A DNA stretch of 64,000 bases from Escherichia coli (GTDB taxonomy: Bacteria > Pseudomonadota > Gammaproteobacteria > Enterobacterales > Enterobacteriaceae): the NCBI RefSeq assembly GCF_011045215.1, contig NZ_CP049201.1. The stretch is one strand, 5' to 3'. Of this stretch, positions 1-64,000 are shown piece after piece. Below the pieces are notes generated by a model. The model ran no database searches. It had not been told where the DNA came from and saw nothing but the letters and a program-made list of their open reading frames with translations. The position numbers were made by a program, and so were the translations under genes. Positions within the stretch are counted from its first letter, which is position 1. Every line of letters begins with the position of its first letter.

Positions 1-254
1 CAACCGAAATTACCATCAGACCCACTGCATCTGCAAACTGAAGAATAACTTTTACATTCACGTTTTATTAAATAGGTCAGAAGGAAGATTTATATATCCC
101 TGTGTTTTTCATAGCAAGATGCATTATGTATTGCTCACCCCGAAGGAGATGAAGGTTTAATTACAGAAAGATTATTTTCACAGGAAGTAAACATGACTCA
201 TGTTTAATGCCTTTATATATAAAACTCATCCTCTCAATTGTCAGGAGAATTAGC

Positions 255-485
255 ATGAATACTATCTGTTCTTTAATTGTTGTGGTTACACTGTCTTTAT
301 TATCATTCAGTAGCGTCGCCAAAACGATTACTGCCGTCGGTTCAACCATTGACAGCACTGAAAAAGAAATTTCTTTACAGGCAGAAAAACAAGGGAAATC
401 ATATAAAATTCTGGGCGCGTTTTTTAAGAACAGAGTTTATATGATAGCAAAGTTAACACCAGTCAGTAAAAATGATGCTTCATAA
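255..485 (+). CDS. small secreted protein, candidate DUF1471 (YdgH/BhsA/McbA-like) family
   Basis: ORF with AGGAGA 8 nt upstream of the ATG at 255; N-terminal signal-peptide-like segment MNTICSLIVVVTLSLLSFSSVA followed by ITAVGSTIDS...EKQGKSYKIL, resembling YahO/RclB-type small periplasmic proteins. The ORF-track start at 207 looks too early. Confidence 0.4.
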   Translation: MNTICSLIVVVTLSLLSFSSVAKTITAVGSTIDSTEKEISLQAEKQGKSYKILGAFFKNRVYMIAKLTPVSKNDAS

Positions 486-789
486 GGCTCATGGTATAAT
501 TTTAAGACATGATCAAGAAGCACGTCTATTGATTCAAAATTATCATTATGATGGAAATGGAATGCCCGACAAATGACGCTACACCCACCTTCTGTACCAG
601 TCGTTCTGCTAATTCTACCGATGCTTCGGTCTGGAGTAGTAAAGTAATATTGGACACAGTTTTATTTTCTCTCTTTTTCGAGGGCTGTATATCAACAGGA
701 AGAATACATCCCTAAGCGGTTAATGCTGGCGTAATCAATAGACCAGCATTAATCACAGATGATTACCAATCAGACAGAAATGGTTAAAT

Positions 790-956
790 CGTCGAATTCA
801 TATTTAATACGTTTTCTTACGCCGCTGAACAGCTTGAAAAGGATGCATATTTTAAATATCAGTGAAATGAACAGTTTATTGCCGTTATTAATAGAAATGG
901 AGGGATAAATACGCGTATTCTACTGTTGCAACAAAAACAACGATATTGATCGGTTT
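790..956 (-). pseudogene. decayed relic: ykgO-like 3' end (790-840) fused to ykgR-like 3' fragment (840-956)
   Basis: 790-840 aligns with 19425-19477 (3' end of ykgO) at roughly 75-80% identity. 840-955 aligns with 20157-20272 at roughly 90%. Minus-strand codons 888-956 translate to KPINIVVFVATVEYAYLSLHFY*, matching the YkgR C-terminus, with no in-frame start (TGA at 957-959). Confidence 0.55.
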
Positions 957-1185
957 TCATAATGAAGTAACCTGACAGATATAAAAATGTTGATTGAGGC
1001 TAAATTCCCGGATGAAGGTTGTTGAGGGAGCCAGGTAGTTTTTTCTTTTGGGTGATCTCCATTGCTGGATAGTCCCCTTGTACAGATAAGTCCGCTCTTT
1101 CTCGCTCAAAGCGGCCCCTGGAATTGAACGCAGAGTGACTACCTGACACAATATTGCACAGTGAAGAGTCGGTCGTTGTTAACGT

Positions 1186-2070
1186 TCAGATTTTCAATGT
1201 ATCAATGACCATCCGCAGAGCGGGGGAGACGTTGCGATGAGGGTAATAGAGAAACAATCCCTCCAATCGCAGGCTGTAACGCTGCAACACTCTGATAAGC
1301 TTACCGTGTTCTAAATCATCCGCGACCAGTTCAACAGGAACATAGGCCAACCCGAGGCCCAGCCGGGCTGCTTCTGCTTCCATATAGCTGTCGGATAGGG
1401 CCCATTGCCCTTCAGGGCGATGAGTGATTTTTTTATCATCCTGATTGAGTTCCCACTGGTATACGCTGCCGTCGGCAAACTGATAGGCGATACAGGGATG
1501 CGCCTTTAAATCCGCCGGAGTTTGCGGAAAACCATAGCGACGAAAATGTTCCGGAGTCCCCACAATTGCCATCTCCATATCGGGCGTGATGCGTACCGCG
1601 ACCATACCCTGGCCGACTTCAGGCCCCAGGCGGACACCTGCATCGAATCTTTCCTCGATGATATCGACGAACCGGCTCTCATTTATCAGTTCAAGCCGGA
1701 TATCAGGATATCGCTGTTTAAATACCGCCAGCTTTGGCAGCAGGCATTTATCAATCGCATGCTGGCTGGCATTGATGCGCACCGTGCCGGAGGGCGTCTC
1801 TCGATAGTGCGCCAGCGTGGCAAGCCCAAGATCTAACATTTCAAATCCAGATGCCGTCTTCTGGTAGAGCTGCTCGCCTGCTTGCGTCAGAGACAGTTTA
1901 CGCGTGGTGCGCACCAGCAGCTGGACGCCCAGCCTTTCTTCAAGCTCGCGAACAGAACGGCTGACTCCTGACTGCGCAAGACCCAGCCGTTTAGCCGCTG
2001 CGGTAAAACTGCCTTCTTGCACCACCTGCATAAACAGGTACAGCTCGTTGTAGTTCTCCCTTTTCGCCAT
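1186..2070 (-). CDS. LysR-family transcriptional regulator
   Basis: 294 aa; N-terminal HTH (EGSFTAAAKRLGLAQSGVSRSVRELEERLGVQLLVRTTR) and LysR substrate-binding domain. Divergent from the hydrolase at 2236. Sits where K-12 has the yagP pseudogene (from memory). Confidence 0.85.
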   Translation of the reverse strand: MAKRENYNELYLFMQVVQEGSFTAAAKRLGLAQSGVSRSVRELEERLGVQLLVRTTRKLSLTQAGEQLYQKTASGFEMLDLGLATLAHYRETPSGTVRINASQHAIDKCLLPKLAVFKQRYPDIRLELINESRFVDIIEERFDAGVRLGPEVGQGMVAVRITPDMEMAIVGTPEHFRRYGFPQTPADLKAHPCIAYQFADGSVYQWELNQDDKKITHRPEGQWALSDSYMEAEAARLGLGLAYVPVELVADDLEHGKLIRVLQRYSLRLEGLFLYYPHRNVSPALRMVIDTLKI

Positions 2071-2235
2071 TGAAACATCCCCCCTTCATGCCGGCAATCT
2101 TCGCATTAATTTATAACAATATGGTATTAATCTTAGCATTAATCGCCCCCTAATCAGCACTAATTCTGCTCACTATAATGACCCCATCAAAGTAAAGCAC
2201 CGCAGCGTTGTCCGTCGGAAACCTGTATCTCTCTG

Positions 2236-3393
2236 TTGTTTTTTATGGGGATTTTTATGAAAGCCTTCACCCGAACGCTAAAAACCGCGATGCCGGCCAT
2301 GCTGCTTTTCGCATCATTAAGTGGAGTCACGACAATGAGTTATGCTGATTCAACCAATCCTAATGCCCCTGTGTCCATGACAGATAAATGGGATAAAACG
2401 TTCGCCGAGAGCCAGAAAGTCGATCATCGTAAAGTATCGTTCCCGAACCGATATGGCATCACCTTAGTGGGCGATCTTTACCTGCCTAAAGACCGTGGCG
2501 ATCGCAAGCTGGCGGCGATTGCGGTCAGTGGGCCATTTGGCGCGGTGAAAGAGCAATCCAGCGGCTTGTATGCGCAGACGCTGGCGGAACGAGGGTTTGT
2601 TACCCTGGCGTTCGATCCTTCTTACACCGGGGAAAGCGGCGGCTATCCGCGAAACGTCGCCTCACCGGATATCAACACTGAAGATTTCAGCGCGGCGGTG
2701 GATTTCTTAGGGCTGCAAAAAGAGGTAGATCGCAACCGTATCGGGCTGCTCGGTATTTGTGGCTGGGGTGGCATGGCGCTGAACGACGCGGCGATGGATA
2801 CCCGCGTTAAAGCGGTTGCTACCAGCGTGATGTATGACATGAGCCGGGCGATGGGCCATGGTGTGGGGGATGGCGAAGACCGTTATTCTACCGCCGACCG
2901 TCGTGCTGTTCTGCAATATCTGAATGAACAGCGCTGGAAGGATGCGCAGAGCGGAACGTTCGCTCACGGTGGTCATGATATTAATGTCGATAGCAACGGC
3001 AAGGTCAGTGCGGGCGAGCGCATTCTGCCAGAAACGCTGCCGGCAAATCCTCATCCGGTACTGAAAGAGTTCTTTGACTACTATCGCATGCCGCGCGGCT
3101 TCCACGAACGTTCCGTTAACTCTACCGGGGCGTGGACGGCAACGATGCCGCTGTCATTTATGAATATGCCGCTGTTGAGCTACGCCAGTGAAATAACCAT
3201 TCCGACGCTGATTGTGACCGGTGAGAAAGCACATTCACGCTATTTTGCTGAAGATGCTTACAAGGCGGTTGGCAGTAAAGACAAAGAGTTGGTGGTGGTA
3301 CCAGGAGCAAATCACGTGGACCTGTACGATAACGTGGCCGGAAAAATACCTTTCGCGAAGTTCGAACAATTTTTCCAGACCAAACTGAAATAA
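2236..3393 (+). CDS. secreted alpha/beta hydrolase, dienelactone-hydrolase-like with Cys at the nucleophile elbow
   Basis: 385 aa; signal-peptide-like N-terminus (…AMPAMLLFASLSGVTTMSYA|DS); motif LGICGWGG; paralogous to the 22157-23077 product. The true start may be the internal ATG at 2257. Confidence 0.75.
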   Translation: MFFMGIFMKAFTRTLKTAMPAMLLFASLSGVTTMSYADSTNPNAPVSMTDKWDKTFAESQKVDHRKVSFPNRYGITLVGDLYLPKDRGDRKLAAIAVSGPFGAVKEQSSGLYAQTLAERGFVTLAFDPSYTGESGGYPRNVASPDINTEDFSAAVDFLGLQKEVDRNRIGLLGICGWGGMALNDAAMDTRVKAVATSVMYDMSRAMGHGVGDGEDRYSTADRRAVLQYLNEQRWKDAQSGTFAHGGHDINVDSNGKVSAGERILPETLPANPHPVLKEFFDYYRMPRGFHERSVNSTGAWTATMPLSFMNMPLLSYASEITIPTLIVTGEKAHSRYFAEDAYKAVGSKDKELVVVPGANHVDLYDNVAGKIPFAKFEQFFQTKLK

Positions 3394-3468
3394 AACCTCT
3401 CCTGAATTGATGCAAAGCCACCGGTCTATGGCCGGTGGCTTTTATCCTGATCTTTGTGAAATTTCACT

Positions 3469-4662
3469 ATGTCGACACTAAGCCAAACACCATCACCTCA
3501 TCATCAGCACGCATACTGGGGCGGTATTTTTGCCATGACCCTGTGCGTGTTTGTGCTGATTGCTTCTGAATTTATGCCCGTCAGCCTGCTCACGCCGATT
3601 GCCCGTGACCTGGGCGTGACGGAGGGGCTGGCAGGGCGGGGGATTGCTATCTCCGGTGCGCTGGCGGTTCTGACCAGCCTGACGCTTTCAACGCTAGCTG
3701 GAAAGATGAATCGTAAGTTCCTGCTGCTGGGGATGACGGTTCTGATGGCCGTATCGGGGCTTATTATTGCGCTGGCTACCAGTTATCTGATGTATATGGT
3801 CGGTCGTGCGATGATTGGTGTGGCCATTGGCGGATTCTGGTCGATGTCAGCGGCAACGGCGATTCGTCTGGTGCCGCAGCATCAGGTCACGCGTGCGCTG
3901 GCGATTTTCAACGCCGGTAATGCGCTGGCGACGGTCGTGGCCGCGCCGCTGGGAAGCTATCTGGGGGCTACGGTCGGATGGCGAGGCGCTTTCTTGTGCC
4001 TTGTGCCCATGGCGGTTGTCGCCTTTATCTGGCAGTGCATTAGTCTGCCCAGCATGGATGCGAATAAAAGCCACACGTCATGTGGCGCGGTATTCCGCTT
4101 ATTTAGCCGCCGCATGGTTGTGCTCGGCATGATAGCTTGTGGCCTGTTTTTCATGGGGCAGTTTGCGCTATTCACCTATGTGCGCCCGTTTCTGGAGTCG
4201 GTGACACGGGTTAATTCCTTAGGCTTGTCGTTGATTTTGCTGATTATCGGCGTGGCCGGTTTTATTGGCACGCTGGTTGTTTCGACATTTCTCAACAGAA
4301 AATTCTACCCCACGCTGATGGCCATACCCGGACTGATGGCCGTCATTGCCATCGGTCTGATGCTTACCGGGCATCACGTCTGGACGGTCTCGCTGCTGTT
4401 AGGACTCTGGGGCATGCTGGCCACCGCCGCGCCAACCGGATGGTGGACATGGATTGCGCGTACGTTGCCTGACAACGCCGAAGCCGGAGGCGGGCTCATG
4501 GTCGCGGTGATTCAGCTCGCCATCGCCCTTGGATCAACGGCAGGAGGCATCGTGTTTGACCGCCTTGGCTGGCAGAGTACGTTTGCCATGAGTAGTGTGC
4601 TGCTCCTTTGCGCGGGCGTACTGACCTTTGTTACCGCACGCCAGAAGGCCGGTGCGCTTTAG
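3469..4662 (+). CDS. MFS-family transporter
   Basis: 397 aa, about 12 predicted hydrophobic spans, typical MFS length and glycine-rich helices. Confidence 0.8.
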   Translation: MSTLSQTPSPHHQHAYWGGIFAMTLCVFVLIASEFMPVSLLTPIARDLGVTEGLAGRGIAISGALAVLTSLTLSTLAGKMNRKFLLLGMTVLMAVSGLIIALATSYLMYMVGRAMIGVAIGGFWSMSAATAIRLVPQHQVTRALAIFNAGNALATVVAAPLGSYLGATVGWRGAFLCLVPMAVVAFIWQCISLPSMDANKSHTSCGAVFRLFSRRMVVLGMIACGLFFMGQFALFTYVRPFLESVTRVNSLGLSLILLIIGVAGFIGTLVVSTFLNRKFYPTLMAIPGLMAVIAIGLMLTGHHVWTVSLLLGLWGMLATAAPTGWWTWIARTLPDNAEAGGGLMVAVIQLAIALGSTAGGIVFDRLGWQSTFAMSSVLLLCAGVLTFVTARQKAGAL

Positions 4663-4840
4663 TCCGGCGAGGGCGCGCGTTGCTGAATAAGTTACACAAG
4701 GCGATGAGCACCCACTATGGGTAGGGCGCTCTTTTAAACGATTTAGGTGATTTTCTAAAACGGCTACTGCAGATTTTTCTCTTAATTTATGATATTTCCC
4801 CCGGAGGTGAGAAAGCGCTTCCCACGCCCGGCCGCAAGGA

Positions 4841-5797
4841 TCAGGACGACGGGGGCAGGTATGAATCCTCCTCCTGATGGAGACGTACAGAGGCGACTTC
4901 TGCCAGCACGGAGAGGGCCAGTGTATGCGCATCCCGGGCTTTGGGAAATATCCCGACGGGTGCCCGGATTTGCGCTGTCTCCTCCCTGGACCATCCCAGC
5001 TCGTGGAGCTTTTGCAGACGTAAAGTGTGGGTTCGATAGCTGCCCAATGCGCCGAGATAAAAGGGTTTTGCTTCTCGCGCGGCCTGCAACACTGGCAGCT
5101 CCCGGTTGAGATCATGGCACAGCAAAATGACCGCCGTATCGGTATCGATCTGAGCGCTGGCTGAGGCCGGAAAAAGATCGAAGATATGGCTGTCATAGCC
5201 TGTGGCTGCTGCAAGACTCGCGGCTGCCTGCGCCTCAAGAGAACGTCCGTAAATCATCAGCCTGACGCATGGCCTGAACCCCACCTCAAAGCCATTGAGA
5301 TTCCAGCCCGTTCGGGTTTGCGTGGGCAGGCACACCAACGATTGTGCTTGCGGATCGTAGCGCAGCCCCGCCGGTTTTCTCTGTTCCAGGCGGTTCAGCA
5401 CGGCGAGCAGAGGCTGTGCCGAGCGTAGTTTATGGAGCGTCAGCGTGATCCCACCGCCGCAGGGCAGAACGATGTCAAACCACGGCGAACCTTCGCCATA
5501 GCGAATTTCGCGATCGCAGCCTGAGCCCATCATCTCCAGCGCTTCAAAAGCGGCAGCGGCCTCCACGCAGCCGCCAGAGACAAAACCGCAGTAACGACCA
5601 TCTTCGCGCACCACCATCTGCGCCCCGAGCGGGCGCGCCGCGCCGCCGCGTATCTCCACCAGCGTCACCAGCACCGCTCCTTTACCGGACATTAGCGCCT
5701 CTACGGCGAAGCGCAGAATGGTCCGGTGGTCATCGGTGAGAAACGCCTGCTCTGGCTTATGCCAGTGTTCGTCTTTATCAAAAAGCGGGTATGACAT
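4841..5797 (-). CDS. paoD: molybdenum cofactor insertion chaperone (XdhC-like) for PaoABC
   Basis: 318 aa, XdhC/CoxI-family features, immediately downstream of paoC in the same orientation. Confidence 0.85.
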   Translation of the reverse strand: MSYPLFDKDEHWHKPEQAFLTDDHRTILRFAVEALMSGKGAVLVTLVEIRGGAARPLGAQMVVREDGRYCGFVSGGCVEAAAAFEALEMMGSGCDREIRYGEGSPWFDIVLPCGGGITLTLHKLRSAQPLLAVLNRLEQRKPAGLRYDPQAQSLVCLPTQTRTGWNLNGFEVGFRPCVRLMIYGRSLEAQAAASLAAATGYDSHIFDLFPASASAQIDTDTAVILLCHDLNRELPVLQAAREAKPFYLGALGSYRTHTLRLQKLHELGWSREETAQIRAPVGIFPKARDAHTLALSVLAEVASVRLHQEEDSYLPPSS

Positions 5798-5806
5798 TGT
5801 TCCTCC

Positions 5807-8005
5807 TTAAACCACATCCGGCAGCTTATCGAGCAGCTTATCCAGAGTGATGGGATAATCGCGTACCCGAATACCGGTGGCGTTATACACCGCGTTGGCG
5901 ATAGCCGCGCTCACGCCGCACAGGCCCAGCTCACCGACACCTTTGGCCTTCATCGGGGAGGATATGGGGTCGGTATCATCCAGGAAAATCACTTCCTGTT
6001 TTGGGATATCCGCATGGACCGGCACCTCATACCCCGCCATATCGTGATTAACGAAGTAACCCAAACGGTCATCCACCGCCAGCTCCTCCATCAGTGCCGC
6101 GCCCATGCCCATAGTCATTGCGCCAATGACCTGGCTGCGTGCAGTTTTCGGATTCAGGATGCGTCCTGCAGCACACACAGCGAGCATACGCCGGACCCGA
6201 ACTTCTCCCGTCGCTCTATGCACGCCGACCTCCACAAAATGCCCGGCAAAGGTCGACTGCTGGTACTCCTTGCTCAGTGTTCCGAATTCAATGCTCTCTT
6301 CCGCTGTCAGTCTGCCGCCTGCGGTGGCCTCATGTAGCATGGCGCTTCGGGTACCGTTGGTAATCTTGCCGTCGGCAAACTGCGACTGCTCAGGATCAAA
6401 CCCGACTGCCGAGGCAATCATTTCGCGAAGCTTCACACAGGCGGCGTAAACGCCGGAGGTGGAGGTATTCGCGCCCCATTGTCCACCAGAACCCGCAGAA
6501 ACCGGGAAACTGGAATCGCCGAGGTGAACCGCAACCTGCTCCAGCGGTACGCCAAGCATTTCCGCTGCCGTCTGGGCCAGAATGGTGTAGCTGCCGGTGC
6601 CAATGTCGGTCATGTCCGTTTCCACGGTAACGGTGCCGTTTGGTTCGAGGTGAACCCGAGCCCCCGATTTTTCCAGCAGATTATTGCGAAAGCCCGCCGC
6701 GACGCCGTGGCCGACTAGCCACTCTCCGTCGCGTACCTGTCCGGGTGTGGCGTTGCGCTGCTTCCAGCCAAATTTATCCGCTCCGGTGCGCAAGCACTCG
6801 ATAAGCTGACGGCGAGAGAAGCGGCGCGTCGGGTCGGCGGGGTCAACCTGAGTGTCATTCAGGATGCGAAACTCGACGGGATCGATGCCCGCTTTTTCCG
6901 CCAGTTCGTCGATCGCGATTTCGAGCGCCATCAGACCGGGGGCTTCGCCGGGCGCACGCATGGCGTTCCCTTCTGGCAAATCAAGCGTGGCGAGCCGCAG
7001 GCCGGTATGACGGTTTGCCCCGGCGTAGAGTAATTCGCTTTGCTGTACCGCCGTTTCCGGCGTGCCGCCGGGCAGGTTTCCGGACCAGCTTTCATGTGAG
7101 ATAGCGGTGATTTTCCCGCTCTGGTCGGCACCGATACGCAAGTGCTGAAGGGTGGCGGGGCGGTGCGTGGTGTTATTGGGAATAGAGGGGCGGGGGAGCA
7201 TCACTTTAACCGGACGTTTCACCGCTCGGGCGGCGAGGGCCGCCAGCAGCGCATCGCTTCTCAGGAACAGCTTGCCGCCAAACCCTCCGCCGATATACGG
7301 GGAGATAATACGCACATTCTCCACGGGCACTTTTAGCGTTTTTGCCAGATCGGTGCGGCACCAGTCAATCATCTGATTTGAGGTCCAGAGAGTAAGCTTA
7401 TTTCCATCCCAGACGGCCATCGAGGCATGCGGCTCCATCGCCATATGGCTCTGGTCCGGGGTCGTGTAGGTAGCATCAATCTTCACCGCAGCGGAGGTGA
7501 AAGCCCCGTCAAAGTCACCGACGTTTTTGTCGGGCGTGTCTTCCGGCGGCTGACTGACGGCCTGTTTTTCGTCCGCCAGGGAGTAAGCTCCTTTATTACG
7601 GCGATAGTGCGCCTGCACCAGCGAGGCCGCCGCTCGCGCCTGTTCGAAGGTCTCGGCCACTACCAGCGCAATGGCCTGATGATAGTGCTCAATAGTGGGA
7701 CCGCCTAACAGCCTGGCGGTGTTTTTGTCGCCTTTGCCGAGTGCCCCGGCGTTACTGGCGGTAATGACAGCCAGTACGCCCGGCGCTTTTTGCGCGGCGT
7801 CCGTATCAAGGGCGGTGAGGCGTCCTTTGGCAATGGCGGAACCGACGATATAGCCATAGGCGGCGTTGGGGGATTCTTCATGCCATTCGTAGGCGTAGCG
7901 TGCCGTGCCGGTAGTTTTCAGCGGTCCGTCGATGCGGTCATAGGGACGACCGACAACCTTCAGCTGATCGATCGGGTTTTCCCCTGCGGGTTTATCAAAT
8001 TTCAT
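5807..8005 (-). CDS. paoC: periplasmic aldehyde oxidoreductase, molybdopterin-binding large subunit
   Basis: 732 aa xanthine-dehydrogenase-family molybdopterin subunit; 4-nt overlap with paoB. Confidence 0.9.
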
Positions 8006-8958
8006 GCTTGTGCCCTCGCTTCAGCCAGTACGGAGGCAAGCGTTCGCTTCGCCAACAGGAGTTTAAAGGTGTTTTCAGCGGTGGGATGGGCGCTGGCGAA
8101 CAGCGCGTCATATACGGCCTGCGCCCCCTGGGATAGCTGAGCATCCGCAGCCTCAATGCGCCAGGGCTTATGTGCTACTCCGCCCAGCGCGACGCGCCCG
8201 CTGCCGTCAGGCTGAATAATCGCCGCGACCGATACCAGGGCAAAGGCGTAGGAGGCGCGATCGCGCACCTTACGGTAGATATGTTTTCCGCCGAGCGGCG
8301 GAGGTAACGTCACCGCAATGATAAGCTCACCGGGAAGCAGGGCGGTTTCAATGTGCGGCGTTTTCCCCGGTGGGTGATAAAAATCAGCCAGTGTGATACT
8401 GCGAGTCTTTCCCTCCGGCGTGATGGTTTCCACCACCGCATCCAGCAACCGCATTGCGACCGCCATATCGCTCGGATGGGTGGCAATGCAGGCTTCGCTT
8501 ACGCCTACCACCGCGTGCTGACGGCTAAAGCCTTCAAGCGCCGCGCAGCCGCTCCCGGGCAGGCGCTTATTGCAGGGCTGATTGGTGTCGTAAAAATAGG
8601 GGCAGCGCGTGCGCTGGAGCAGATTACCTGCGGTGGTTGCCTGATTGCGTAACTGACCAGACGCGCCAGCGAGCAGGGCGCGGGAGAGTACCGCGTAATC
8701 ACGACGCACGCGCTCGTGAGCCGCCAGGTCGGTGTTCCGTACCAGTGCGCCGATGCGCAGCCCACCCGCGTCGGTCACTTCGATCTTATCGAGCCCGAGG
8801 CCGTTCACATCGATAAGGTGGGTGGGCGTTTCAATTTCCAGCTTCATCAGGTCCAGCAGATTGGTCCCGCCCGCGATAAATTTTGCGCCGGGTACGCGCT
8901 GAGCGCTAAGTGCCGCCTCGGCTGGGGTGTTCACTCGTTCATAGGTAAACGCCTTCAT
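8002..8958 (-). CDS. paoB: periplasmic aldehyde oxidoreductase, FAD-binding subunit
   Basis: 318 aa CO-dehydrogenase flavoprotein-like; overlaps paoA stop and paoC start by 4 nt, suggesting translational coupling. Confidence 0.9.
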
Positions 8959-9644
8959 GATTTTATCTCCCCCGCAGCGTCTTCAATGGCGGCAAGGATG
9001 TTAGCGTATGCACCACAGCGACAGATGTTGCCGCTCATACGTTCACGGATCTCATCGGCAGTTGTTTCTGGAGGGGAAACCAAATCGACCGTGACGTGAC
9101 TGGGAATGCCGTCCTGAATCTCTTTTAGCACCGCTACTGATGAGCAAATTTGCCCGGAAGTGCAGTAGCCGCACTGGAAGCCATCATGCTTGATAAAGGC
9201 CGCCTGCATGGGGTGAAGATTATCTGGTGAACCCAGGCCTTCAATGGTGGTGATCTCGGCCCCCTGATGCATGACTGCCAGCGTCAGGCAGGCATTAAGC
9301 CTGCGACCATTGACCAGCACGGTACAGGCTCCGCACTGTCCGTGATCGCAACCTTTCTTGGTACCGATCAGATGCAGATTTTCACGCAAAGCGTCCAGTA
9401 GCGTGGTTCGGGTATCCACCTCAAGCTGCTCGGTTTTGCCGTTCACCTTAAGTGTCAGGGGCATTATCTCTGGCGCGGGTGTAGCTGCCGGAACGCTTGC
9501 CGCAAGCGTAGAATGAGGATAAACCACGGCGGTCGCCGCCGTTGCGGCGCTCACTTTAATCAGATCGCGACGGGTCAAACTAAAATCGTGCGGCTCGTGC
9601 TTCCCAACCCGATTATCTTCGGGGTATTCGCCTTGGTTGCTCAT
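8955..9644 (-). CDS. paoA: periplasmic aldehyde oxidoreductase, 2Fe-2S subunit with Tat signal
   Basis: 229 aa; twin-arginine motif [19 protein letters not shown]; two 2Fe-2S cysteine clusters (CDHGQCGAC and CGYCTSGQ...CRCG). Confidence 0.9.
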
Positions 9645-10060
9645 ACCAGGCCTCCGGTATTCTAAAGGGGAAAATAAGAGTGCGTTGTGAGAGTGCTGAT
9701 GCTTTTTTAAACGTTAAGCATAGTCGGCGACAGCAGGAGGATTATTCTTAAAACGCGAATGCAGCTATGAGCCCGGCTAATAAATTCATGTTCGCCGGGA
9801 TGTTGATGAGGATGGGAGCTGGTTTATTGCTTTAGTTGTACGATGCAAAACCGATAAGGAAACCTGTGATTGTCAGCTCTGCATCACCCTGCAAATCTTT
9901 GTCACTTCTAATATAAAAATATGGAGAAATGATGGTGCTTATATTCATTGGCGATTAGGCAACCATCATTTTATACAAAACAATACAGTTCTTTACATTT
10001 GCCTTGTTTTATGAATACTCCTAAAGAGGTGTATAACATAATGGTACAAGCAGGGTAGAT

Positions 10061-10675
10061 ATGAATATATTTGAACAAACTCCTCCGAACCGCAGACGTT
10101 ATGGTCTTGCTGCATTCATTGGGCTGATTGCTGGCGTTGTTTCCGCATTTGTGAAGTGGGGGGCTGAAGTTCCATTGCCGCCACGTAGCCCGGTGGATAT
10201 GTTTAATGCAGCGTGTGGCCCGGAATCATTAATCAGGGCTGCTGGGCAAATTGATTGCTCGCGTAATTTTCTCAATCCTCCGTATATTTTTCTTCGAGAC
10301 TGGCTGGGGCTGACAGATCCCAATGCGGCTGTTTATACCTTTGCCGGGCATGTCTTTAACTGGGTTGGTGTTACGCACATTATCTTTTCGATAGTGTTTG
10401 CTGTCGGTTATTGTGTGGTCGCTGAAGTATTTCCAAAAATTAAACTCTGGCAGGGCTTACTGGCAGGTGCTTTAGCCCAACTTTTTGTTCATATGATTTC
10501 ATTCCCTCTCATGGGACTGACACCACCTCTGTTTGATCTCCCGTGGTATGAGAATGTTTCTGAAATTTTTGGACATTTAGTCTGGTTCTGGTCCATTGAA
10601 ATTATTCGCAGAGATTTACGAAACAGAATTACTCATGAGCCAGACCCTGAGATCCCTTTAGGCTCAAACAGATAA
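10061..10675 (+). CDS. yagU: inner membrane protein YagU (DUF1440)
   Basis: 204 aa multi-pass membrane protein, matches YagU by position and sequence. Confidence 0.85.
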
Positions 10676-10689
10676 TGCATTGAATGATA

Positions 10690-10718
10690 AAAATGGCGCA
10701 AATACAGCGCCATTTTTA
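10690..10718 (+). terminator. intrinsic terminator after yagU
   Basis: Stem AAAATGGCGC / GCGCCATTTT with loop AAATACA, followed by a T-run, 15 nt after the yagU stop. Confidence 0.55.
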
Positions 10719-10865
10719 TAGGTTAAAAACATTGCTTTTTATATTCTGATGCAGATAGCCAGTGAGTATATCGTGCCACTTCAGGATGATGTAGATCCGA
10801 AGAACGCTACAGAAGAGAGGCATTGTTGCTGGCAAATACAAGAAGTATCGGGTTTTGTTGCCCCT

Positions 10866-10899
10866 AAAAACGAAGCCCCGCTATTACAGTAGGCGGGGC
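10866..10899 (-). terminator. intrinsic terminator after ykgJ
   Basis: Hairpin GCCCCGC(11-nt loop)GCGGGGC at 10875-10899, followed on the minus strand by UUCGUUUUU; about 19 nt downstream of the ykgJ stop. Confidence 0.5.
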
Positions 10900-10917
10900 A
10901 GTGCAATTAATTTATGT

Positions 10918-11247
10918 TTATAACGGTGTCAGCCCGTATTTAGCCCTTGCACGATTGCAAGCCTCATTGACGACTCCGTTCTCACCAGACATGGCGAATT
11001 CTCTGCATGTGGACGATCGATTTTTATATATCGTGCAGCAGGCATTTTTGCCCGGGGTTCCTGCAAGGGCAATACATCGGGGGTTTTTCTGATTGGTACC
11101 GCTCATGCATCGGTGAAAAGGGGATATTTGTTCAGTGAGCCTGGCGGGAATAGTGCCGCCAGCATCGTCGGCTTCGGCCCAGTAGAAAGAGACGCGGAAA
11201 AATGCACAACAGGCACCACACGTCATGCATGGATTCAGATTGCTCAT
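10918..11247 (-). CDS. ykgJ: cysteine-rich YkgJ-family (UPF0153) putative Fe-S/zinc protein
   Basis: 109 aa with CMTCGACC...C motifs. Confidence 0.8.
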
Positions 11248-11559
11248 AATTCACCAGTACAGCTATAAATCGTAAAGAGAACAGCGGTACATCGTATGTA
11301 AGAACGTACCGCGGTTGGCTGGTGTACTTTCGATAGTGTGAGTATTGAATGATTTCCAGCCGTTACCGATTTTACGTACTAATTCGTGAATAAACCACTC
11401 GTTAGCAGGCAGCCTGATACCTTTCCGTGTCTCCTGAACACTATGGTGTGCATATGGGAAAGCCCATCGTTACAGGTGATATTGACGATCGCTTCCACAT
11501 CATTTAAACGATTTTTGAGTCTCTGAGGTGGAATTCTTCCCTCGACCGATGGATAAGTA

Positions 11560-12270
11560 TCAGTCCGCCGAAGGGGGCTTAGCCGGACAGGAATCGCTAA
11601 TCTTAATGAATTTGTCGTTATAGACCAAATAATGATTCCCCGGCTGACGTAACTCAGGCTGATGAACCACGTCTCCCGGACGTAGATACCAGGCATCGCC
11701 TTCCTCTTCGGTCGAATCACATCCTGGTTTAATCAATAGCTTAAACCACGTGTTGCCGATGTTACTTACCGTTCCTGTCACCTGGTCGAAGGACCATTTA
11801 AACTGGACCTGACGTGGTCGTACTACCAGAATGGTATCCATCACCACCACCGGCTCCGTGCTGACCTCGCCGCCGGTTGGGCTGCGTCTTGTCTGGTTAC
11901 GAGTGGGGACCTCGCGAAATGAGACCCGGTAGTAGCGCTCGCGGTTATCCTGTGGACCATGATAGTAAAATTTAAAATACTCGCTCTCACCAGCCTGCAA
12001 CGCCAGCTGGCGGGGGGCGAAAAGCAGTTCACCATCCACCGGTCGGGTGCGCAATTCACTGCTGCCCGGGCTATCAATAGCACTGATGGCAATACGGTAT
12101 ATCCGTGCGCTTTTGTTGTTATTCACTACACGTTTGCTGACAAAGTCAGTCTCGGACGGCAGTGAAAAAGTCAGATTGCCGACCGAAATCGCCTGTGTCA
12201 AAGGTGCCGCCAGCATACAGACCGCTGTCAGCAGGGCCTTAGTTAATGTTACGCCACGTCGCCTGAACAT
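11560..12270 (-). CDS. ecpE: E. coli common pilus periplasmic chaperone EcpE
   Basis: Signal peptide plus chaperone-like body; start set at MFRRRGVTL (236 aa) rather than the longer ORF-track start; overlaps the ecpD 3' end. Confidence 0.8.
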
Positions 12271-13882
12271 GAATTTCTCCTGAAGCGCTGACTTCGCCAA
12301 ACCAGCCGTTATCATCTACCGTACGCAGCGAAATGGCGTTATCCATTGGAATCGAAAATTTGACTGTGGTCTTATCCATCTGCCCCACTTCGCCAGAGAT
12401 ATCAGTCCACGGTGTGGTCAGCCACAGCGCATCGGTCATATCCCGCCAGCTATCATCGCACCCGGCATCGTAGGTTTTTGTAGCTCCGTTGCGAGTAATA
12501 AAGGAAAGCGTCGCCGGGAACGGTACTTTCGCCTTACCGTCATCGGAGCTGAAGACACAATAGGAGCGCCCGCCAATCACCTGCGCGGGTCCGGTCACCT
12601 TGATCAGCACTTCGTCGGCAGCTGTTTTACCGCTGGTGGTTACGATATAGCCGAAATCGAGTGCCGACTCGCCGCTGCCGACATATCCCTCCCGCGACGG
12701 TGTCTGAGTATATTCATCGGAGATAATACTGATGCTGAAATCACGGGGTTTGATAAGCAGCGTGTTGGAGGTAGAAAATTCATACCAGCCAGACTCCGGT
12801 GATGTGGTGTTCTGAAAGCGAAAGTTGAATAGATCTTTGGTGTTGATATCGCTGATCCCGAGGTTCACCATCTGCTTAAAGAAGTTGCTCGAGAAGAAAA
12901 CATAGATCGAGTCTGCGCTCTTCATCTCGTTGAAGGTGTAGTAATAGGCAGTATTGCTCACCGGTTTCCATGAACTGCCATTCAGACTGAACTGCATATC
13001 GTACGCCCCGACGGCCGAGGCTAATGATGAGTTGGCGATCGCCGGGAATATATGGATTGAGATGTTGCTGAGTCCGTTTGTTTGCAGGGTGTAGTTGACC
13101 ATCTTACAACTTAATCCTGAAAGGCTGCCGATGGTTTGCGTCCGGCAGTCGGCGTTCCCTTCGCCCAGAGTCGGTACTCCGTCGCTGTTGATAAATACCT
13201 CCGCCAGCGAGTGGGTATTTATTAACCGCAGATTTGCTGCTTTCGTATGGGTGACATTGCGAACATACCAGTTTCCGGAGGCCTGATCCTTACAACGCGC
13301 GCCGCTGCTGGCGTCATAGTTCACAGAGGTCTGACAGGTATTGATGGTCATTGTAAAGCTGCTGCCGACGGGCATTTGTTGCATATACTGGTAAAACGCG
13401 TCTGACAACATGCCGTGCATCCATTTCGCGCCGCCGCTGGTCACCGTCGCGCCATAAAATCCACTGGCGTCGGTGGTTTGCGGCAGGATAAGACTGGTGG
13501 TCATATTACACCCTGCGTACCAGTTGATGCAGCGTAAGCCAGTTAAAGGAGATGAAACCGGCGAATTTTCCAGCCACATATCAAACTTCCAGTTGGTATA
13601 GAGGCCGGTGTTGTAACCGTTATCAATGTAGCCGAGGCTTTGTTGATAAATGGTTCCTGAGCCAGTGTATTTTAAACCGGTCCAGCGGTTGGCACCGGTC
13701 AGGCGCGGATCCAGCGCCCCGCCAGGCGTGACGAAAAAGTTGTCGTCTGAGTTGTTTTCGACAAACACAAACTCGCTTGCCGGTGCATCCGCCCAGGTTG
13801 TTTTGCTCACTGCCGCTCTGAGCGCAGTTACTGGCCAGATTAGCGCGAAAATTATCATCGTTATTAGTAGGTTAACTCTCAT
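12239..13882 (-). CDS. ecpD: E. coli common pilus tip adhesin / polymerised minor subunit EcpD
   Basis: 547 aa with signal peptide; position within the ecp operon. Confidence 0.85.
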
Positions 13883-16397
13883 TCTCTTCTCCTGTCTGCG
13901 TCACCGCCGCCCACGATGAGAGGCCGCTGCAGACCACATCACCGACCCAGACGGCACCGCGCGCCTGGTTGAGTTCCAGAGCCACTTCGCAGGTTTTATT
14001 GCCACTGTAGCGAAAATCGATAGTGGGGTATTTCTTATCCACGTCCATGACAAACTCGCCGTTTTCATCGGTTCGGGTTCGGCCGATATGGTTGTTAATC
14101 CGTGCGTTAGCCAGCAGTGTGCCGTCTTCCGCACGGATACGACCGGAGACGGTAACCATCTGCTTCACCTCTGGCTCAATGACAGCGACATTGCCTGGAT
14201 AGAGAGTCAGATGACTTTTGCGGCCGCTGACGATATCGTAACTGTCGAGTGAGTTTTTGCTGTTCTGTAACTCCACCTCATATCTTCCATAGGGAGAGAG
14301 CGGGAGATAGTTACGCTTGCCGTGAAGCGGGAAAATCCGCCCGTTGATTTTGGCGCTGATCTGACCGTCGTCCTCCAGCCCGGTGTTGAATATCACCCCA
14401 GCGTTGCCATCAGTCCGCCCGCTGGCAGCAATGTTTTTACCCTGCCAGCCGACGCTGCCATTGGCGGTTAAATTGGTATTGACGTAGCCGTCCGCCGCGC
14501 TATTGACGTTCAGCGTTCCGCTGGCGTAGCGAGCGTCGAACTGTGCATACGCCCCACCACTGAGAGTTTTGTCATCACCTGTATCGCCGGAGATGGCTCG
14601 TGACAGATTGGCACCAACAGTGCGAATGGTCCCTTCATCAAACTGCTTGCATGCTGACAGGTTTGCCATGGTGTAGCCGTTTTGATGAGTCATCCCTGCG
14701 CTAAACCAGTTGCCCAGTGGTAGCGAGAGATCGAGAGCGATATATTTCCCTGTATTGGCGTTGCTGTCGCCGTTGTTATAGCGCTGAATACCGGCCCGCA
14801 GGCCAAGCGAACCAAAGGGACCGCTGTAGACATTTTGATAGTAATCTGCCGTGTAATAATGGCTGTTGTAACGGCGGTCATCATTGTAGCTGATGCTGAA
14901 TGTGCCCAGCTTCGACCACAGTGAGTTCAGGTTGAGTGTGCCGCCGATTGCACGGTTGTCGGCATCGCTACGTCGCAATTGATTGCCAATGCGGGTTTTT
15001 TCCTGGTTAACCCACAGCGAACTAAAGCCTCCCGGTAGAGTGGCGCTGATGCTGGCGATGTTGCTCCATGAGCTGTCACTGGCCAGCATATTTTGCAGGT
15101 TAACGTTGATCGCTCCCCCAAGCGGCAGCGTCAGACGGGTTTCACCCACCGCCTGATTATCGTATCCATATCCCGTTGCCGCCCAGCTAAGCGTACTCAG
15201 TGAGCCGGAGGTCGAGGCACCTGCCAGCCAACTCTCTTTAGCTGGTCGCGTCTTTTTCCCGTTTTCCGACCAGCGATCCATATGAAAGCTACCGCCCCAT
15301 ATCTGCCACGCCAGTGGTGCACCGACGCCGCGCCCCCGGCTAAACAGCTTATTGACCCGCTGGGTGCGTTTGCTGATCACGCGACCGTTAACGATCACCT
15401 CAACTTCCACATCGTAAATACCGTACGGTAGACCCCGGGTATCCACTTCATGATTGCCCATAGTGAAGTTCTGAACGCTTAGTAGCCGCCCATCACGGGT
15501 GAGATGTACTTCACCCGCCGCCGGTAAAAAGGCGATCACTGGCGTGGCTGACTGGCTGCTGTCGAAGATGGTGGAGCTGGCCTGGTTTCCCCAGGAAAGG
15601 CCGTAAATCTTCCCTGCTGAAATGGCGGTCATCGGCCCTAAGGACTGCAAGTTCCAGGTGTCGAGCATTCCACCGGCAAATCGGTGACCGGCAAAATCGC
15701 GTTCATACATCGCTTTATATAATTCACTGTCCTGTTGACCGCTACCGATCCCGTACAGCGAGCCGTCGAGCACCACATGATGTTCGCGCAGTGCAGTAAC
15801 GTTATTCAGCGACAGATAGCTGGATGTGTTGCTCCCGCCGTTACGCAACTGGTTGTTATAGATGCCGAAGTTATAGCTCAGATTACTGCTGAGGGTGTTA
15901 ACACTGGACTGCCCGATGTCTTCGCTACGTGAGCGTAGTACAGTGCCCAGCGCTTCGCGCTTGACCACCAGCTGCAGCAGCAGTTGGCGCAAGCTGAGAT
16001 CCAGCTGCGCGTTGTCAGTCAGGGGGATGGTAAGGGCCTCATTGAACGGGGCGTTCGCCAGAGCCATCAGCTGCTGTCGAGTTTGTTCGCTGACACTGGC
16101 GTTATCTTCACTCTCTTCCAGCTGTATTTTCCGGATGCGTAGCTGTCCATCATCCAGCCAGATAAAAGCGCTGCCGATTCGCTGATCGTCCTGGCGACCC
16201 TGGCTACCGGCGAGATGAATATAAAGCGGGACGCTCATGCCGTCCTGGAGCGCCTGACTGAAGGCCTGCGGAATAATCACCCCACCTATTTGCTGCGCAC
16301 TTATGTCAGCAGCGCTGGCATCGGGCTGAACGAACAAAAAGACCATGCCGAAGGCAAACTGGGCTTTCAGTCCTGGGGAGAACAGTCGTAAAGGCAT
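13872..16397 (-). CDS. ecpC: E. coli common pilus outer membrane usher EcpC
   Basis: 841 aa, signal peptide, usher-sized beta-rich protein between ecpB and ecpD. Confidence 0.9.
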
Positions 16398-16422
16398 TGT
16401 CGTTATCCATCTGCACAGCTAT

Positions 16423-17091
16423 CTATTTCACGGGAATGAACTTATCACCCTGCCAAAGTGCAACCCGTCCTTTGTTATCCGCAGTGTCCACGCGGGTAAA
16501 ACGACGCGACTTGCCCGGCATCAGGTAGTAATTCTCTTTACACTCCTTACCGTTGGCGGCTTTCAGGCAAGGGCCGTAGGCGAGGATCCGCAGCGTCGCA
16601 TTTCCTGTATTTGTCAGGGAGCCGTTGGCGTACTGAAAGTGGTAGTTCGCCTGGCGAGGGGCGACGACCAGAATGGTGCCGATGCGGGCGGAAGCAGTGG
16701 CCACAGCGCTGCGGTTGGCATTATCGCGCTGCGCATCACTGAGGGCCTGATCAAACCAGACAATGCGGTAGTAGCGCTCTTTTTCATCTGCGGGTCCCTT
16801 ATAGAAGAAGCGGATCACTTCGCTGGCTTGGGCGGGTAGCAGCAAGCTGGCGGGAGTGAGTAGCAACTCATCCGGCTTGTCCATTGAGATAACCTGCCCG
16901 TCGTCAAGCGGTGAAGAGAGCCGTTCGAGACGGATATTGATAAGGCGACCACTGTCGGTACTGTTTTTGATCGTTTTGCTCAGCGTGCTGCTGTCACTGT
17001 TCATAAACGATGATATATCGCCGACATCCAGCGCCTGGGCCGGAGATATTCCGGAAAACAGCAGAGCGAGAGGCAGAAGGTGCTTTTTCAT
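16423..17091 (-). CDS. ecpB: E. coli common pilus periplasmic chaperone EcpB
   Basis: 222 aa with signal peptide ([20 protein letters not shown]); paralog of EcpE. Confidence 0.85.
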
Positions 17092-17112
17092 AACAATTCC
17101 GTCCAGGAATAA

Positions 17113-17133
17113 AGCAGGGGGGCTACCCCTGCT
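17113..17133 (-). terminator. stem-loop between ecpA and ecpB (possible partial terminator / attenuator)
   Basis: Inverted repeat AGCAGGGG / CCCCTGCT with loop GGCTA; on the minus strand it is followed by UUAUUCC. Lies in the 57-nt ecpA-ecpB gap. Confidence 0.4.
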
Positions 17134-17148
17134 GGTACATCAGAGAGA

Positions 17149-17736
17149 TTAACTGGTCCAGGTCGCGTCGAACTGTACGCTAACGTCGCCGCTCCAGATG
17201 CCTTCCGGTAGAGTGCTGTAGTCGGTTACTGCGGTGGTACCATTGGTGGTGCCGCTGATGATGGTGAAGGTGAAACCATCCTGTGCAGTGGTACGATTGC
17301 TGGCATTGTAACCGTTAGCCAGCGGGCTAAGGTTGCCGCCCAGTACGCCGTTGGCGGTATCGATCATCACGGTATCGCCAGTTTTTTCGACTGCCGCGCC
17401 GTTATAATCCACGCCCACATTCAGTGTGGAACCTGAGGTATCCAACTGGGTTAATGTGTTGGTGATAAGACGTGAGGTCAGTTTAAAGGCGGTAGCCGTT
17501 GAGTCACCTTCGATAGCCACGTCAAATAGACCTTTCTGTGAGTTAAAACCTTTAATGCCTTCGGCATACTGGAACGCCAGGCTACCGAGTGGCGTCACAA
17601 CCAGCTTACTGGTGGTGTCTTTTTTGGCTGTTGCCGACCAGGTCGCTACAGCCTGAGCTGTTACGTCAGCAGCCTGCGCCACACCCATGCCGGTAAACAC
17701 CGTTACCAGAGCTATTGCCAGAACCTTTTTTTTCAT
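17149..17736 (-). CDS. ecpA: E. coli common pilus major subunit EcpA
   Basis: 195 aa, signal peptide [22 protein letters not shown], Thr/Ser-rich pilin-like sequence. Confidence 0.9.
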
Positions 17737-17810
17737 TGCATTTCTTCCCGAGTTGAATTGAGGACGTGATGTCCCAGTGAGTCATTTTTTAAAACTAACT
17801 TGCCTGGAGT

Positions 17811-19170
<1,360 letters not shown>

Positions 19171-19404
19171 GTGAAAATGCAGGCTGCGCCGCAAAGGGAG
19201 GAGACTGAGTGGCGTGTTCAGTCTAAAAGAGAGTTGATGCCAGCATACAGGGGCGAAGCTGGTCAACAAGTCAACATTAAGATAATGGAATATTCGGAGA
19301 GAAACGTCAGGCAGTTGGCCTCAAATGAACAGGAAGAATATATCCGCAGGAAAATTAATGTTGGTGTTATAAACACACCAACATTAAACCGATCTGATTA
19401 TTAA
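19171..19404 (+). CDS. ykgL: small uncharacterised protein YkgL
   Basis: 77-codon ORF (possibly starting at the second Met) in the position expected for ykgL; no recognisable domain. Confidence 0.4.
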   Translation: MKMQAAPQREETEWRVQSKRELMPAYRGEAGQQVNIKIMEYSERNVRQLASNEQEEYIRRKINVGVINTPTLNRSDY

Positions 19405-19438
19405 TCAGACAAATATCGTTAATTCGTCGAATTTTAAA

Positions 19439-19579
19439 TCAACGTTTTTTCTTACGACCCTGAACGGCCTTAAAACGTGGATTAGATTTACAAATCACAT
19501 ATAGCCGTCCTTTTCGCTTCACAATCTGACAGTCTGGATGGCGTTCTTTTGCGGTACGAAGAGAGTTAAGAACTTTCAT
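19439..19579 (-). CDS. ykgO: ribosomal protein L36 paralog (non-zinc-ribbon type)
   Basis: Minus-strand translation [46 protein letters not shown] (46 aa); the start ATG overlaps the ykgM stop in a TGATG arrangement. Confidence 0.85.
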
Positions 19580-19842
19580 CACGCCCCCTTTTTCGTGCTA
19601 ACAAAACGACCAAAACGTTGGGTGAATCGTGCAACATTTCCTTCTGATGCCACTGTTCTCAGCTTCCCTGTATAGAACGGGTGCGATTTAGAAGAGACAT
19701 CAATTGTCACGTATGGATACGTTACGCCATCCAGCTCAATCTCACGGTCTGTTTTGATAGTCGAGCCGATTTTAAAGTACTCATCAACACTGGTGTCGTG
19801 GAACACCACAGTACGATACTCAGGATGGATATTGGGTTTCAT
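19579..19842 (-). CDS. ykgM: ribosomal protein L31 paralog (type B, no zinc ribbon)
   Basis: 87 aa from [23 protein letters not shown]…; AGGTGA Shine-Dalgarno upstream; the ORF-track GTG start three codons earlier was rejected. Confidence 0.9.
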
Positions 19843-19853
19843 CATTTTCACCT

Positions 19854-19871
19854 GTTATGTTATAACATAAC
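19854..19871. promoter_or_regulatory. Zur-box-like perfect palindrome upstream of ykgM
   Basis: GTTATGTTATAACATAAC is an 18-bp perfect palindrome 12-29 nt upstream of the ykgM ATG; ykgM-ykgO is a known Zur-repressed operon. Confidence 0.6.
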
Positions 19872-20204
19872 CGTAAAGATACATGCTCATCCGGATCATT
19901 TCAACACCCAATCCCTGTGACCCTTTGTGGATGTGGAATTTCCGCAACGGGGAACTCTGGCATTGTTAGCAGCCGTTGGCGACGCTCCCATAAACGCCTG
20001 GATGAGTGATTGATGATGGTTTTGCTGAGAGTATGGATTTTTCGAGAATGGAGGTTATCTCCACTTTACTGGCCGATGATTTATCGCAGTATGATTGATT
20101 ACCTGACAGCGTGTATTCCTCTCCCACGGATATAATAATTACTTACAAAAAGGGAGAGGATGCATATTTTAAATATCACTGAAGTGAACAGTTTATTGCC
20201 GTTA

Positions 20205-20306
20205 TTAATAGAAATGGAGAAATAAATAGGCGTATTCTACAATTGCGACAAAAACAACGATATTAATCAGTTTATGACTGATTTGTTGTACTTTATTCTC
20301 TTTCAT
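20205..20306 (-). CDS. ykgR: small hydrophobic protein YkgR
   Basis: Minus-strand ORF translates exactly to MKENKVQQISHKLINIVVFVAIVEYAYLFLHFY (33 aa), which I recognise as YkgR. Confidence 0.7.
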   Translation of the reverse strand: MKENKVQQISHKLINIVVFVAIVEYAYLFLHFY

Positions 20307-20779
20307 TGGTACTTCCTCGCTTTAAAAAAGAGCGCACTTCGTAAGTGCCCTTATATAAATAACGAGTTTGGTCAACCAATTTTTTGACATGTATCACAAA
20401 TTTGAATAGATGTATTACATCGGCTATCTTTTATTGCACCAACGTCATTGATATATGTCGCCTGAAGTCAGTTCCGGGAATGAGTCTGATCTCAAGACTG
20501 GCCCAGTCCTGGCGTTGATTGGCGCTGAGGAGCATATCGCATCTCATTATAATGTCGTATCTCCTGGGGTGTTATACAAGATATCGTTGTTGGTAACCTG
20601 GGCGAGGAATTGAGCTCTATTAAACCGTCAACTATGCCGGATACATACTGGATTACACTGAAGGCACGCCTTATGAGAGAACGTGCCGCAGTGACGGGTT
20701 AATTATCTGAAAGAATTTGTGAGGCTGTATCGGTTACTCATTGATTTGATAGTTTTACTCTCGGGAGAGTAATAGATAT

Positions 20780-21922
20780 TTAATCCATTAACGGAAACCA
20801 GCCAGTTCCTTTCGATGCCTGAATTTGATCCCATAGTTTATCCGGAATGGTTAATTCAGGAACAAGTTGTGGATTAAGGGTTGTTTGAATTTCATGGCCT
20901 CTACCTGATTCAGCTAAAGTCACCCATTCTGGATTTATCACCAGCCCTTTACCGATCGCAACAAGTGGCAGGCCAGTGGAAATTGCTTCTTGAGCCTGAG
21001 ACGGTGTGCGTATTTTACCTGCAGCGATTACCGGCACTCTGCCTGCAATATGATTTAAAATCAATTCAATAGTTCGGGGGCCATTTGGCGACTCAACAGG
21101 GTAGCTATCGTTAATACTGACCAGCGAGGTATGTATATACGAAATACCGGATGAAATGAGCCGATCAAGGAGTTTATAAGTATCCTCTATCCGCAGCCCC
21201 CCTGTTGCAGATTCTTCAGGAGATATTCTGTAACCGATGGCAAAGGGCTTTGTCGCATATTCATAGACTACATTTTTTACTTCCTGTAATACGGCCAGCG
21301 GGAAGCGCATACGTCCTTCGAGATCTCCTCCCCATCGGTCATTACGCTGGTTAAATAGAGGGGAGAAGAAATTCTGTAGAAGGAATCCGTGCGCACCATG
21401 AAGTTCAATGCCATCAAAACCTGCTTTAATCGCCCTTTTTGTGACATCTCCGAATGCTCTAATGGTTTCCTGAATTTCGTTTTCAGTCATTTCCCTGCTT
21501 TGTACCACTCTCTTCATAAAGTCACCAGATTTTACGCTTGATGCGCTGGCACTAATAACATCGTTATTTGGTACAAGCTCCGGGATGGCTTTATTACCGG
21601 CGTGGAAAATCTGCAAAATAGCCGGAGCACCCCCACTTTTGGCTGCCGCTGCTAACTTTTCAAGGCTGTTAATGAAACGGTCGTCATACGCGGCAAATTC
21701 ATGAGTAAACCCAATGCCGCTTGGCGTGACATAGGTACATCCTGTTATTACTAAACCAACATTTTGTGAGCGGCGTTTATAAAATTCGAGTTCTTGCTCA
21801 GAGATGGTTCCATCAGGATTCGCTGACCAGGTCGTCATAGGAGCCATAACGATACGATTACGTAGCTTTATTTTTTCTGTCAGCATAAAAGGAGAAAACA
21901 ATGATGGGTGTTTATTTGTCAT
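20780..21922 (-). CDS. Old Yellow Enzyme family NADH:flavin oxidoreductase
   Basis: 380 aa with OYE hallmarks (…MAPMTT…, GFDGIELHGAHGFLL, …HAGN…). Confidence 0.8.
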   Translation of the reverse strand: MTNKHPSLFSPFMLTEKIKLRNRIVMAPMTTWSANPDGTISEQELEFYKRRSQNVGLVITGCTYVTPSGIGFTHEFAAYDDRFINSLEKLAAAAKSGGAPAILQIFHAGNKAIPELVPNNDVISASASSVKSGDFMKRVVQSREMTENEIQETIRAFGDVTKRAIKAGFDGIELHGAHGFLLQNFFSPLFNQRNDRWGGDLEGRMRFPLAVLQEVKNVVYEYATKPFAIGYRISPEESATGGLRIEDTYKLLDRLISSGISYIHTSLVSINDSYPVESPNGPRTIELILNHIAGRVPVIAAGKIRTPSQAQEAISTGLPLVAIGKGLVINPEWVTLAESGRGHEIQTTLNPQLVPELTIPDKLWDQIQASKGTGWFPLMD

Positions 21923-22156
21923 AACAATACCTCAAATGTTTATCTGATTTTGATGCGTATGTTTTAACTGGTTAGTTGTTGCCAGCTTTGGAACCAAGAG
22001 TTCTGGCTTTATTTATAATCCCTTTAAAGGGTTTCTAATAATTGAGTTGCTGCTTTTTTGTTTTTTAATGAAATTTCTTTTTGAGTAATTTTATTATTGT
22101 TGTGTAGTCAATAAAGGATAAATGTCAGGGAGATAAGGAATCTCCCTGTAAAATTA

Positions 22157-23077
22157 TTACAAATGTGTTTTATAAAAAGGAATTAATTTATCGAGTGCCT
22201 GTTTTACAGGTTCTGGCTTATCATACAGGTCGTAATGTGAATAACCTTCAACCACGACCAGCTCTTTATGTTTTGAAGCAGCGCGGCCAATAATTTCGCA
22301 GCCGTCACGGTAGGCACCAAATGCGCCCACTCTATCGCCCACCACAACCATTATTGGTTGAGTTAACAGGACTTCTGCAAGATGAAATGCATCCCAACCC
22401 ACGGCAACAGTCTGATGTGAGAATAGCGAACGATTTACCCCATTAGGTGCATAGCCTCGTGGCGAACGATAATATTCTGTGGCTTCAAAAAGGTCTATTT
22501 CTGTTAATCCCGCTTCAAGAGCTGCATCCGGAGAAGAGGGGAGTAAATCATCTACGCGAAGTTTTGCGCCGTTAGCTTCGTCTGTTCTTTGTTGCGCCAT
22601 TGCTTCGAGTGCTCCGATAGGATTAAACGCTGTAAATCCCTCACGCATAAGACGCCCGTAGTTTGCACCCGTGACAGTACCAATAGCTTTAATTCGACGT
22701 TCTGTCATTGCGGCATTAATGGCATATCCACCTCCACCACAAATACCCAGTACACCAATACGCCCGGCATCAACGTAAGGTAAGCTGGTAAGGTAATCAA
22801 CGACAATGCTGAAGTCTTTTACTCGCATTGTTGGATCTTCCAGATAACGCGGTTCCCCACCGCTGCTTCCCTGAAAACTGGCATCAAAAGCAATGACGAT
22901 AAAGCCAGCTTTTGCCAGGGCGGCACCATACACACTACCCGATGTCTGTTCTTTGCAGCTTCCAATTGGATGGGCGCTGATAATGGCAGGATACTTTTTT
23001 TCACTATTAAAATCGTCAGGGAAATAGATATCAGCAGCTATATCCCAGTAAGTGTGTTTTATCGAAACAGTTTTCAT
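22157..23077 (-). CDS. alpha/beta hydrolase, dienelactone-hydrolase-like with Cys at the nucleophile elbow (cytoplasmic paralog)
   Basis: 306 aa; motifs FDASFQGSSGGEPR, GRIGVLGICGGGG and KELVVVEGYSHYDLYD are collinear with the 2236-3393 hydrolase; no signal peptide. Confidence 0.75.
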   Translation of the reverse strand: MKTVSIKHTYWDIAADIYFPDDFNSEKKYPAIISAHPIGSCKEQTSGSVYGAALAKAGFIVIAFDASFQGSSGGEPRYLEDPTMRVKDFSIVVDYLTSLPYVDAGRIGVLGICGGGGYAINAAMTERRIKAIGTVTGANYGRLMREGFTAFNPIGALEAMAQQRTDEANGAKLRVDDLLPSSPDAALEAGLTEIDLFEATEYYRSPRGYAPNGVNRSLFSHQTVAVGWDAFHLAEVLLTQPIMVVVGDRVGAFGAYRDGCEIIGRAASKHKELVVVEGYSHYDLYDKPEPVKQALDKLIPFYKTHL

Positions 23078-23233
23078 TTCAAGCTCCGGGGATTTGCCTA
23101 AACAGATTTAAATATCATTTCTATTATCCGCAACTGGCATTTGTGTTCATATCGAGAACGGCGTAATAGTATGACTTGTATTGGTTATCATCAATGGTCT
23201 AATATCTATCACAGTGTTAAGTTAAGGTTTACA

Positions 23234-24160
23234 ATGATGAAAATAGAGCCTTCAATTTTGCCTTCTCTTGCCTGGTTTGCGCTTATTGTTCGTGCCGGCA
23301 GTTTTTCCAGAGCCGCTTCTGAAATGGGTATTACGCGGGCCGCATTGTCCCAGAATTTAAAATCTCTTGAGGAACGTCTTAACACCAAGCTGATATACCG
23401 TACGACCCGCAATATGTCGCTTACTGAGGAAGGACAGCGTCTGTATGAAGTGCTGGTGTCGGCTTTGGGGCAAATTGATGATGCTTTGAAAGATGTTGGT
23501 GATACCCAACTTGAACCTACAGGCCTGTTGAGAATAAATTCCTCCCGTGTTGCAGCACGGATGCTTGTTGAGCCTCATATTGGCGAGTTTCTTACTCGTT
23601 ACCCCAAAACAAAGATAGAACTCATTATGGATGACGGTTTATCTAACATTATTGCGGACGGCTGTGATGTGGGCATACGTCTTGAGCAAGGACTGGATGA
23701 GCATATGACTGCCGTTCCTGTTGCTCCGCTTATTAAACTGGTTACTGTGGCATCGCCAGATTATTTAAAAGAACACGGTATTCCTGAAACGCCTCAGGAA
23801 CTGAGTAACCATAATTGCCTTCGGTTGCGGCATAAAAGTAGCGGTGCACTCTCTGCATGGGAGTTTTCTAATGTTGCGGGCGGGAATGAAGAGTTCGAAA
23901 TAGAGGTTTCAGGTAAGTATATTTCTAATGATGACGAAAGCATGATACGAATGGCGCTGAATGGAACGGGTATCATTCAACATCTGGATTTTGCAATCGC
24001 TGAACATATCAATGCGGGCAAGTTACAGCCGATTCTTGAGGATTGGGCTGTTTCATTTCCTGGATTTTATATTTATGTTTCATCACGGGTGAGAATGCCC
24101 TCTAAAGTTCGTGCTTTTATTGATTTTATGGTGGAGAAAAGAGTAAAACTCGAAAATTGA
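23234..24160 (+). CDS. LysR-family transcriptional regulator
   Basis: Start set at ATGATG (MMKIEPS…) with AAGG upstream; HTH …AGSFSRAASEMGITRAALSQNLKSLEERL…; divergent from the hydrolase at 22157-23077. Confidence 0.8.
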   Translation: MMKIEPSILPSLAWFALIVRAGSFSRAASEMGITRAALSQNLKSLEERLNTKLIYRTTRNMSLTEEGQRLYEVLVSALGQIDDALKDVGDTQLEPTGLLRINSSRVAARMLVEPHIGEFLTRYPKTKIELIMDDGLSNIIADGCDVGIRLEQGLDEHMTAVPVAPLIKLVTVASPDYLKEHGIPETPQELSNHNCLRLRHKSSGALSAWEFSNVAGGNEEFEIEVSGKYISNDDESMIRMALNGTGIIQHLDFAIAEHINAGKLQPILEDWAVSFPGFYIYVSSRVRMPSKVRAFIDFMVEKRVKLEN

Positions 24161-24300
24161 TGATATGTGTCAGAATATCGGTAAGAAGAATGGCGCAATC
24201 GTGAGGATACGTTTATTCATAATAAATCTCCTGAAAGTTTAGAATTATTTTCGATACAGCCAGATTATCATTGTTACTAATAATGTGGCTAAAATAATAG

Positions 24301-27167
<2,867 letters not shown>

Positions 27168-27605
27168 TTATCGTTCATGAGAAGCATAACGTAAAGAGAA
27201 GAGCTCGATTAGACGGCAGGATTTGTCAGGGGTTATGAACGAAATTCATAAATCTGTTTGAGTGTTGCGATGGGTAGTGCAAGTTCGATATCTCCGCAAT
27301 TTACAGTCCGATAAAGGAAAATTAATATCCATAAAAAATATATCGGTTTATCCTGGCGTATATACCTACTTCGACGTATTTCTAATAGTTGCTAATTAAA
27401 GGCAGGTCATTATTATTCACTCTGAATAATGAATTATTCACTGTCCGCAGAGTAAGAAATATAACTTAAGTATCTATTTAATGACTTGCACAAAAAGCTA
27501 AATTTTCACCCATAAATAAAAATATAATCCCGCGCCCAACCACCTGATGAGTGGCTACAGGCACTGGATATATTAGGTGGCGGTGTACTTTCTTACATAA
27601 AGGTA

Positions 27606-27650
27606 TTTCCTTTTCTGCGGAAAAGGAAACCGGGAAATCCCCGGTTTTTC
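27606..27650 (+). promoter_or_regulatory. leader stem-loops upstream of eaeH (terminator-like hairpin plus overlapping alternative hairpin)
   Basis: Hairpin TTTCCTTTT/AAAAGGAAA (27606-27629) overlaps by 3 nt with hairpin AAACCGGG/CCCGGTTT (27627-27647), which is followed by a T-run; 68 nt upstream of the eaeH ATG. Confidence 0.35.
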
Positions 27651-27717
27651 TGACAAGCAGACGCCATTATTTGTGTCTGCCTATGTTCGTTAATTCGTTC
27701 ATCAGGAAATTATCTCA

Positions 27718-30700
27718 ATGTCACGTTATAAAACAGGTCATAAACAACCACGATTTCGTTATTCAGTTCTGGCCCGCTGCGTGGCGTGGGCAAATATCTC
27801 TGTTCAGGTTCTTTTTCCACTCGCTGTCACCTTTACCCCAGTAATGGCGGCACGTGCGCAGCATGCGGTTCAGCCACGGTTGAGCATGGGAAATACTACG
27901 GTAACTGCTGATAATAATGTGGAGAAAAATGTCGCGTCGTTTGCCGCAAATGCCGGGACATTTTTAAGCAGTCAGCCAGATAGCGATGCGACACGTAACT
28001 TTATTACCGGAATGGCCACAGCTAAAGCTAACCAGGAAATACAGGAGTGGCTCGGGAAATACGGTACTGCGCGCGTCAAACTGAATGTCGATAAAGATTT
28101 CTCGCTGAAGGATTCTTCGCTGGAAATGCTTTATCCGATTTATGATACGCCGACAAATATGTTGTTCACTCAGGGGGCAATACATCGTACAGACGATCGT
28201 ACTCAGTCAAATATTGGTTTTGGCTGGCGTCATTTTTCAGGAAATGACTGGATGGCGGGGGTGAACACCTTTATCGACCATGATTTATCCCGTAGTCATA
28301 CCCGCATTGGTGTTGGTGCGGAATACTGGCGCGATTATCTGAAACTGAGCGCCAATGGTTATATTCGGGCTTCTGGCTGGAAAAAATCGCCGGATATTGA
28401 GGATTATCAGGAACGCCCGGCGAATGGTTGGGATATCCGCGCAGAGGGCTATTTACCTGCCTGGCCGCAGCTTGGCGCAAGCCTGATGTATGAACAGTAT
28501 TATGGCGATGAAGTCGGGCTGTTTGGTAAAGATAAGCGCCAGAAAGACCCGCATGCTATTTCTGCCGAGGTGACCTATACGCCAGTGCCTCTTCTGACAC
28601 TGAGCGCCGGGCATAAGCAGGGCAAGAGCGGTGAGAATGACACTCGCTTTGGCCTGGAAGTTAACTACCGAATTGGCGAACCTTTGGCGAAACAACTCGA
28701 TACGGATAGCATTCGCGAGCGTCGGGTACTGGCAGGCAGCCGCTATGACCTGGTTGAGCGTAATAACAACATCGTTCTTGAGTACCGCAAATCTGAAGTG
28801 ATCCGTATTGCTCTGCCTGAGCGTATTGAAGGTAAGGGCGGTCAGACACTTTCCCTGAGGCTTGTGGTCAGCAAAGCAACTCACGGACTGAAAAATGTGC
28901 AGTGGGAAGCGCCGTCATTACTGGCTGAAGGTGGCAAAATTACCGGTCAGGGTAGTCAGTGGCAAGTAACGCTCCCTGCTTATCGTCCAGGCAAAGACAA
29001 TTATTATGCGATTTCTGCGGTTGCCTACGATAACAAAGGCAATGCCTCAAAACGCGTGCAGACAGAGGTGGTCATTACCGGAGCAGGTATGAGCGCCGAT
29101 CGCACGGCGTTAACGCTTGACGGTCAGAGCCGTATTCAAATGCTTGCTAACGGTAATGAGCAAAAACCGCTGGTGCTGTCTCTGCGCGACGCCGAGGGCC
29201 AGCCAGTCACGGGCATGAAAGATCAGATCAAGACTGAACTAGCCTTCAAACCGGCTGGAAATATTGTGACTCGTTCCCTGAAGGCCGCTAAATCACAGGC
29301 AAAGCCAACACTGGGTGAGTTCACCGAAACTGAAGCAGGGGTGTATCAGTCTGTCTTTACTACCGGAACGCAGTCAGGTGAGGCAACGATTACTGTTAGC
29401 GTTGATGGCATGAGCAAAACCGTCACTGCAGAACTGCGGGCCACGATGATGGATGTGGCAAACTCCACCCTGAGCGCTAACGAGCCGTCAGGTGACGTGG
29501 TTGCTGATGGTCAGCAAGCCTATACGTTGACGTTGACTGCGGTGGACTCCGAGGGTAATCCGGTGACGGGAGAAGCCAGCCGCTTGCGATTTGTTCCGCA
29601 AGACACTAATGGTGTAACCGTTGGTGCCATTTCGGAAATAAAACCAGGCGTTTACAGCGCCACGGTTTCTTCGACCCGTGCCGGAAACGTTGTTGTGCGT
29701 GCTTTCAGCGAGCAGTATCAGCTGGGCACATTACAACAAACGCTGAAGTTTGTTGCCGGGCCGCTTGATGCAGCACATTCGTCCATCACCCTGAATCCTG
29801 ATAAACCGGTGGTTGGGGGGACAGTTACGGCAATCTGGACGGTAAAAGATGCCTATGACAACCCTGTGACCAGCCTCACGCCGGAAGCGCCGTCATTAGC
29901 GGGTGCCGCTGCTGTAGGTTCTACGGCATCGGGCTGGACAAATAATGGTGATGGGACGTGGACTGCGCAGATTACTCTCGGCTCTACGGCGGGTGAATTA
30001 GAAGTTATGCCGAAGCTAAATGGACAGGATGCGGCAGCAAATGCGGCAAAAGTAACCGTGGTGGCTGATGCGTTATCTTCAAACCAGTCGAAAGTCTCTG
30101 TCGCAGAAGATCACGTAAAAGCCGGCGAAAGCACAACCGTGACGCTTATTGCAAAAGATGCACATGGCAACGCTATCAGTGGTCTTTCGTTGTCGGCAAG
30201 TTTGACGGGGACCGCCTCTGAAGGGGCGACCGTTTCCAGTTGGACCGAAAAAGGTGACGGTTCCTATGTTGCTACGTTGACTACAGGCGGAAAGACGGGC
30301 GAGCTTCGTGTCATGCCGCTCTTCAACGGCCAGCCAGCCGCCACCGAAGCCGCGCAGTTGACGGTCATCGCCGGAGAGATGTCATCAGCGAACTCTACGC
30401 TTGTTGCGGACAATAAGGCTCCGACCGTCAAAACGACGACGGAACTCACCTTCACCGTGAAGGATGCGTACGGGAACCCGGTCACCGGGCTGAAGCCAGA
30501 TGCACCAGTGTTTAGCGGTGCCGCCAGCACGGGGAGTGAGCGTCCTTCAGCAGGAAACTGGACAGAGAAAGGTAATGGGGTCTACGTGGCGACCTTAACG
30601 CTGGGATCTGCCGCGGGTCAGTTGTCTGTGATGCCGCGAGTGAACGGCCAAAATGCCGTTGCTCAGCCACTGGTGCTGAACGTTGCAGGTGACGCATCTA

Positions 30701-31971
30701 AGGCTGAGATTCGTGATATGACAGTGAAGGTTAATAACCAACTGGCTAATGGACAGTCTGCTAACCAGATAACCCTGACCGTTGTGGACAGCTATGGTAA
30801 CCCGTTGCAGGGGCAAGAAGTTACGCTGACTTTACCGCAGGGTGTGACCAGCAAGACGGGGAATACAGTAACAACCAATGCGGCAGGGAAAGTGGACATT
30901 GAGCTTATGTCAACGGTTGCGGGAGAACACAATATTTCCGCTTCGGTGAATGGTGCTCAGAAGACGGTCACGGTGAAATTCAACGCGGATGCCAGCACCG
31001 GTCAGGCAAACCTGCAGGTAGACACCGCCGTTCAAAAAGTGGCAAACGGCAAAGATGCCTTTACGCTGACGGCGACCGTTGAGGATAAAAATGGTAACCC
31101 TGTTCCAGGGAGCCTGGTGACCTTTAATCTGCCCCGGGGTGTCAAGCCGCTTATAGGCGATAATGTCTGGGTGAAAGCCAACGATGAGGGGAAAGCCGAG
31201 TTGCAGGTGGTTTCAGTGACTGCCGGAACGTATGAGATCACGGCATCGGCAGGGAATAGCCAGCCTTCGGATACGCAGACTATAACGTTTGTAGCCGATA
31301 AGGCTACCGCAACCGTCTCCGGTATTGAGGTGATGGGCAACTATGCGCTGGCGGACGGCAAAGCCAAACAAACGTATAAAGTTACGGTGACTGATGCCAA
31401 TAACAATTTGGTGAAAGATAGCGACGTGACGCTAACTGCCAGCCCGGCTTCGTTAAACCTGGAACCGAATGGCACTGCGACAACGAATGAGCAAGGGCAG
31501 GCTATTTTCACCGCCACCACTACTGTTGCGGCGACATATAAACTCACGGCGCAAGTGAGTCAGACCAACGGTCAGGTATCAACGAAAACTGCCGAATCTA
31601 AATTCGTCGCGGATGATAAAAACGCGGTGCTCACCGCATCATCTGATATGCAATCTCTGGTGGCGGATGGGAAATCGACTGCGAAGCTGGAGGTGACCCT
31701 GATGTCGGCAAATAACCCCGTTGGCGGGAATATGTGGGTCGACATTCAGACGCCGGAAGGGGTGACGGAGGAGGATTATCAGTTCCTGCCGTCGAAAAAT
31801 GACCATTTCGTGAGCGGAAAAATCACGCGTACATTTAGTACCAGCAAGCCTGGTGTCTATACATTCACATTTAACGCCCTGACCTATGGCGGGTACGAAA
31901 TGAAGCCAGTGACGGTGACCATTACCGCGGTGGATGCCAATACGGCAACGGGCGAGGAGGCGATGAAATAA
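27718..31971 (+). CDS. eaeH: intimin/invasin-like inverse-autotransporter adhesin with tandem bacterial Ig-like domains (intact)
   Basis: 1417 aa; N-terminus MSRYKTGHKQPRFRYSVLARCVAW… and more than eight internal repeats of the pattern T[LV]T[AV].D..GNPV.G (Big-type domains). Also known as fdeC. Confidence 0.85.
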   Translation: MSRYKTGHKQPRFRYSVLARCVAWANISVQVLFPLAVTFTPVMAARAQHAVQPRLSMGNTTVTADNNVEKNVASFAANAGTFLSSQPDSDATRNFITGMATAKANQEIQEWLGKYGTARVKLNVDKDFSLKDSSLEMLYPIYDTPTNMLFTQGAIHRTDDRTQSNIGFGWRHFSGNDWMAGVNTFIDHDLSRSHTRIGVGAEYWRDYLKLSANGYIRASGWKKSPDIEDYQERPANGWDIRAEGYLPAWPQLGASLMYEQYYGDEVGLFGKDKRQKDPHAISAEVTYTPVPLLTLSAGHKQGKSGENDTRFGLEVNYRIGEPLAKQLDTDSIRERRVLAGSRYDLVERNNNIVLEYRKSEVIRIALPERIEGKGGQTLSLRLVVSKATHGLKNVQWEAPSLLAEGGKITGQGSQWQVTLPAYRPGKDNYYAISAVAYDNKGNASKRVQTEVVITGAGMSADRTALTLDGQSRIQMLANGNEQKPLVLSLRDAEGQPVTGMKDQIKTELAFKPAGNIVTRSLKAAKSQAKPTLGEFTETEAGVYQSVFTTGTQSGEATITVSVDGMSKTVTAELRATMMDVANSTLSANEPSGDVVADGQQAYTLTLTAVDSEGNPVTGEASRLRFVPQDTNGVTVGAISEIKPGVYSATVSSTRAGNVVVRAFSEQYQLGTLQQTLKFVAGPLDAAHSSITLNPDKPVVGGTVTAIWTVKDAYDNPVTSLTPEAPSLAGAAAVGSTASGWTNNGDGTWTAQITLGSTAGELEVMPKLNGQDAAANAAKVTVVADALSSNQSKVSVAEDHVKAGESTTVTLIAKDAHGNAISGLSLSASLTGTASEGATVSSWTEKGDGSYVATLTTGGKTGELRVMPLFNGQPAATEAAQLTVIAGEMSSANSTLVADNKAPTVKTTTELTFTVKDAYGNPVTGLKPDAPVFSGAASTGSERPSAGNWTEKGNGVYVATLTLGSAAGQLSVMPRVNGQNAVAQPLVLNVAGDASKAEIRDMTVKVNNQLANGQSANQITLTVVDSYGNPLQGQEVTLTLPQGVTSKTGNTVTTNAAGKVDIELMSTVAGEHNISASVNGAQKTVTVKFNADASTGQANLQVDTAVQKVANGKDAFTLTATVEDKNGNPVPGSLVTFNLPRGVKPLIGDNVWVKANDEGKAELQVVSVTAGTYEITASAGNSQPSDTQTITFVADKATATVSGIEVMGNYALADGKAKQTYKVTVTDANNNLVKDSDVTLTASPASLNLEPNGTATTNEQGQAIFTATTTVAATYKLTAQVSQTNGQVSTKTAESKFVADDKNAVLTASSDMQSLVADGKSTAKLEVTLMSANNPVGGNMWVDIQTPEGVTEEDYQFLPSKNDHFVSGKITRTFSTSKPGVYTFTFNALTYGGYEMKPVTVTITAVDANTATGEEAMK

Positions 31972-32091
31972 TATTAAGAGTATGAAAGTAACATTCTAAT
32001 AAACAATAATGGCGTTGACATCTTCAACGCCATTATTTATTGAATTTCCTGACAGTAGTCTCGTTATAAATTCATTTAGACATAGCGACAG

Positions 32092-32982
32092 CTAAACCGG
32101 ACGAACGGGGATAAAAATTTCGCAAACAATGTTATTGCTATCAATTTCGACGAAATTTTCATTGTAATAAAACCGCTCAATATCACTGCCGTTGACTCTG
32201 GCTAACCCCCTGGCGGGTAATTCCATCAGATAGAGGTTTCGCGCCCATTCAGGGTAGTGCTCCCACTCACCTTCATAGCGGAAAGAGGCATACAGTCCTC
32301 GGTTAATTGTCCACTCTTTCGGCATCTCTGAATCGGTTTGTTTGCATACCGTACCGGCAAAAGTTTCAACCGTGAGCAAATCGACCGATTTTGTTGACGG
32401 TTCAAACGTGGAGACGAAATAGATATCCGTCTTAAAATTATTCATACATCTGGCTAAATGATGACGTCGCAGTTTGACTTCTTCATCCGGTGATTTATTC
32501 GACACTTCAATATCATATTTAAATGAATTGCCAAAAATAGGTGTCTCAGGAAAGTTGACTAATCTACACTCCGTCTTTTGCTGTTGACGTATTAAAAAAG
32601 AAGGGAAGATATTTGCGAGATCCCAATAATCACGGTGGCGGTATACACGGGGAGAGCAGCCGAATAACTTTTTAAATTCGCGGCTGAATGACTGCTGTGA
32701 ATCAAAATGCAAAGAGAGTGCAATATCAAGCATAGATTTCGCGGTGAGCCGGACAAGAATGGCGGCACGACAAAGCCTTCGTTTGCGAATGTATTCTCCC
32801 AAAGGCACATGCATGAAATTTCGGAACAGAAGCTGGATGTTGCGTCTGCTGTAGCCAGATTTCTGTGCGATATCTTCGATTGAAATAGGGTGCTCAAGAT
32901 TGCACTCAATCCACTCCAGGAGCTGCTGTAGAATCTTCTGCCTGATCATCACATTCTCCATTAATTCTTCGTCATATCGCAC
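32092..32982 (-). CDS. ykgA: AraC-family regulator with C-terminal GyrI-like effector domain (ykgA-like)
   Basis: AraC HTH at the N-terminus (…IEDIAQKSGYSRRNIQLLFRNF…FGCSPRVYR) followed by about 150 aa of GyrI-like domain; start codon uncertain. Confidence 0.7.
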   Translation of the reverse strand: MRYDEELMENVMIRQKILQQLLEWIECNLEHPISIEDIAQKSGYSRRNIQLLFRNFMHVPLGEYIRKRRLCRAAILVRLTAKSMLDIALSLHFDSQQSFSREFKKLFGCSPRVYRHRDYWDLANIFPSFLIRQQQKTECRLVNFPETPIFGNSFKYDIEVSNKSPDEEVKLRRHHLARCMNNFKTDIYFVSTFEPSTKSVDLLTVETFAGTVCKQTDSEMPKEWTINRGLYASFRYEGEWEHYPEWARNLYLMELPARGLARVNGSDIERFYYNENFVEIDSNNIVCEIFIPVRPV

Positions 32983-33196
32983 ATTTTCGTTATGCCCTGG
33001 GCCCTAAGTGTATCAAAAACAGCAAGGCCCAAGGCAAAAGCACTGATAGCGTCTGCTTCATTGCCCCAAAAATAGAGAGGTTTCAGTCCTACATTATTAA
33101 TGAATTTTTTGCATAAGTGATATCAAAATCCACATACTAATTTGAGGTTACGTTTTAACGTAGACTCATTGTTCATGCTTAATGGAGGGACTGACA

Positions 33197-34066
33197 GTGG
33201 AATTTTCCGTATTAAGTAACAATCTGAAAATGCCGATGATGGGATTTGGTGTTTTTCAGGTTACCGATAAAAACGTGTGCAAACAGTCAGTGTTGAACGC
33301 TATCCGCACGGGTTATCGACTCATCGACACTGCAGCGGTATACGGTAATGAAGATGCTGTCGGTGAAGCCGTTCGTGAAGCCATATCCGAAGGTTTATGT
33401 ACCCGAGAAGAGTTATTTATAACGTCTAAATTGTGGGTGCAGGATATGTTGAATCAGGATACGGCAGCAGCAGGTATTGAAGCATCATTAAAAAAATCGG
33501 GACTAGAATACTTCGACCTCTATTTATTGCATCAGGCTATGCGCGATTATTTCAGTGCGTGGCGTGCACTCGAAGATGCCTATGAAGAGGGCAAATTAAA
33601 AGCGATTGGGGTTTCCAATTTCTATCCTCATGTTCTGGCGAACTTTTGTGAAACGGTAAGAGTTAAACCGATGGTCAACCAGGTCGAGTTGCATCCCTAT
33701 TTTGCCCAACCAGAGGCACTGGCAACCATGAAGTATTATAACGTGCAGCCTGAAGCATGGGCTCCGTTAGGTGGTGGACGACATAAACCCTTTGAAAATA
33801 ATCTGCTTCAGAGTATTGCAGATGCCCATCAAAAATCGATTTCTCAAGTCATTCTGCGTTGGAATATTCAACGGGGAGTGGTCGTTATTCCGAAATCGAC
33901 ACATCAACAGCGTATCGAAGAAAATTTTGCTATCTGGGATTTCTCACTGACAGAGAAAGAAATGGCACAAATTAGTTCGCTTGATTTGGGTTATGTTGGA
34001 GAGTCGGTAAAACATTTTAATCCTGAATTTGTTCGTGGTTGTCTTGCTGTAAAAATACATGATTGA
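33197..34066 (+). CDS. aldo-keto reductase (DkgA-like)
   Basis: AKR motifs (MPMMGFGVFQV…IDTAAVYGNE…); GGAGGGA lies 6 nt before the GTG at 33197, so that was preferred over the ORF-track ATG at 33182. Confidence 0.75.
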   Translation: MEFSVLSNNLKMPMMGFGVFQVTDKNVCKQSVLNAIRTGYRLIDTAAVYGNEDAVGEAVREAISEGLCTREELFITSKLWVQDMLNQDTAAAGIEASLKKSGLEYFDLYLLHQAMRDYFSAWRALEDAYEEGKLKAIGVSNFYPHVLANFCETVRVKPMVNQVELHPYFAQPEALATMKYYNVQPEAWAPLGGGRHKPFENNLLQSIADAHQKSISQVILRWNIQRGVVVIPKSTHQQRIEENFAIWDFSLTEKEMAQISSLDLGYVGESVKHFNPEFVRGCLAVKIHD

Positions 34067-34225
34067 TATTAATCATGTATTTTACCTGAGACGACAAGAA
34101 TCTTTTAACAGGGGAGTGATATTGATCTTCACTCTGTCATATCTCAGGTAATATGGCGTCAGGCTTCATCATCAGAAAGGGGGCCTGACGCCTGAAAAAG
34201 TGAACAACAGACAGTGTTCGGATTA

Positions 34226-34819
34226 TCAATATTCAGTTTTTAACGTTGAACTGGATTCATTACTGCGTTGTTTAAGAATTTCCCGCGCCGAATCTGCCAT
34301 TATCATGACAGCACCTGCCAGCATCAGAGTATCTTTCAATACCAGACGACCAGCACCGGATAAATAAGGGAAACCATGATGAGCGTCACCCAATGCGGGT
34401 ACCCATGCCTCCGGGGTGGTGATTAAAAATGAGAGTGTTACCAACGGTGTGGTAAATGCCATCAGCCCTCCCAATAAACCTAACCAGCGATTGACAGGAT
34501 TAGCCAAAACCAGCAGAGCAATAATCACCTCCACGACGCCAAGACCGTTGGAAAAACCATAGGTATTATTGGCCGATTGCCATGCCCTTGCTTCTGGTTT
34601 GTATTCGCCTTCGTGAGTCAGATACTGTTTATAGTCTTCCGGGTGTTCATAAAAGAACGACATTAGTGGACTGTTTGCGACGAATGGTGTAATGCTGTCT
34701 GCCTCGTAAGGGACAAACTTTAATAACCCAATCCACATAAAAACAATCGCAATACTCAGACGAATCAATGTCAGGCCAATTTTATCTCCCCGACTTAACA
34801 GGTGCAGGTATTTTTCCAT
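34226..34819 (-). CDS. rclC: reactive chlorine resistance inner membrane protein (DUF417)
   Basis: 197 aa from MEKYLHLLSRGDKIGLTLIRL…; multi-pass membrane protein downstream of rclB. Confidence 0.8.
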   Translation of the reverse strand: MEKYLHLLSRGDKIGLTLIRLSIAIVFMWIGLLKFVPYEADSITPFVANSPLMSFFYEHPEDYKQYLTHEGEYKPEARAWQSANNTYGFSNGLGVVEVIIALLVLANPVNRWLGLLGGLMAFTTPLVTLSFLITTPEAWVPALGDAHHGFPYLSGAGRLVLKDTLMLAGAVMIMADSAREILKQRSNESSSTLKTEY

Positions 34820-34830
34820 TGTGAACATCC

Positions 34831-35067
34831 TTATTTATACAATACTGCTGTTGCGGTTGAATTATTATCAATTCGCATCGATGTGACTTTCCAGGATGAA
34901 GCATTATATTTTCTGGCTATATCAGCAATGGCATCCTCCAGAACTGTCGGTGATGCTGATACTGACGAGACGCTGATATGTTTCAGAATTATTTTATCAT
35001 CTGCATTGGTGGAAAATGCCATAACGCCAGATAATAGTGTTGCAAATAAAACGGATTTTTTAAACAT
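34831..35067 (-). CDS. rclB: small periplasmic DUF1471 protein
   Basis: 78 aa from MFKKSVLFATLLSGVMAFSTNA…; signal peptide plus DUF1471-like C-terminus. Confidence 0.75.
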   Translation of the reverse strand: MFKKSVLFATLLSGVMAFSTNADDKIILKHISVSSVSASPTVLEDAIADIARKYNASSWKVTSMRIDNNSTATAVLYK

Positions 35068-35175
35068 ATAAAATACCATCAATGAAGTGATTAAGAAGTT
35101 ATAGAGTAACAGGGAATTAATAAGATTCTTTTCTCTGAGACGCCAGAATATTTGTTCTGGCGTCTGATTTTGAGT

Positions 35176-36501
35176 TTATTTGACTAATGAAAATAGATCA
35201 TTGAGTGATTCGCTCATCGACGGATGAGTAAATATCTGATCGCGTAATATGCTATAAGGCAGCCCGGCATCCATCACCATTTTCACTATATTAATCATCT
35301 CGTGGGAGTCAACACACAGCAGTGATGCCCCTAATATACGTTGGGTTTTATTATCAACAATCGCTTTTAATACCCCACGGGTATCGTTCATCACTCTGGC
35401 GCGCGGAATTGCAGCTACAGGCAATGTCACCACCTGAATATCAGCACCACTCTCTCTGGCTTGTTCTTCTGTCATACCAACCCTGGATAGGGGCGGTGTC
35501 ATAAATACGGAATAAGGCACATTTTTCCGATCATCAGTACTACGTTTGCCTTCACCCAGTAACTCATCACGTACAATGCGGTAATCATCCAGTGATATGT
35601 AAGTAAATTGCAGCCCGCCGGTAACATCTCCCATCGCCCAAATATTGTCTGCGGTGGTATGTAATCGCTTGTCAACGACAATTGCCCCGCGCTCGTTTAC
35701 TGCGATACCGGCATTTTCTGGATGTAACGAAGCGGTAGCCGGTTGACGACCGGAAGCTATTAACAGTGCATCCACCGCCAGTTGGGCGTGCTCGCTATGC
35801 ACTTGCACTTGATTTTCATGGTGACTGATTCGCTCCACATGGGCATTGAGGATAATATCGACGCCCTGATCGCGTAAAATCGTCGCGATATTATCAGCAA
35901 TATCCCGTTCTTCCCGAGGCAAAAACAGTGAAGCTGCTTCTAAAATGGTTACCTTGCTGCCAAAATTAGCGAACATAGAGGCGAACTCAACGCCAATATA
36001 TCCGCCGCCCAAAATACCTAAATGCCCAGGCAATTCTTTTAGATTAAGTAATCCGGTGCTGTCATATACTCCTGGCGTGGTGGTAATTCCAGTAATTGGC
36101 GGAACCACGGTTTGTGCACCGGTATTAATAAAAATTTTCTCGCCATGAATTTCCAGATTTCCCTCAGGCCGATGAACACGCAGGCTATGATTATTGATAA
36201 ACTCCGCCTGGCCGTCGATCACGTCGATATTGGGCATATCCGCAAGATTATGAAAATTCTTATTACGTAAAAAATTAACCACTTCATTTTTACGCTGTAT
36301 GGCACGGACAAAATCTGTGTGCTGCTGTGCGTCATGAACCAATGTTTTGGTTGGGATGCAGCCGATATTAATACAGGTCCCGCCATACATTGCATTTGAT
36401 TGTTCGATGAGAGCCACTCGCCAACCTGCTTTTGCCAGCGTGACGGCTAATGTTTTTCCAGCCTTGCCAAAACCAATAATCACTGCCTGATATTTATTCA
36501 T
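35176..36501 (-). CDS. rclA: pyridine nucleotide-disulfide flavin oxidoreductase (reactive chlorine resistance)
   Basis: Start at MNKYQAVIIGFGKAGK… (FAD-binding GxGxxG); CxxxxC redox motif (GGTCINIGCIPTK); divergent from rclR. Confidence 0.85.
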   Translation of the reverse strand: MNKYQAVIIGFGKAGKTLAVTLAKAGWRVALIEQSNAMYGGTCINIGCIPTKTLVHDAQQHTDFVRAIQRKNEVVNFLRNKNFHNLADMPNIDVIDGQAEFINNHSLRVHRPEGNLEIHGEKIFINTGAQTVVPPITGITTTPGVYDSTGLLNLKELPGHLGILGGGYIGVEFASMFANFGSKVTILEAASLFLPREERDIADNIATILRDQGVDIILNAHVERISHHENQVQVHSEHAQLAVDALLIASGRQPATASLHPENAGIAVNERGAIVVDKRLHTTADNIWAMGDVTGGLQFTYISLDDYRIVRDELLGEGKRSTDDRKNVPYSVFMTPPLSRVGMTEEQARESGADIQVVTLPVAAIPRARVMNDTRGVLKAIVDNKTQRILGASLLCVDSHEMINIVKMVMDAGLPYSILRDQIFTHPSMSESLNDLFSLVK

Positions 36502-36726
36502 GATGATTTCCTGTCGAAACGCGTTCATTTGACATCATGACTATAGACGCAAAAGAGCAAATAACATTTCTTCACAACGCTTGATATTTTGTCTTATCGT
36601 CTGGTATTTTCTTTTTCTTAATCAGAATCACAAAACAAAAATCATGATTAACTATTTGATGGTATTAGATTAGTTATTTACTAAGATTGTTGGTGTTTGT
36701 AATCAAAAACCACTCAGGAGTCTGAT

Positions 36727-37581
36727 ATGGATGCCCTTAGCCGTTTGTTGATGCTTAACGCTCCACAAGGAACGATCGATAAGAATTGCGTGTTAGGAAG
36801 TGACTGGCAGCTTCCACATGGTGCCGGGGAATTATCGGTTATTCGTTGGCATGCGTTAACGCAAGGAGCGGCGAAGCTGGAAATGCCGACGGGGGAGATT
36901 TTTACATTACGCCCGGGAAATGTGGTCCTGCTACCACAAAATTCAGCCCATCGCCTGAGTCATGTCGATAATGAATCAACCTGTATTGTCTGCGGCACTC
37001 TTCGGCTGCAACATTCGGCGCGTTATTTTTTAACGTCTTTGCCGGAAACGCTGTTTTTAGCACCGGTTAACCACAGCGTAGAATATAACTGGCTGAGGGA
37101 GGCGATCCCGTTTTTACAACAGGAATCCAGATTGGCAATGCCGGGAGTGGATGCACTGTGTAGCCAGATCTGCGCTACATTCTTTACCCTCGCGGTGCGT
37201 GAGTGGATTGCACAGGTTAATACTGAGAAAAACATTCTCAGTTTGCTTCTGCATCCACGTCTTGGTGCGGTAATACAGCAAATGTTGGAAATGCCAGGAC
37301 ACGCCTGGACCGTCGAATCGCTGGCCAGCATCGCCCACATGTCCCGGGCAAGTTTTGCCCAGCTTTTCCGTGATGTTTCCGGAACCACGCCGCTGGCTGT
37401 ATTAACAAAGTTGCGTCTACAAATAGCGGCCCAGATGTTTTCCCGGGAAACGCTCCCTGTTGTGGTGATCGCTGAGTCAGTAGGCTATGCCAGTGAATCA
37501 TCTTTTCACAAGGCGTTTGTCCGCGAGTTTGGTTGTACTCCGGGAGAATATCGGGAAAGGGTCAGACAGCTTGCACCCTGA
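36727..37581 (+). CDS. rclR: AraC-family reactive-chlorine-responsive activator
   Basis: 284 aa with C-terminal AraC HTH; divergent from rclABC. Confidence 0.85.
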   Translation: MDALSRLLMLNAPQGTIDKNCVLGSDWQLPHGAGELSVIRWHALTQGAAKLEMPTGEIFTLRPGNVVLLPQNSAHRLSHVDNESTCIVCGTLRLQHSARYFLTSLPETLFLAPVNHSVEYNWLREAIPFLQQESRLAMPGVDALCSQICATFFTLAVREWIAQVNTEKNILSLLLHPRLGAVIQQMLEMPGHAWTVESLASIAHMSRASFAQLFRDVSGTTPLAVLTKLRLQIAAQMFSRETLPVVVIAESVGYASESSFHKAFVREFGCTPGEYRERVRQLAP

Positions 37582-38107
37582 ATAAAACCGCCAGAAATCA
37601 GGGCAAAGATAATCCGCATTCCGGGAGTTGTGAGCCTTTCAACTATTTCTATTTCCAACGGTGGTTTGGGCTTTATATATTTTTTTCTGATGGACTCTAG
37701 CTCAGTTTTTAAATAAAAATGCAAACTAAATTGTTTCAATTAAATAAAATCCCGACTATTACTTGATACGTGATTATTGTCGGTGATTTTTTTGTACACC
37801 ATCAGTGTATATCTCAACAACCCCTGAATAAGTAGCTCTGAATAGGTATAAGGGATGTAGCCATTTTTAAATGGATTTCTTATGCCAAAAATGATCGTCG
37901 ATTTCCCCATAAAATGTGAGCGATGCCGAAAGAAATAAAATTAGTTATTGCATTTGACGTTTGGATGAAAGATTATCATTTGTCATACAAATGAGGGGTG
38001 GTATGTTGCTAGCCAATTAAAAAAGAACGCCATATTTATTGATGATTGATCCCCCGGTGGGGGGAAACATCGGGCATAAATGGGCATGAAGTAATGGAGT
38101 ATTAGTT

Positions 38108-38827
38108 GTGAATGTCAATTTCTTTGTCACCTGTATTGGTGACGCCCTGAAATCAAGAATGGCACGAGACTCCGTGCTGCTACTGGAAAAACTCGGCTGT
38201 CGCGTAAATTTCCCGGAGAAACAGGGATGCTGCGGTCAGCCTGCGATCAATAGTGGTTATATCAAAGAAGCGATTCCAGGGATGAAAAATCTGATCGCCG
38301 CACTGGAGGATAACGACGATCCCATTATTTCACCGGCTGGCTCTTGCACCTATGCCGTAAAAAGTTACCCGACGTATCTGGCGGATGAACCTGAATGGGC
38401 ATCACGAGCCGAAAAGGTTGCCGCGCGTATGCAGGATCTCACCTCTTTTATTGTTAATAAATTAGGGGTAGTCGATGTAGGTGCCAGTTTGCAAGGGAGA
38501 GCGGTGTATCACCCATCTTGTAGCCTGGCCCGTAAGCTGGGGGTGAAGGACGAACCACTTACGCTGCTGAAAAATGTGCGTGGACTGGAGCTGTTGACCT
38601 TTGCTGAACAGGATACCTGCTGCGGATTTGGCGGCACGTTCTCGGTCAAAATGGCCGAAATATCCGGCGAGATGGTGAAAGAAAAGGTTGCGCACCTGAT
38701 GGAAGTCCGCCCTGAGTATTTAATAGGTGCTGACGTGAGTTGCCTGCTGAACATCAGTGGGCGATTACAACGGGAAGGGCAGAAAGTCAAAGTGATGCAT
38801 ATTGCTGAAGTGTTGATGAGCCGCTGA
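38108..38827 (+). CDS. ykgE: LutA-like cysteine-rich (CCG domain) Fe-S oxidoreductase subunit
   Basis: 239 aa, GTG start, repeated CCG motifs (GCCGQP…, TCCGFGG). Confidence 0.85.
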   Translation: MNVNFFVTCIGDALKSRMARDSVLLLEKLGCRVNFPEKQGCCGQPAINSGYIKEAIPGMKNLIAALEDNDDPIISPAGSCTYAVKSYPTYLADEPEWASRAEKVAARMQDLTSFIVNKLGVVDVGASLQGRAVYHPSCSLARKLGVKDEPLTLLKNVRGLELLTFAEQDTCCGFGGTFSVKMAEISGEMVKEKVAHLMEVRPEYLIGADVSCLLNISGRLQREGQKVKVMHIAEVLMSR

Positions 38828-38837
38828 GGGTATAAAG

Positions 38838-40265
38838 ATGTCGATCAAAACCAGTAATACAGATTTTAAGACACGCATCCGTCAGCAAATTGAAGATCCG
38901 ATCATGCGCAAAGCGGTGGCAAACGCGCAGCAGCGTATTGGGGCAAATCGGCAAAAAATGGTCGATGAATTGGGGCACTGGGAGGAGTGGCGCGATCGGG
39001 CCGCCCAGATACGTGATCATGTTCTGAGTAATCTCGACGCTTATCTGTACCAGCTCTCAGAAAAAGTGACGCAAAACGGCGGTCACGTCTATTTTGCAAA
39101 AACCAAAGAAGACGCTACCCGCTACATTTTACAGGTTGCCCAACGCAAAAATGCCCGGAAGGTGGTGAAATCTAAATCGATGGTGACCGAAGAGATTGGT
39201 ATCAATCATGTGTTGCAGGATGCTGGCATTCAGGTGATTGAAACCGATCTGGGTGAATATATTCTCCAGCTGGATCAAGATCCGCCATCTCATGTTGTGG
39301 TCCCGGCAATTCATAAAGATCGCCATCAGATCCGTCGAGTGCTACACGAACGTCTGGGCTATGAGGGGCCGGAAACGCCTGAAGCGATGACCTTATTCAT
39401 CCGGCAAAAAATCCGCGAAGATTTCCTCAGTGCTGAAATAGGTATTACCGGCTGTAATTTCGCGGTGGCAGAGACAGGTTCGGTATGCCTGGTGACCAAT
39501 GAAGGTAATGCGCGAATGTGTACCACGCTGCCTAAAACGCATATTGCAGTGATGGGAATGGAGCGTATTGCCCCCACGTTTGCCGAGGTAGATGTATTGA
39601 TCACCATGCTGGCGCGCAGTGCCGTTGGTGCACGTTTGACGGGATACAACACCTGGCTGACAGGACCGCGCGAAGCGGGGCACGTTGATGGTCCTGAAGA
39701 GTTTCATCTGGTTATTGTCGATAACGGGCGTTCTGAGGTGCTGGCCTCTGAATTTCGGGATGTGCTGCGCTGTATTCGCTGCGGGGCTTGTATGAATACT
39801 TGTCCGGCATATCGCCATATTGGCGGTCATGGATATGGCTCTATTTATCCAGGGCCAATTGGTGCGGTGATTTCTCCGCTACTTGGCGGCTATAAAGATT
39901 TTAAAGATTTACCCTACGCCTGCTCTTTATGCACAGCTTGTGACAACGTGTGTCCAGTGCGTATTCCGCTGTCAAAACTGATTTTGCGTCATCGTCGGGT
40001 GATGGCTGAAAAAGGGATCACCGCAAAAGCAGAGCAACGGGCGATAAAAATGTTCGCTTATGCCAATAGTCATCCAGGATTGTGGAAAGTCGGGATGATG
40101 GCCGGCGCTCATGCGGCAAGCTGGTTTATCAATGGCGGCAAAACACCACTCAAATTTGGCGCGATTAGCGACTGGATGGAAGCACGCGATCTTCCTGAAG
40201 CTGACGGAGAGAGTTTCCGTAGTTGGTTTAAGAAACATCAGGCGCAGGAGAAAAAGAATGGATAA
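38838..40265 (+). CDS. ykgF: LutB-like 4Fe-4S ferredoxin-type oxidoreductase subunit
   Basis: 475 aa with two CxxCxxCxxxCP clusters (CIRCGACMNTCP, CSLCTACDNVCP). Confidence 0.85.
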   Translation: MSIKTSNTDFKTRIRQQIEDPIMRKAVANAQQRIGANRQKMVDELGHWEEWRDRAAQIRDHVLSNLDAYLYQLSEKVTQNGGHVYFAKTKEDATRYILQVAQRKNARKVVKSKSMVTEEIGINHVLQDAGIQVIETDLGEYILQLDQDPPSHVVVPAIHKDRHQIRRVLHERLGYEGPETPEAMTLFIRQKIREDFLSAEIGITGCNFAVAETGSVCLVTNEGNARMCTTLPKTHIAVMGMERIAPTFAEVDVLITMLARSAVGARLTGYNTWLTGPREAGHVDGPEEFHLVIVDNGRSEVLASEFRDVLRCIRCGACMNTCPAYRHIGGHGYGSIYPGPIGAVISPLLGGYKDFKDLPYACSLCTACDNVCPVRIPLSKLILRHRRVMAEKGITAKAEQRAIKMFAYANSHPGLWKVGMMAGAHAASWFINGGKTPLKFGAISDWMEARDLPEADGESFRSWFKKHQAQEKKNG

Positions 40266-40953
40266 TCGAGGCGAATTTTTGAATAACGTTGCTCAGGCAC
40301 TGGGTCGCCCGCTGCGACTTGAACCGCAAGCAGAAGATGCGCCGCTTAACAACTATGCTAACGAGCGGCTTACCGAACTTAACCAACAGCAGCGCTGTGA
40401 CGCGTTTATTCAGTTTGCCAGCGATGTTATGTTGACGCGCTGTGAACTGACCAGCGAGGCGAAGGCGGCAGAAGCTGCAATACGACTGTGTAAAGAGCTG
40501 GGAGATCAGTCGGTCGTGATTAGCGGTGACACGAGGCTGGAGGAATTAGGGATTAGCGAACGTTTGCAGCAGGAATGCAATGCCGTTGTTTGGGATCCGG
40601 CGAAAGGTGCCGAGAATATCTCGCAGGCAGAGCAGGCTAAAGTGGGTGTCGTGTATGCTGAATATGGTTTAACCGAATCGGGAGGCGTGGTTCTTTTTTC
40701 CGCCGCCGAGCGTGGGCGTTCATTGAGCCTGCTCCCGGAATCATCTCTTTTTATCCTGCGTAAAAGCACTATTCTGCCGCGTGTAGCGCAACTCGCAGAA
40801 AGATTGCATCAGAAAGCGCAGGCCGGTGAACGCATGCCGTCATGTATTAACATCATCAGTGGTCCCAGCTCAACGGCGGACATTGAGCTTATCAAAGTCG
40901 TCGGGGTTCATGGTCCGGTGAAAGCGGTGTATCTGATTATTGAGGATTGCTGA
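40258..40953 (+). CDS. ykgG: LutC-like subunit (DUF162)
   Basis: Start at ATG 40258 (MDNRGEFLNN…), overlapping the ykgF stop by 8 nt; the ORF-track start at 40111 lies inside ykgF. Confidence 0.8.
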   Translation: MDNRGEFLNNVAQALGRPLRLEPQAEDAPLNNYANERLTELNQQQRCDAFIQFASDVMLTRCELTSEAKAAEAAIRLCKELGDQSVVISGDTRLEELGISERLQQECNAVVWDPAKGAENISQAEQAKVGVVYAEYGLTESGGVVLFSAAERGRSLSLLPESSLFILRKSTILPRVAQLAERLHQKAQAGERMPSCINIISGPSSTADIELIKVVGVHGPVKAVYLIIEDC

Positions 40954-41059
40954 GAGAGGTATGAAGTCTGGACATAAACCTGAAGAAGGCATACGAGGTT
41001 GAAAATAGCGTTAAGGACAACCTGACTTAACCCCGTTCCGTCATGGTTATGCTCCTCTT

Positions 41060-41100
41060 CTGTAAATATCCTGGCATTAGTAATGCCAGGATATTTACAG
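41060..41100. other. 41-bp near-perfect palindrome between convergent ykgG and ykgH
   Basis: CTGTAAATATCCTGGCATTA-G-TAATGCCAGGATATTTACAG: 20-bp perfectly complementary arms around one central base; no canonical U-tract on either strand. Confidence 0.5.
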
Positions 41101-41195
41101 TGAAAAAGACAGGCATCCATTCCTGAAAACGGGTTCCCTTCCCGGTCATTGTCACTTCAGCTTTATACAGGCACTCTCTATCAGAATGCTGTTTA

Positions 41196-41864
41196 TTACT
41201 GCCCAGAGTTTTGTTGGTATTCATCTACCATTTTTTTGACAAGGCAAAACATTACAGAAATTACAATGCTTATAAAAAATCCCAGAGCTAGGTAAATGGC
41301 AGCAGGGTATTTATTTTTTATTTCTGGTGAGCTTATAGTTACACAGCCATCACCGTTTGGATACAATGACCAGTTCCTGGTCAGGTATATCATTTTTGTA
41401 TAAAGCTCACTGTTAATTGCTGAAGGCGTTTGTATCTCATCGAGAACTTGCCTGCCATTATGGTATTCTGACGCATACCATTTGATAATAGACGCCTGCA
41501 CGTGAGATATTTCCGCTTCAGCAGTTGGTAAATCTCTCTTATCTCCTGACCATTCCAGCTTTATTTCTCTGTTCTTGACATCTGGGCTGGTGTGAAAAAA
41601 TGTAGTAATTCGCTGAATAACATCTTCAGTCATTGTGGTCTGACAGGCAAAGTTATTATTGCTATCACAGTTAACAAGTATACCTGGCGTTGTCTGGTTT
41701 ATTTTTAGGCTGTAAATCACTTTTATATTGTCTTTATTGATATACAGAAACAACAGCACCATAGCCATACATATAGCCATAATAAAAAGGATAACACGAA
41801 TCTTTTTCTTCAGATAAAATAAAATCTCAATCAGATCGATATCCTGTTTGATTTGTTCACTCAT
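41196..41864 (-). CDS. ykgH: inner membrane protein YkgH
   Basis: 222 aa, one N-proximal transmembrane segment followed by a periplasmic domain; position between ykgG and betA. Confidence 0.75.
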   Translation of the reverse strand: MSEQIKQDIDLIEILFYLKKKIRVILFIMAICMAMVLLFLYINKDNIKVIYSLKINQTTPGILVNCDSNNNFACQTTMTEDVIQRITTFFHTSPDVKNREIKLEWSGDKRDLPTAEAEISHVQASIIKWYASEYHNGRQVLDEIQTPSAINSELYTKMIYLTRNWSLYPNGDGCVTISSPEIKNKYPAAIYLALGFFISIVISVMFCLVKKMVDEYQQNSGQ

Positions 41865-42057
41865 AATATATCCAGAAAATAAAATCTGCCGCAGATAAAT
41901 GAATTAATAGTCTGTATCAGGAATGTTCGGGTTAAATATCAGCAAAAAGCCAGCATCATGAATACTGGATATGAAGCATGAGAGTTACCTCAGTGTTTAT
42001 ATAAGGATTCGGCCCCCCTCTCTGGAACGGTAACTCTCAATCTGATCGGTTCCTGCG

Positions 42058-43746
42058 TTAGTTCACATCACGACTCATTTTTTTCGCTCTCACCGGCATC
42101 CCATTTGCCACAAAATATCCCGCCGTGCTCCTCGGCAACGCTTCCTGTCCACGAATCATGTCCGCTATTTTCTCGCCAATCATAATTGTCGTGGCGTTCA
42201 AATTCCCGGTGATAATCTGCGGCATAATTGACGCATCCACCACGCGCAGGCCTTCCAGCCCATGCACGCGGCCTTCGCCGTCAACCACGGACATCTCGTC
42301 GTAGCCCATTTTGCAGGTACCGCACGGATGGAAGGCGGTTTCGGCGTGATTACGCACGAACTCATCGAGCTGCTCATCCGTCTGACATTCCGTGCCGGGG
42401 CTGATTTCGCGGCCACGATACTGATCCAGCGCTGGTTGATGCATGATCTCGCGGGTGATGCGAATTGCGTCGCGGAACTCCTGCCAGTCCTGCTCGTGCG
42501 ACATGTAGTTAAACAGAATCGCCGGATGCTGGTGCGGGTCGCGGGATTTAATCCGCACATGCCCACGGCTTGGCGAGCGCATCGATCCGACGTGGCACTG
42601 GAAGCCGTGCTCTTTCACTGCATTCGAGCCGTTATAGTTAATCGCTACTGGCAGGAAATGGTACTGAATATTCGGCCACGCAAATTCCTCTCGGCTGCGA
42701 ATAAATCCGCCTGCTTCAAAGTGGTTGCTGGCACCAACGCCGGTGCCGCCAAACAGCCACTCCGCACCGATTTTCGGCTGATTCCACCACTGCAGGGCAG
42801 GGTAGAGGGAAACCGGTTCTTTGCACTCATATTGCAGATACATCTCCAGGTGATCCTGAAGATTTTCGCCGACGCCGGGTAAATCATGCACCAGCGGAAT
42901 ATCAAACTCCGCCAGCAGTTCAGCGCTACCCACGCCGGAACGTTGCAGGATCTGCGGAGAGGCGATCGCACCTGCACATAACAGCACCTCTTTATTCGCT
43001 GTCGCGCGGGTTGGAATGGTGCTGTCGCCTTCCTGCCACTCGACGCCCACCGCGCGTTTGCCGTCAAAAATGATGTGATCGGTCATAGCGTGAGTACGAA
43101 TGGTCAGGTTAGGGCGCGATTTGGCCTGATCGAGATAACCGCGCGCGGTACTGGCGCGACGGCCCTGCGGCGTGACGGTGCGATCCATCGGGCCAAAACC
43201 TTCCTGCTGATAGCCGTTGAGATCGTCCGTGCGCGGGTAGCCTGCCTGCACGCCCGCTTCAATCATCGCTTCAAACAGCGGATTGACGCCGGGTTTGGAG
43301 GTGGTGACGCTCACCGGGCCATCACCGCCGTGATAGTCGTTATCACCAATATCGCGCGTCTCGGCCTTGCGATAGTAGGGCAGGCAATCGAGATAGCTCC
43401 AGTTCTCCAGGCCGGGTTCTTTCGCCCAGTTGTCGAGATCCAGCGCGTTGCCACGGATGTAGCACATGCCGTTGATCAGCGACGATCCACCCAGGCCTTT
43501 ACCGCGTCCGCACTCCATGCGGCGGTTATTCATAAACGGTTCAGGTTCCGTTTCATAGGCCCAGTTGTAGCGTTTACCCTGTAGCGGGAATGCCAGGGCA
43601 GCGGGCATCTGGGTGCGGAAGTCAAAGCGATAGTCCGGGCCGCCCGCTTCAAGCAGCAGCACGGAGGTATTCGGATCTTCAGTCAGACGGGTAGCGAGAA
43701 CGTTGCCGGCTGAGCCGGCACCAATAATGATGTAGTCAAATTGCAA
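42058..43746 (-). CDS. betA: choline dehydrogenase (GMC oxidoreductase)
   Basis: GMC flavoprotein; start assigned to TTG at 43744-43746 ([15 protein letters not shown]…) with GGAGG 5 nt upstream, because the ORF-track ATG start lies inside betB. The C-terminus runs 6 codons (MSRDVN) past …VRAKK. Confidence 0.85.
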
Positions 43747-43759
43747 ATAAACCTCCTGG

Positions 43760-45232
43760 TTAGAATATGGACTGAAATTTAGCCATCTCAACCTGGATGG
43801 ACTTCACCTGGGTGTAACTCTGGAGCGTCATCACGCCGTTCTCGCGACCAATGCCGGAGTGTTTGTAGCCGCCAACGGGCATCTCTGCCGGGGATTCGCC
43901 CCAGGTGTTGATCCAGCAAATACCCGCTTCCAGCTGATGAATGACGCGATGCGCGCGGTTCAGGTCCGCCGTCACGATGCCCGCCGCCAGGCCGTAGTCG
44001 GTATCGTTAGCGCGGCGAATGACTTCGTCTTCCGACTCGTAGGTCAGAATGGACATCACTGGCCCGAAGATCTCTTCACGCACGATGGTCATATCGTCGC
44101 TGCAATCGGTGAACACTGTCGGTGCAACCCATGCGCCGTTATCGAAGCCATCGCCTTTCAGTACATCGCCGCCGCACAGTACGCGCGCGCCTTCCTCTTT
44201 GCCTTTGGCGATATAGCGCAGCACGTTATCGCGATGCGGGAAGCTGACCAGCGGGCCGAAGTTAGTTTGCGGATCGAAAACGTCGCCCGCGCGAATGCGC
44301 TCAACGCGCGCCAGAATTTTCTGCTCAAATGCGGCTTTGCATTTCGCCGGAACGAAGACGCGGGTGCCATTGGTACACACCTGACCGGAGCTGAAGAAGT
44401 TTGCCATCATGGCGATATCGGCGGCGAGATCGAGATCCGCATCATCGAAAACGATCAGCGGTGATTTACCGCCCAGTTCCATGGTCACTTCTTTCAGGGA
44501 AGAGGCCGCCGAGTTAGCCATCACTTTTTTGCCGCTGGCGACACCGCCGGTAAATGACACTTTGGCAATGCCCGGATGCTCGGTCAGATATTGCCCGGTC
44601 TCCGCGCCCACGCCCGGCAACACGTTAAATACGCCGTCCGGCAGGCCCGCTTCGCTGTAAATTTCAGCCAGCTTTAACGCGGTAAGCGGGGTGACTTCGC
44701 TCGGTTTGAAAATCATTGCGTTGCCTGCCGCCAGCGCCGGGGCGGATTTCCACAGGGCAATCTGGATCGGGTAGTTCCATGCGCCAATCCCCGCCACCAC
44801 GCCCAGCGGTTCGCGGCGGGTATAAACAAATGACGTCTCACGCAACGGGATCTGGCTGCCTTCCAGCGCCGGGATCAGCCCGGCGTAGTACTCCAGCACG
44901 TCCGCACCGGTAACGATATCGACGGTTGAGGTTTCCGAATATGCTTTTCCGGTATCGAGGGTTTCCAGTTTTGCGAGTTCGTCATTGCGTTCACGTAGAA
45001 TATCAACGGCCCGACGCAGAATACGCGAGCGTTCCATAGCGGTCATCGCCGCCCAGATTTTTTGCCCCTGTTGGGCACTCTTCACGGCGCGATCGACATC
45101 CTCGCGCCCGGCGGCCTGCACGGTCGCCAGCACGTTACCGTTGGCCGGGTTAATGGTCTCGAAGGTGCGACCGCTGGTGGCGGAGGTATAACCACCATGT
45201 ATATAAAGCTGCTGTTCTGCCATTCGGGACAT
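43760..45232 (-). CDS. betB: betaine aldehyde dehydrogenase
   Basis: 490 aa aldehyde dehydrogenase ([15 protein letters not shown]…), immediately upstream of betA. Confidence 0.9.
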
Positions 45233-45245
45233 CACGTCTCCTCGG

Positions 45246-45833
45246 TTAATCGGTGGGTAAATGCTGAGTAATAAAGTGACGGGTCAGCGAGTGTGCGAGA
45301 GGTTTATCCAGCGGTTTGCCGCTCAGTGCCGCGCGCAGCCATAATCCGTCAATCAGCGCGGCAAGGCCGTAGCCCGCTTCCTGTGCCTGGTGGCGCGGCA
45401 ATTCGCGGCGAAACTCGCTCACCAGATTCGACAATAAGCGGCGGCTACTGACCTGCTGCAAGCGATAGAGCATCGGCTGATGCATACTGCTGGCCCAGAA
45501 CGCCAGCCAGGCTTTCATCGCCGCACTGCTCACCTGCGTTTCATCGAAGTTTCCGCCAACAATCGCCTGTAATCGCTGCTCTGCACTGCCCTGCGGAAGT
45601 GCATGTAATCGATTCAAAACCGCGTCACGCAGCTGACTGGTGATATCGCGCATGGTTGCTTCCAGCAGACCATTTTTGTCCCTGAAATAGTGGCTGATGA
45701 TCCCCGTAGAAACGCCTGCACGGCGGGCGATCTGCGCGATCGTTGCATCGTGCATGCCCACTTCATTTATTGCTTCCAGTGTGGCGTCGATCAGTTGTCT
45801 GCGCCGGATCGACTGCATCCCCAATTTGGGCAT
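45246..45833 (-). CDS. betI: TetR-family choline-responsive repressor
   Basis: 195 aa from [24 protein letters not shown]… with TetR HTH. Confidence 0.85.
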
Positions 45834-45961
45834 TTTCGCCACTCCATTCATCAGCGTTGTTTATCTATTAAAGCGGTTATTGATTGGACGTTCAATATAA
45901 AATGTGTCTTAATTGTTACGAATTTGATTTTAAATGGTAACAATAACAGTGGGGATACTGG
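45834..45961. promoter_or_regulatory. divergent betT / betIBA promoter-operator region
   Basis: 128-bp AT-rich gap between divergent betI and betT; known site of BetI-controlled divergent promoters. Confidence 0.5.
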
Positions 45962-47995
45962 ATGACAGACCTTTCACACAGCAGGGAAAAGGACAAAATC
46001 AATCCGGTGGTGTTTTACACCTCCGCCGGACTGATTTTGTTGTTTTCCCTGACAACGATCCTGTTTCGCGACTTCTCGGCCCTGTGGATTGGCCGCACGC
46101 TGGACTGGGTTTCTAAAACCTTCGGTTGGTACTATCTGCTGGCGGCAACGCTCTATATTGTCTTTGTGGTCTGTATCGCTTGTTCGCGTTTTGGTTCGGT
46201 GAAGCTCGGGCCAGAACAATCCAAACCGGAATTCAGCCTGCTGAGTTGGGCGGCGATGCTGTTTGCTGCCGGGATCGGTATCGATCTGATGTTCTTTTCC
46301 GTAGCCGAACCGGTAACGCAGTATATGCAGCCGCCGGAAGGCGCGGGACAGACGATTGAGGCCGCGCGTCAGGCGATGGTCTGGACGCTGTTTCACTACG
46401 GCTTAACCGGCTGGTCGATGTATGCGCTGATGGGCATGGCGCTCGGATACTTTAGCTATCGTTATAATTTGCCGCTCACCATCCGCTCGGCGCTGTACCC
46501 GATCTTCGGTAAACGGATTAACGGGCCGATAGGTCACTCAGTGGATATTGCGGCGGTGATCGGCACTATCTTCGGTATTGCCACTACGCTCGGTATCGGT
46601 GTGGTGCAGCTTAACTATGGCTTGAGCGTACTGTTTGATATTCCCGATTCGATGGCGGCAAAAGCGGCACTGATCGCCTTGTCGGTGATAATCGCCACTA
46701 TCTCGGTGACATCCGGTGTCGATAAGGGCATTCGCGTGTTATCGGAACTTAACGTTGCGCTGGCGCTGGGGCTGATCCTGTTCGTGTTGTTTATGGGCGA
46801 CACTTCGTTCCTGCTTAATGCACTGGTGCTGAATGTTGGCGACTATGTGAATCGCTTTATGGGCATGACGCTCAACAGTTTTGCCTTCGACCGTCCAGTT
46901 GAGTGGATGAATAACTGGACGCTCTTCTTCTGGGCATGGTGGGTGGCATGGTCGCCGTTTGTCGGCTTGTTCCTGGCGCGTATCTCGCGTGGGCGTACCA
47001 TTCGCCAGTTCGTGCTGGGCACGTTGATTATTCCGTTTACCTTCACGCTGTTATGGCTCTCGGTGTTCGGCAATAGCGCGCTGTATGAAATCATCCACGG
47101 CGGCGCGGCATTTGCCGAGGAAGCGATGGTCCATCCGGAGCGCGGCTTCTACAGCCTGCTGGCGCAGTATCCGGCGTTTACCTTTAGCGCCTCTGTCGCC
47201 ACCATTACTGGCCTGCTGTTTTATGTGACCTCGGCGGACTCCGGGGCGCTGGTGCTGGGGAATTTCACCTCGCAGCTTAAAGATATCAACAGCGACGCCC
47301 CCGGCTGGCTGCGCGTCTTCTGGTCGGTGGCGATTGGCCTGCTGACGCTCGGCATGCTGATGACCAACGGGATATCCGCGCTGCAAAACACCACGGTGAT
47401 TATGGGGCTGCCGTTCAGCTTTGTGATCTTCTTCGTGATGGCGGGGTTGTATAAATCTCTGAAGGTAGAAGATTACCGCCGTGAAAGTGCCAACCGCGAT
47501 ACCGCACCGCGACCGCTGGGGCTTCAGGATCGCCTGAGCTGGAAAAAACGTCTCTCGCGCCTGATGAATTATCCGGGCACGCGTTACACTAAACAGATGA
47601 TGGAGACGGTCTGTTACCCGGCAATGGAAGAAGTGGCGCAGGAGTTGCGGTTGCGCGGCGCGTACGTGGAGCTAAAAAGCCTGCCACCGGAAGAGGGACA
47701 GCAGTTGGGTCATCTGGATTTGTTGGTGCATATGGGCGAAGAGCAAAACTTTGTCTATCAGATTTGGCCGCAGCAATATTCGGTGCCGGGCTTTACCTAC
47801 CGCGCACGAAGCGGTAAATCGACCTACTACCGGCTGGAAACCTTCCTGTTAGAAGGCAGCCAGGGCAACGACCTGATGGACTACAGCAAAGAGCAGGTGA
47901 TCACCGATATTCTTGACCAGTACGAGCGGCACCTTAACTTTATTCATCTCCATCGTGAAGCGCCGGGCCATAGCGTGATGTTCCCGGACGCGTGA
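45962..47995 (+). CDS. betT: BCCT-family choline transporter
   Basis: 677 aa, 12 transmembrane BCCT core plus a long hydrophilic C-terminal tail. Confidence 0.9.
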   Translation: MTDLSHSREKDKINPVVFYTSAGLILLFSLTTILFRDFSALWIGRTLDWVSKTFGWYYLLAATLYIVFVVCIACSRFGSVKLGPEQSKPEFSLLSWAAMLFAAGIGIDLMFFSVAEPVTQYMQPPEGAGQTIEAARQAMVWTLFHYGLTGWSMYALMGMALGYFSYRYNLPLTIRSALYPIFGKRINGPIGHSVDIAAVIGTIFGIATTLGIGVVQLNYGLSVLFDIPDSMAAKAALIALSVIIATISVTSGVDKGIRVLSELNVALALGLILFVLFMGDTSFLLNALVLNVGDYVNRFMGMTLNSFAFDRPVEWMNNWTLFFWAWWVAWSPFVGLFLARISRGRTIRQFVLGTLIIPFTFTLLWLSVFGNSALYEIIHGGAAFAEEAMVHPERGFYSLLAQYPAFTFSASVATITGLLFYVTSADSGALVLGNFTSQLKDINSDAPGWLRVFWSVAIGLLTLGMLMTNGISALQNTTVIMGLPFSFVIFFVMAGLYKSLKVEDYRRESANRDTAPRPLGLQDRLSWKKRLSRLMNYPGTRYTKQMMETVCYPAMEEVAQELRLRGAYVELKSLPPEEGQQLGHLDLLVHMGEEQNFVYQIWPQQYSVPGFTYRARSGKSTYYRLETFLLEGSQGNDLMDYSKEQVITDILDQYERHLNFIHLHREAPGHSVMFPDA

Positions 47996-48008
47996 TTGTT
48001 ATTGCATA

Positions 48009-48046
48009 AAACCGCGCCATGTTTGCATATGGCGCGGTTTCTCTTA
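48009..48046 (+). terminator. intrinsic terminator after betT
   Basis: Stem AAACCGCGCCAT / ATGGCGCGGTTT (12 bp) with an 8-nt loop, followed by TCTCTT; 14 nt after the betT stop. Confidence 0.55.
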
Positions 48047-48870
48047 CCTCTTGATACGTTATATCTGTACGGTTAAGCCCTTAGTATCGATTGATGATTG
48101 CCAGGCAACAGATAATAAAAAAGAAAAGAACTATTGAAGCCCAAAACCTACATTTGGACTGTTGTGAATGTTCAATAAGCTTAGTCTTATTTAATGTAAA
48201 TATTGGTGCTAATTTGAAATGACGCTTTATTCATGGGGAACGCGTAGCGCAAATCAACTAAAATCAATGTAACCGTTTGTTGTTTAAGGTTTAATTGTCT
48301 GTGTCTGATATTTTATTGATTGTTTTAAATATTGTTTTTATTGTCATTGTTATAATGTTGGCTATCTATTGCTGAATGGATTCAGTCTTAAAAGGCAGGT
48401 TGTTAAGGGATAGGCATAGAGTAATGACGTGTATGCATAACCAACATCTTTACTCATTATGTCATTGAATGTTGACGCTATGTGTTTATGAGGTTGAGGT
48501 ATTTTCAGTTGATCTGGATTGTTAAATTCATATAATGCGCCTTTACTCATGAGTGGGCATCAATACGTAGTGGGAAATTATAAATATCGAAATAGTCCAA
48601 CTACTTCTTCATTACCAAAAATGAGTATCTGAATTTTAATATTGCATTCTTGCGTGATTATCTCCTGAGTTTGACTTGTGATTACCTTTTTAAGGTATTT
48701 AGCGTAACTGTTTTTGAGCGAGCATCAGAGGTAAAGATAATCTTCTTGATAGTGATGTGGGATGTTATACGTATGGCATCGCTAATGTTTATGGTTACCC
48801 CTTATGTGTGCTCAGGAATCCACAGGTAATCACTCATACTGAACAGCGATAAAAGATAAAAGGTGTGTTC

Positions 48871-49959
48871 ATGAATTCATGTGATTTTCGTGTTTTTCTG
48901 CAAGAGTTCGGTACAACGGTTCATTTGTCATTGCCTGGTAGCGTATCCGAGAAAGAACGACTGCTACTCAAGCTGCTGATGCAGGGAATGTCTGTAACAG
49001 AAATATCACAGTACAGAAATCGCAGTGCAAAGACAATTTCACATCAAAAGAAACAGCTCTTTGAGAAACTGGGGATTCAGAGCGATATTACTTTCTGGCG
49101 CGATATTTTCTTTCAGTACAATCCGGAGATCATATCCGCCACGGGTAGTAATAGTCATAGATATATTAATGATAATCACTATCACCATATCGTCACGCCT
49201 GAAGCCATCAGTCTGGCGTTGGAAGACCACGAATTCAAACCGTGGATCCAACCGGTTTTCTGCGCGCAGACTGGGGTACTGACGGGCTGTGAGGTGCTTG
49301 TCCGCTGGGAACATCCACAAACGGGAATTATCCCACCGGATCAGTTTATTCCTCTGGCGGAGTCATCCGGTCTTATTGTCATAATGACCCGCCAACTGAT
49401 GAAACAGACTGCGGATATTCTGATGCCGGTAAAACATTTGCTGCCGGATAATTTCCATATTGGTATCAACGTCTCGGCGGGTTGTTTTTTGGCCGCGGGA
49501 TTTGAAAAAGAATGCCTGAATCTGGTCAAGAAATTAGGAAACGATAAAATCAAACTGGTTCTCGAGCTAACGGAACGTAACCCTATTCCGGTAACGCCAG
49601 AAGCCAGAGCGATATTTGACAGCCTTCATCAGCACAACATTACCTTTGCGCTGGATGACTTTGGTACGGGTTATGCGACCTATCGTTATCTGCAGGCGTT
49701 TCCGGTCGATTTTATTAAGATCGATAAGTCATTTGTGCAAATGGCGAGTGTCGACGAAATCTCCGGTCATATTGTGGACAATATTGTCGAACTGGCGCGT
49801 AAGCCTGGTCTGAGTATCGTAGCGGAAGGGGTAGAGACCCAGGAGCAGGCGGATTTAATGATCGGTAAAGGCGTTCACTTTTTGCAGGGCTATTTGTACT
49901 CCCCGCCAGTTCCGGGTAATAAATTTATCTCTGAATGGGTAATGAAAGCAGGTGGTTGA
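48871..49959 (+). CDS. pdeL: LuxR-HTH / EAL-domain c-di-GMP phosphodiesterase
   Basis: Start at MNSCDFRVFLQEF…; N-terminal LuxR-type HTH and C-terminal EAL domain (…ELTER…DDFGTGYA…). Formerly yahA. Confidence 0.8.
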   Translation: MNSCDFRVFLQEFGTTVHLSLPGSVSEKERLLLKLLMQGMSVTEISQYRNRSAKTISHQKKQLFEKLGIQSDITFWRDIFFQYNPEIISATGSNSHRYINDNHYHHIVTPEAISLALEDHEFKPWIQPVFCAQTGVLTGCEVLVRWEHPQTGIIPPDQFIPLAESSGLIVIMTRQLMKQTADILMPVKHLLPDNFHIGINVSAGCFLAAGFEKECLNLVKKLGNDKIKLVLELTERNPIPVTPEARAIFDSLHQHNITFALDDFGTGYATYRYLQAFPVDFIKIDKSFVQMASVDEISGHIVDNIVELARKPGLSIVAEGVETQEQADLMIGKGVHFLQGYLYSPPVPGNKFISEWVMKAGG

Positions 49960-50000
49960 TGTAAACCGCTATTCACAGCGCATCGGGAGGTTGGCAGCGA

Positions 50001-50933
50001 TTAATTCTCCCGATGCAGTAAATCCTGATAGATCCCCGTTAATATGCCATTTGGCGCAAATTGTTTTTTAATCCACTGCGTCACCTGACCCGTAGCAGAA
50101 TGCTGAGTCGCCAGCAACATGCGCGAATCCTGGCGCGGATTATGGATTTGTCGGGTAACCAGCAGGGATTGCGCCATCGCCTCACGGACCATGTAATCCG
50201 GCAAAAAACCAATTCCTTCACCTAAAATCTGGCACTGACATTTGGTGTTGAAATCTGGCACCAGAATCGACTCCTGCCCATGCAGCAACCAGCCCACTTT
50301 TTTATTAATCGTATGCGCGGTGTCCTCCACCATAATATTAGGGTAGAGACGCAGTTGGCTTTCGGCGATGGGTTCCGGCACAAAGGCTAACGGGTGATCC
50401 GGGGCGATAGCAAAAGCCCAGCGAATCGCGCCAATTTCAGTGTAATCAATACCGCCGCCGTCCAGTAGTGTATCGGGTGCGCCGATGGCGATATTGGCCT
50501 GATTATTAATAATCGCATCCCAGACGCCGTTATACACTTCGGTCGTCACGGTAATCTGGCAGGTAGGAAACTGCTTTTTCAGCACCTGTAATAAGCGCGC
50601 GGTGTGTTTGGGCGTATAAAGCAGCTGATTAATACAAATGCGCACACGCGCTTCTATGCCCTGCGAAATAGTATCTATGCTACGTTTGATGGCATAAAAA
50701 TCATTCAGCAGGTCGGTAGCTTTGCGGAAAAAATAACGCCCGGACTCGGTTAACTCAATGCTGCGGGTACTGCGAGTGAACAGCACCACATCCAGCCCCG
50801 TCTCCATACGCTTAATGGTGTAGCTAATGGCGGAAGTGGTTAAACCCAACTCTTCTGCGGCTTTACTGAAGCTGCCAAAACGCGCAGCGGTAGTAAATGC
50901 CAACAGATTCTCTTCGGTAAAAATTGAGTTCAT
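50001..50933 (-). CDS. yahB: LysR-family transcriptional regulator
   Basis: Start at MNSIFTEENLLAFTTAARFGSFSKAAEELGL… (310 aa); the ORF-track start 20 codons earlier was rejected. Confidence 0.8.
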   Translation of the reverse strand: MNSIFTEENLLAFTTAARFGSFSKAAEELGLTTSAISYTIKRMETGLDVVLFTRSTRSIELTESGRYFFRKATDLLNDFYAIKRSIDTISQGIEARVRICINQLLYTPKHTARLLQVLKKQFPTCQITVTTEVYNGVWDAIINNQANIAIGAPDTLLDGGGIDYTEIGAIRWAFAIAPDHPLAFVPEPIAESQLRLYPNIMVEDTAHTINKKVGWLLHGQESILVPDFNTKCQCQILGEGIGFLPDYMVREAMAQSLLVTRQIHNPRQDSRMLLATQHSATGQVTQWIKKQFAPNGILTGIYQDLLHREN

Positions 50934-51024
50934 TAAACCATTCCCGCCATTTTCTACTTTAATTTTCTCCAGGCATAACTGTAGAGGTATCAATTAAAGA
51001 TGGGTAATCATTTTTGAATAACTT

Positions 51025-51522
51025 TTAATACCCGTCGCGTTTAGTCGTCGCTTCGCTTAATTTTTGTCCACCATATTCTGAAATTATCCCCACGCAGTTA
51101 CCCGCCAGAAAACCCAGTAACGTCACCGTCCAGTTCATCCCGCTGGCAAAAAACAGCGTCATGCCGAGAAAGCCACCGGGAATAAATGACAGTAACCAGA
51201 AACGCCCTTGCCAGACCACCACCGCCGAGAAGGGGGCGGTAGTAATTACGCTCGCCCAGAACCCAGAAATCCCACTCACCGAGGCCAGCCAACCGGCAGC
51301 CAGCGCGGCGAAAAACGCCCACACCATCCCGGAATAATTAACCGCCAGACTTCTGATAAACCCCGATTTACCGCCGCCTGCGGCATAAAAACTGCAAAAG
51401 GCGACGAAGCCAATGGTTCCTAATAATTCCCATCCCTGAGAGAGCCCGACATGTGAAGACACTAACTGCCAAAGCCCTGCACAAATACCGACGGTGACAC
51501 CCGTTGCCGTGAGTCCGTTCAT
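51025..51522 (-). CDS. yahC: inner membrane protein YahC
   Basis: 165 aa, highly hydrophobic multi-pass protein. Confidence 0.7.
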   Translation of the reverse strand: MNGLTATGVTVGICAGLWQLVSSHVGLSQGWELLGTIGFVAFCSFYAAGGGKSGFIRSLAVNYSGMVWAFFAALAAGWLASVSGISGFWASVITTAPFSAVVVWQGRFWLLSFIPGGFLGMTLFFASGMNWTVTLLGFLAGNCVGIISEYGGQKLSEATTKRDGY

Positions 51523-51779
51523 CTTGTTCCCCTCTGGTTAGACATGGACGAAAGCTACTCTTACATGTGCAGACTATAGAGAAATAAAACCTGATTGAGT
51601 GAAAGGGTATCGGGTCAAAGAAACAAATATTGCACTACCGCACACTGCGAAAAGATTGTTGAACATCATTCAACAAAAAGGCGAAATACGGCGAATTAAA
51701 TTTAAGCGGGTTCTTTTATCAGATTATCGTTGCTATTCTCAATTCATCGAAAACAGCCACAAAAACCAGGGGAATGTGA

Positions 51780-52385
51780 ATGAGTATAAAAAATCTACCT
51801 GCCGACTATTTATTGGCTGCACAACAGGGTGATATCGATAAAGTAAAAACCTGCCTTGCGCTGGGTGTCGATATTAATACCTGCGATCGTCAGGGGAAAA
51901 CGGCAATTACGCTGGCAAGTTTATATCAGCAATATGCTTGCGTTCAGGCATTAATTGATGCCGGAGCGGATATTAATAAACAAGATCATACCTGTTTAAA
52001 TCCTTTTTTAATTAGCTGTCTGAACGATGATTTAACGCTACTACGAATTATTTTACCGGCTAAACCCGATCTTAATTGCGTAACCCGTTTTGGCGGTGTC
52101 GGCCTGACGCCTGCCTGTGAAAAAGGCCATTTAAGTATTGTAAAAGAGCTTTTGGCGCATACGGAAATTAACGTTAACCAGACCAACCATGTAGGCTGGA
52201 CGCCGCTACTGGAAGCGATTGTGCTTAATGATGGTGGTATTAAACAACAGGCGATTGTGCAGTTATTGCTGGAACACGGTGCCAGCCCGCATCTGACCGA
52301 TAAATATGGCAAAACGCCACTGGAACTGGCGCGGGAACGGGGCTTTGACGAGATTGCGCAGTTACTGATTGCCGCAGGCGCATAA
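51780..52385 (+). CDS. yahD: ankyrin-repeat protein
   Basis: 201 aa with several ankyrin repeats (…GKTAITLASLYQQYACVQALIDAGADIN…, …GWTPLLEAIVLN…, …GKTPLELARERG…). Confidence 0.8.
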   Translation: MSIKNLPADYLLAAQQGDIDKVKTCLALGVDINTCDRQGKTAITLASLYQQYACVQALIDAGADINKQDHTCLNPFLISCLNDDLTLLRIILPAKPDLNCVTRFGGVGLTPACEKGHLSIVKELLAHTEINVNQTNHVGWTPLLEAIVLNDGGIKQQAIVQLLLEHGASPHLTDKYGKTPLELARERGFDEIAQLLIAAGA

Positions 52386-52424
52386 ACCGGGAGGCTTGCA
52401 ATCAACACACCAGAAAAACGGTGT

Positions 52425-53288
52425 ATGTGGGCGCTAACTGCGGATGCGGATTTTCTGGCGCAGCGGGGGCAAGGACAGGTTGAACAGGTCTTTGCCAGAG
52501 CGGTAAATATCGCACTCCCGGCTCGCCAGCAGTTGCTGACGCTGCTTTGTGAAGAGTACGACAATGCGCCAAACAGTTGTCGGTTGGCACTCACTCACTT
52601 TGATGATCTGTTCCGGCATGGTGATAAGGTTCAGTTTGACGATCAAGGTATTACGGTTGGTCAACATCTTCATATAGAGATGAGTCGTTGTCGGCGTTGG
52701 CTGTCCCCAACCTTGCAAATGACCGCTGTGAATTTTCACCTTATCGCCTGGCAACAGTGGCACGACATTATTCATCAGCACCTGGGGGAAAATGAAACCC
52801 TGTTTAATTATCGCGGCGATAATCCGTTTTATCAGGCGTTAAATAAAGAATTACATATTAAACGACGGGCAGTTATTCAGACAGTAAACGATAAGCAAAA
52901 TATCGCCTCAGCGGTCGCCAGTATGATGGGGTTAGGGATTGGCCTTACGCCATCAGCCGACGATTATTTAACAGGTCTGGCGCTTATTTTATTTATTCCC
53001 GGGCATCCGGCGGAAAAATACAAAGAGGAATTTTATCTCGGTCTGCAACGCGGCAGAAATAATACCACATTATTAAGTGCTATAACGCTGGAAGCCGCAT
53101 TACAACAACGTTGCCGGGAAAATATTCATCGTTTTATTCACAACATTATTTATGACATCCCTGGGAACGCAACTCAGGCAATAGAAAAAATTAAACATAT
53201 TGGCTCCAGTTCCGGCTGCGACATGCTGTATGGCATGGCCGATGGTTGTGCGCTGAGCCAAACCTACGGAGGGAATTATGTCAGTTAA
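52425..53288 (+). CDS. yahE: DUF2877-family protein (YlbF/AllH-like)
   Basis: 287 aa; 11-nt overlap with yahF. Confidence 0.7.
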   Translation: MWALTADADFLAQRGQGQVEQVFARAVNIALPARQQLLTLLCEEYDNAPNSCRLALTHFDDLFRHGDKVQFDDQGITVGQHLHIEMSRCRRWLSPTLQMTAVNFHLIAWQQWHDIIHQHLGENETLFNYRGDNPFYQALNKELHIKRRAVIQTVNDKQNIASAVASMMGLGIGLTPSADDYLTGLALILFIPGHPAEKYKEEFYLGLQRGRNNTTLLSAITLEAALQQRCRENIHRFIHNIIYDIPGNATQAIEKIKHIGSSSGCDMLYGMADGCALSQTYGGNYVS

Positions 53289-54825
53289 AATAGTCATTAA
53301 ACCGAATACCTATTTTGATTCTGTCTCGCTGATGTCTATCTCCACGCGTGCAAATAAACTCGACGGCGTCGAGCAGGCATTTGTGGCGATGGCGACCGAA
53401 ATGAATAAAGGCGTGCTGAAGAATTTAGGACTGCTGACGCCGGAGCTGGAACAGGCGAAAAACGGCGACCTGATGATTGTCATCAATGGTAAATCGGGTG
53501 CGGACAACGAGCAGTTGCTGGTGGAGATTGAAGAACTGTTCAACACCAAAGCGCAAAGCGGCTCGCACGAGGCGCGTTACGCCACTATTGCCAGCGCCAA
53601 AAAGCATATCCCGGAAAGTAACCTGGCGGTGATTTCGGTCAACGGTCTGTTTGCCGCTCGCGAAGCGCGTCAGGCGCTGCAAAACGATCTCAACGTGATG
53701 CTGTTTTCCGATAACGTCTCGGTTGAAGATGAACTGGCGCTCAAACAGTTGGCCCATGAAAAAGGGCTGCTGATGATGGGGCCGGACTGCGGCACGGCGA
53801 TTATCAACGGCGCGGCGCTCTGCTTTGGTAACGCCGTGCGTCGCGGTAACATCGGTATTGTTGGCGCATCCGGCACCGGCAGCCAGGAGCTGAGCGTCCG
53901 CATTCATGAATTTGGCGGAGGCGTTTCGCAACTCATCGGCACCGGCGGGCGCGACCTGAGCGAGAAAATCGGCGGCCTGATGATGCTCGACGCCATCGGG
54001 ATGCTGGAAAACGATCCGCAAACTGAAATTATCGCGCTGATTTCAAAACCTCCCGCGCCTGCGGTGGCCCGTAAAGTGCTGGAACGCGCCCGCGCCTGCC
54101 GCAAGCCGGTGGTGGTCTGCTTCCTCGGTCGTGGCGAAACGCCAGTGGACGAGCAGGGGCTACAGTTTGCTCGCGGCAGCAAAGAAGCGGCGCTGAAAGC
54201 GGTGATGCTCTCCGGCGTGAAACAGGAACATCTCGATCTGCATACCCTGAACCAGCCGTTGATTGCGGATGTGCGTGCGCGTCTGCAACCCCAGCAGAAA
54301 TACATTCGTGGCCTGTTCTGCGGCGGTACGCTGTGTGACGAAACCATGTTCGCGGTGATGGAAAAACACGGCGATGTCTACAGCAACATCCAGCCCGATC
54401 CTGAATTCCGCCTGCAAGATATCAACCGCAGCATCAAACACACCTTCCTCGACTTTGGCGATGACGACTTCACCAACGGCAAGCCGCACCCGATGATTGA
54501 CCCCACCAACCGTATCAGCCGCTTGATCGAAGAAGCGCGCGATCCAGAAGTGGCGGTGATCGTGATGGATTTTGTGCTCGGATTTGGATCGCACGAAGAT
54601 CCGGTTGGTTCCACCATCGAGGCGATCAAAGAAGCGAAAGCGATCGCCGCTGCCGAAGGACGCGAGTTGATCATTCTCGCCTATGTGCTGGGTACCGATC
54701 TTGATACGCCATCGTTAGAACAACAAAGCCAGATGCTGCTTGATGCCGGAGTGATTCTGGCGAGCAGCAGCACCAATACCGGATTGCTGGCGCGTGAATT
54801 TATCTGCAAAGGGGAGGAAGCCTGA
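53278..54825 (+). CDS. yahF: FdrA-like CoA-ligase-fold protein (AllF paralog)
   Basis: 515 aa, succinyl-CoA-synthetase-alpha-like fold (…IGIVGASGTGSQEL…). Confidence 0.8.
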   Translation: MSVKIVIKPNTYFDSVSLMSISTRANKLDGVEQAFVAMATEMNKGVLKNLGLLTPELEQAKNGDLMIVINGKSGADNEQLLVEIEELFNTKAQSGSHEARYATIASAKKHIPESNLAVISVNGLFAAREARQALQNDLNVMLFSDNVSVEDELALKQLAHEKGLLMMGPDCGTAIINGAALCFGNAVRRGNIGIVGASGTGSQELSVRIHEFGGGVSQLIGTGGRDLSEKIGGLMMLDAIGMLENDPQTEIIALISKPPAPAVARKVLERARACRKPVVVCFLGRGETPVDEQGLQFARGSKEAALKAVMLSGVKQEHLDLHTLNQPLIADVRARLQPQQKYIRGLFCGGTLCDETMFAVMEKHGDVYSNIQPDPEFRLQDINRSIKHTFLDFGDDDFTNGKPHPMIDPTNRISRLIEEARDPEVAVIVMDFVLGFGSHEDPVGSTIEAIKEAKAIAAAEGRELIILAYVLGTDLDTPSLEQQSQMLLDAGVILASSSTNTGLLAREFICKGEEA

Positions 54826-56243
54826 TGAGCCAGTCACTGTTTAGCCAACCATTGAACGTTATTAACGTCGGCATCGCCATGTTTAGCGATGACCTGAAAA
54901 AGCAGCATGTAGAAGTGACTCAACTCGACTGGACGCCGCCGGGGCAGGGCAATATGCAGGTGGTGCAGGCGCTGGATAACATTGCCGATTCGCCGCTGGC
55001 AGACAAAATCGCCGCCGCTAACCAGCAGGCGCTGGAGCGCATTATCCAGTCGCATCCGGTGCTGATTGGTTTTGATCAGGCGATTAACGTGGTGCCGGGC
55101 ATGACGGCGAAAACCATTCTTCACGCCGGGCCGCCGATCACCTGGGAAAAAATGTGCGGCGCGATGAAAGGCGCGGTCACCGGAGCGCTGGTGTTCGAAG
55201 GGCTGGCGAAAGATCTCGATGAGGCGGCTGACCTGGCGGCTTCCGGGGAGATCACCTTCTCGCCGTGTCACGAGCACGACTGCGTGGGATCGATGGCGGG
55301 TGTGACCTCGGCCTCGATGTTTATGCACATCGTAAAAAACAAAACCTACGGCAACATCGCTTATACCAACATGAGCGAGCAGATGGCGAAGATTTTGCGT
55401 ATGGGCGCTAACGACCAGAGCGTGATTGACCGCCTGAACTGGATGCGTGATGTGCAGGGACCAATACTGCGCGACGCGATGAAAATTATCGGCGAAATCG
55501 ATCTGCGCTTAATGCTGGCGCAGGCGCTGCATATGGGCGATGAGTGCCATAACCGCAATAACGCCGGGACGACGCTGCTGATTCAGGCGCTGACGCCGGG
55601 GATTATCCAGGCGGGCTATTCCGTGGAGCAACAGCGCGAAGTGTTTGAGTTTGTCGCCAGCAGCGACTACTTCTCCGGCCCGACGTGGATGGCGATGTGT
55701 AAAGCGGCGATGGATGCGGCGCACGGCATCGAATACAGCACCGTCGTTACCACCATGGCGCGTAACGGCGTCGAATTCGGCCTGCGAGTCAGCGGATTAC
55801 CGGGGCAATGGTTTACCGGCCCGGCGCAGCAGGTTATTGGCCCGATGTTTGCCGGTTATAAGCCGGAAGATTCAGGGCTGGATATTGGCGACAGCGCCAT
55901 CACTGAAACCTACGGTATTGGCGGGTTTGCCATGGCGACCGCGCCTGCAATCGTCGCGCTGGTCGGCGGTACGGTGGAAGAGGCTATCGATTTCTCCCGT
56001 CAGATGCGCGAAATCACTCTCGGTGAAAACCCCAACGTCACCATTCCGCTGCTCGGTTTTATGGGCGTGCCGTCGGCAATCGACATCACCCGCGTGGGTA
56101 GCAGCGGCATTCTGCCGGTGATCAACACCGCCATCGCCCATAAAGATGCGGGCGTCGGCATGATTGGCGCGGGCATTGTGCATCCACCTTTTGCCTGCTT
56201 CGAGAAAGCCATTCTTGGCTGGTGCGAACGTTACGGCGTCTGA
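54825..56243 (+). CDS. yahG: DUF1116-family protein (YlbE/AllG-like)
   Basis: 472 aa; start overlaps the yahF stop (TGATG). Confidence 0.8.
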   Translation: MSQSLFSQPLNVINVGIAMFSDDLKKQHVEVTQLDWTPPGQGNMQVVQALDNIADSPLADKIAAANQQALERIIQSHPVLIGFDQAINVVPGMTAKTILHAGPPITWEKMCGAMKGAVTGALVFEGLAKDLDEAADLAASGEITFSPCHEHDCVGSMAGVTSASMFMHIVKNKTYGNIAYTNMSEQMAKILRMGANDQSVIDRLNWMRDVQGPILRDAMKIIGEIDLRLMLAQALHMGDECHNRNNAGTTLLIQALTPGIIQAGYSVEQQREVFEFVASSDYFSGPTWMAMCKAAMDAAHGIEYSTVVTTMARNGVEFGLRVSGLPGQWFTGPAQQVIGPMFAGYKPEDSGLDIGDSAITETYGIGGFAMATAPAIVALVGGTVEEAIDFSRQMREITLGENPNVTIPLLGFMGVPSAIDITRVGSSGILPVINTAIAHKDAGVGMIGAGIVHPPFACFEKAILGWCERYGV

Positions 56244-56255
56244 CCTACATGTTCA

Positions 56256-56709
56256 TGCCGGATGCGGCGTGAACGCCTTATCCGGCCTACAAGTGGCGCA
56301 AGAATTTGTAGGCCTGATAAGCGTAGCGCATCAGGCATTTGTCACCATTGCCTGATGCGGCGTGAACGCCTTATCCGGCCTACGAGTGGCGCGAGAATTT
56401 GTAGGCCTGATAAGCGTAGCGCATCAGGCATTTGTCACCATTGCCGGATGCGGCGTGAACGCCTTATCCGGCCTACGAGTGGCACGAGAATTTGTAGGCC
56501 TGATAAGCGTAGCGCATCAGGCATTTGTCACCATTGCCGGATGCGGCGTGAACGCCTTATCCGGCCTACGAGTGGCACGAGAATTTGTAGGCCTGATAAG
56601 CGTAGCGCATCAGGCATTTGTCACCATTGCCGGATGCGGCGTGAACGCCTTATCCGGCCTACGAGTGGCACGAGAATTTGTAGGCCTGATAAGCGTAGCG
56701 CATCAGGCA
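56256..56709. repeat. tandem REP (BIME-type) array, about 5 units of about 93 bp
   Basis: Repeating unit TGCCGGATGCGGCGTGAACGCCTTATCCGGCCTAC-spacer-TAGGCCTGATAAGCGTAGCGCATCAGGCA-TTTGTCACCAT, with unit starts at about 56256, 56349, 56442, 56536 and 56628; fills the yahG-yahI gap. Confidence 0.85.
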
Positions 56710-56758
56710 ATTTGGCGTTGGTCACAACCCCATCATCCTCTGTAGCGGACATAACAAA

Positions 56759-57709
56759 ATGAAAGAGCTTGTGGTCGTTGCCATTGGTGGCAACAGCATT
56801 ATCAAAGATAACGCCAGCCAGTCGATTGAGCATCAGGCGGAGGCGGTGAAAGCCGTCGCCGATACGGTGCTGGAAATGCTGGCTTCCGATTACGACATTG
56901 TGCTGACCCACGGTAACGGGCCGCAGGTCGGGCTGGATTTACGCCGTGCGGAGATTGCCCACGAGCGCGAAGGGCTGCCCTTAACGCCGCTGGCGAACTG
57001 TGTGGCAGATACGCAGGGCGGCATCGGCTATCTGATCCAACAGGCGCTGAATAACCGGCTGGCGCGTCACGGCGAGAAGAAAGCCGTCACCGTGGTGACT
57101 CAGGTGGAAGTGGATAAAAACGATCCAGGTTTTGCCCATCCCACCAAGCCCATTGGTGCATTCTTCAGTGAAAGCCAGCGTGACGAATTACAAAAGGCAA
57201 ACCCTGACTGGCGTTTTGTTGAAGATGCCGGACGGGGCTATCGCCGCGTGGTCGCCTCGCCGGAACCGAAACGTATTGTCGAAGCACCCGCCATTAAGGC
57301 GCTGATCCAACAAGGCTTTGTGGTGATTGGCGCGGGCGGCGGCGGAATTCCTGTGGTGCGTACTGACGCGGGAGATTACCAAAGCGTGGACGCGGTTATC
57401 GACAAAGATCTCTCTACCGCGCTACTGGCTCGCGAAATTCACGCCGACATTCTGGTGATCACCACTGGCGTGGAAAAAGTGTGTATTCATTTTGGTAAAC
57501 CGCAGCAACAGGCGCTCGATCGGGTGGATATTGCCACCATGACCCGCTATATGCAGGAAGGGCATTTCCCGCCCGGCAGCATGTTGCCAAAAATCATCGC
57601 CAGCCTGACGTTCCTGGAACAGGGCGGCAAAGAAGTGATTATCACCACGCCGGAATGCCTGCCTGCGGCGCTGCGCGGTGAAACGGGCACCCATATTATT
57701 AAAACGTAA
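56759..57709 (+). CDS. yahI: carbamate kinase-like protein
   Basis: 316 aa amino-acid-kinase fold (MKELVVVAIGGNSI…THGNGPQVG…). Confidence 0.85.
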   Translation: MKELVVVAIGGNSIIKDNASQSIEHQAEAVKAVADTVLEMLASDYDIVLTHGNGPQVGLDLRRAEIAHEREGLPLTPLANCVADTQGGIGYLIQQALNNRLARHGEKKAVTVVTQVEVDKNDPGFAHPTKPIGAFFSESQRDELQKANPDWRFVEDAGRGYRRVVASPEPKRIVEAPAIKALIQQGFVVIGAGGGGIPVVRTDAGDYQSVDAVIDKDLSTALLAREIHADILVITTGVEKVCIHFGKPQQQALDRVDIATMTRYMQEGHFPPGSMLPKIIASLTFLEQGGKEVIITTPECLPAALRGETGTHIIKT

Positions 57710-57718
57710 GGACGTAAG

Positions 57719-59101
57719 ATGAAAGAAAGCAATAGCCGCCGTGAATTTCTGAGCCAGAGCGGTAAGATGGTCACCGCCGCCGCGCTGTTTGGTACCTCTG
57801 TGCCGCTCGCCCATGCGGCGGTAGCTGGCACCCTAAACTGCGAAGCGAACAACACCATGAAAATCACTGACCCGCATTACTATCTCGACAACGTGCTGCT
57901 GGAAACTGGATTTGACTACGAAAATGGCGTGGCGGTGCAGACCCGCACGGCGCGCCAGACCGTGGAGATTCAGGACGGCAAAATTGTCGCGCTGCGCGAG
58001 AACAAGCAGCATCCGGACGCCACGCTGCCGCACTATGACGCTGGCGATAAGCTGATGCTGCCCACCACCCGCGACATGCATATTCATCTCGACAAAACCT
58101 TCTACGGCGGGCCGTGGCGCTCGCTCAATCGTCCGGCAGGCACCACTATCCAGGACATGATCAAACTCGAGCAGAAAATGCTGCCGGAGTTACAACCGTA
58201 TACGCAGGAGCGGGCGGAAAAACTGATCGATCTATTGCAGTCGAAAGGCACCACCATTGCCCGCAGCCACTGCAATATCGAACCGGTTTCCGGTCTGAAA
58301 AATCTGCAAAATTTGCAGGCGGTGCTGGCGCGACGTCAGGCGGGCTTCGAGTGTGAAATCGTCGCCTTCCCGCAGCACGGTTTGCTGCTGTCGAAATCGG
58401 AACCCTTAATGCGCGAAGCGATGCAGGCGGGTGCGCATTACGTCGGCGGGCTGGACCCGACCAGTGTCGATGGCGCGATGGAAAAATCCCTCGACACCAT
58501 GTTCCAGATTGCGCTGGACTACGACAAAGGCGTCGATATTCACCTGCACGAAACCACTCCGTCGGGCGTGGCAGCCATCAATTATATGGTTGAAACGGTA
58601 GAGAAAACGCCTCAACTGAAAGGTAAGCTGACCATCAGCCACGCCTTTGCGCTGGCTACGCTCAACGAGCAACAGGTAGATGAACTGGCGCATCGCATGG
58701 CGGCGCAGCAAATTTCTATCGCCTCGACGGTGCCGATTGGCACGCTGCATATGCCGCTCAAACAGTTGCACGACAAAGGCGTAAAAGTGATGACTGGCAC
58801 TGACAGCGTTATCGACCACTGGTCGCCTTATGGTCTGGGCGACATGCTGGAAAAAGCCAATCTCTACGCGCAGCTCTATATTCGTCCTAACGAACAGAAC
58901 CTCTCCCGTTCGCTGTTTTTAGCCACTGGCGATGTATTGCCGCTGAATGAAAAAGGCGAGCGTGTATGGCCAAAAGCGCAGGATGACGCCAGCTTTGTGC
59001 TGGTGGACGCCTCCTGTTCCGCCGAGGCGGTGGCGCGTATCTCGCCGAGAACCGCAACGTTCCATAAAGGGCAACTGGTGTGGGGGAGTGTGGCAGGTTG
59101 A
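57719..59101 (+). CDS. yahJ: Tat-exported amidohydrolase-superfamily deaminase-like protein
   Basis: 460 aa; twin-arginine motif SRREFLSQSGKMVTAAALFGTSVPLAHA; metal-dependent hydrolase motifs (HIHLDK…, HLHE…). Confidence 0.8.
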   Translation: MKESNSRREFLSQSGKMVTAAALFGTSVPLAHAAVAGTLNCEANNTMKITDPHYYLDNVLLETGFDYENGVAVQTRTARQTVEIQDGKIVALRENKQHPDATLPHYDAGDKLMLPTTRDMHIHLDKTFYGGPWRSLNRPAGTTIQDMIKLEQKMLPELQPYTQERAEKLIDLLQSKGTTIARSHCNIEPVSGLKNLQNLQAVLARRQAGFECEIVAFPQHGLLLSKSEPLMREAMQAGAHYVGGLDPTSVDGAMEKSLDTMFQIALDYDKGVDIHLHETTPSGVAAINYMVETVEKTPQLKGKLTISHAFALATLNEQQVDELAHRMAAQQISIASTVPIGTLHMPLKQLHDKGVKVMTGTDSVIDHWSPYGLGDMLEKANLYAQLYIRPNEQNLSRSLFLATGDVLPLNEKGERVWPKAQDDASFVLVDASCSAEAVARISPRTATFHKGQLVWGSVAG

Positions 59102-59477
59102 TGCGCATTTGAAACGCCTGCAACGGTGAATAGTAAGAGATTTAAGCCCCAGGGAGTGGGGCAATCTGAATATGAGTGTGTCGGCAGAAATGGACATTAT
59201 CTTTTAGGAATATGCCCTTATTGACGTTGTGTAGATAACTATTTGTCTACGTGAAAAGATCATCAGTTTTGCCGATTTTAGTCTTTTACGGATAGCAAAT
59301 ATCACACTTACAGGCGCTCGCCTTATGGGGAACGTTGCTGCTCTGTTTCATTCAGGCTCGCGGCATGTTGGGGCTGGATCGGGTGGTTTAAATATTGGCT
59401 ATATTCAATGGACGCGTTTTGCCGCGATGACATATCAGGCGTCGCCAAATACACATAGCTAATCAGGAGTAAACACA

Positions 59478-60527
59478 ATGAAGATCAAAGCTGTTGGTGC
59501 ATATTCCGCTAAACAACCACTTGAACCGATGGATATCACCCGGCGTGAACCGGGACCGAATGATGTCAAAATCGAAATCGCTTACTGTGGCGTCTGCCAT
59601 TCCGATCTCCACCAGGTCCGTTCCGAGTGGGCGGGGACGGTTTATCCCTGCGTGCCGGGTCATGAAATTGTGGGGCGTGTGGTAGCCGTTGGTGATCAGG
59701 TAAAAAAATATGCGCCGGGCGATCTGGTCGGTGTCGGCTGCATTGTCGACAGTTGTAAACATTGCGAAGAGTGTGAAGACGGGCTGGAAAACTACTGTGA
59801 TCACATGACCGGCACCTATAACTCGCCGACGCCGGACGAACCGGGCCATACTCTGGGCGGCTACTCACAACAGATCGTCGTTCATGAGCGATATGTTCTG
59901 CGTATTCGTCACCCGCAAGAGCAGCTGGCGGCGGTGGCTCCTTTGTTGTGTGCAGGGATCACCACGTATTCGCCGCTACGTCACTGGCAGGCCGGACCGG
60001 GTAAAAAAGTGGGCGTGGTCGGCATCGGCGGTCTGGGACATATGGGGATCAAGCTGGCCCACGCGATGGGGGCGCATGTGGTGGCATTTACCACTTCTGA
60101 GTCAAAACGCGAAGCGGCAAAAGCCCTGGGGGCCGATGAAGTTGTTAACTCACGCAATGCCGATGAGATGGCGGCTCATGTGAAGAGTTTCGATTTCATT
60201 TTGAATACAGTAGCTGCGCCACATAATCTCGACGATTTTACCACCTTGCTGAAGCGTGATGGCACCATGACGCTGGTTGGTGCGCCTGCGACACCGCATA
60301 AATCGCCGGAAGTTTTCAACCTGATCATGAAACGCCGTGCGATAGCCGGTTCTATGATTGGCGGCATTCCAGAAACTCAGGAGATGCTCGATTTTTGCGC
60401 CGAACATGGCATCGTGGCTGATATAGAGATGATTCGGGCCGATCAAATTAATGAAGCCTATGAGCGAATGCTGCGTGGTGATGTGAAATATCGTTTTGTT
60501 ATCGATAATCGCACACTAACAGACTGA
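59478..60527 (+). CDS. yahK: NADPH-dependent zinc alcohol dehydrogenase-type aldehyde reductase
   Basis: 349 aa; catalytic and structural zinc ligands (GVCHSDLH, CKHCEECEDGLENYC); nucleotide-binding motif GVVGIGGLGHMG. Confidence 0.85.
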   Translation: MKIKAVGAYSAKQPLEPMDITRREPGPNDVKIEIAYCGVCHSDLHQVRSEWAGTVYPCVPGHEIVGRVVAVGDQVKKYAPGDLVGVGCIVDSCKHCEECEDGLENYCDHMTGTYNSPTPDEPGHTLGGYSQQIVVHERYVLRIRHPQEQLAAVAPLLCAGITTYSPLRHWQAGPGKKVGVVGIGGLGHMGIKLAHAMGAHVVAFTTSESKREAAKALGADEVVNSRNADEMAAHVKSFDFILNTVAAPHNLDDFTTLLKRDGTMTLVGAPATPHKSPEVFNLIMKRRAIAGSMIGGIPETQEMLDFCAEHGIVADIEMIRADQINEAYERMLRGDVKYRFVIDNRTLTD

Positions 60528-60769
60528 AAAAATTAATAAATACGTTGTGGTTTAACATATTAACTTCGCTCTCCACTTAACTTTTTAGTTAAGGAGAGCG
60601 AAATAATATCAAAGTAGCAGTAAAACCTATAACGTAAATTCAAATTGTTAAATTAACTCCCTCCAGTACACAATACTTCACACGTTAGTTATGAGCGATT
60701 TCTGATAGTGCCTGGTTTAATCAGAGCTTTATTATCTGCGACGTTTATTTTTATTTAAGAGAGATCGCG

Positions 60770-61585
60770 ATGATATCATTAAAAGCTCCGCACAATAATT
60801 TGATGCCATATACGCAACAAAGCATACTTAATACGGTTAAAAACAATCAGTTACCAGAGGATATCAAAAGCTCCCTGGTTTCCTGTGTCGATATATTCAA
60901 GGTTTTGATTAAACAATATTATGATTATCCTTATGATTGTCGTGATGATTTAGTCGATGACGACAAACTCATTCATCTCATGGCTGCCGTACGAGACTGT
61001 GAGTGGTCAGACGATAACGCACTCACCATAAATGTGCAGTTTAATGATTTCCCTGGATTTTATGACTGGATGGATTACCCTGATCACCCGGTTAAGTTTG
61101 TTTTTCGCATACTTGAAAATCAAAAAGGGACAGTTTGGGTATATGACCAGGATGATGCGTTTCTTGATATTAAAGCAAATGTGCAGGCTGGACGCTTTAC
61201 CGGGCTTAAGAAATTAGTGCAGTTTATCGATTCAGTGCGAACAGATTGCAAATGTATTCTTCTTGAACACCATATGCCTTTGCTGAGAATTTTCCCTAAA
61301 GGGAAAGAGTGTATGCATGTGGAAAAATGGCTTCGCGAAATGTCGTCTATTCCGGAGACAGACGCGCCCATTAAGCAGGCGCTTGCGCATGGATTATTAT
61401 TACACTTAAAAAATATCTACCCTGTTTTTCCTGAATCACTGGTGATGTTATTGCTCTCTGTTCTGGACGTAAAAACATACAGAGATGATGCGCGATTAAA
61501 TCAATGGATATCTAATAGAGTCCAGGAATTAGGTGACAGATATTATCCTGTAAATAAGCACGTTAAAATCCGCTACACTCTTTAG
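60770..61585 (+). CDS. yahL: uncharacterised protein YahL
   Basis: 271 aa ORF with no recognisable domain; position between yahK and yahM. Confidence 0.6.
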   Translation: MISLKAPHNNLMPYTQQSILNTVKNNQLPEDIKSSLVSCVDIFKVLIKQYYDYPYDCRDDLVDDDKLIHLMAAVRDCEWSDDNALTINVQFNDFPGFYDWMDYPDHPVKFVFRILENQKGTVWVYDQDDAFLDIKANVQAGRFTGLKKLVQFIDSVRTDCKCILLEHHMPLLRIFPKGKECMHVEKWLREMSSIPETDAPIKQALAHGLLLHLKNIYPVFPESLVMLLLSVLDVKTYRDDARLNQWISNRVQELGDRYYPVNKHVKIRYTL

Positions 61586-61810
61586 GTCAGAAAGGGTTCC
61601 ACCTGCAAGTTGTTATTCCACCAGAGAGTGAATCGCAATGCAGGTAATCATTTCATCTGTATATCTGTATGCCACTGGCATTCCATCTCTTTTTTCGCCG
61701 ATATTTTGTTGTGATCGGCGACACTTCGCTTAAAAAAGCACCAGTAGTGGTTTCGCAGCCATGCGGTGTATAAAAAATGATCTCATGCAGATGTTTTGTG
61801 AATGTGTGGG

Positions 61811-61839
61811 TTGACATTCATATGAAAAAAATCATAATT
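61811..61839 (+). promoter_or_regulatory. sigma70-like promoter candidate upstream of yahM
   Basis: TTGACA, then a 16-17 nt spacer, then CATAAT/ATAATT; about 160 nt upstream of the yahM ATG. Confidence 0.35.
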
Positions 61840-61996
61840 CCATCATGTTTGTGTGGGGTCTTTTCTGTATCTTACGCATCGCACTCAAGCCTGACAGAAA
61901 ATATGCTGTAAGGCTCATATCAAAAACCGCCATTAGCTCATCAGGAAGAGCAGACGACAACCAGGATTGTTGTATGGTACGGGGTTCGAGGCCTCG

Positions 61997-62242
61997 ATGG
62001 CGGTCCAACTTTTCAAAACTCTTCTGAATCAGATCCCCTTATTATCATCCCTGCAAAGTGGAATATTGCCATTGTTTGGCTATTCAGGACGGGTCAGACC
62101 AATGAAAAAAGCCCACACAGGGGAGAGTGGGCTGAAATGGGAAGCTAAAGACTCAAGTAAACTTATCGGAAATAAGGACCACGCATTACGGGGGCTATCA
62201 TCGCCGATGGTCGGGATTCGGCAAATCAGGTTGATTACGTAG
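61997..62242 (+). CDS. yahM: small uncharacterised protein YahM
   Basis: 81 codons from the internal ATG of the 91-codon ORF (MAVQLFKTLLNQ…); the length matches my memory of yahM but the sequence match is not verified. Confidence 0.4.
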   Translation: MAVQLFKTLLNQIPLLSSLQSGILPLFGYSGRVRPMKKAHTGESGLKWEAKDSSKLIGNKDHALRGLSSPMVGIRQIRLIT

Positions 62243-62258
62243 AGAGTAAATTATCTGC

Positions 62259-62930
62259 TCACCGCTGCGTCACACCTTCGTAAATCAGGCGTAGCGCGAA
62301 TACACCAATAATTGCACCAATAACCCGACTGGCAACGCGTTGCATACGCCCATAAGCACGACGCACAGCGGGCAAAGAAAACGCCTGACTAAGAAAAACT
62401 CGCCAGATAATTGATGCGAGCACAATCCCCGCCCAGGCCATTAAACGTGCCCATGTTGGTGTTTCGGCATTTAATGTTACTGAGAAAATACTGATAAAAA
62501 ATAAAACGGTTTGCGGGTTAGAGAGATCGGTAATTAATCCACGGCGAAAAAAGACATACCAGGGGGCGCTAATCGGTTGTTGTAGTGTGCTCATTTGCGG
62601 TGTTGACTGGCGGCGCATGCTGCACCACGCAAACCATAAGAGATAAGCGCCGCCGACGATTCTGATAAGCGAAAAAATCTCCTCACACTGCGTAATTAGT
62701 GTTGCAAGACCAAACAAACCCAACCCGGAATAAAATGCATCGCCCAGCGCCACGCCCAGCCCGGTCAGCACCCCTGCGCGTCGACCGGAAGCCAGGCTGG
62801 TTTGTACTACCACAAAGAGATTGGCTCCCGGATTAAAAAAAGTAATCACGAACAGTCCTACGGTCAGGTAAACGGCGTGCAAAGGATCCATAGTGATTTC
62901 ATCCATAAATAAGTGAAGTAACTTCATCAT
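62259..62930 (-). CDS. yahN: LysE/RhtB-family amino-acid exporter
   Basis: 223 aa, six hydrophobic spans. Confidence 0.8.
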   Translation of the reverse strand: MMKLLHLFMDEITMDPLHAVYLTVGLFVITFFNPGANLFVVVQTSLASGRRAGVLTGLGVALGDAFYSGLGLFGLATLITQCEEIFSLIRIVGGAYLLWFAWCSMRRQSTPQMSTLQQPISAPWYVFFRRGLITDLSNPQTVLFFISIFSVTLNAETPTWARLMAWAGIVLASIIWRVFLSQAFSLPAVRRAYGRMQRVASRVIGAIIGVFALRLIYEGVTQR

Positions 62931-63076
62931 ATTTCTACCAAAAATAATGGGGTGCGAGAGAGATCACAAAGTGTCTTATTTCCGGTTACTGGCGTTTATG
63001 CCCTGACTGAACTAATTATTAATCAACCCAATAATGTCGGTGGGTGATAGTGTGATAACAACTCTGGAGCCGTAAT

Positions 63077-63352
63077 ATGAAAATAATCTCTAAAATGTTA
63101 GTCGGTGCGTTAGCGTTTGCCGTTACCAATGTCTATGCCGCTGAATTGATGACTAAAGCGGAATTTGAAAAAGTCGAATCGCAATATGAAAAAATAGGTG
63201 ATATTTCAACCAGCAATGAAATGTCGACCGCAGATGCGAAAGAGGATTTGATCAAAAAAGCGGATGAAAAAGGGGCTGATGTGTTGGTACTGACCTCCGG
63301 TCAAACTGACAATAAGATCCACGGCACGGCAAATATTTATAAGAAGAAGTAA
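63077..63352 (+). CDS. yahO: periplasmic DUF1471 protein
   Basis: 91 aa; signal peptide [21 protein letters not shown] and a DUF1471 C-terminus (…[32 protein letters not shown]). Confidence 0.8.
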
Positions 63353-63449
63353 TTCTGAACCCTATGTAAACATCCCCGATGCGTAAGTTTATCGGTGATC
63401 ATCTATTGAAATTTATGCCGGATAAAGCGTTCGCGCTGCATTCGGCAGT

Positions 63450-64000
63450 TCAGTTTTTCAGCCGCCGCCAGAACGTCGTCCGGCTTATGCCTAAATAATT
63501 CGCCGCTGCTGTTTTATCGCCTTTAAATTTCTCCAGTGCCTGTTGTGGTGTCAGTAAGCGTGGAGCGGGAATTTTCGCCGACTCGCGCGCCAGTTCCGGC
63601 AGTAGCAGCTGCAAAAACTGCGGCGTTAAATCCGGCGTCGGTTCCACACTTAAAAACAGCGCCAGTCGCTCCATCATATTGCGCAGTTCACGAATATTAC
63701 CTGGCCAGTCGTAGCGCAGCAGCACAGTTTCACTTGCCTGTAACCCCTGGCGTAATGCAGCAGAAAATGGGGCGGAGAGCGCCGCCAGAGACACTTTCAA
63801 AAAGCTTTCCGCCAGTGGCAGAATATCTGCCACCCGCTCGCGCAGTGGTGGCAATTGCAGACGCAAAATACTCAGCCGATAAAACAGATCACGGCGAAAC
63901 TGCCCTTGCCGCATATCTTCTTCCAGATTGCAGTGAGTGGCGCTAATGACCCGCACATCCACCGGAACAGGCTGATGCCCGCCGACGCGAGTAACCTCTT
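63450..64000 (-). CDS. prpR: sigma54-dependent propionate catabolism activator, C-terminal part (gene continues beyond the window)
   Basis: C-terminal Fis-type HTH (…AANYLGISRTTFWRRLK) and the end of an AAA+ domain (…GNIRELRN…); the reading frame is open to the window edge. Confidence 0.8.
   Translation of the reverse strand, partial: EVTRVGGHQPVPVDVRVISATHCNLEEDMRQGQFRRDLFYRLSILRLQLPPLRERVADILPLAESFLKVSLAALSAPFSAALRQGLQASETVLLRYDWPGNIRELRNMMERLALFLSVEPTPDLTPQFLQLLLPELARESAKIPAPRLLTPQQALEKFKGDKTAAANYLGISRTTFWRRLKN

Follow-up and report, generated by a model that had tools for sequence, protein, structure and literature searches.

The ykgEFG genes found in this Escherichia coli window (the whole stretch of 64,000 nucleotides that was analysed) most probably form an independent L-lactate dehydrogenase operon of the LutABC/LldEFG type, which is repressed by YieP and lies beside the rcl genes as the result of an insertion/deletion. 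We give this reading a probability of about 85%. The operon is an ordinary, annotated and already known E. coli system, and its rcl neighbourhood carries no functional signal.

The operon comprises three genes:

38108 to 38827, + strand: ykgE, LutA/LldE-type subunit of 239 aa, GTG start, two CCG domains, HdrB-like.
38838 to 40265, + strand: ykgF, LutB/LldF-type subunit of 475 aa, with a LUD domain, two CxxCxxCxxxCP motifs and a LutB_C domain.
40258 to 40953, + strand: ykgG, LutC/LldG-type subunit of 231 aa, with a LUD domain (former DUF162).

Open reading frames and Pfam searches agreed with the earlier note on the position of these genes and on their CCG, 4Fe-4S and DUF162 domains. The three genes had also been described as overlapping, which is true of ykgF and ykgG, whose stop and start share 8 nt (ATGGATAA), but not of ykgE and ykgF, found 10 nt apart upon inspection of the sequence. 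For ykgG, a longer ORF of 280 aa starting at 40111 was set aside, and the 231-aa start was preferred because, in other species, the homologous gene starts where ykgF ends or slightly beyond. Pseudogenes in this strain had been named as a possibility; all three frames proved to be intact, with no internal stop and with 1 (ykgE), 2 (ykgF) and 3 (ykgG) amino-acid differences relative to K-12. At least 80% of the length of the locus was found in 5129 of 5426 complete E. coli genomes, and it is part of the E. coli core.

The domain content of each subunit was then considered. YkgE contains two Pfam CCG domains (117.5 bits). All of 72 representatives share its cysteines 9, 41, 42, 80, 138, 171, 172 and 212, and the same eight are at least 96% conserved among 112 representatives of 31-46% identity; they fall into two C-X31/32-CC-X37/39-C motifs. 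YkgF scored 778.9 bits with the TIGR00273 LutB/LldF equivalog model, for a cut-off of 444.8. Its Pfam domains are LUD_dom, Fer4_8 (4Fe-4S dicluster) and LutB_C (PF11870, 39.4 bits, cut-off 26.8), and the two CxxCxxCxxxCP motifs are CIRCGACMNTCP at residue 312 and CSLCTACDNVCP at residue 362. YkgG matched LUD_dom (PF02589, 106.6 bits) as well as the structure PDB 2g40 (E=1.4e-9), and its search against the NCBIfam models gave no match. Hydrophobic segments at transmembrane level were found in none of the three proteins. Judging from their sequences, the ykgEFG products retain all of the predicted cluster-ligating cysteines.

The likeness to LutABC proposed in the earlier note was borne out by the profile searches, by the literature and by the gene order, E, F and G being contiguous in 78 of 80 ykgF loci of other species (the two exceptions, L026 and L065, are cut short a little way past ykgF). 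Domains, gene order, the curated LutB/LldF model and published work together support the assignment of ykgEFG to the LutABC/LldEFG type. Bacillus subtilis LutABC (YvfV-YvfW-YvbY) and Shewanella oneidensis LldEFG show the same order, namely a CCG protein, a LUD protein with two [4Fe-4S] clusters and a second LUD protein, and subunit sizes that resemble those of YkgEFG; this likeness is one of gene order, sizes and curated model. YkgE homologs that bear a name in their source are called LldE or lactate utilization protein A. A Lactate_perm gene stands beside ykgE in 47 of the 80 loci, in other genera, and on plasmid pFec10 the ykgEFG copy is accompanied by lctP and dld (PMC7984374). Unlike the LutABC/LldEFG systems, E. 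coli ykgEFG has neither an adjacent permease nor a regulator of the LutR/LldR type, its repressor being YieP, and a search of the 64-kb window for an LldP homolog came back empty.

A further relative is LdhH, the fused large subunit of L-lactate dehydrogenase (model NF045670, 706 positions). YkgF covers positions 2-464 of this model (E=1e-127) and YkgE positions 468-705 (E=2e-54), whereas E. coli makes them as two polypeptides, with the ykgE gene preceding ykgF. Each of them stays below the cut-off of 800 bits because each spans half of the model. The existence of the fusion argues that YkgE and YkgF act as one unit.

More distant relatives are found among other iron-sulfur enzymes. The HdrB subunit of HdrABC carries two CX31-39CCX35-36CXXC motifs, with 10 ligating cysteines. 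The YkgE family profile matched full-length HdrB structures (E=5.5e-19), the ferredoxin part of YkgF matched HdrC structures, and in the heterodisulfide reductase comparison (HdrB/HdrC, PDB 5odc, 8rvv, 9sfi) the CC pairs and flanking cysteines are in register with those of YkgE. In the alignment to 5odc_B, however, the first cysteine of each HdrB CxxC pair is missing from YkgE, with a conserved serine, S79, nearby. YkgE has therefore 8 of the 10 cluster-ligating cysteines of the full two-motif HdrB pattern, which makes its cluster type uncertain, and the alignments support a relation to HdrB at the level of the overall fold. YkgEFG also differs from Hdr by its substrate, a hydroxy acid and not a heterodisulfide, and by the absence of the flavoprotein partner HdrA. 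The CCG architecture of YkgE is shared by the Fe-S subunits GlcF of glycolate oxidase (E=1e-28) and GlpC of anaerobic glycerol-3-phosphate dehydrogenase (E=1.5e-22), with scores far under the cut-offs of those families; GlcF and GlpC have flavoprotein dehydrogenases as partners (GlcDE and GlpAB), whereas the ykgEFG partners are LUD-domain proteins. To our knowledge, neither a structure nor the identity of the catalytic cofactor has been established for any enzyme of the LutABC/LldEFG type.

Upstream of ykgE, three regulatory elements were delineated:

37909 to 37939, no strand assigned: candidate activator-binding block AAAATGTGAGCGATGCCGAAAGAAATAAA, whose TGTGA half-site resembles those of CRP/FNR and lies about 61 bp before the predicted start.
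37948 to 37976, + strand: putative sigma-70 promoter of ykgEFG, TTGCAT (37948-37953), 17 nt, GATTAT (37971-37976).
37976 to 37994, no strand assigned: YieP operator, TCATTTGT-CAT-ACAAATGA, a perfect inverted repeat of 19 nt with 8-nt arms and a 3-nt spacer.

The hexamers of this promoter and their spacing are invariant across the Escherichia/Citrobacter alignment (A1), and Reg-Seq located a YieP site downstream of the RNA polymerase site at the ykgE promoter (PMC7567609). A generic promoter scan had pointed to another pair, TTGTCA/TATGTT (37980-38007), which was rejected as the main promoter because the Reg-Seq repressor lies downstream of the polymerase site and because TTGCAT-17-GATTAT is the invariant pair. 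The latter is the probable ykgEFG promoter, and the start site is predicted likewise.

The operator of the YieP regulon is present at the ykgE promoter. The reverse complement of ATTTGTCATACAAAT, a sequence with a single match in the whole 64-kb window, is the published YieP ChIP-exo motif atTTGTaTGAcaAAT (PMC7642389), and the match at 37978-37992 is perfect. Upstream of ykgE, 13 Escherichia/Citrobacter loci and two Proteus loci retain the operator core TTGTCATACAA, and the regulatory sequence of the window is identical to that of K-12. ChIP-exo detected YieP binding in K-12, where deletion of yieP raised ykgEFG about 6-10-fold (PMC7642389), and Reg-Seq, combining mass spectrometry with a knockout, assigned YieP to the ykgE promoter (PMC7567609).

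As for the upstream block, AAAATGTGAGCGATGCCGAAAGAAATAAA hardly varies between E. coli and Citrobacter youngae, and the reported glucose repression of the ykgE promoter (PMC8827060) is consistent with an activator site. A second Reg-Seq site at this promoter was assigned to FNR (PMC7567609). The sequence did not confirm this assignment, since no match to the FNR consensus TTGATNNNNATCAA with up to 2 mismatches was found between rclR and ykgE. A regulator of the CRP/FNR type may nevertheless act at 37909-37939. An Rfam scan of 37500-41300 yielded only a sub-threshold chance match to a miRNA, and the hairpin of the ykgE leader, CCCCCGGUGGGGGG, folded no better than shuffled sequences (z -0.69).

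We then examined the relation of the operon to its upstream neighbour:

34061 to 37910, no strand assigned: rclC-rclB-rclA / rclR block, a neighbour outside the operon, missing from three other Escherichia lineages.

The rclR gene (36727-37581; 555 bits with the NCBIfam RclR equivalog, cut-off 400) is indeed upstream of ykgEFG and on the same strand, as the earlier note had it, but not immediately so: a 526-bp spacer with a separate promoter region lies between them. Although the rclR-ykgE junction is conserved in 5107 of the 5426 E. coli genomes, comparison with the 80 loci of other species found the adjacency within E. coli only, with rcl homologs lacking within 10 kb of the operon in every one of them. 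In the lineages represented by L003, L004 and L005, homology to the window extends through the aldo/keto reductase gene up to 34060 and restarts at 37911, in the ykgE regulatory region; at the position of the rcl block, these have about 308 unrelated bp. A search for rcl remnants in the 308-bp spacer of E. whittamii returned only chance matches of 9-15 nt, and the rcl block showed no direct or inverted repeats at its edges of the kind expected for a mobile element. The GC content is 43.7% for the block, and 50.7% for ykgEFG. Inside the block, 3′ of rclR, a hairpin followed by a U-run (37746-37794, dG -12.5, z -2.8) could plausibly terminate rclR transcription. Whether the indel is a gain or a loss is left unpolarised, the genome scan having returned neither E. 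albertii nor E. fergusonii nor the type genome of E. coli. We conclude that ykgEFG lies beside rclR because of a lineage-specific indel of 3.85 kb and not because of a shared function: this mapped indel, together with a conserved promoter under YieP control and with the permease genes linked to ykgEFG in other genera, shows that the adjacency should not be taken for an operon or regulon relation.

The earlier note had pointed to the juxtaposition with rcl as an open question. In its strongest form, a functional link would mean that ykgEFG is tied to the reactive-chlorine response, read-through from rclR or control by RclR tuning lactate oxidation in the inflamed gut, a proposal that we regard as very improbable. 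In its favour, the genes share one strand and a junction kept in most E. coli genomes, inflammation raises both host lactate and host oxidants (PMC9701030, PMC7527725), and ykgF and ykgG rose by log2 1.27 and 1.67 in wild-type cells treated with HOSCN (supplement of PMC12096828). This 2.4- to 3.2-fold rise fits weak read-through or crosstalk, and may also be an indirect effect. In the same RNA-seq data, HOSCN raised rclABC 12- to 200-fold while ykgEFG hardly changed (PMC12096828). Log2 values were 5.0, 3.5 and 4.4 for rclA, rclB and rclC, against 0.5, 1.3 and 1.7 for ykgE, ykgF and ykgG. Moreover, in an rclA deletion strain, rclB and rclC were up by log2 6.8-7.6, with values of -0.93 for ykgE, -0.31 for ykgF and +0.21 for ykgG (PMC12096828). 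A reporter containing rclR and the ykgE promoter responded about 2-fold, to glycolate only, and was essentially unresponsive to lactate (PMC8827060), and RclR is described as the activator of rclABC (PMC7527725).

The genomic data speak against the proposal as well: rcl genes are absent within 10 kb of all 80 other-species loci, the rcl block is cleanly missing in three Escherichia lineages that still have the ykgE promoter region, and rclR is followed by its hairpin and U-run. Neither of the two signs looked for in a member of the RclR regulon, co-occurrence in the 80 loci and strong co-induction under HOSCN, was found for ykgEFG, and a literature search on ykgF and hypochlorite brought up nothing relevant. 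A functional link is not supported in view of the indel, the operon's own promoter with a YieP operator, the unresponsive reporter and the lack of co-variation in the HOSCN RNA-seq. There is a slim chance that the rcl block, being upstream of the ykgE regulatory region, gives rise to weak oxidant-dependent read-through or crosstalk. If that were true, L-lactate respiration would be tuned to neutrophil-derived oxidants during gut inflammation, a setting in which host lactate rises along with reactive chlorine species.

Concerning the substrate, which the earlier note had left as an open question, a partial answer comes from genetics: deletion of ykgEFG leads to an L-lactate-specific defect in nitrate respiration, with no effect for D-lactate (PMC9701030). 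In an enzyme of the LutABC/LldEFG type, the NAD-independent oxidation of L-lactate to pyruvate would require all three subunits; for ykgEFG, the evidence on this is genetic and comes from the literature (PMC9701030). L-lactate specificity, like YieP repression and glucose repression, is taken here from the literature. According to Chai 2009, as cited in PMC7984374, K-12 has no aerobic L-lactate phenotype, and mouse colitis models revealed no phenotype for a ykgEFG mutant (PMC9701030). The confinement of the phenotype to anaerobic nitrate respiration is explained by LldD, which covers aerobic growth.

As a YieP-repressed L-lactate dehydrogenase operon, ykgEFG could work as follows. Its product would be a soluble or peripheral iron-sulfur enzyme of three subunits, with no recognisable flavin domain. 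L-lactate would be converted into pyruvate on the LUD-domain subunits (the N-terminal part of YkgF, and YkgG), and electrons would travel from the pair of [4Fe-4S] clusters in the ferredoxin domain of YkgF to the two CCG-motif clusters of YkgE, then to the quinone pool, and finally to anaerobic acceptors such as nitrate. At the DNA level, the operator for YieP, a repressor of the GntR/FadR family, would overlap the sigma-70 promoter at the start site, with the activator-type block upstream, and expression would be expected upon relief from YieP, for instance anaerobically, and in the absence of glucose. The sRNA FnrS represses yieP (PMC11340327); as FnrS is FNR-dependent and acts on yieP translation, it would provide the anaerobic relief.

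Could another small hydroxy acid (glycolate, 3-hydroxypropionate or another 2-hydroxy acid) be the main substrate in E. coli, L-lactate being a side activity? We consider this unlikely. The YieP regulon, to which ykgEFG belongs, also includes yohJK, genes with a link to 3-hydroxypropionate tolerance, but the same study credits this tolerance to yohJK and not to ykgEFG (PMC7642389). A slight response of the ykgE promoter reporter to glycolate (PMC8827060), the lack of an adjacent lactate permease in E. coli, the missing aerobic lactate phenotype of K-12 and gut phenotype, and the kinship of YkgE with GlcF and GlpC also go in this direction. They are outweighed by the deletion defect, specific for L-lactate and negative for D-lactate under nitrate respiration (PMC9701030), by the score of YkgF above the LutB/LldF equivalog cut-off, and by the Lactate_perm linkage of close homologs in 47 of the 80 loci. 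Least probable of all, and hardly credible, is that ykgEFG is a cryptic or decaying remnant, redundant with LldD. Phenotypes are weak or absent under most tested conditions, and expression in glucose medium is low (10-40 CPM, data of PMC12096828), but a remnant would not be expected to keep intact frames with 1-3 substitutions relative to K-12, a place in 5129 of 5426 genomes, all of its predicted cluster-ligating cysteines and a conserved regulatory region, nor to give a measurable anaerobic phenotype (PMC9701030).

Finally, one element was noted 3′ of the operon:

41060 to 41100, no strand assigned: perfect palindrome of 41 nt between the convergent genes ykgG and ykgH, with 20-nt arms that are 100% complementary.

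It is present in one copy per genome, and no U-run follows it. Folded as RNA, the palindrome is predicted to form a hairpin of -29 to -33 kcal/mol (z = -9.3 and -8.2), and it is possibly a bidirectional 3′-end hairpin.

The window is chromosomal E. coli DNA. The segment 37582-40953, whose genes carry the RefSeq names ykgE, ykgF and ykgG, matches 5234 of the 5426 complete E. coli genomes, with at least 80% of its length covered in 5129 and a best identity of 99.5%. Gene order around ykgEFG is the same as in K-12.

Genes around ykgEFG, in local order
Aldo/keto reductase gene, first, before rclC
rclC-rclB-rclA, minus strand
rclR, plus strand, between rclA and ykgE
38108-38827, plus strand, ykgE, GTG start, 239 aa
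38838-40265, plus strand, ykgF, 475 aa
40258-40953, plus strand, ykgG, 231 aa
ykgH, minus strand, after ykgG and convergent with it
betA, minus strand, after ykgH

The coordinates that the earlier note had assigned to the three ykg genes coincide exactly with these open reading frames, and they do lie next to rclR on the same strand. They had also been described as overlapping: this holds for ykgF and ykgG, which share 8 nt (ATGGATAA), but not for ykgE and ykgF, which are separated by a 10-nt gap with a GAGGG motif. The frames of ykgE, ykgF and ykgG are all open, with 1, 2 and 3 residue differences from K-12 respectively, so that they are not pseudogenes in this strain.

The assignment to the LutABC type was found to be sound. 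Pfam places two CCG domains in YkgE, a LUD domain (the new name of DUF162, PMC3924224), a 4Fe-4S dicluster domain and LutB_C in YkgF, and a LUD domain in YkgG. With 778.9 bits, YkgF passes the cut-off (444.8) of the NCBI curated equivalog TIGR00273, entitled 'LutB/LldF family L-lactate oxidation iron-sulfur protein'. YkgF and YkgE align consecutively to LdhH, a fused L-lactate dehydrogenase large subunit of 706 positions (YkgF on 2-464, E=1e-127; YkgE on 468-705, E=2.3e-54), which argues that the two work as a single unit. A sequence search of the PDB returned no LutABC-type structure. The solved structure closest to YkgE is HdrB, matched at E=2e-4 by YkgE alone and, along its full length, at E=5.5e-19 by a profile of 72 sequences; the ferredoxin part of YkgF comes closest to HdrC, and YkgG to the LUD protein 2g40.

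Searching 1.84 billion cluster representatives with YkgE gave 289 at E<=1e-30. In an alignment of 112 full-length representatives (31-46% identity), eight cysteines (C9, C41, C42, C80, C138, C171, C172 and C212) are at least 96% conserved, and the same eight are invariant in the 72-sequence set; the ninth, C31, is not conserved. They form two C-X31/32-CC-X37/39-C motifs, in register with the cluster ligands of HdrB (5odc_B), although, of each CxxC pair in HdrB, YkgE lacks the first Cys. Two CxxCxxCxxxCP motifs of the classical type lie in YkgF, at residue 312 and at residue 362. ykgEFG is an intact LutABC/LldEFG-type gene set that keeps all predicted cluster ligands, and YkgE and YkgF form a predicted HdrB/HdrC-like electron-transfer module. 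No flavin or membrane domain was found in YkgEFG, nor any hydrophobic stretch of transmembrane strength in the three proteins. Lactate would be oxidised on the LUD-domain subunits, and electrons would pass via the [4Fe-4S] pair of YkgF and the CCG clusters of YkgE to the quinone pool. Translation of the subunits may be coupled through the 8-nt overlap and the 10-nt gap.

The neighbourhood was compared in 80 loci of YkgF relatives (71-99% identity), each species being represented by a single genome and each locus taken with 10 kb of flank per side, or less near a contig end; neither the E. coli species representative nor E. albertii, E. fergusonii or E. marmotae is among them. In 78 of these loci the three ykg genes adjoin one another and point the same way; L026 and L065 end shortly past ykgF. 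A homolog of RclA, RclB, RclC or RclR adjoins the operon in none of the 80, the sole RclR matches being AraC-domain fragments of 28-31% identity. In 47 loci a gene of the lactate permease family directly adjoins ykgE (three examples checked: PF02652, E<=1e-122). Three non-coli Escherichia lineages, the most telling cases, lack the rcl block at this position: E. whittamii, Escherichia sp. E1V33 and a strain labelled E. coli (only 89% DNA identity). There, homology to the window extends across fdeC, the AraC-type gene and the aldo/keto reductase gene as far as 34060 and picks up again at 37911, about 308 unrelated bases replacing 34061-37910; the entire rclCBA-rclR block is therefore an indel of 3.85 kb. 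Since its right edge is the exact start of the conserved ykgE regulatory region, its GC content is low (43.7% versus 50.7% for ykgEFG, and also below its flanks) and the distribution of RclR, RclB and RclC is patchy (PMC7527725), we would tentatively favour an insertion in the E. coli lineage. No terminal repeats of the block were seen. Within E. coli the rcl-ykgE junction is standard (5107 of 5426 genomes).

The region upstream of ykgE was aligned between the window, K-12, three other Escherichia lineages and Citrobacter youngae.

Features upstream of ykgE (invariant: in this alignment)
37746-37794, hairpin followed by UGAUUUUUUU, inside the indel, about 165 nt downstream of the rclR stop
37909-37939, block AAAATGTGAGCGATGCCGAAAGAAATAAA, upstream of the -35 hexamer, nearly invariant from E. 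coli to Citrobacter
37948-37953, TTGCAT, invariant
Spacer of 17 nt between TTGCAT and GATTAT, invariant
37971-37976, GATTAT, invariant
37976-37994, perfect inverted repeat TCATTTGT-CAT-ACAAATGA
Operator core ATTTGTCATACAAAT, invariant, single occurrence in the window

We read TTGCAT and GATTAT as the likely ykgE promoter. The reverse complement of the operator core is the published ChIP-exo motif atTTGTaTGAcaAAT of the repressor YieP, and in E. coli W as well as in K-12 a yieP deletion raises ykgEFG some 6-10-fold (PMC7642389). At the ykgE promoter, Reg-Seq placed the site of a repressor downstream of that of RNAP, identified this repressor as YieP by mass spectrometry and knockout, and assigned a second site to FNR (PMC7567609). 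ykgEFG has an independent promoter, controlled by YieP. The core TTGTCATACAA precedes ykgE in 13 loci from Escherichia and Citrobacter and in two from Proteus, but is missing in most other genera, where a permease gene occupies that position. The 37909-37939 block is a candidate activator site: its CRP/FNR-like half-site TGTGA, with no full consensus, has its centre some 61 bp ahead of the predicted transcription start. No FNR consensus with up to two mismatches was found upstream of ykgE. The hairpin at 37746-37794 (-12.5 kcal/mol, z -2.8) could plausibly serve rclR as an intrinsic terminator; its long loop hid it from the consensus terminator scan. In the presumed ykgE leader, the CCCCCGGTGGGGGG hairpin at 38051-38064 differs from K-12 by 1 nt in G-run length; taken in full, the leader is no more stably folded than shuffled sequence (z -0.69), and it has no Rfam match.

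The earlier note had called the juxtaposition with the rcl locus an open question, and a functional tie between ykgEFG and rcl would be one explanation of it. Such a tie is doubtful, as it is contradicted by the comparative data and by expression data. In HOSCN-treated MG1655, log2 changes were 5.0, 3.5, 4.4 and 0.74 for rclA, rclB, rclC and rclR, versus 0.50, 1.27 and 1.67 for ykgE, ykgF and ykgG (PMC12096828 supplement); ykgEFG expression therefore does not track the RclR-driven operon under HOSCN. In an rclA deletion strain the values were 6.8 for rclB and 7.6 for rclC, against -0.93, -0.31 and +0.21 for ykgE, ykgF and ykgG (same supplement). A reporter that carried rclR together with the b0306 (ykgE) promoter responded only about 2-fold, to glycolate only, and was repressed by glucose and derepressed with lactate as carbon source (PMC8827060).

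The substrate had also been called an open question. A probable substrate has been published: in E. coli MP1, a clean ykgEFG deletion competes normally in anaerobic culture, loses fitness with nitrate and L-lactate but not with D-lactate, and was not impaired in either of two mouse models of colitis (PMC9701030). The specificity for L-lactate and the respiratory link to nitrate are taken here from that literature. For K-12, Chai 2009, as cited in PMC7984374, reported no aerobic lactate phenotype because LldD is present. That another hydroxy acid is the true substrate seems improbable next to the L-lactate-specific loss, and a decaying remnant is hardly what the open frames suggest. ykgEFG is a core operon with good annotation; its regulator and its probable substrate have both been described in print. 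Translation of yieP is repressed by FnrS, an FNR-dependent sRNA (PMC11340327), and it is plausible that less YieP then leads to anaerobic derepression of ykgEFG; this route, if true, would fit the phenotype under nitrate respiration as well as the FNR-dependence that Reg-Seq found. LutABC-type structure and cofactors, the YieP ligand and the in vivo role matter for the enzyme family and are not specific to the window.

Outside the window, a ykgEFG copy of 80-90% DNA identity lies on 157 plasmids (e.g. MK036889.1, NZ_CP148376.1), mostly conjugative and 121 of them from Klebsiella; on the E. coli plasmid pFec10 the copy reportedly sits with lctP and dld (PMC7984374). The lactate module is therefore mobile among enterobacteria. 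Intact versions of fdeC (1417 aa), of ykgA (the AraC-type gene) and of the aldo/keto reductase gene occupy 27718-34066, whereas their K-12 counterparts are IS3-disrupted pseudogenes (eaeH, ykgA, ykgQ). The window lacks the PAI-X genes hyxR, hyxA, hyxB and ipbA, which strain XH990 carries downstream of ykgH; at that position it has betA, as in K-12. Finally, a 41-nt perfect palindrome with 20-nt arms (41060-41100) lies between the convergent ykgG and ykgH. It is a single-copy element, which megablast detected in 2083 of the 5426 E. coli genomes. As RNA it folds, on either strand, into a hairpin with no U-run (-29 to -33 kcal/mol, z about -9), and its role may be that of a 3'-end hairpin or of a site bound by a protein.

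Follow-up and report, generated by a model that had tools for sequence, protein, structure and literature searches.

The 41-bp palindrome between the convergent genes ykgG and ykgH of Escherichia coli lies immediately outside a stable, Hfq-bound RNA and within the zone in which Rho finishes off read-through transcription, as is established by mapped RNA ends and Rho-dependent regions. The palindrome itself is neither a terminator nor part of the stable sRNA. We tentatively favor the view that it is a transcript-boundary hairpin that would form only in read-through RNA, where the U tail would be paired, the helix would be long enough for RNase III and the read-through would be cleared. Within the reach of the literature search made, the palindrome is not described as such.

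The palindrome is real and unusual in form. It was found in a stretch of 64,000 nucleotides, here called the window, and a re-reading of the letters confirmed the original prediction of two 20-nt arms, which are 100% complementary around G41080 (Table 1). It is the sole long perfect inverted repeat of the window, in which the remaining inverted pairs are 76-88% complementary, and the arm sequence occurs only at these two places, compared with 0.01 occurrences expected from shuffles. The palindrome is located in a 242-bp spacer, 96-136 nt past the ykgH stop codon. The full spacer folds as one long hairpin; inverted similarity outside the 20-nt arms is faint (z about 2.3), and an extended symmetry of the whole spacer was rejected on this basis.

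Table 1. Features in and around the palindrome, in window coordinates.
Feature	Position	Strand	Sequence or type	Remarks
Left arm	41060..41079		CTGTAAATATCCTGGCATTA	41060-41073 invariant in 13 good-quality strains; variable positions 41074 and 41075
Central unpaired base	41080..41080		G in the window	C in Combat11I9, O157 and K-12 types; A in B2 type
Right arm	41081..41100		TAATGCCAGGATATTTACAG	IS1 inside the arm in strain RM9088
ykgG	40258..40953	+	lutC-type lactate utilization gene	Upstream, convergent; annotation in matching E. coli records
ykgH	41196..41864	-	Low-GC, Escherichia only	Annotation in matching E. coli records
Purine run	41052..41059	-	AAGAGGAG	Immediately 3' of the palindrome; paired with the U5 tract in folds of read-through RNA
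U5 tract	41103..41107	-	UUUUU	Last U, 41103, is MG1655 324603, the Term-seq 3' end, 2 nt before the palindrome
Two small hairpins	41110..41147	-	CGGG..CCCG then UUUU; CAGG..CCUG then UCUUUUU	3' part of the Hfq-bound ykgH 3'-UTR RNA
C-rich, G-poor stretch	40899..41018	-	C/G 2.1-3.8	Downstream of the palindrome; putative site of Rho loading; fits the 324578 zone

RNA folding, which had been proposed as a check of the original prediction, revealed that the 86-nt context is far more stable than its shuffles on both strands, with -38.1 kcal/mol (z = -7.1) on the plus strand and -39.9 kcal/mol (z = -8.3) on the minus strand; on either strand, 0 shuffles folded as well as the native sequence. Folded as DNA, the 41-mer reaches -19.1 kcal/mol (z = -11.9). 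In each of the four sequence types described below, RNA of either strand forms a very stable hairpin (-31 to -40 kcal/mol, z = -5.5 to -8.3). RNA that contains both arms folds into 19-20 continuous pairs (-27.8 kcal/mol), and on the minus strand pairing between the U5 tract and AAGAGGAG extends the helix to about 27 bp (-33.0 kcal/mol for 41050-41110), an extension that is kept in folds of the K-12 and B2 sequences. These lengths match the approximately 20 bp or more of near-continuous dsRNA that characterize RNase III substrates, and the earlier suggestion of an RNase III-type processing hairpin is, as far as such modeling goes, viable. The genes ykgE, ykgG and ykgH are absent from the list of Gordon 2017.

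The claim that no U tract follows the stem holds for both strands: the plus strand continues with UGAAAAAGA and the minus strand with AAGAGGAG. A terminator scan returned 0 sites, a usable U tract being absent, which agrees with the earlier statement that this is not an ordinary terminator. Because of the symmetry, two short open reading frames at 41043-41126 (+) and 40908-41120 (-) share the peptide core CKYPGI(S/T)NARIFT; small open reading frames running through the palindrome were rejected as genes, with no convincing ribosome-binding site and none of them annotated. On the minus strand (41027-41059), an AUG with a 5-codon open reading frame (MTERG), likewise not annotated, begins 8 nt past the AAGAGGAG run; this Shine-Dalgarno-like run is weaker in K-12 (AAGAGCAG).

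Published K-12 data can be placed on the window because MG1655 coordinates correspond to window coordinates plus 283,500. From 5' to 3', the minus strand contains the ykgH stop codon, the two small hairpins, the RNA end at the U5 tract, the dinucleotide CA, the palindrome, AAGAGGAG and the C-rich stretch. A strong Term-seq 3' end is located at 324603 (-); Supplementary file 1 of Adams et al. 2021 (PMC7815308) has it in two places, with scores of 43,492 and 126,276. The sequence listed for this end, ...GCCTGTCTTTTT/CACTGTAAAT, ends in ...GCCUGUCUUUUU and is followed by CACUGUAAAU (PMC7815308). In the range 32454x-32465x, 324603 (-) is the only entry of the Term-seq tables on either strand, and none is found at the foot of the hairpin (PMC7815308). 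Mapping of the transcript 3' ends had also been proposed at the outset, and the published maps place the end before the stem and none past it. The mapped 3' end at 41103 thus precedes the palindrome, which runs from 41100 to 41060 on the minus strand and lies outside the ykgH 3'-UTR RNA.

The RNA that ends at this position has been reported by RIL-seq as 'ykgH 3' UTR', a putative Hfq-bound 3'-UTR sRNA (Melamed 2016, PMC5145812; Bar 2021, PMC8175672). It was represented by 826 chimeric fragments with 8 partners and a second-in-chimera score of 0.875, and the RIL-seq feature table gives a U-tract length of 5, which is consistent with 41103-41107 (PMC5145812; PMC8175672). Northern blots with two probes failed for this candidate, while an RNA-seq pile-up was still seen (PMC5145812; PMC8175672); both probes lie past the ykgH stop codon and short of the palindrome, at window positions 41124-41153 and 41115-41138. 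The two small hairpins that precede the RNA end are weak (-4.1 and -4.0 kcal/mol), and their composite fold of -10.3 kcal/mol is no better than that of shuffles.

Rho-dependent termination was reported on both strands. On the minus strand, the best coordinate of the Rho termination region is 324578 (window 41078), inside the palindrome (PMC7815308, Supplementary file 2), a coarse value because it derives from 800-nt windows. Coverage upstream and downstream of it is 160/16 without BCM and 572/199 with BCM, giving a Rho score of 3.48 with p = 4.4e-7 (PMC7815308). On the plus strand, the published K-12 data place the best coordinate at 324913 (window 41413), antisense to ykgH, with a score of 6.7 and p = 2e-23. 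This peak is approximately 310 nt beyond the palindrome, and suggests that transcription of the ykgEFG strand reads through the spacer into antisense ykgH.

On the ykgH strand, as the published K-12 data show, most transcripts stop at U5 and yield the Hfq-bound ykgH 3'-UTR RNA, and those that pass U5 undergo Rho-dependent termination. In the mechanism that we tentatively favor, the hairpin in read-through RNA would hide the U tail from Hfq and, at the same time, would present dsRNA of sufficient length for RNase III to act on. Read-through transcripts would then be cut and cleared, not kept. Such clearing would curb antisense transcription entering ykgEFG and ykgH; the terminated, Hfq-bound RNA would be the only stable product.

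The positions of the mapped features favor this mechanism: the 3' end at 41103 is exactly 2 nt before the palindrome, and the best Rho coordinate of the minus strand lies within it. Because no 3' end is seen at the hairpin foot, where a stable exonuclease stop should leave one, read-through RNA with the hairpin at its end does not build up. The high stability of the hairpin on both strands, the pairing of U5 into the minus-strand helix, the C-rich stretch behind the palindrome, the plus-strand Rho peak beyond it and the Hfq association of the ykgH 3'-UTR RNA, which is mostly the second partner in its chimeras, point the same way. Several observations count against it. Selection on the stem is not detectable, both common derived sequence types carry one broken pair, and a natural isolate tolerates IS1 in the right arm. 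The failed northern blots for the ykgH 3'-UTR candidate and the coarseness of the Rho coordinate weigh on the same side. Moreover, ykgH is a pseudogene in some strains, and the unit may therefore matter little.

The palindrome locus is present in 5141 of the 5426 complete E. coli genomes (blastn with a 61-nt query). The median of two places per genome reflects both strands of one locus, and the palindrome is thus single-copy. A genome-wide search for further copies of the arms had been suggested with the first description, and it revealed no multi-copy repeat family. Phages and viral contigs contained 0 matches to the palindrome, and the plasmid matches were exclusively K-12 F-primes or mislabelled chromosomes. 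Membership in the REP/BIME, ERIC, BoxC or MITE families, which requires many copies per genome, was rejected given the one locus found, and neither a direct repeat at the ends nor related copies on mobile DNA, as would mark a MITE or IS relic, were present. Rfam returned no family at the gathering threshold, and only generic microRNA-hairpin models, which are eukaryotic, were matched, at 19-27 bits where the thresholds are 70-160. A repeat or mobile element is excluded because the palindrome is single-copy.

YkgH homologues are all at least 75% identical and were found only in Escherichia. A scan of genome contigs for YkgH loci outside E. coli yielded two contaminant contigs only, and the three lowest-identity matches examined were broken genes in poor assemblies or genes split by insertion sequences. 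For YkgH, no Pfam family was found above threshold, and a sub-threshold similarity (E = 0.0012) links it to Wzz chain-length determinants, namely to their N-terminal transmembrane part. The ykgH DNA has a GC content of 30-41% compared with about 50% for ykgEFG, and the palindrome is located at the GC drop into the ykgH segment. In O157:H7 F8798 (internal stop) and in RM9088, ykgH is annotated as a pseudogene. Downstream of ykgH, the window contains (42046-43791 and beyond) a GC-rich autotransporter gene, annotated as hyxB in the near-identical Combat11I9; in K-12, betA directly occupies its position, and in APEC the UpaB cluster is inserted between betA and ykgH (PMC4844996).

In relatives that share 84-87% identity in YkgG, relatedness of the DNA ends at the stop codon: the very next base already belongs to unrelated sequence, and different genes follow. 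Judged from these sequences, the relatives sampled lack both the spacer and ykgH, which rules out a cross-species covariation test. In two of the four spacer types of these relatives (L010; L013/L014), a GC-rich hairpin CCGCTCTGG...CCAGAGCGG without a U tract directly follows ykgG (L010:3125-3170, L013:3196-3245); such terminator-less hairpins may be a recurrent feature downstream of ykgG.

Within E. coli, variation was analyzed in 13 good-quality strains and 17 metagenome copies, which fall into four sequence types. A perfect palindrome is found with a central G in the window, 118UI, O104:H4 and strain 12089, and with a central C in Combat11I9 and O157. The K-12 type has a T at 41075 and CC at 41080-41081, and the B2 type has an A at 41074 and a central A. 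The perfect arms first described are thus correct for this window and do not apply universally, as the K-12 and B2 types each contain one disrupted pair near the apex; the locus as such is present in 5141 of 5426 genomes. Based on blastn identity bands, we roughly infer that some 43% of the genomes carry a perfect or near-perfect palindrome and 57% one of the two imperfect forms. In each imperfect form, one stem transition produces a G-U pair on one RNA strand and an A-C mismatch on the other, and the hairpin still reaches -31 to -37 kcal/mol. Neither the 13 strains nor the 17 metagenome copies contain compensatory changes; only one-sided transitions were seen.

The spacer diverges at approximately the rate of third codon positions, and the palindrome, with 5 variable sites in 41 nt compared with 28 in the 201 nt of its flanks, is not clearly slower. 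The basal 14 bp of both arms contain 1 variable site in 28 nt, with about 3.9 expected (p about 0.08). Substitution events cluster in the loop, which could mean either that the stem is constrained or that the loop is a mutational hotspot. Across 271 nt, the window is distinguished from Combat11I9, and likewise from O157:H7 F8798, by base 41080 alone, a G in the window and a C in both strains. For a palindrome with perfect arms, this G/C swap is equivalent to inverting the hairpin as a whole, and it could be a flip of the loop by template switching. K-12 contains 3 substitutions within 7 nt at the apex (41075-41081; MG1655 L001:1676-1682) and 4 in the other 201 nt of the spacer. Together, the central-base flip and the clustered K-12 changes suggest hairpin-driven mutation in this handful of strains. 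Insertions were found in two strains. In RM9088, in which ykgH is frameshifted, IS1 is located inside the right arm (L017:1245-2014) and accompanied by a duplication of 9 bp, CCAGGATAT. In AH19D088, an IS3-family element (L019 about 1625-1717) is found approximately 36 nt left of the palindrome and replaces the spacer from about 41024 onward.

Almost as likely as the preferred reading, and like it well short of even chances, is the possibility that the palindrome is a mutational product without function, generated in AT-rich DNA of horizontal origin, either by an inverted duplication or by template switching that corrected a quasi-palindrome. The nearby RNA end would then need nothing more than the weak upstream hairpins together with the U5 tract and Hfq, and the palindrome would persist because the element is young and because 41 bp are too short for instability. 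Nothing in the population data rejects this explanation. It agrees with a single-copy element that is confined to E. coli in the samples available, and with the unrelated DNA past the ykgG stop codon of the relatives; with a palindrome that evolves no more slowly than a spacer at third-codon-position rate and lacks compensatory changes; with the hairpin-driven look of the G/C flip in otherwise identical strains and of the three K-12 changes; and with the tolerated IS1 and the faint trace of symmetry in the flanks. The scarcity of variable sites in the basal arms and the concentration of substitution events in the loop are less easily accommodated, and the position of the palindrome, which abuts a mapped RNA end and the center of a Rho zone, would have to be a coincidence. 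Furthermore, upstream hairpins of -4 kcal/mol look too weak for a strong 3' end. This last point leads to another, clearly less probable alternative, according to which the strong U5 end of the Hfq-bound ykgH 3'-UTR RNA requires the downstream palindrome and is not made by the feeble upstream hairpins. A cut within or beside the long helix could generate the end once the RNA is trimmed back as far as the U tail held by Hfq; alternatively, the downstream sequence could pause the polymerase at U5, with release by Rho or Hfq. A Term-seq score of up to 126,276 behind stems of only 4 bp (-4.0 kcal/mol for the one before the U tract) argues for such a dependence, as does the increase in read-through from approximately 10% to approximately 35% upon BCM addition, which shows that the coverage drop is partly Rho-dependent. 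On the other hand, approximately 65% of the coverage drop survives BCM, the succession of stem, 7-nt U-rich tract and RNA end has the geometry of a weak intrinsic terminator, and the Hfq-binding module looks complete without the palindrome. If this alternative were correct, an RNA that lacks the very palindrome it needs would exemplify a route of sRNA 3'-end formation outside the canonical terminator model; if the palindrome were neutral, its flipping central base and clustered apex changes would provide a clean natural example of hairpin-driven mutation.

The remaining explanations are considerably less plausible. There is only a slim chance that the palindrome acts at the DNA level, either by binding a protein dimer or tetramer or by forming a cruciform, even though its dyad symmetry is perfect and its center AT-rich. 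For the dimeric protein site raised initially, the only candidate is a genomic SELEX peak of the RpoE holoenzyme in vitro at W3110 323832 (approximately window 41108), 8 bp from the palindrome (323784-323824), and this peak is weak (5.6 with a cut-off of 4.0), the array resolution is coarse and many such peaks exist in AT-rich DNA. Inspection by eye found no acceptable match to a SigmaE promoter (GGAACTT-N16-TCTGA/TCAAA) under the peak. No promoter is nearby because the genes converge, and 0 promoter-like sites overlap the palindrome. The outer hexamers TGTAAA and TTTACA are identical to TyrR half-sites. In the TyrR box, with its consensus TGTAAA-N6-TTTACA, these half-sites are 6 nt apart, whereas those at 41061-41066 and 41094-41099 are separated by 27 nt. 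The K-12 apex, TGGTATTACCA / TGGTATTACCAAT, resembles GntR/FadR-type operators (PdhR/LldR; TGGT-N3-ACCA), and this motif adjoins a lactate-utilization operon in K-12 but is missing from the window; no matching operator was found. A cruciform would be disfavored by the positive supercoiling between converging polymerases. The palindrome has marginally poorer prospects still as the relic of a hairpin element, mobile or dispersed (REP, MITE or IS end), that might have come in with ykgH. The location of the palindrome at the GC drop would suit such an arrival, and a scan of metagenomes for hairpins made of the 12-bp lower stem around a center of 9-13 nt recovered, besides the 17 E. coli copies, 7 non-E. 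coli contigs in which the lower stem GTAAATATCCTG / CAGGATATTTAC recurs. Three of these contain a near-identical hairpin of about 37 nt, TGTAAATATCCTGGCCC-NNN-GGGCCAGGATATTTACA, in unrelated flanks (L034:1283-1320, L044:1220-1257, L050:463-499), and a fourth has a looser version (L043:2646-2690). Sharing by three contigs points to a small dispersed hairpin family in environmental bacteria, at least one contig being assigned to the Desulfobacteraceae by a neighboring gene that is 90% identical to a Desulfospira gene. A lower stem of 12-14 bp, TGTAAATATCCTGG / CCAGGATATTTACA, is also seen in the non-E. coli contigs L037/L040 and L047. Against a relic, which had been among the initial suggestions, stand the single locus per E. 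coli genome, the lack of phage, viral-contig and true-plasmid copies, and the absence of a transposase, of a target duplication and of flanking homology with the hairpins from metagenomes; a cultured relative lacks a copy within 20 kb. Moreover, the scan was conditioned on the arm sequence and covered a very large, hairpin-rich database, in which a few chance matches are expected by rough estimate. The stem shared between E. coli and the environmental hairpins is probably a coincidence. The least credible proposal is a non-canonical bidirectional intrinsic terminator for ykgEFG and ykgH, as the mid-way position between convergent genes and the very stable hairpin on both strands might suggest. 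On either strand, U- or pyrimidine-rich runs precede the stem and no U tract follows it, and the Rho peak of the plus strand is displaced well beyond it. A proper intrinsic terminator is excluded because the flanks are reversed and no RNA end lies past the stem: there is neither a U-rich tract 0-2 nt past the stem nor a 3' end at 32454x-32456x (-) or 32460x-32465x (+). A REP-like exonuclease stop is likewise excluded because no RNA end is found at the hairpin foot on either strand.

If the palindrome is a transcript-boundary hairpin, it would represent a chromosomal, sib-like control element, in which one palindrome sorts a stable Hfq-bound RNA from disposable read-through. Two transcription units would be insulated from mutual antisense RNA, and the unconventional 3' end of a reproducible RIL-seq sRNA candidate would be explained. 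The stakes are local, because ykgH is poorly expressed, of unknown function and a pseudogene in some strains.

As a 3'-region hairpin between convergent genes, beside an already reported sRNA candidate, the palindrome belongs to a type of element that is already known. In sRNAs, the 3' module bound by Hfq reportedly consists of a U-rich stretch, a hairpin and a poly-U tail (Ishikawa et al. 2012 are said to have described it). The minus-strand segment 41147-41103 has a similar layout of hairpin-UUUU-hairpin-UCUUUUU up to the mapped 3' end, and the RNA is Hfq-associated; the palindrome differs in being outside the RNA, starting 2 nt past its end. Quasi-palindromes are said to be hotspots of template switching, in work attributed to Ripley and to Dutra and Lovett. 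The clustered apex changes and the G/C flip resemble such hotspots and hairpin-loop inversions, a likeness that for the palindrome would be drawn from a handful of strains.

Bidirectional intrinsic terminators (Ju, Li and Liu 2019) also use one symmetric hairpin for two converging units. In these, an A tract precedes the stem and a U tract follows it on each strand, whereas this order is reversed in the palindrome (U-rich before, A-rich after), the stem of which is about twice as long and AT-rich. With REP/BIME elements and the 3' stem-loops that stop exonucleases (Dar and Sorek 2018), the palindrome shares its location as an intergenic hairpin between convergent genes in a Rho-dependent zone. 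In contrast to REP/BIME elements, it is single-copy and unrelated in sequence, and the lack of a 3' end at its foot is the opposite of what a stabilizer would leave.

The preferred reading of a transcript-boundary hairpin is modeled on sib retroregulation in lambda, in which an RNase III hairpin exists only in read-through int transcripts; by this analogy, the palindrome may be cleaved by RNase III. Two differences are apparent: the upstream stop is the tI terminator in lambda and the Hfq-bound U5 end here, and the palindrome yields a hairpin from both DNA strands, with Rho as the only known read-through switch. In both cases, a hairpin downstream of a gene is complete only in RNA that extends past an upstream stop, its helix has the length required by RNase III, and the terminated RNA is expected to be stable and the read-through RNA unstable.

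Follow-up and report, generated by a model that had tools for sequence, protein, structure and literature searches.

A run of six or seven adenines at the 3′ end of Escherichia coli betA, probably an ordinary heritable length polymorphism

The betA gene for choline dehydrogenase in a 64,000-nt stretch of Escherichia coli DNA (contig NZ_CP049201.1; hereafter the window) encodes a protein of 562 residues, six more than the enzyme of K-12, and the six additional codons begin at the last base of a run of seven identical bases. This raises the question of whether the longer reading frame is a genuine allele, one state of a switch operated by slippage within the run, or an error of sequencing or assembly, all of which had been put forward in a first-pass annotation of the same DNA. 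The features of the gene on which the answer depends are the following.

42058..43746, minus strand: betA coding sequence (choline dehydrogenase), 562 codons plus TAA, TTG start; from the ORF list, TIGR01810 and Pfam
43744..43757, minus strand: betA translation start, with AGGAGG at 43757-43752, a 5-nt spacer and TTG at 43746-43744; from gene-sense reading
42078..42084, minus strand: homopolymer, T7 on the plus strand and A7 in gene sense; polymorphic site with six or seven nucleotides
42061..42078, minus strand: six extra codons ATG AGT CGT GAT GTG AAC (MSRDVN), translated only in the 7-A allele
42058..42060, minus strand: TAA stop of the window's 7-A allele
42075..42077, minus strand: TGA closing the 6-A (K-12 type) allele, out of frame in the window
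42068..42070, minus strand: third-frame TGA, which would end a 5-A (...AKNES*) or an 8-A (...AKKNES*) allele; from direct reading
41950..41968, minus strand: putative intrinsic-terminator-like hairpin with a T-rich tail, from a consensus match

The gene occupies the minus-strand frame 42058-43791 of a program-made ORF list, and translation from the TTG at 43746-43744 gives the 562-residue product. The betB stop codon lies upstream of the start at 43762-43760 (betB ORF 43760-45235), and in strain PapM-32-1 the PGAP annotation selects the same TTG, with a coding sequence of 1689 nt. At the other end of the gene, the window reads A-TTTTTTT-C at 42077-42085, and the run length was established from this direct reading together with alignments with 26 other loci, which confirms the seven T and the 562-residue product described previously. 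The run spans the codons of Lys555 and Lys556 and the A of the following ATG; with one T fewer, the frame would run into the TGA at 42077-42075 and the protein would end in ...RAKK* after 556 residues, as had been proposed. The length given there for K-12 BetA is likewise right: the K-12 coding sequence has 1671 nt, and translation of its 3′ end closes with ...RAKK* at 556 residues. The frame does continue six codons past this point, but what the first-pass annotation called the expected C-terminus is simply that of the K-12 allele.

All three frames are closed within 20 nt, by the TGA at 42077-42075, the TGA at 42070-42068 and the TAA at 42060-42058, and any slip of ±1 would therefore merely exchange one short tail for another. 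The terminator-like hairpin at 41968-41950 is situated some 90 nt past the end of betA, beyond every alternative stop. Between the two lies an 11-bp inverted repeat with a long loop (41980-42038; GAGAGTTACCG ... CGGTAACTCTC in gene sense), whose stems are conserved across haplotypes; its fold was not clearly better than that of shuffled sequence (z = -1.57). A 7-nt A/T run is by itself nothing unusual in the window, where 12 A7/T7 runs occur and one of T8.

The protein is a member of the BetA family, scoring 1031.8 bits against the TIGR01810 equivalog model with a cut-off of 732.1, and it contains both the GMC_oxred_N (PF00732, residues 3-300) and the GMC_oxred_C (PF05199, residues 393-524) domains. 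The betB, betI and betT reading frames adjoin betA in the order betI-betB-betA with a divergent betT, and the syntenic PapM-32-1 locus carries the same bet operon annotation; both the enzyme and its operon are of the standard bet type. The GMC_oxred_C match ends at residue 524 and that to TIGR01810 at residue 537, while the adenine run falls in codons 555-556 and lies 18-31 residues beyond the point where these models of the conserved enzyme stop. Because stops are present in all three frames and the run lies beyond these models, either allele leaves the conserved domains intact: both encode residues 1-556 in full, and with them the whole of the catalytic domains as the Pfam and TIGR models delimit them. 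In orthologues the tails are different, ending in ...MPVKRSFA* or ...KRSRA* with no A run in Pseudocitrobacter and in ...PVRGKSL in the PDB entry 9lq0. These tails indicate only that the E. coli BetA tail is not conserved among orthologues. The 9lq0 entry was considered as a structure of E. coli BetA and rejected, being a homologue with a tail of its own.

The seven-T allele is found in a wide range of strains. Intact 1689-nt genes are annotated in O157:H7 Sakai (ECs_0357, NP_308384.1, 562 residues ending in MSRDLN), in the O121 strains WL1277, EC20017429 and 2011C-4251 (WP_001159103.1), and in TUM18530, CM2, D10, 806883-9-2019, DLL557, the mouse isolate 8178 and PapM-32-1. The 3′ ends of all annotated 7-T genes translate to ...RAKKMSRD(V/L)N*, with MSRDVN in the window, O121-type, B2-like and D10 alleles and MSRDLN in Sakai, TUM18530 and PapM-32-1. 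Reference proteins ending in MSRDVN had been named in advance as evidence against reading the six codons as an extension beyond the reference C-terminus, and such proteins exist, WP_001159103.1 and several others among them; the sharing of the run by other strains, which the first-pass annotation proposed to check, is seen in Sakai, O121, PapM-32-1 and several more.

The frequency of the allele was estimated among 5,426 complete E. coli genomes, of which about 5,100 carry betA. Queries of 75-78 nt with an identity band of at least 99% were used, and 28-mers were avoided, as a low-complexity filter would probably mask the 7-T run. In evenly spaced samples of the hit rows, seven T were found in 12/60, 10/60, 10/59, 4/30 and 6/30. 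This places the allele in about 17-20% of the complete genomes with the gene, or about one in six, an estimate that compares the record span with the query span, assumes no other indel in the alignment and mirrors the bias of the complete-genome collection, in which O157:H7 is over-represented. Exact matches to a shared flank of 76/77 nt number 3266 records with six T and 49 with seven, and most 7-T genomes have additional SNPs in the flank, for example those of the O157:H7 type (307 exact records). The window accordingly bears a minority allele, yet a common one. The only complete genome with a betA at least 99% identical to that of the window is the O157:H7 strain TR01 (H232, NZ_CP033605.1), at 99.2% and with a span consistent with seven T; a typical O157:H7 betA is about 96% identical, which makes the TR01 gene an atypical allele for its label.

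The difference thus appears to be an ordinary heritable length polymorphism of the betA 3′ end, arising by rare slippage, near-neutral and recurrent, and we put the probability of this reading at roughly 0.93. The last two lysine codons lie within the A6/A7 run and gain or loss of one base shifts the stop, A6 giving ...RAKK* (556 residues, K-12 type) and A7 giving ...RAKKMSRD(V/L)N* (562 residues, window and O157:H7). The cause is likely rare replication slippage and, judging from the position of the run, the change in length is probably neutral or nearly so. On this reading the alleles are inherited stably within clones, and across backgrounds both have arisen repeatedly during the diversification of E. 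coli; short-tract recombination could account for part of the apparent recurrence. The first-pass annotation had listed a real strain polymorphism among its options, and this is borne out both by the intact 1689-nt genes in many RefSeq genomes, some 17-20% of the complete genomes, and by independent assemblies that carry seven T on the window's own haplotype.

The recurrence is apparent from an ungapped block of 320 nt, which takes in 270 nt upstream and 50 nt downstream of the run and varies at 56 sites among 27 sequences. The window, with seven T, differs in this block at two positions from 120899 and at two from GCA_014332375, both of which have six; TUM18530 (7 T) and HH45 (6 T) are also two differences apart, and the O121-type (7 T) and K-12 (6 T) sequences three, all downstream of the gene. 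On a local neighbour-joining tree of the 27 sequences, Fitch parsimony requires at least six changes of run length. Since both alleles occur on near-identical flanks, rare replication slippage would have recurred over evolutionary time. An earlier neighbour-joining tree built on 270-nt flanks was discarded, because the loss of downstream homology in island-bearing loci distorted it. A protein that matches the window's BetA over all 556 residues and ends in ...AKK (P0001) comes from a lineage with a different downstream island. In the 6-A lineages with the same 556 residues (L021-L026, position 6777 onward), homology is lost at window position ~41970, beside the hairpin, and the island, which replaces ykgH-ykgGFE, carries a phage-type integrase, a GerE/LuxR-type regulator and an autotransporter.

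Regarding the ancestral state, the E. coli genes that diverge most were taken in place of an outgroup: no betA match within the collection falls below 94.4% identity, and the sampled rows at that extreme have six T, which is suggestive only. A scan of species-representative contigs for outgroups with the degenerate pattern Y-[FY]-VANGMPV returned no Escherichia representative, the matches being two Pseudocitrobacter species and one unrelated contig. The pattern fits the window's own betA, and the Escherichia representatives either lack exact coding for the peptide or are absent from the collection.

Several other features of the window and its relatives were observed alongside betA. The neighbouring ykgH is intact in the window (41196-41864, 222 residues), and in the O121-type strains EC20017429, WL1277 and 2011C-4251 (L001 1-140, L002 1-140 and L012 1-101) its orthologue is annotated as a pseudogene interrupted by a stop codon. 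At 56256-56714 a 93-nt unit is repeated in tandem 4.9 times with 98% matching, and the unit includes a REP/BIME-like palindromic sequence (GCCGGATGCGGCG...CTTATCCGGCCTAC); the annotation of PapM-32-1 places a hypothetical protein on the equivalent array (L016 49182-49658), probably an over-call. A segment of 117 nt at 840-956 is 91% identical to one near ykgR in PapM-32-1 (L016 13058-13174; approximately window 20157-20273), suggestive of a short dispersed repeat.

Among the alternatives, the one that fares best, although we regard it as very improbable, assigns a function to the difference. The 556- and 562-residue forms of this membrane-associated flavoenzyme would differ in stability, membrane association, turnover or activity under selection, or else the A7 allele would yield both isoforms by low-level +1 slippage, either ribosomal or transcriptional; recurrent switching between six and seven would then represent a slow adaptive toggle of osmoprotection capacity, for example in O157:H7 lineages. 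The tail MSRDVN or MSRDLN is indeed nearly invariant even between distant haplotypes, and successful clones such as O157:H7 are fixed for the allele, but 6-T genomes conserve these 18 nt just as well without translating them, and the conservation therefore does not speak for selection acting on the peptide. The tail furthermore lies beyond all conserved models, orthologue tails vary freely, and a search of the literature found neither support for a functional difference nor functional data on the two isoforms. As for slippage, direct reading shows that a +1 shift on AAA-AAA-A in the A7 allele meets TGA at once; the sequence would, however, do no more than permit such re-pairing, and a run of seven is shorter than the runs known for efficient slippage.

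A sequencing or assembly error, with a true run of six T and a miscalled seventh, has next to nothing left in its favour. Indel miscalls classically fall in homopolymers, and among the complete genomes none matches the 121-nt haplotype of the window with seven T exactly. However, the window's exact 562-residue protein is present in the public protein collection (P0002, choline dehydrogenase [Escherichia coli]) on 18 contigs from independent samples, and four independent samples, represented by two NCBI and two Logan assemblies (L017-L020), have an identical A7, TAA and local haplotype, so that the allele is not private to one assembly. Against the window, these four show 2, 41, 52 and 31 substitutions over 8-12 kb and are therefore distinct strains that belong to one allele family. 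Among complete genomes, the closest is PapM-32-1, which is 99.18% identical to window positions 7100-56900 over one 49.8-kb alignment block and likewise has seven T. All seven indels between the two fall in intergenic DNA and none inside any CDS, and over the 49.8 kb no other frame-breaking homopolymer indel was found; with seven T in the closest genome and every indel intergenic, sequencing error is therefore excluded for practical purposes. The indels themselves (18603, 37680, 38059, 19931, 22036, 33064 and 41900) are ordinary intergenic length polymorphisms, three of them being A, T or G homopolymers that differ in length by one base, and the one at 22036 a 9-nt duplication-type change (TAATAATCT).

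The idea of a phase-variable or contingency locus, in which frequent slippage would toggle BetA between two states within a population, draws on the position of the homopolymer within a reading frame and on the occurrence of both lengths on near-identical haplotypes, hence recurrent mutation, but it is scarcely credible given that the O157:H7-specific haplotype (…CGCTCTTACTGG…) has 307 exact records with seven T and 0 with six, that about 4,950 records with the consensus flank include no exact 5-T or 8-T allele, and that a complete conserved enzyme is encoded by both alleles, which leaves no on/off switch. The tract does not vary within this clone, and its length only adds or takes away six C-terminal residues, which does not switch the product on or off. 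Homopolymers of typical phase-variable loci are also longer than 7 nt.

Taken as an ordinary length polymorphism, the difference carries little biological weight and its value is mainly practical. The 562-residue BetA is a legitimate allele and should not be flagged as frameshifted, misassembled or pseudogenic, nor should the K-12 length be treated as the one expected BetA C-terminus. The locus provides a small, clean example of a frameshift-tolerant gene end at which a homopolymer indel has recurred without cost over evolutionary time. Its stability within clones makes the allele a possible minor lineage marker; it is fixed, for instance, in O157:H7.

At the database level the 562-residue allele is already known from several WP_ accessions and from the O157:H7 Sakai reference, while a search of the literature found no paper on a tail-length polymorphism of betA; the sole match for E. 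coli reports a betA G9D substitution, unrelated to the tail site. The RefSeq proteins of this length (NP_308384.1, WP_001159103.1, WP_001159135.1, WP_022645244.1, WP_021556525.1, WP_023141610.1, WP_001159121.1 and WP_164476705.1) share with the window the 7-A run, the 1689-nt CDS, the TTG-start model and the MSRD(V/L)N tail. Their flank haplotypes differ, as the downstream flank of the window resembles that of K-12 and has TAA at 42058..42060, where Sakai, O121 and the majority of B2-like alleles carry TGA; the BetA of PapM-32-1 departs from that of the window at 6 residues. The K-12 protein (WP_001159094.1, 556 residues, which we take to be UniProt P17444) is the product of the same gene in the same operon, with a near-identical downstream flank that includes the TAA triplet, and the difference from the window is that the K-12 gene has six A, with TGA read straight after ...RAKK. 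With contingency loci and other slipped-strand indels, the betA run has in common a one-base change in a mononucleotide run inside an open reading frame, recurring on independent backgrounds. It differs from contingency loci in having no on/off effect, no heterogeneity within a clone and two tract lengths only, and in these respects behaves as a slow, near-neutral polymorphism and not as a switch.

Follow-up and report, generated by a model that had tools for sequence, protein, structure and literature searches.

The betT-pdeL spacer of an Escherichia coli chromosome: elements of the pdeL switch, their conservation among alleles, and an ehaA-type arrangement of the same locus

The betT-pdeL locus

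The window, i.e. the whole 64-kb stretch of E. coli DNA analyzed here, contains the gene order betB, betI (minus strand), betT, spacer, pdeL, yahB and yahC. This order was confirmed by the RefSeq annotation of near-identical E. coli chromosomes. The features that delimit the spacer are as follows.

45962-47995: betT, with its TGA stop codon at 47993-47995
47996-48870: the betT-pdeL spacer, 875 bp
48009-48048, plus strand: credible intrinsic terminator of betT, whose perfect 12-bp stem (48009-48020 / 48029-48040) leads into a partly T-rich tail
48871-49959, plus strand: pdeL (yahA), encoding a LuxR-type HTH plus EAL c-di-GMP phosphodiesterase, both the regulated gene and its own regulator; annotated ATG at 48871

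An initial annotation had placed about 870 bp of AT-rich DNA, containing only short ORFs, between the betT terminator and pdeL, and had interpreted it as a probably silenced, multi-input control region of a phosphodiesterase that is itself a transcription factor. The physical part of this description proved accurate. The spacer has a GC content of 34.9%, compared with 49.7% for the whole window; among all 875-bp windows of the 64 kb, just 0.5% are equally AT-rich. The hairpin downstream of betT, which was missed by a simple terminator scan and recovered by folding, has a predicted RNA folding energy of -22.7 kcal/mol (z = -4.45, with none of 200 shuffled sequences as stable) and is a credible betT terminator. 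Beyond it, a search of the spacer for repeats gave only short, weak pairs. Eleven ORFs, of 26-62 aa and on both strands, overlap the spacer. The dual nature of PdeL was likewise confirmed by Pfam matches to the EAL (6.5e-61) and GerE (1.2e-07) domains.

As judged by megablast, the spacer is present in 3841 of 5426 complete E. coli genomes (~71%), and pdeL is present in 5162 of the 5426. Three genomes carry insertions in this region: IS1 at 48424-48431 in one, IS1 at about 48609-48623 in another, and ISEcp1-blaCTX-M-15, which truncates the spacer at 48487, in a third. Natural insertions of this kind fit an AT-rich, silenced promoter region.

Elements of the pdeL switch and their conservation

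The betT-pdeL region of K-12, or P_pdeL switch, was reportedly studied by Reinders et al. in 2016 and by Yilmaz and Schnetz. In K-12, PdeL binds two sites upstream of its promoter: a proximal Cra-dependent PdeL box (CDB), which overlaps a Cra box and needs Cra, and a distal Cra-independent PdeL box (CIB), a palindrome that is bound by H-NS too (Reinders et al., bioRxiv 10.1101/2021.10.01.462762). Cra and PdeL are co-activators that aid the recruitment of RNA polymerase, c-di-GMP converts active PdeL tetramers into inactive dimers, and derepression of pdeL in an hns mutant is strong (bioRxiv 10.1101/2021.10.01.462762); H-NS repression of pdeL has also been stated elsewhere (10.1101/2022.01.19.477023). 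Expression of K-12 pdeL is cooperative, hysteretic and bimodal, and mutations of the CIB, the CDB or the Cra box change expression and abolish cooperativity; IHF and Fis sites were reported between the two PdeL boxes from K-12 ChIP data (bioRxiv 10.1101/2021.10.01.462762). Using the primer tables of the same study (bioRxiv 10.1101/2021.10.01.462762) to recover positions, the following elements were located in the window.

48174-48191: CIB, the distal Cra-independent PdeL box, a palindrome AATAAG-N6-CTTATT
48206-48275: divergent patch, the stretch most divergent between E. coli alleles, situated between the PdeL boxes where the literature puts the IHF/Fis sites
48371-48386: candidate Cra (FruR) box, GCTGAATGGATTCAGT, a palindrome with 4 central mismatches to GCTGAAACGTTTCAGC
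48375-48392: putative CDB, the Cra-dependent PdeL box, AATGGATTCAGTCTTAAA (the K-12 sequence ends ...AAT), overlapping the right half of the Cra box
48509-48536, plus strand: pdeL core promoter, with -35 TTGATC (48509-48514), a 16-nt spacer and -10 TATAAT (48531-48536)

The published CIB EMSA fragment (primers 4991/4997) corresponds to 48161-48229 of the window, and the legend to this fragment (10 bp trimmed upstream and 33 bp downstream) puts the CIB at about 48171-48196. This interval contains AATAAG-N6-CTTATT, the only perfect match to this pattern in the 64-kb window; the left half of the CIB is overlapped by a published H-NS site (bioRxiv 10.1101/2021.10.01.462762). The Cra box, a candidate by its sequence and the sole such site within 47901-49000, is identical to the K-12 box present on the CB/CDB EMSA oligo 4695 and altered in the CB- mutant, in which primer 5030 scrambles GCTGAATGGATTCAG (48371-48385). 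Alignment of the CIB to the CDB region gives the 18-mer AATGGATTCAGTCTTAA(T/A) at 48375-48392, the K-12 CDB matching the CIB at 13 of 18 positions, and from this alignment we infer the limits of the CDB. The placement agrees with the published CDB- mutation (primer 5028), which scrambles CTTAATGAGTGGG, 13 nt just 3' of the Cra box. Within the limits so deduced the window matches K-12 at 17 of 18 positions; 3' of 48392 the two differ at about 5 of the 13 positions of the CDB- stretch.

The string TTGATC-16-TATAAT is the best sigma-70 match in the region (10/12). An identical promoter string was given for betT>yahA, with an H-NS flag, in the RpoD genomic SELEX of Shimada et al. (PMC3946193), and the published RNA polymerase recruitment fragment (primer 4283) ends just past TATAAT. 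Judging from the consensus match and the design of the published fragments, transcription of pdeL would start at about 48543. Two more promoter-like sites were seen, one at 48714-48741 and one on the minus strand at 48347-48319, and in-vitro run-off arrays have yielded transcripts from the betT-pdeL spacer on both strands (PMC3141248). Motif searches were less informative for the nucleoid proteins: the H-NS high-affinity motif TCGATAAATT, with up to 2 mismatches, was not enriched (76 matches in the window, 2 of them in the spacer, vs 74.7 expected in the window), and the IHF consensus WATCAANNNNTTR had no match in the spacer.

The window and K-12-like spacers are 93.1% identical, with 60 substitutions and 1 indel. 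Their divergence of 6.9% compares with 0.9% for betT and 1.9% for pdeL (3.7% and 7.9%, respectively, at synonymous sites), and the differences cluster in 48180-48570. Between these two alleles, 48181-48440 differs at 11-15% of positions (14.2% over the 120 bp from 48181 to 48300), compared with 2.9% in the promoter block at 48441-48545. The first ~130 bp past the terminator (48041-48170) also diverge fast. Over the E. coli alleles as a whole, variable sites amount to about 15% of 48021-48570 and about 3% of 48571-48870; one allele, L002, combines a window-like left part with a K-12-like right part and is thus a recombinant. Two sister-clade loci, L004 (Escherichia sp. E1V33) and L005, were used as more distant references. 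Their pdeL genes show 17-27% synonymous divergence and the distal half of their spacers is 33-42% diverged; the L005 spacer gave no match to E. coli genomes by megablast.

Several short blocks stand out from this background. The half-sites of the CIB do not vary among 12 E. coli alleles and both sister-clade loci, and the CIB is identical to the sister-clade sequences at 27 of 28 and 24 of 28 positions, compared with 58-66% identity in its flanks. Almost all E. coli alleles, and L005, have an identical Cra box, of which 15-17 of 18 positions are conserved in comparisons with the sister clades, and the promoter retains 41-42 of 46 positions. Conserved blocks across strains, proposed at the outset as a check on a control region, are therefore found as islands at the CIB, the Cra box, the core promoter and the leader described below, and such islands amid fast-diverging DNA are what a two-box, Cra-gated model predicts.

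The window allele thus resembles K-12 P_pdeL in its locus, flanks, element order and the position of the small ORF yahV, with identical CIB half-sites, Cra box and promoter hexamers and a leader diverged by about 1.4%. It is unlike K-12 in i) having C instead of T in the spacer of the CIB, ii) differing at the last CDB base and several bases 3' of it, and iii) lacking a second GATC that K-12 has next to the CIB. In the window allele the same switch elements occur in the correct order and have been selectively conserved. Their selective retention in an allele diverged by 7%, and in the sister clades, is independent evolutionary support for the two-box model.

Taken together, it is very probable that the spacer is the cis-regulatory region of pdeL, an H-NS-silenced switch activated by Cra and PdeL through two boxes. 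In this model, pdeL would be transcribed from the sigma-70 promoter TTGATC-16-TATAAT, about 330 nt upstream of its ATG, and the AT-rich DNA of the spacer would be coated and silenced by H-NS. Binding of Cra to its own box, about 165 bp upstream of the start site, would allow PdeL to occupy the overlapping proximal box, and the distal palindrome, lying another 200 bp or so upstream, would be bound by a second PdeL dimer. When c-di-GMP is low, the dimers would associate into a tetramer, probably looping the intervening DNA, a segment in which the yahV ORF would lie; the tetramer would then displace H-NS and recruit RNA polymerase. The expected outcome is positive autoregulation together with a bistable (ON/OFF) c-di-GMP regime, for which carbon flux acts as the gate via Cra. 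The looping, and an equal function of the slightly different proximal box of the window, are presumed. The words "probably silenced" in the initial annotation agree with the H-NS repression published for the K-12 allele (bioRxiv 10.1101/2021.10.01.462762; 10.1101/2022.01.19.477023), and its "multi-input" character with the co-activation by Cra and PdeL and the c-di-GMP input via PdeL, also published for K-12, whose elements are those located here.

The pdeL leader, the spacer GATC and yahV

A promoter at 48509-48536 implies that the pdeL transcript has a 5' leader of about 327 nt.

48543-48870, plus strand: predicted pdeL 5' leader, about 327 nt, ending in the Shine-Dalgarno sequence AAGGTG (48860-48865)

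Within E. coli, 48576-48870 is diverged by 1.4% (4/294), compared with 7.9% at the synonymous sites of pdeL (19/241), i.e. the leader is 5-6 times less diverged. It is found in 3775 genomes, the full-length matches listed being at least 97.7% identical, and no paralogue elsewhere in the E. coli genomes was found among these 3775. The last 100 nt (48771-48870) are the best-conserved part, with 90-92 of 100 positions identical in the sister clades despite their synonymous divergence of 17-27%. Such conservation could mean that the leader acts in cis as a regulatory RNA, be it a riboswitch, a thermometer or a target of an sRNA or CsrA, and adds a post-transcriptional input, and a long imperfect hairpin at about 48709-48820 is indeed predicted in all the sequences compared. 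However, Rfam gave no match at E <= 1 over 47700-49200 on either strand, and the folding energy of the leader is unexceptional (z = -1.27; 12 of 100 shuffled sequences fold as stably). Compensatory changes are seen in just 2 of 92 consensus pairs, and in the sister clades the first half of the leader has accommodated a 24-nt deletion and a 10-nt insertion. The conservation could be accounted for just as well at the DNA level, for instance by a downstream H-NS nucleation site, by a second promoter (48714-48741), or by a tract of recent recombination that the leader shares with pdeL. The conservation is real, and a post-transcriptional element, a downstream H-NS site and a second promoter are all possible sources of it; a regulatory RNA as such seems unlikely, at perhaps one chance among several.

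The sole GATC of the 875-bp spacer (48511-48514) lies inside the -35 hexamer TTGATC. Dam methylation of this site could add an epigenetic layer to the ON/OFF switch, as in the phase variation of pap or agn43. Consistent with this, yahA/pdeL of K-12 is among the most reduced transcripts in a dam mutant (log2FC -3.08, eight-fold) and is unchanged in a dcm mutant (PMC11741368). However, pdeL is absent from that paper's candidates for local methylation control (PMC11741368), and the dam effect may arise indirectly, from induction of the SOS response, from a change in c-di-GMP or from the bistable loop having flipped. The site is also not retained, since the sister clades and the ehaA-type promoter (see below) have TTGATT and hence no GATC, and the pdeL promoter has no known site for OxyR or Lrp, the methylation-sensitive regulators. 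Control by Dam at this position is thus improbable.

One small ORF in the spacer has been catalogued as a gene.

48301-48375, plus strand: yahV (b4730), 24 codons from a GTG start, or 26 from a TTG two codons upstream (48295)

The 24-aa K-12 protein, VCDILLNVLNIVFIGIAIILVIIC, was detected by chromosomal SPA tagging and immunoblotting (PMC6001520), and this sequence is exactly the product of a K-12-like locus (L001). RefSeq places "protein YahV" at exactly the syntenic position in K-12-like genomes, and 48301-48375 aligns codon for codon with that CDS, in the same frame and with the same start and stop. The window product, VSDILLIVLNIVFIVIVIMLAIYC, is identical to that of K-12 at 17 of 24 residues and differs at 7; it is hydrophobic and single-helix-like, and the stop codon of its gene is inside the Cra box. 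RefSeq uses the name "protein YahV" only for the K-12 sequence, gives "hypothetical protein" for intermediate alleles and has no entry in window-like genomes. Part, at least, of the lineage restriction described for yahV (PMC9976479) therefore stems from names being assigned by exact sequence.

It is conceivable that yahV encodes a functional 24-aa membrane protein, for which a link to osmotic stress or motility has been proposed (PMC9976479), and that the spacer is in part its gene and promoter. Besides the detection of YahV-SPA in K-12 and the published guess at its function, this is favoured by an ORF that is open in all 12 E. coli alleles examined (in one of them a codon shorter) and by an AAGG 5-11 nt upstream of the TTG and GTG starts. 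The pattern of substitution speaks against it: about 12 of 13 changes among the 12 alleles are missense or nonsense and 1 is synonymous, which is consistent with neutral evolution (P = 0.18), while omega <= 0.2 is rejected (P <= 2e-4). Moreover, frameshifts or stops break the ORF in L004 and L005, two loci that do conserve the CIB and the Cra box on either side of it, so that neither purifying selection among the 12 E. coli alleles nor conservation in the two sister-clade loci was found. No promoter-like site was found upstream on the plus strand, no NCBIfam or Pfam model matches, and hydrophobic peptides are the default output of T-rich DNA. A functional YahV is accordingly rather improbable; yahV is most likely an evolutionarily young translated ORF, its translation shown for the K-12 allele, and not a constrained gene.

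AcrZ and MgtS are well-supported small hydrophobic proteins of E. coli. YahV resembles the VanOrsdel 2018 set, small hydrophobic E. coli proteins identified by tagging or ribosome profiling, in its length of 24 aa, its single predicted helix, its intergenic position and its detection only by tagging, and is unlike AcrZ and MgtS in showing no amino-acid constraint, being confined to E. coli proper and overlapping a transcription-factor site. The case cautions against published functional guesses, and against pangenome presence/absence calls that reflect exact-sequence annotation. The other small ORFs, at 48376-48468, 48519-48632, 48650-48829 and 48757-48852 on the plus strand and at 48362-48550 on the minus strand, were rejected as genes because each is interrupted by stops or frameshifts in other alleles or sister clades. 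The initial annotation's term "non-coding" is therefore too strong with yahV catalogued inside the spacer, although it holds in the sense that yahV shows no constraint at the protein level.

The last alternative, in which only the core promoter has a function and the rest of the spacer is AT-rich filler, left over from horizontally acquired or decayed DNA, coated by H-NS by chance and of a length without regulatory meaning, could account for i) the divergence of most of 48041-48440, which outpaces synonymous sites (13-15% among E. coli alleles and 33-42% relative to the sister clades), ii) the absence of any detectable coding relic of ehaA or another gene, iii) the IS insertions without apparent harm and iv) the about 26% of genomes that do without the segment, but it is very improbable, as discrete islands (CIB, Cra box, promoter and leader) escape the decay and the published CIB, CDB and Cra box mutants contradict it for K-12. 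What does follow from these ~26% of complete E. coli genomes, which run pdeL without the spacer, is that the spacer is dispensable for pdeL function.

The ehaA-type arrangement and comparison with known promoters

In these other genomes the locus reads betT - 572 bp - ehaA (an autotransporter adhesin of 1327 aa) - 141 bp - pdeL. The 572-bp region was found in 1402 genomes, about 26% of the complete E. coli genomes, and the ehaA type includes many STEC-like and other E. coli as well as E. whittamii and E. albertii. The betT terminator is the only part of the window spacer found at high identity in ehaA-type genomes and E. whittamii. Like the window spacer, the region upstream of ehaA contains this terminator and a Cra box (AGCTGAATGGATTCAGTC), here followed 32 bp downstream by a PdeL-box-like palindrome, AATAAGACGATTCTTATA. 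It also has a promoter, TTGATT-16-TATAATGCGC, with flanks shared with the window promoter (TATTTTGAGTTGATT...CATATAATGCGC). The local alignment of the two promoters scores 24, a value reached by none of 500 shuffles (15.4 +/- 2.1), and Cra box and promoter are colinear in both types, 131 vs 133 bp apart.

Outside this module little is shared. No homology to the ehaA type was detectable for the CIB-bearing distal part, yahV or the 300-nt leader; the window-type leader and distal part, compared with the ehaA leader, the ehaA-pdeL spacer and the distal part of the other type, gave scores equal to those of shuffles. A tblastn search for an EhaA coding relic in the window spacer gave nothing better than E = 0.14. 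The 141-bp ehaA-pdeL spacer contains a strong hairpin, and no promoter-like site was found in it. The Shine-Dalgarno sequence and start of pdeL are the same in both types; divergence of the gene itself is about 20% in the first ~330 nt, the part for the HTH domain, and 1-3% in the remainder, and at the protein level neither the EAL domain nor the HTH recognition helix differs.

The ehaA type is thus unlike the window in that the Cra/promoter module is situated upstream of ehaA and not of pdeL. The most economical interpretation is that a single regulatory module controls ehaA in one allele, perhaps reaching pdeL by read-through, and acts directly on pdeL in the other. Loci of the E. whittamii type consist of ykgEFG, a relic of the betT 3'-end with its terminator, the ehaA upstream region (82.6% identical), ehaA and pdeL; in E. 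albertii the autotransporter that follows the same promoter is truncated (an exact-protein look-up of its PdeL found no record); and L004 and L005 have ykgG - spacer - pdeL without ehaA. This outgroup distribution mildly favours the ehaA arrangement as ancestral. A tentative scenario, which we consider to have a little less than an even chance of being correct, is that an ancestral Cra/PdeL-responsive promoter drove ehaA with pdeL behind it, and that loss of ehaA in the window/K-12 lineage left the module driving pdeL, thereby creating the autoregulatory loop.

If this were so, the K-12 switch would be a strain-specific rewiring, and PdeL and Cra would control an adhesin in ehaA-type strains. 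The position of a c-di-GMP-sensing regulator beside an adhesin gene points to a possible regulatory link. No literature linking ehaA with pdeL or yahA was found, which, given the limited journal coverage of the search, is weak evidence of novelty. Since the control region is dimorphic in the species, what has been concluded from K-12 about bistable control of c-di-GMP may not apply to many pathogenic lineages. The dimorphism is the only lead that goes past the literature; it is modest and concerns the locus across strains, not any unusual trait of the window. As a control region of pdeL the spacer is already known, among the better-characterised E. coli promoters, and the interpretation given in the initial annotation adds nothing beyond what has been published.

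The promoters of bgl, proU, csgD, LEE1/Ler and hilA are silenced by H-NS and relieved by a specific anti-silencer. The pdeL promoter resembles these in having AT-rich DNA on both sides, in an activator that acts largely by displacing H-NS, and in being a target of natural IS insertions. It is unlike them in that the anti-silencer is the gene's own product, an enzyme with an oligomeric state that depends on its substrate, c-di-GMP, and this combination makes the pdeL promoter a self-reinforcing digital switch.

Mosaic spacer alleles and the ehaA-type arrangement

Comparison of window positions 48040-48570 with a K-12-like spacer allele (L001) and another E. coli allele (L002) showed that the betT-pdeL spacer alleles are mosaics, with L002 resembling the window to about 48340 and K-12 from about 48350. 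Divergence at 48181-48440 amounts to 11-15%, which is 2-4 fold above the local synonymous divergence. In 1402 of the 5426 complete E. coli genomes (~26%), the arrangement betT - 572 bp - ehaA - 141 bp - pdeL stands in place of the 875-bp spacer, as in the following locus:

L050:3293-9078 (E. coli STEC316), ehaA-type locus, compared with window 47996-49959

Upstream of its ehaA are a Cra box and a TTGAT(C/T)-16-TATAATGCGC promoter, both as in the spacer and at essentially equal spacing (131 and 133 bp in ehaA-type and spacer-type alleles, respectively), as well as a PdeL-box-like palindrome.

In E. whittamii-type genomes (L061:2941-3865), ykgG is followed on its 3' side by a betT remnant (the last ~30 nt) and the betT terminator, and then by the ehaA upstream region. 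From this remnant and terminator downstream of ykgG it follows that the E. whittamii-type lineage lost the bet operon by deletion and that E. coli did not gain it by insertion.

Allele classes and start codon of pdeL

Two pdeL allele classes were found (window 48871-49200 versus L050:7990-8320), which differ by ~20% in the first ~330 nt, encoding the HTH domain, but by just 1-3% beyond; the EAL-domain protein is identical between them. This drop in divergence after the HTH part implies that an old recombination boundary lies in the HTH-EAL linker.

With a mechanical ORF call, the start of pdeL falls on GTG 48865 (364 aa), whereas RefSeq starts it at ATG 48871 (362 aa), for which the Shine-Dalgarno sequence AAGGTG (48860-48865) is better spaced. 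Escherichia-type pdeL sequences were also detected in a 385-bp Stappia sp. contig (L008, 99% identity) and a Collinsella MAG contig (L013, 82% identity), both almost certainly contaminating contigs of their public assemblies.

Insertions into the spacer

In clinical isolates, the silenced AT-rich spacer is a target for mobile-element insertion. Among three interrupted E. coli loci (L058, L059 and L060), natural IS1 insertions separate the Cra box from the promoter (48424-48431) or interrupt the leader (~48609-48623), and an ISEcp1-blaCTX-M-15 unit cuts the spacer short at 48487, just upstream of the -35 hexamer.

GC content over 875 bp is also below 38% in four further stretches of the window (~1-1140, ~17690-19200, ~40970-42130 and ~60310-61450), with AT content near 18066 slightly above that of the spacer.

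Promoter and promoter-like sequences of the spacer

One promoter-like site lies inside yahV, directed away from pdeL:

48347-48319, minus strand, promoter-like site ATGACA-17-AACAAT

An opposite-direction transcript from the betT-pdeL spacer was reported in an in-vitro run-off array (PMC3141248). The sole GATC of the spacer (48511-48514) falls within the -35 hexamer, which in sister clades and in the ehaA-type promoter reads TTGATT, without GATC. By RNA-seq, pdeL was eight-fold lower in a K-12 dam mutant (PMC11741368).

Follow-up and report, generated by a model that had tools for sequence, protein, structure and literature searches.

The yah operon of Escherichia coli as a candidate ATP-yielding module for ureide catabolism, paralogous to the oxamic transcarbamylase system

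The genes yahD, yahE, yahF, yahG, yahI and yahJ of Escherichia coli, examined here within a window of 64,000 nucleotides (the whole stretch of DNA analysed, from contig NZ_CP049201.1), appear on balance to form a catabolic module in which ATP would be gained through substrate-level phosphorylation, paralogous to allS/allFGHK and directed at another ureide. The point of reference is AllFGH, shown experimentally to be an oxamic transcarbamylase that is co-operonic with the carbamate kinase AllK and interconverts oxalurate plus phosphate and carbamoyl phosphate plus oxamate (Kim & Kim 2024, PMC11326118; the system is also treated in PMC12535856). Literature and annotation assign a function to no gene of the yah operon. 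On sequence comparison the yah set is a separate, tightly conserved orthogroup and no copy of allFGHK, and E. coli retains both systems at separate loci of one genome.

Organisation of the locus

The six open reading frames that an earlier note on this DNA had proposed are all intact and lie within the coordinates it gave. On the plus strand, yahD (51780-52385, 201 aa) encodes an ankyrin-repeat protein, yahE (52425-53288, 287 aa) a DUF2877/AllH-like subunit, yahF (53278-54825, 515 aa) an FdrA/AllF-like subunit with a succinyl-CoA-synthetase-alpha-like fold, yahG (54825-56243, 472 aa) a DUF1116/AllG-like subunit, yahI (56759-57709, 316 aa) a carbamate kinase and yahJ (57719-59101, 460 aa) a predicted Tat-exported amidohydrolase of the cytosine-deaminase/AtzC-like group. 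The overlaps remarked upon earlier between yahE and yahF and between yahF and yahG are real, at 11 nt and 1 nt (ATGA), respectively. On the opposite strand, the LysR-type regulator gene yahB (50001-50993) is separated from yahD by yahC (51025-51522, also minus), which lies 31 nt upstream of yahB, is divergent from yahD and encodes a small protein named DUF1097 domain-containing by RefSeq. The operon region is 97-98% identical to that of E. coli K-12 in DNA and 98.6-99.8% in protein.

The 515 bp between yahG and yahI, which share a strand, hold a REP/BIME array (56256-56714, no strand; Tandem Repeats Finder) of 4.9 tandem copies of a 93-bp unit with 98% matches. This array had gone unmentioned in the earlier note; its copies match E. 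coli genomes at 121705 places. The annotated 'yahH' (56262-56762) was rejected as a real gene, being a spurious 166-aa frame created by the array, and is described in the y-ome paper as 'filled with REP23 sites' (PMC11551758).

Most relatives carry a 517-aa transporter (T517) in the slot between yahG and yahI, with a UraA/AzgA/SLC26 fold and source labels of 'xanthine permease' or AGZA family; another transporter of the module is of NCS1 type, nearest to allantoin permease. No remnant of a T517 or NCS1 gene was found in the window, and Escherichia has lost the dedicated transporter of the module. Across loci, yahC occurs without T517 in 15 and T517 without yahC in 55, with none carrying both and none neither, a mutual exclusion that may stem from a single evolutionary event. 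The traceless absence of T517, the parting of yahG from yahI by the array and a literature that reports no phenotype or expression condition could mark the Escherichia operon as a functionless remnant, its transporter lost and the operon split by REP elements. Such decay is very improbable, however, given that all six intact frames are under strong purifying selection, with dN/dS of 0.014-0.28 among E. coli, E. albertii, Kluyvera, Raoultella and Citrobacter (yahD 0.08-0.14; yahG 0.03-0.04), that at least 80% of the region is present in 4977 of 5426 complete E. coli genomes (92%), and that the transporter-less form is common to six genera, always with yahC.

Relationship to AllFGH and AllK

The likeness of YahE, YahF and YahG to AllH, AllF and AllG, which the earlier note had put forward, is borne out for all three by BLASTP and Pfam, and for YahF by NCBIfam as well. 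YahG, the most conserved component, matches Pfam AllG/DUF1116 (6.9e-89) and is 45% identical to AllG (6e-120, BLASTP); YahF contains Pfam CoA_binding and Ligase_CoA domains, passes the NCBIfam FdrA model (NF004760; 492.6 bits, cutoff 433), is 39% identical to AllF (8e-103, BLASTP) and matches PDB 3dmy (FdrA) at 4.4e-83. YahE, the fastest-evolving component, matches Pfam AllH/DUF2877 in profile search (3.5e-28) and is 25% identical to AllH (4e-10, BLASTP). With YahI and AllK (38% identity, 7e-58, BLASTP) there are four homologous pairs, and the proposed mirroring of allFGH/allK by yahE, yahF, yahG and yahI holds. By its sequence YahI is a member of the carbamate kinase family, from which the corresponding activity would be expected: it scores 650.4 bits on NCBIfam PRK12352 (carbamate kinase; cutoff 266) and 347.9 on the arcC equivalog TIGR00746, slightly under the cutoff of 358.25, matches carbamate kinases in the PDB at 1e-83 to 1e-59 (1e19, 7.8e-83; 1b7b, 5.3e-73) and shows the motifs HGNGPQVG, KPIG, GGGGIPV and VIDKDL.

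Kinship does not extend to a shared orthogroup of YahF, YahG and YahE with AllF, AllG and AllH, for members of the YahG cluster are at least 76% identical, as against 45% for AllG. YahG orthologues form one 50%-identity cluster (76% to its representative), with the next relatives at 50% or below, and YahG is 76-79% identical among E. coli, Brevibacillus and Janthinobacterium. It also matches PDB 3clq at 1.4e-195, being about 72% identical over residues 58-463; this Yah-type G protein we take to be from Enterococcus faecalis.

These relationships bear on whether Yah is instead an isozyme of AllFGH, a second oxalurate-specific oxamic transcarbamylase under its own regulator, drawing on oxalurate or parabanic acid from sources other than the allantoin pathway, such as oxidised urate or guanine. 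The idea has some appeal, for the nearest characterised relatives use oxalurate (PMC11326118), YahB is AllS-like, and cited works, as far as their titles go, record a parabanic acid-induced oxamate transcarbamylase and, in Streptococcus faecalis, an oxalurate pathway and a third carbamate kinase. The presumed enterococcal origin of 3clq points the same way, although the contig that encodes it carries little weight, since its G gene (identical to 3clq) is frameshifted, its E gene is short and a kinase gene is missing. AllH is reported to be needed for full AllFGH activity, and an allFGH deletion strain, though K-12 derivatives normally carry yah, forms no oxamate, which speaks against an isozyme but could also be explained by an unexpressed yah operon; supplying that deletion strain with only allFG or allGH brought oxamate back to 7% and 16% (PMC11326118), which could be cross-complementation by Yah subunits. 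Identities of 39%, 45% and 25% to AllF, AllG and AllH, against at least 76% among Yah orthologues, nevertheless suggest a distinct, constrained specificity, and the deaminase and nucleobase-type transporters of the module would be superfluous in a pure oxalurate route. An isozyme of this kind is accordingly rather unlikely.

Conserved partners and a probable complex

Relatives of the yah set were found in 475 species, and the gene context is kept in 80 genomes as well as in Firmicutes and Betaproteobacteria. The conserved module comprises a LysR or PucR regulator followed by ankyrin protein, DUF2877, FdrA-like and DUF1116 subunits, transporter, carbamate kinase and deaminase. Of the partners suggested previously, YahD, YahJ and YahB are conserved in this way, with a YahB orthologue at all 75 informative loci (flanking the module in Aeromonas and Janthinobacterium too) and YahI and YahJ at 66 of 66. 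The aldehyde reductase gene yahK, also suggested, was rejected as a member, since it is not kept beside the module in relatives.

YahD, with ankyrin repeats of Pfam Ank_2/Ank_4, is a conserved fourth partner of the Yah-type enzyme: its orthologues lie directly upstream of the E, F and G genes in Brevibacillus, Janthinobacterium and Aeromonas, and its counterpart in Psychrobacillus, Trichococcus, Jeotgalibaca and Peribacillus is an Ank-TPR fusion. The stoichiometric complex that had been proposed from the gene overlaps gains independent support from about 19 natural FdrA-DUF1116 fusion proteins, a single YahE-YahF fusion in Zophobihabitans, and a segment of about 45-55 residues that has swapped places, standing at the C-terminus of AllF and the N-terminus of YahG (YahG residues 12-53 match the AllF tail). 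Together with the overlaps, these features support a YahF-YahG core complex at the sequence level. YahE is dispensable in some lineages, as it is missing from 25 of 78 related loci, a whole clade, so that the subunit make-up is not that of AllFGH, which reportedly requires all three genes.

Regulation

The best NCBIfam matches of YahB are AllS (2.4e-79) and PunR (2.3e-70), both under their cutoffs, and it is 39% identical to AllS (2e-72, BLASTP). Its frame as listed begins at TTG; because RefSeq orthologues have 310 aa, the true start is probably some 60 nt further in. YahB is the probable activator of the yah operon. A tripartite candidate regulatory region on the plus strand 5' of yahD (51656-51741) consists of a palindrome, TTGTTGAA-N5-TTCAACAA (51656-51676), a second box, GCGAATTAAATTTAAGCGG (51691-51709), and a third, GTTGCTATTCTCA (51729-51741). 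All three are found again across Enterobacterales and Aeromonas at constant distances from one another (34 and 40 nt) while their flanks diverge, and they are a putative YahB operator with promoter. Elsewhere, regulators of the module are of PucR type in Firmicutes and AllS/PunR-like LysR proteins in Proteobacteria.

The deaminase slot

YahJ passes only the generic 'amidohydrolase' subfamily model PRK06846 of NCBIfam (717 bits, cutoff 447); it reaches 70-102 bits on the cytosine deaminase models, below their cutoffs of 403-483. Its closest structures are the AtzC-like 6nbo (1.8e-43) and cytosine deaminases (1e-19 to 1e-15). The N-terminus, MKESNSRREFLSQSGKMVTAAALFGTSVPLAHA, combines an SRREFL twin-arginine signal, a hydrophobic stretch and an AxA cleavage site, and the RRxF[LI] plus AxA signal recurs in 75 of 75 YahJ orthologues; the protein is thus predicted to be Tat-exported and periplasmic, and its signal peptide is reportedly Tat-specific. 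Enterobacterales have YahJ with its Tat signal, three Bacillales loci encode instead a 150-aa CDA-fold enzyme nearest to Bacillus subtilis guanine deaminase (1.5e-31), and three other Firmicute loci have two to three YahJ-like paralogues. Such paralogues of the YahJ family, at 36-44% identity and lacking a signal peptide, adjoin Yah-type E, F and G genes in Trichococcus, Peribacillus and an Oceanobacillus-like contig. A predicted deaminase step is thus kept by non-homologous enzymes across lineages. Core modules in Janthinobacterium, Aeromonas allosaccharophila and an E. coli plasmid copy have no deaminase, so that this step may only widen the substrate range.

Proposed function

In the catabolic module favoured here, exported YahJ would act in the periplasm, hydrolytically deaminating an N-heterocycle that bears an amino or imino group and resembles guanine, cytosine or ammelide. 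The oxo or ureido product would enter the cell, in most genera through the in-operon T517 with its UraA/AzgA-type fold. With T517 gone from Escherichia, uptake there would have to use another carrier, possibly YahC. The YahF-YahG core would then attack a compound of N-acylurea type, phosphorolysing its terminal carbamoyl group to give carbamoyl phosphate and an amide, with YahE and YahD as accessory or scaffold subunits, and YahI would convert carbamoyl phosphate and ADP to ATP, NH3 and CO2; YahB would switch on transcription at the putative operator 5' of yahD. Points against the scheme are the lost transporter of E. coli, the core modules with no deaminase, the loci with no YahE, and the lack of a gene for ring opening in the module, so that the heterocycle would have to open spontaneously, through an unlinked enzyme or by the complex itself.

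Nucleobase-type transporters together with PucR and AllS/PunR-like regulators point to a substrate of purine origin. Oxalurate or parabanate from outside the allantoin route, a ureido-imidazole, and a biuret- or ureidomalonate-like compound are the candidates. In line with N-acylurea chemistry for the family, an F-G pair of 48% identity lies directly behind a gene of the cyanuric-acid-hydrolase/barbiturase family, whose products are N-acylureas.

The same partners weigh against a non-catabolic role, in which an acceptor would be carbamoylated with carbamoyl phosphate made by YahI, for biosynthesis or detoxification, or YahF would be an acyl-CoA synthetase. The module is accompanied by transporters of uptake type, hydrolytic deaminases and regulators of the purine-catabolism type, with no biosynthetic genes, and the nearest characterised system is catabolic in vivo, although it was assayed in the direction of synthesis, from carbamoyl phosphate and oxamate (PMC11326118). 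RefSeq does name YahF a 'putative acyl-CoA synthetase', and some carbamate-kinase-like enzymes are anabolic (PMC6022934), but the chance of such a role is slim.

Comparison with known systems

The catabolic scheme resembles the arginine and agmatine deiminase pathways, in which hydrolysis of a C=NH/C-NH2 group by a deiminase yields a ureido compound, and its phosphorolysis to carbamoyl phosphate by a catabolic transcarbamylase and ATP formation by carbamate kinase are combined with a transporter in one operon (see PMC6022934). The folds are, however, unrelated (amidohydrolase or CDA; FdrA, DUF1116 and DUF2877), no operon protein having a pentein deiminase or OTC-fold transcarbamylase family match in NCBIfam or Pfam, and the Enterobacterales yah deaminase is predicted to be periplasmic. 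YahJ resembles AtzC (N-isopropylammelide isopropylaminohydrolase; ~1e-29) and CodA (~1e-17), with HxH...D metal-site motifs visible, and differs from them in its Tat signal and in scoring 102 bits on a cytosine deaminase model whose cutoff is 438. E. coli has a third cluster linked to carbamate kinase, ygeW-yqeA, in which a paralogue of the kinase is likewise coupled to a catabolic transcarbamylase for the metabolism of nitrogen from purines (PMC12623156), but its transcarbamylase YgeW is of OTC fold, not of the FdrA/DUF1116/DUF2877 type. The closest parallel is with AllFGH, AllK and AllS: both systems combine the three subunit types (FdrA-like, DUF1116, DUF2877) with a carbamate kinase and a LysR regulator, the two regulators being paralogues, and Yah would, like AllFGH, release carbamoyl phosphate from an N-acylurea by phosphorolysis. 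The yah genes nonetheless run E-F-G where the all genes run F-G-H, the operator sequence differs, and allantoin genes are absent nearby (no all genes, such as allDCE, in the window neighbourhood of yah). The tail of about 45 aa on AllF is placed on YahG, YahE is dispensable at many loci, and yah has in addition a conserved ankyrin protein and a predicted Tat-exported amidohydrolase, joined outside Escherichia by a dedicated transporter.

Homology with the allantoin-locus enzyme

The earlier note had read the yah genes as mirroring allFGH and the carbamate kinase gene allK, and pairwise comparison with the proteins of the retrieved K-12 all locus bears this out: homology is detected for YahF with AllF (39% identity, E 8e-103), YahG with AllG (45%, 6e-120), YahE with AllH (25%, 4e-10) and YahI with AllK (38%, 7e-58), and extends to the LysR regulators YahB and AllS (39%, 2e-72). 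Pfam searches match YahE to AllH (3.5e-28) and YahG to AllG (6.9e-89); YahF is composed of CoA_binding and Ligase_CoA domains and exceeds the NCBIfam FdrA cutoff, and YahI exceeds that of a carbamate kinase subfamily model and also matches solved carbamate kinases. Oxamic transcarbamylase activity was shown for AllFGH in 2024, with allFGH co-operonic with AllK (PMC11326118), and the allFGHK operon is activated by AllS (PMC12535856).

Operon architecture and conservation

The window is E. coli chromosome, with 97–98% DNA identity to K-12 MG1655 across the region and 98.6–99.8% protein identity for YahD, YahE, YahF, YahG, YahI and YahJ. Their six open reading frames (yahDEFG-yahIJ, 51780-59101) lie at exactly the coordinates first assigned to them: 39 nt separate yahD from yahE, yahE and yahF overlap by 11 nt, yahF and yahG by 1 nt (ATGA), and the yahG-yahI and yahI-yahJ spacings are 515 and 9 nt. 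Within the 515-nt gap, a tandem REP/BIME array (56256-56714; 4.9 units of 93 bp) creates a spurious 166-aa open reading frame, the ‘yahH’ of K-12, said in a y-ome survey of 2024 to be full of REP sites (PMC11551758). Upstream, yahC (51025-51522) and the LysR gene yahB (50001-50993) occupy the strand opposite to yahDEFG. Of 5426 complete E. coli genomes, 4977 carry at least 80% of the region; the RefSeq K-12 record (copy of 30 September 2026) still lists yahC to yahJ as uncharacterised. All six yah genes are under strong purifying selection, which contradicts a reading of the operon as a remnant.

Relatives occur in 475 species in a scan of one genome per species. YahG retains 76–79% identity among E. 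coli, Brevibacillus, Paenibacillus and Janthinobacterium, and 88% to an Aeromonas protein; among representatives clustered at 50% identity, Yah-type proteins form a single cluster (76% representative), with the next relatives at 50% or below. Judged by these identities, the Yah set is a distinct and very conserved orthogroup. Mapping of reference proteins covered the best 80 loci, which come exclusively from Enterobacterales or Aeromonas; their common architecture is yahB on the opposite strand followed by yahD, yahE, yahF, yahG, T517 (a transporter gene), yahI and yahJ. Co-occurrence, which the earlier note had put forward as a check, is complete in these loci for YahB (75/75 informative loci) and for YahI and YahJ (66/66). 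On this comparative basis, the module comprises D, E, F, G, the transporter, I, J and B, and excludes ‘yahH’ and yahK. The aldehyde reductase gene yahK had been counted with the module, and is rejected because it is not kept adjacent, with five genes separating it from yahJ in E. coli PapM-32-1. In that strain, the closest complete genome, an ASCH-domain gene and an autoinducer-2-type ABC transporter lie between yahJ and yahK (locus L001, 13621-18718), an insertion absent from the window.

The operon is itself uneven in composition: G+C is 45–47% in yahD and yahE and 56–58% in yahF, yahG, yahI and yahJ, with 49.7% for the whole window. Pseudocitrobacter YahF, YahG, YahI and YahJ are 96–99% identical to the window proteins, and its YahC, YahD and YahE only 72, 71 and 55–58% (loci L009 and L011). 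This compositional and phylogenetic mosaic at 53278 suggests that the yahE/yahF boundary was the breakpoint of an old recombination or transfer.

A second Yah-type module is carried by 142 of the 5426 complete E. coli genomes, flanked by insertion sequences and mostly plasmid-borne (106 places); examples lie on the IncF plasmid pMTY1886_IncF (L097, 4107-12540) and, in strain 104 (L098), on the chromosome. It consists of a LysR gene and genes for the ankyrin, DUF2877, FdrA and DUF1116 proteins, the T517 transporter and carbamate kinase, lacks YahJ, and is nearest to the Citrobacter freundii complex (87–96% identity) rather than to the chromosomal yah genes. A further yahE/yahF/yahG-like set is listed in the tkt1 pathogenicity island of APEC O1 (avian/ExPEC strains), accompanied by a carbamate kinase, an isochorismatase-family hydrolase and a permease (PMC3349570). 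With these plasmid and island copies, modules of this enzyme type number at least four in the E. coli pan-genome.

A probable F-G core with variable partners

Translational coupling and a stoichiometric YahE-YahF-YahG complex had been proposed from the gene overlaps. The overlaps are real, and three independent observations add to them: Firstly, about 19 long DUF1116-family representatives (P0132 was checked) join an FdrA-like N-terminal half to a DUF1116 C-terminal half in one polypeptide. Secondly, in Zophobihabitans entericus yahE and yahF are joined in a single 799-codon frame. Thirdly, YahG residues 12-53 are homologous to the final ~45 residues of AllF, so that the same segment is carried by either one partner or the other. 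Beyond the overlaps, the fusions and the swapped segment argue that F and G form a core to which E is attached. The crystallised chain of PDB entry 3clq (421 aa) begins past this shared N-terminal segment. The sole contig found to encode a 3clq-identical protein (L091, 9751-11155) has its DUF1116 gene frameshifted into a 77-aa N-terminal and a 384-aa open reading frame; this contig, which had been examined for a link to enterococcal oxalurate fermentation, also encodes a short AllH and has no carbamate kinase.

More distant F-G pairs are found in other company, at loci L089 (6614-10428) and L090 (2879-10136). One pair, at 48% identity, lies directly behind a gene of the cyanuric-acid-hydrolase/barbiturase family, which there replaces AllH; the products of this family are N-acylureas, like oxalurate. 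The other pair stands alongside genes for a ferredoxin-like protein, an M20 peptidase, an amidohydrolase and an FAA hydrolase. These contexts hint that the F-G core has been reused for several acylurea-type substrates.

Conservation is lowest for YahE (35–64% identity outside Escherichia), with a dN/dS of 0.16–0.28 versus 0.03–0.04 for YahG. Its gene is missing from 25 of 78 loci (Enterobacter, Leclercia, Lelliottia, Silvania, A. cavernicola and others), where yahF follows yahD after ~140 nt, and likewise from a Jeotgalibaca locus. Such absence agrees with published findings on the all system, where deletion of allH has a leaky phenotype and allFG alone gives 7% activity (PMC11326118). The ankyrin protein is present across phyla, as a TPR-repeat fusion in Psychrobacillus, Peribacillus, Trichococcus and Jeotgalibaca.

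Transport, deamination and regulation

T517 is a 517-aa polytopic membrane protein, encoded between yahG and yahI in most related loci, with zero matches in Pfam and NCBIfam. Its AF2 model matches solely transporters of the 7+7 inverted-repeat type (SVCT1, UraA, AZG2, BicA and SLC26; E 1.7e-7 to 1e-4), and as the model is of moderate confidence (pLDDT 63), the predicted UraA/AzgA/SLC26-like fold holds at superfamily level only. Public sources name the family ‘xanthine permease’ or ‘AGZA family’. Its members, which align at 55–90% identity and are conserved very tightly across phyla, seem to be found mainly with Yah-type clusters (e.g. L006, 11540-13093; L026, 11537-13087; L088, 15436-16968; L093, 5743-7287). 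T517 is absent from Escherichia, Pseudocitrobacter, Kluyvera, Raoultella, Citrobacter amalonaticus and Klebsiella spallanzanii, and yahC is present in these alone: within the best 80 loci, 15 have yahC without T517, 55 have T517 without yahC, and none has both or neither. A tblastn search of the window found no remnant of T517 or of an NCS1 transporter. Lacking the transporter, E. coli K-12 is a poor model for this system, and Citrobacter, Enterobacter or the IncF-plasmid copy would serve better.

YahJ had been described as a Tat-exported amidohydrolase, and the twin-arginine signal is kept by all 75 orthologues, so that the enzyme probably works in the periplasm in Enterobacterales. Among solved structures, AtzC-like enzymes and cytosine deaminases are its nearest relatives. 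The deaminase position is taken in Brevibacillus, Paenibacillus and Psychrobacillus by a CDA-fold enzyme of 150 aa, whose closest match is B. subtilis guanine deaminase (1.5e-31); it is adjoined by an NCS1 transporter with allantoin permease as its nearest relative. Two or three YahJ paralogues (36–44% identity) that lack the signal lie beside the E/F/G genes in Trichococcus, an Oceanobacillus-like contig and Peribacillus. No deaminase accompanies the core in Janthinobacterium, A. allosaccharophila or the E. coli plasmid copy. Two Firmicute Yah-type clusters have RidA-family (Ribonuc_L-PSP) genes nearby (L092, 12971-14239; L003, 2297-2677), and in Trichococcus a triple-RidA fusion is found directly 3′ of the cluster; these neighbours may be a hint of an enamine or imine as the de-carbamoylated product.

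Regulators in the Firmicute loci are PucR-type. From E. coli to Aeromonas, three boxes recur 5′ of yahD at fixed spacings of 34 and 40 nt: a palindrome, TTGTTGAA-N5-TTCAACAA (51656-51676), then GATGAAT..TTTAAGCGG (51691-51709, the position of its E. coli form) and TTGCTATTCT (51729-51741). Such a layout is typical of a LysR recognition site, activation site and -10 region, and YahB is the putative ligand of these boxes. No YahB-like dyad was found in the allD-allF control region, so the yah and all regulons are probably separate. Consensus scans for sigma-70 promoters and terminators gave fewer matches than shuffled sequence and were uninformative, and no sigma-54 -24/-12 element was seen by eye 5′ of yahD.

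A proposed pathway

From the family membership, conservation, selection and architecture established here, we infer a pathway in which YahJ would deaminate an amino-heterocycle in the periplasm, the deaminated product would be taken up, the YahF-YahG core with YahE and YahD would phosphorolyse an N-acylurea-type ureide, and YahI would form ATP. A purine-derived ureide is the likeliest class of substrate, given the nucleobase-type transporters, the partners resembling guanine and cytosine deaminases, and the purine-type regulators. As the chief alternative, Yah would be a second enzyme for oxalurate. No oxamate is formed by a strain deleted for allFGH (PMC11326118), which speaks against simple redundancy; non-induction of yah would explain this equally well. 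A bolder reading, less likely than not to be right, is that Yah is an ‘N-acylurea phosphorylase’ pathway with four components, the ankyrin protein among them, and that it serves a nutrient not recognised until now: a ureide of the purine-oxidation or triazine type, delivered via the periplasmic deaminase. Were the N-acylurea phosphorylase reading true, enterobacteria and many soil Firmicutes would have a new fermentative source of ATP, served by its own new family of nucleobase-type transporters. Confirmation of the inferred pathway itself would add a new ATP-yielding fermentation of nitrogen compounds to gut and soil bacteria.

Relation to known systems

Paralogy between Yah and All is already visible in current annotation, with Pfam families now carrying the all-gene names AllH and AllG. 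The yah paralogues are not mentioned in PMC11326118 or PMC12535856, and literature searches (yah names, DUF1116/DUF2877, YahB, parabanic acid) found neither a functional study of yah genes nor a description of the ankyrin partner, periplasmic deaminase, lost transporter or dispensability of YahE. Of the three carbamate kinase paralogues of E. coli, allK and yqeA are linked to the breakdown of purines; yahI is the third, and what it and its six-gene neighbourhood do has long been a gap in the y-ome (PMC11551758), for which there is now a concrete and testable pathway hypothesis covering one of the larger uncharacterised E. coli operons. Confirmation would broaden the recently discovered non-canonical transcarbamylase class, and, if the N-acylurea phosphorylase reading is true, Yah would define a general class of enzymes for energy-conserving acylurea breakdown, in which an F-G core is combined with variable partners such as AllH, ankyrin proteins and AtzD-like ring openers.

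Follow-up and report, generated by a model that had tools for sequence, protein, structure and literature searches.

The repeat that separates yahG from yahI in the 64,000-nucleotide stretch of Escherichia coli DNA analysed here (referred to as the window) is almost certainly a BIME-2, in which Y palindromes of the E. coli REP family alternate with inverted Z2 palindromes. The locus is already known, as a BIME-2, as REP23 and as the phantom gene yahH (b0322), and the window carries a five-unit variant of it. The best overall explanation, to which we give a probability of about 0.9, is that of a BIME-2 whose hairpins protect the yahEFG mRNA and partly attenuate yahIJ, and whose copy number changes by recombination. 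Since strains carry from 0 to 5 units, the functional part of this explanation (stabiliser and attenuator), which is drawn by analogy, stands at roughly even odds against a largely neutral repeat.

Anatomy, classification and earlier descriptions of the array

Tandem Repeats Finder (TRF) detected one tandem array in the whole 64-kb window, a 93-bp unit present in 4.9 copies at 56256–56714 with 98% matches, no indels and a score of 874, and a repeat search placed the unit copies in exact register with a spacing of 93 nt. The first-pass annotation had described about five near-identical 93-bp units, each an inverted pair of REP palindromes, lying exactly between yahG and yahI, and this description holds in both respects. 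Every unit is made of a Y REP (+), a 17-nt linker, a Z2 REP (−) and a 13-nt linker, giving ten REPs in total with Y always on the + strand and Z2 always on the − strand. The corresponding sequences are TGCCGGATGCGGCGTGAACGCCTTATCCGGCCTAC for the Y-type REP (+ strand), GAGTGGCACGAGAATTT for an example of the 17-nt linker, GTAGGCCTGATAAGCGTAGCGCATCAGGC for the inverted Z2-type REP and ATTTGTCACCATT for the 13-nt linker. The array was searched with a 34-nt Y consensus and a 29-nt Z2 consensus, which we take to represent these E. coli REP types. Five Y matches were obtained on the + strand with 0–1 mismatch and five Z2 matches on the − strand with 0 mismatches, for an expectation of 0.00 each in shuffled sequences; at up to 3 mismatches, no Y or Z2 REP was found elsewhere within the 64-kb window. 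The CCTAC and GTAGG tails of the Y and Z2 REPs face one another across the 17-nt linker. Units 3–5 are identical and units 1 and 2 are each 2–3 substitutions away, so that the 93-nt periodicity is perfect over 318 bp (56392–56709). All features are listed in Table 1.

Table 1. Features of the yah region in the window (positions are those of the whole stretch)
Feature	Position	Strand	Evidence or remark
yahD, ankyrin-repeat protein	51780–52385		
yahE	52425–53288		Pfam AllH
yahF	53278–54825		FdrA family (FdrA/AllF-like)
yahG	54825–56243		Pfam AllG, 5e-89
yahG stop TGA, followed by C	56241–56243	+	
BIME-2 array, five 93-bp units	56256–56709	.	TRF, unit listing, RNA fold
Y-type REP 1 (GCCGGATGCGGCGTGAACGCCTTATCCGGCCTAC)	56257–56290	+	consensus match; hairpin dG −21.3 kcal/mol
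Z2-type REP 1 (GCCTGATGCGCTACGCTTATCAGGCCTAC on the − strand)	56308–56336	−	consensus match; hairpin dG −12.9 kcal/mol
Y-type REP 2, G>T change (GCCTGATG)	56350–56383	+	consensus match
Z2-type REP 2	56401–56429	−	consensus match
Y-type REP 3	56443–56476	+	consensus match
Z2-type REP 3	56494–56522	−	consensus match
Y-type REP 4	56536–56569	+	consensus match
Z2-type REP 4	56587–56615	−	consensus match
Y-type REP 5	56629–56662	+	consensus match
Z2-type REP 5, final REP of the array	56680–56708	−	consensus match
166-aa ORF, unit phase 0, in frame with yahG	56262–56762	+	
127-aa ORF, unit phase 1, remnant of the K-12 yahH frame	56362–56745	+	
Rfam RF02564 (naRNA4) match	56404–56473	−	above gathering score
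yahI leader, unique, 49 nt	56710–56758	+	
yahI, carbamate kinase family, first gene 3' of the array	56759–57709	+	NCBIfam PRK12352, 3e-196
yahJ, amidohydrolase	57719–59101		
yahK	59478–60527		

The order of the yah genes is the same as in K-12. The array occupies the 515-bp spacer that runs from the yahG TGA (56241–56243) to the yahI ATG (56759–56761), and a gap of 13 nt (56244–56256) separates the yahG stop codon from the first REP stem. The neighbours had been named as transcarbamylase-like yahEFG, the carbamate kinase YahI and the amidohydrolase YahJ, and the Pfam and NCBIfam matches together with the K-12 annotation agree with these names. AllH and AllG, the Pfam families matched by YahE and YahG, are oxamate carbamoyltransferase subunit families, and "transcarbamylase-like" is a fair term for yahEFG because the experimentally defined oxamic transcarbamylase is AllFGH (PMC11326118). 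The yah genes themselves are uncharacterised y-genes (PMC11551758).

A BIME-2 has been defined as Y and Z2 REPs in alternating orientation, present in tandem copies of strain-variable number at an extragenic site (PMC3333891). The array fits this definition because its REPs are Y and Z2, alternate with their CTAC/GTAG tails and are repeated in tandem with short linkers, and because it is wholly extragenic (yahG stop at 56243, yahI ATG at 56759); its copy number also varies between strains. A BIME-1/RIP element with an IHF site was ruled out, since the IHF core motif WATCAANNNNTTR is absent from both strands of the yahG–yahI spacer and the REPs are Z2, not Z1. A CRISPR-like array was also ruled out: what would be its spacers are linkers of constant sequence, and successive repeats point in opposite directions.

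Earlier descriptions of the locus agree with this classification. The 2024 survey lists "yahH (filled with REP23 sites)" (PMC11551758), and Neuhaus et al. (2016) devoted two sections to the version found in EHEC O157:H7, which has five repeat blocks, was recognised there as a BIME and was placed in a putative yahDEFGIJ operon (PMC4765031). The K-12 REP23/yahH element shares with the window array its locus, its Y and Z2 composition, the alternation, the short linkers and the 93-bp unit. In K-12 MG1655, where the ORF yahH is annotated within the array, the spacer is 421 bp long and its four units align unit for unit with the window, which has five; the linker variants differ, units 3–5 are identical in the window, and a G>T change in Y REP 2 of the window interrupts the yahH frame. 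X002 of EHEC EDL933 is yahH, with five blocks between yahG and yahI as in the window. The O157:H7 spacer measures 514 bp against 515 bp here, with flanks about 97% identical, and lacks one base in block 4, which causes a frameshift, whereas the window array has no indel.

Unit number in E. coli and the spacer in related species

In order to count units in other strains, the check that the first-pass annotation had proposed for what it called a copy-number hot spot, 5,426 complete E. coli genomes were searched with a query made of 400 nt of the yahG 3' end and 400 nt of the yahI 5' end. Sixty records spread evenly down the ranking were taken, yielding 57 usable chromosomal rows, which are a sample and not a census. 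Between 0 and 5 units were found: no REP in 4 records (spacer of about 95 bp), one unit in 27 (142–153 bp), two in 2 (235–246 bp), three in 4 (328–329 bp), four in 15 (421–432 bp) and five in 5 (514–515 bp). One unit is thus the commonest state, in about half of the sampled chromosomes, and the five of the window are the top of the observed range. An earlier sample, obtained with a query that included the array, gave the same spacer size classes, and no array of more than five units was seen in either of these two spread samples of E. coli genomes. The proposal of a copy-number hot spot is well borne out by this range and by two BL21 assemblies that are one unit apart.

Eleven alleles were read base by base, giving 33 units for comparison. 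The REP bodies are almost invariant over these units and the variable positions fall in the two linkers; the 17-nt linker carries a 1-nt deletion in 7 of the 33. The linker variants are shuffled between units and between strains, which fits with repeated unequal exchange. The window allele matches none of the eleven exactly, and its flanks are about 97–98% identical to those of the best E. coli genomes. In E. coli FDAARGOS_943, which combines the closest flanks with five units, the annotation treats yahG as a pseudogene interrupted by an internal stop (1982–3400 of the compared segment). The two BL21 assemblies, BL21(DE3) NZ_CP081489 and BL21 TaKaRa NZ_CP010816, have identical flanks and carry three and four units, respectively, the difference being exactly the first 93-bp unit. 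Either the unit number truly changed in the laboratory or one assembly collapsed, which supports the caution initially expressed about the assembly of this array.

About 7% of the sampled E. coli carry a REP-free yahG–yahI spacer of 95 bp. In one such strain, E. coli 31B22CPO057 (NZ_CM188076; 601–695 of the segment), this spacer contains the hairpin CCTTCTCCC-TTTT-GGGGAGAAGG, which resembles the GGGAGAGGG-type palindromes found at the same site in Kluyvera and Klebsiella. This REP-free hairpin allele may be the ancestral state.

A cross-species scan with YahG, limited to one genome per species, gave 80 loci. Most of them were members of the paralogous allFGH cluster, in which another gene separates the allG homologue from the carbamate kinase gene, and were left out. 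True yahG–yahI neighbours were found in E. whittamii and E. albertii, both with Y/Z2 BIMEs. In E. albertii NBRC 107761 the spacer is 315 bp long, and within it the final ~50 nt of yahG, stop codon TGA included, recur ahead of a further BIME unit; this larger duplication carried a piece of the gene along with the repeat. Y, Z1 and Z2 REPs follow yahG in Pseudocitrobacter faecalis, and in strain DSM 27453 the YahG and YahI proteins are 98–99% identical to those of the window. The presence of E. coli-type REPs next to near-identical YahG and YahI suggests either horizontal transfer or a shared REP family.

yahG and yahI are also neighbours in Kluyvera, Citrobacter amalonaticus, Klebsiella, Raoultella and an Enterobacter isolate. 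The spacers of this group are 79–195 nt long and each opens with its own distinct GC-rich palindrome. They end in a conserved stretch of about 35–40 nt before the yahI ATG. This yahI-proximal stretch (window 56722–56758; ATAACCCCATCAYCCTCTGTAGCGGA...) is recognisable from Escherichia to Raoultella, is C/A-rich and relatively G-poor, and could be a rut-like site or a translation-initiation element. Together, we infer from these comparisons that the locus has long had a stem-loop downstream of yahG and that in Escherichia this place is occupied by the BIME-2, which was amplified later.

Reading frames and competing explanations

Because 93 nt equals 31 codons, two of the three + strand frames stay open through the array. 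A repetitive pseudo-protein had been noted as the product of the ORF caller reading through it, and such an ORF is indeed present and is the long-known yahH. In the window, the G>T change in Y REP 2 creates a TGA at 56354–56356 that breaks the K-12 yahH frame. The TGA of the 166-aa ORF overlaps the yahI ATG (ATGA); we infer that this ORF is in the same unit phase as EHEC X002, and it is probably not a conserved gene. As the array has no indel, in contrast to that of O157:H7, the phase-0 frame is open past the yahG TGA-C through all 172 spacer codons (56244–56762). A full-length open frame of this kind was present in only two of the eleven alleles read and we treat it as a chance occurrence. 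UGA followed by C is a weak termination context in E. coli. More speculatively, leaky read-through of the yahG UGA-C could bring ribosomes to the yahI ATGA, relieve Rho attenuation and couple yahI to yahG.

Could a genuine repetitive protein, YahH/X002, be translated from the array as part of the yah operon mRNA? The two open + strand frames, the label "protein YahH" given in K-12 and by PGAP, the ribosome footprints reported for the 465-nt EHEC ORF (RPKM 56, coverage 0.61; PMC4765031) and the phase-0 frame that extends in the window from the yahG stop to the TGA overlapping the yahI ATG would all agree with it, but we consider it very improbable. The annotated start, frame and length vary between records; the K-12 frame meets the in-frame TGA at 56354–56356 in the window and 1-nt linker indels break the frame in 7 of the 33 units; the length left open through the array varies between 52 and 172 codons, and no such stretch exists in 0- and 1-unit strains, which make up about half of the sample. 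Conservation tracks the hairpins and not codon positions, with variation confined to the linkers, and footprints would be ambiguous where the reads come from a hairpin repeat that resists nuclease and is present in several copies. The array ORFs reached the cut-off of no Pfam or NCBIfam family, and the table part of PMC4765031 gives no count of mass-spectrometry peptides for X002. The array thus showed neither a conserved frame and length, nor codon-patterned substitutions, nor a curated family, and a conserved protein-coding gene is unlikely because no reading frame is conserved. The region is better labelled as a REP/BIME-2 repeat region (REP23) than as a protein gene. The array ORFs did give weak, sub-threshold matches to unrelated models, namely NCBIfam PRK06090 (DNA polymerase III delta', E 4e-7) and Pfam DUF5477, Integrase_p58_C and AcetylCoA_hyd_C; some seed sequences of these four families probably run into REP elements. 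The most improbable of the alternatives, in our view, is that the array is a source of naRNA4-like RNAs that would act with HU to connect cruciform REP DNA and so compact the chromosome. In addition to the match listed in Table 1, RF02564 matched above its gathering score at 56311–56380, 56497–56566 and 56590–56659, all on the − strand; the four matches score 70.9–78 bits for a gathering threshold of 59.5, and REP325, the array on which naRNA4 was defined (PMC4550694), is very similar. However, these matches lie on the strand antisense to yah, where the promoter search gave nothing significant, while the + (operon-sense) strand scores 49.4–53.9 bits, below the threshold. Moreover, the second hairpin is a Z2, 7 nt shorter than the Z1 of the model, and a 2026 study that includes the original laboratory observed no measurable nucleoid compaction or REP–REP contacts for REP325/naRNA4 (bioRxiv 10.64898/2026.03.23.713779).

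Two further explanations concern the unit number and its meaning. The five units of the window could be an artefact of assembly, with the repeat expanded or collapsed. A miscount of the exact number is possible because the perfectly periodic tract of 318 bp is longer than a short read, and the two BL21 assemblies differ by exactly one unit between identical flanks; only reads long enough to cover about 600 bp give a dependable unit count. Still, several closed genomes from different lineages (O157:H7, FDAARGOS_943 and others) also carry five units, and at least three unit types were resolved in the window since units 1 and 2 carry their own distinguishing substitutions, which makes an artefact quite unlikely; the element is real whatever the exact count. 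A much more serious competitor, though we hold it for somewhat less probable than not, is a neutral or selfish repeat under no selected function, that is, REPs sitting in a permissive spacer with incidental effects on expression. That strains do well with anything from 0 to 5 units speaks against strong selection on copy number and fits with such a repeat, as do the prevalence of the one-unit state, the existence of the REP-free allele of 31B22CPO057, the uncharacterised status of the yah genes and the shuffling of linker variants between units and strains, which is expected from frequent unequal exchange. On the other hand, a GC-rich stem-loop lies directly after yahG in every genus with yahG–yahI neighbours, with unrelated sequences, suggesting that the structure is tolerated or favoured, and variation falls in the linkers, with hardly any in the REP bodies. 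Neutrality is in any case compatible with the BIME-2 identity and differs from the preferred reading on selection only. At the other extreme, the unit number might act as a heritable, stepwise dial on the stoichiometry of YahEFG (AllFGH-like) to YahI/YahJ, with lineages fixed at 0 to 5 units; we regard this as unlikely.

Proposed role and comparison with REP325 and other intra-operon REPs

The preferred reading, a BIME-2 that stabilises the upstream mRNA and partly attenuates the downstream genes, was confronted with the predicted RNA structure and the transcription signals of the region. The array RNA is predicted to fold at −258.5 kcal/mol against −190 for shuffled sequences (z = −10.1). A single Y hairpin has −21.3 and a single Z2 hairpin −12.9 kcal/mol; in an alternative fold, adjacent REPs would pair together at about −42 kcal/mol. 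No terminator-like site was found on the + strand between 55800 and 57200, where the REP stems run into a linker and not into a T run. An intrinsic (Rho-independent) terminator was therefore ruled out, for lack of a U-tract. Likewise, the search for sigma-70-like promoters gave none on the + strand from the array to yahI, which makes read-through from upstream the most likely way for transcription to reach yahI; an internal promoter for yahI was rejected on this basis, a single − strand site being what is expected by chance. That site, TCGACT-16-GATAAT (9/12), lies at 56798–56825 inside the start of yahI and points into the array, on the strand with the naRNA4 matches.

In the mechanism that we propose, up to ten hairpins in the yah transcript would block 3'-to-5' exonucleases and so stabilise the yahEFG segment, while the untranslated structured stretch would cause partial, partly Rho-dependent attenuation, keeping yahIJ below yahEFG as in REP325. 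If the EHEC footprints reflected real translation, the Rho-dependent attenuation would be relieved. Genome-wide, the ratio of upstream to downstream expression is raised in REP-containing tandem gene pairs, REP effects depend on context and terminal REPs do not confer longer mRNA half-lives (bioRxiv 10.64898/2026.03.23.713779). With its first stem starting 13 nt beyond the yahG stop, the array may also slow the termination of YahG translation; ribosomes stall at stop codons that have a REP within 15 nt (cited in PMC12306157). In alleles with a 22-nt left flank the first stem lies 23 nt from the yahG stop, and such a stop-proximity effect is thus not conserved at the locus.

In the DNA itself, gyrase probably binds and cleaves at the Y REPs. 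BIME-2 elements are enriched for gyrase cleavage, with Y favoured over Z2 (PMC6379681); yahG, yahH and yahI do not appear in two supplements of that paper. Copy number would shift by unequal recombination or slippage between the near-identical units, possibly assisted by TnpA-REP, which cleaves and recombines BIMEs in vitro (PMC3333891) and offers a possible route to amplification. In a REPtron, REPs flank a tnpA-REP/RAYT gene of the Y1-transposase type; the genes next to the present array are yahG and yahI.

Beyond its correct annotation the array is of little importance, being real but ordinary. It does flag yahEFG and yahIJ as the probably differentially expressed halves of one catabolic carbamoyl-transfer gene set, and the presence of 0 to 5 units in otherwise similar operons provides a convenient natural allelic series for testing the recently proposed role of REP arrays as attenuator and stabiliser.

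The experimentally characterised model is REP325 (yjdM–yjdN), in which, as in the yah array, REP pairs are repeated in tandem between two genes that share an operon and a direction. REP325 acts as a partly Rho-dependent attenuator that lowers downstream transcription about 8–10-fold; the mRNA upstream of it is stabilised as well, and its own RNA forms a ladder of species that end in hairpins (bioRxiv 10.64898/2026.03.23.713779). The roles of partial terminator and mRNA stabiliser that the first-pass annotation had suggested for such arrays match these experiments on REP325 and, by analogy, are the most likely ones for the yah array. The two arrays are similar in geometry: REP325 has a 100-nt period repeated 5.8 times and 12 hairpins, against a 93-nt period and 10 hairpins for yah, with linkers of roughly 12–13 nt and 17 nt in the former and of 13 and 17 nt in the latter. 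They differ in that REP325 pairs Y with Z1 (an "atypical" BIME) whereas the yah array pairs Y with Z2. The orientation of the pair relative to transcription is also opposite, so that the yah sense transcript is the complement of a naRNA4-like RNA. The classic intra-operon REP stabilisers are those of malE-malF and hisJ-hisQ. There too, REP hairpins lie just after a stop codon within a polycistronic unit and the upstream gene is more highly expressed; the placement is like that of the yah array, which has 10 REPs against 2–3 in each of these two cases.
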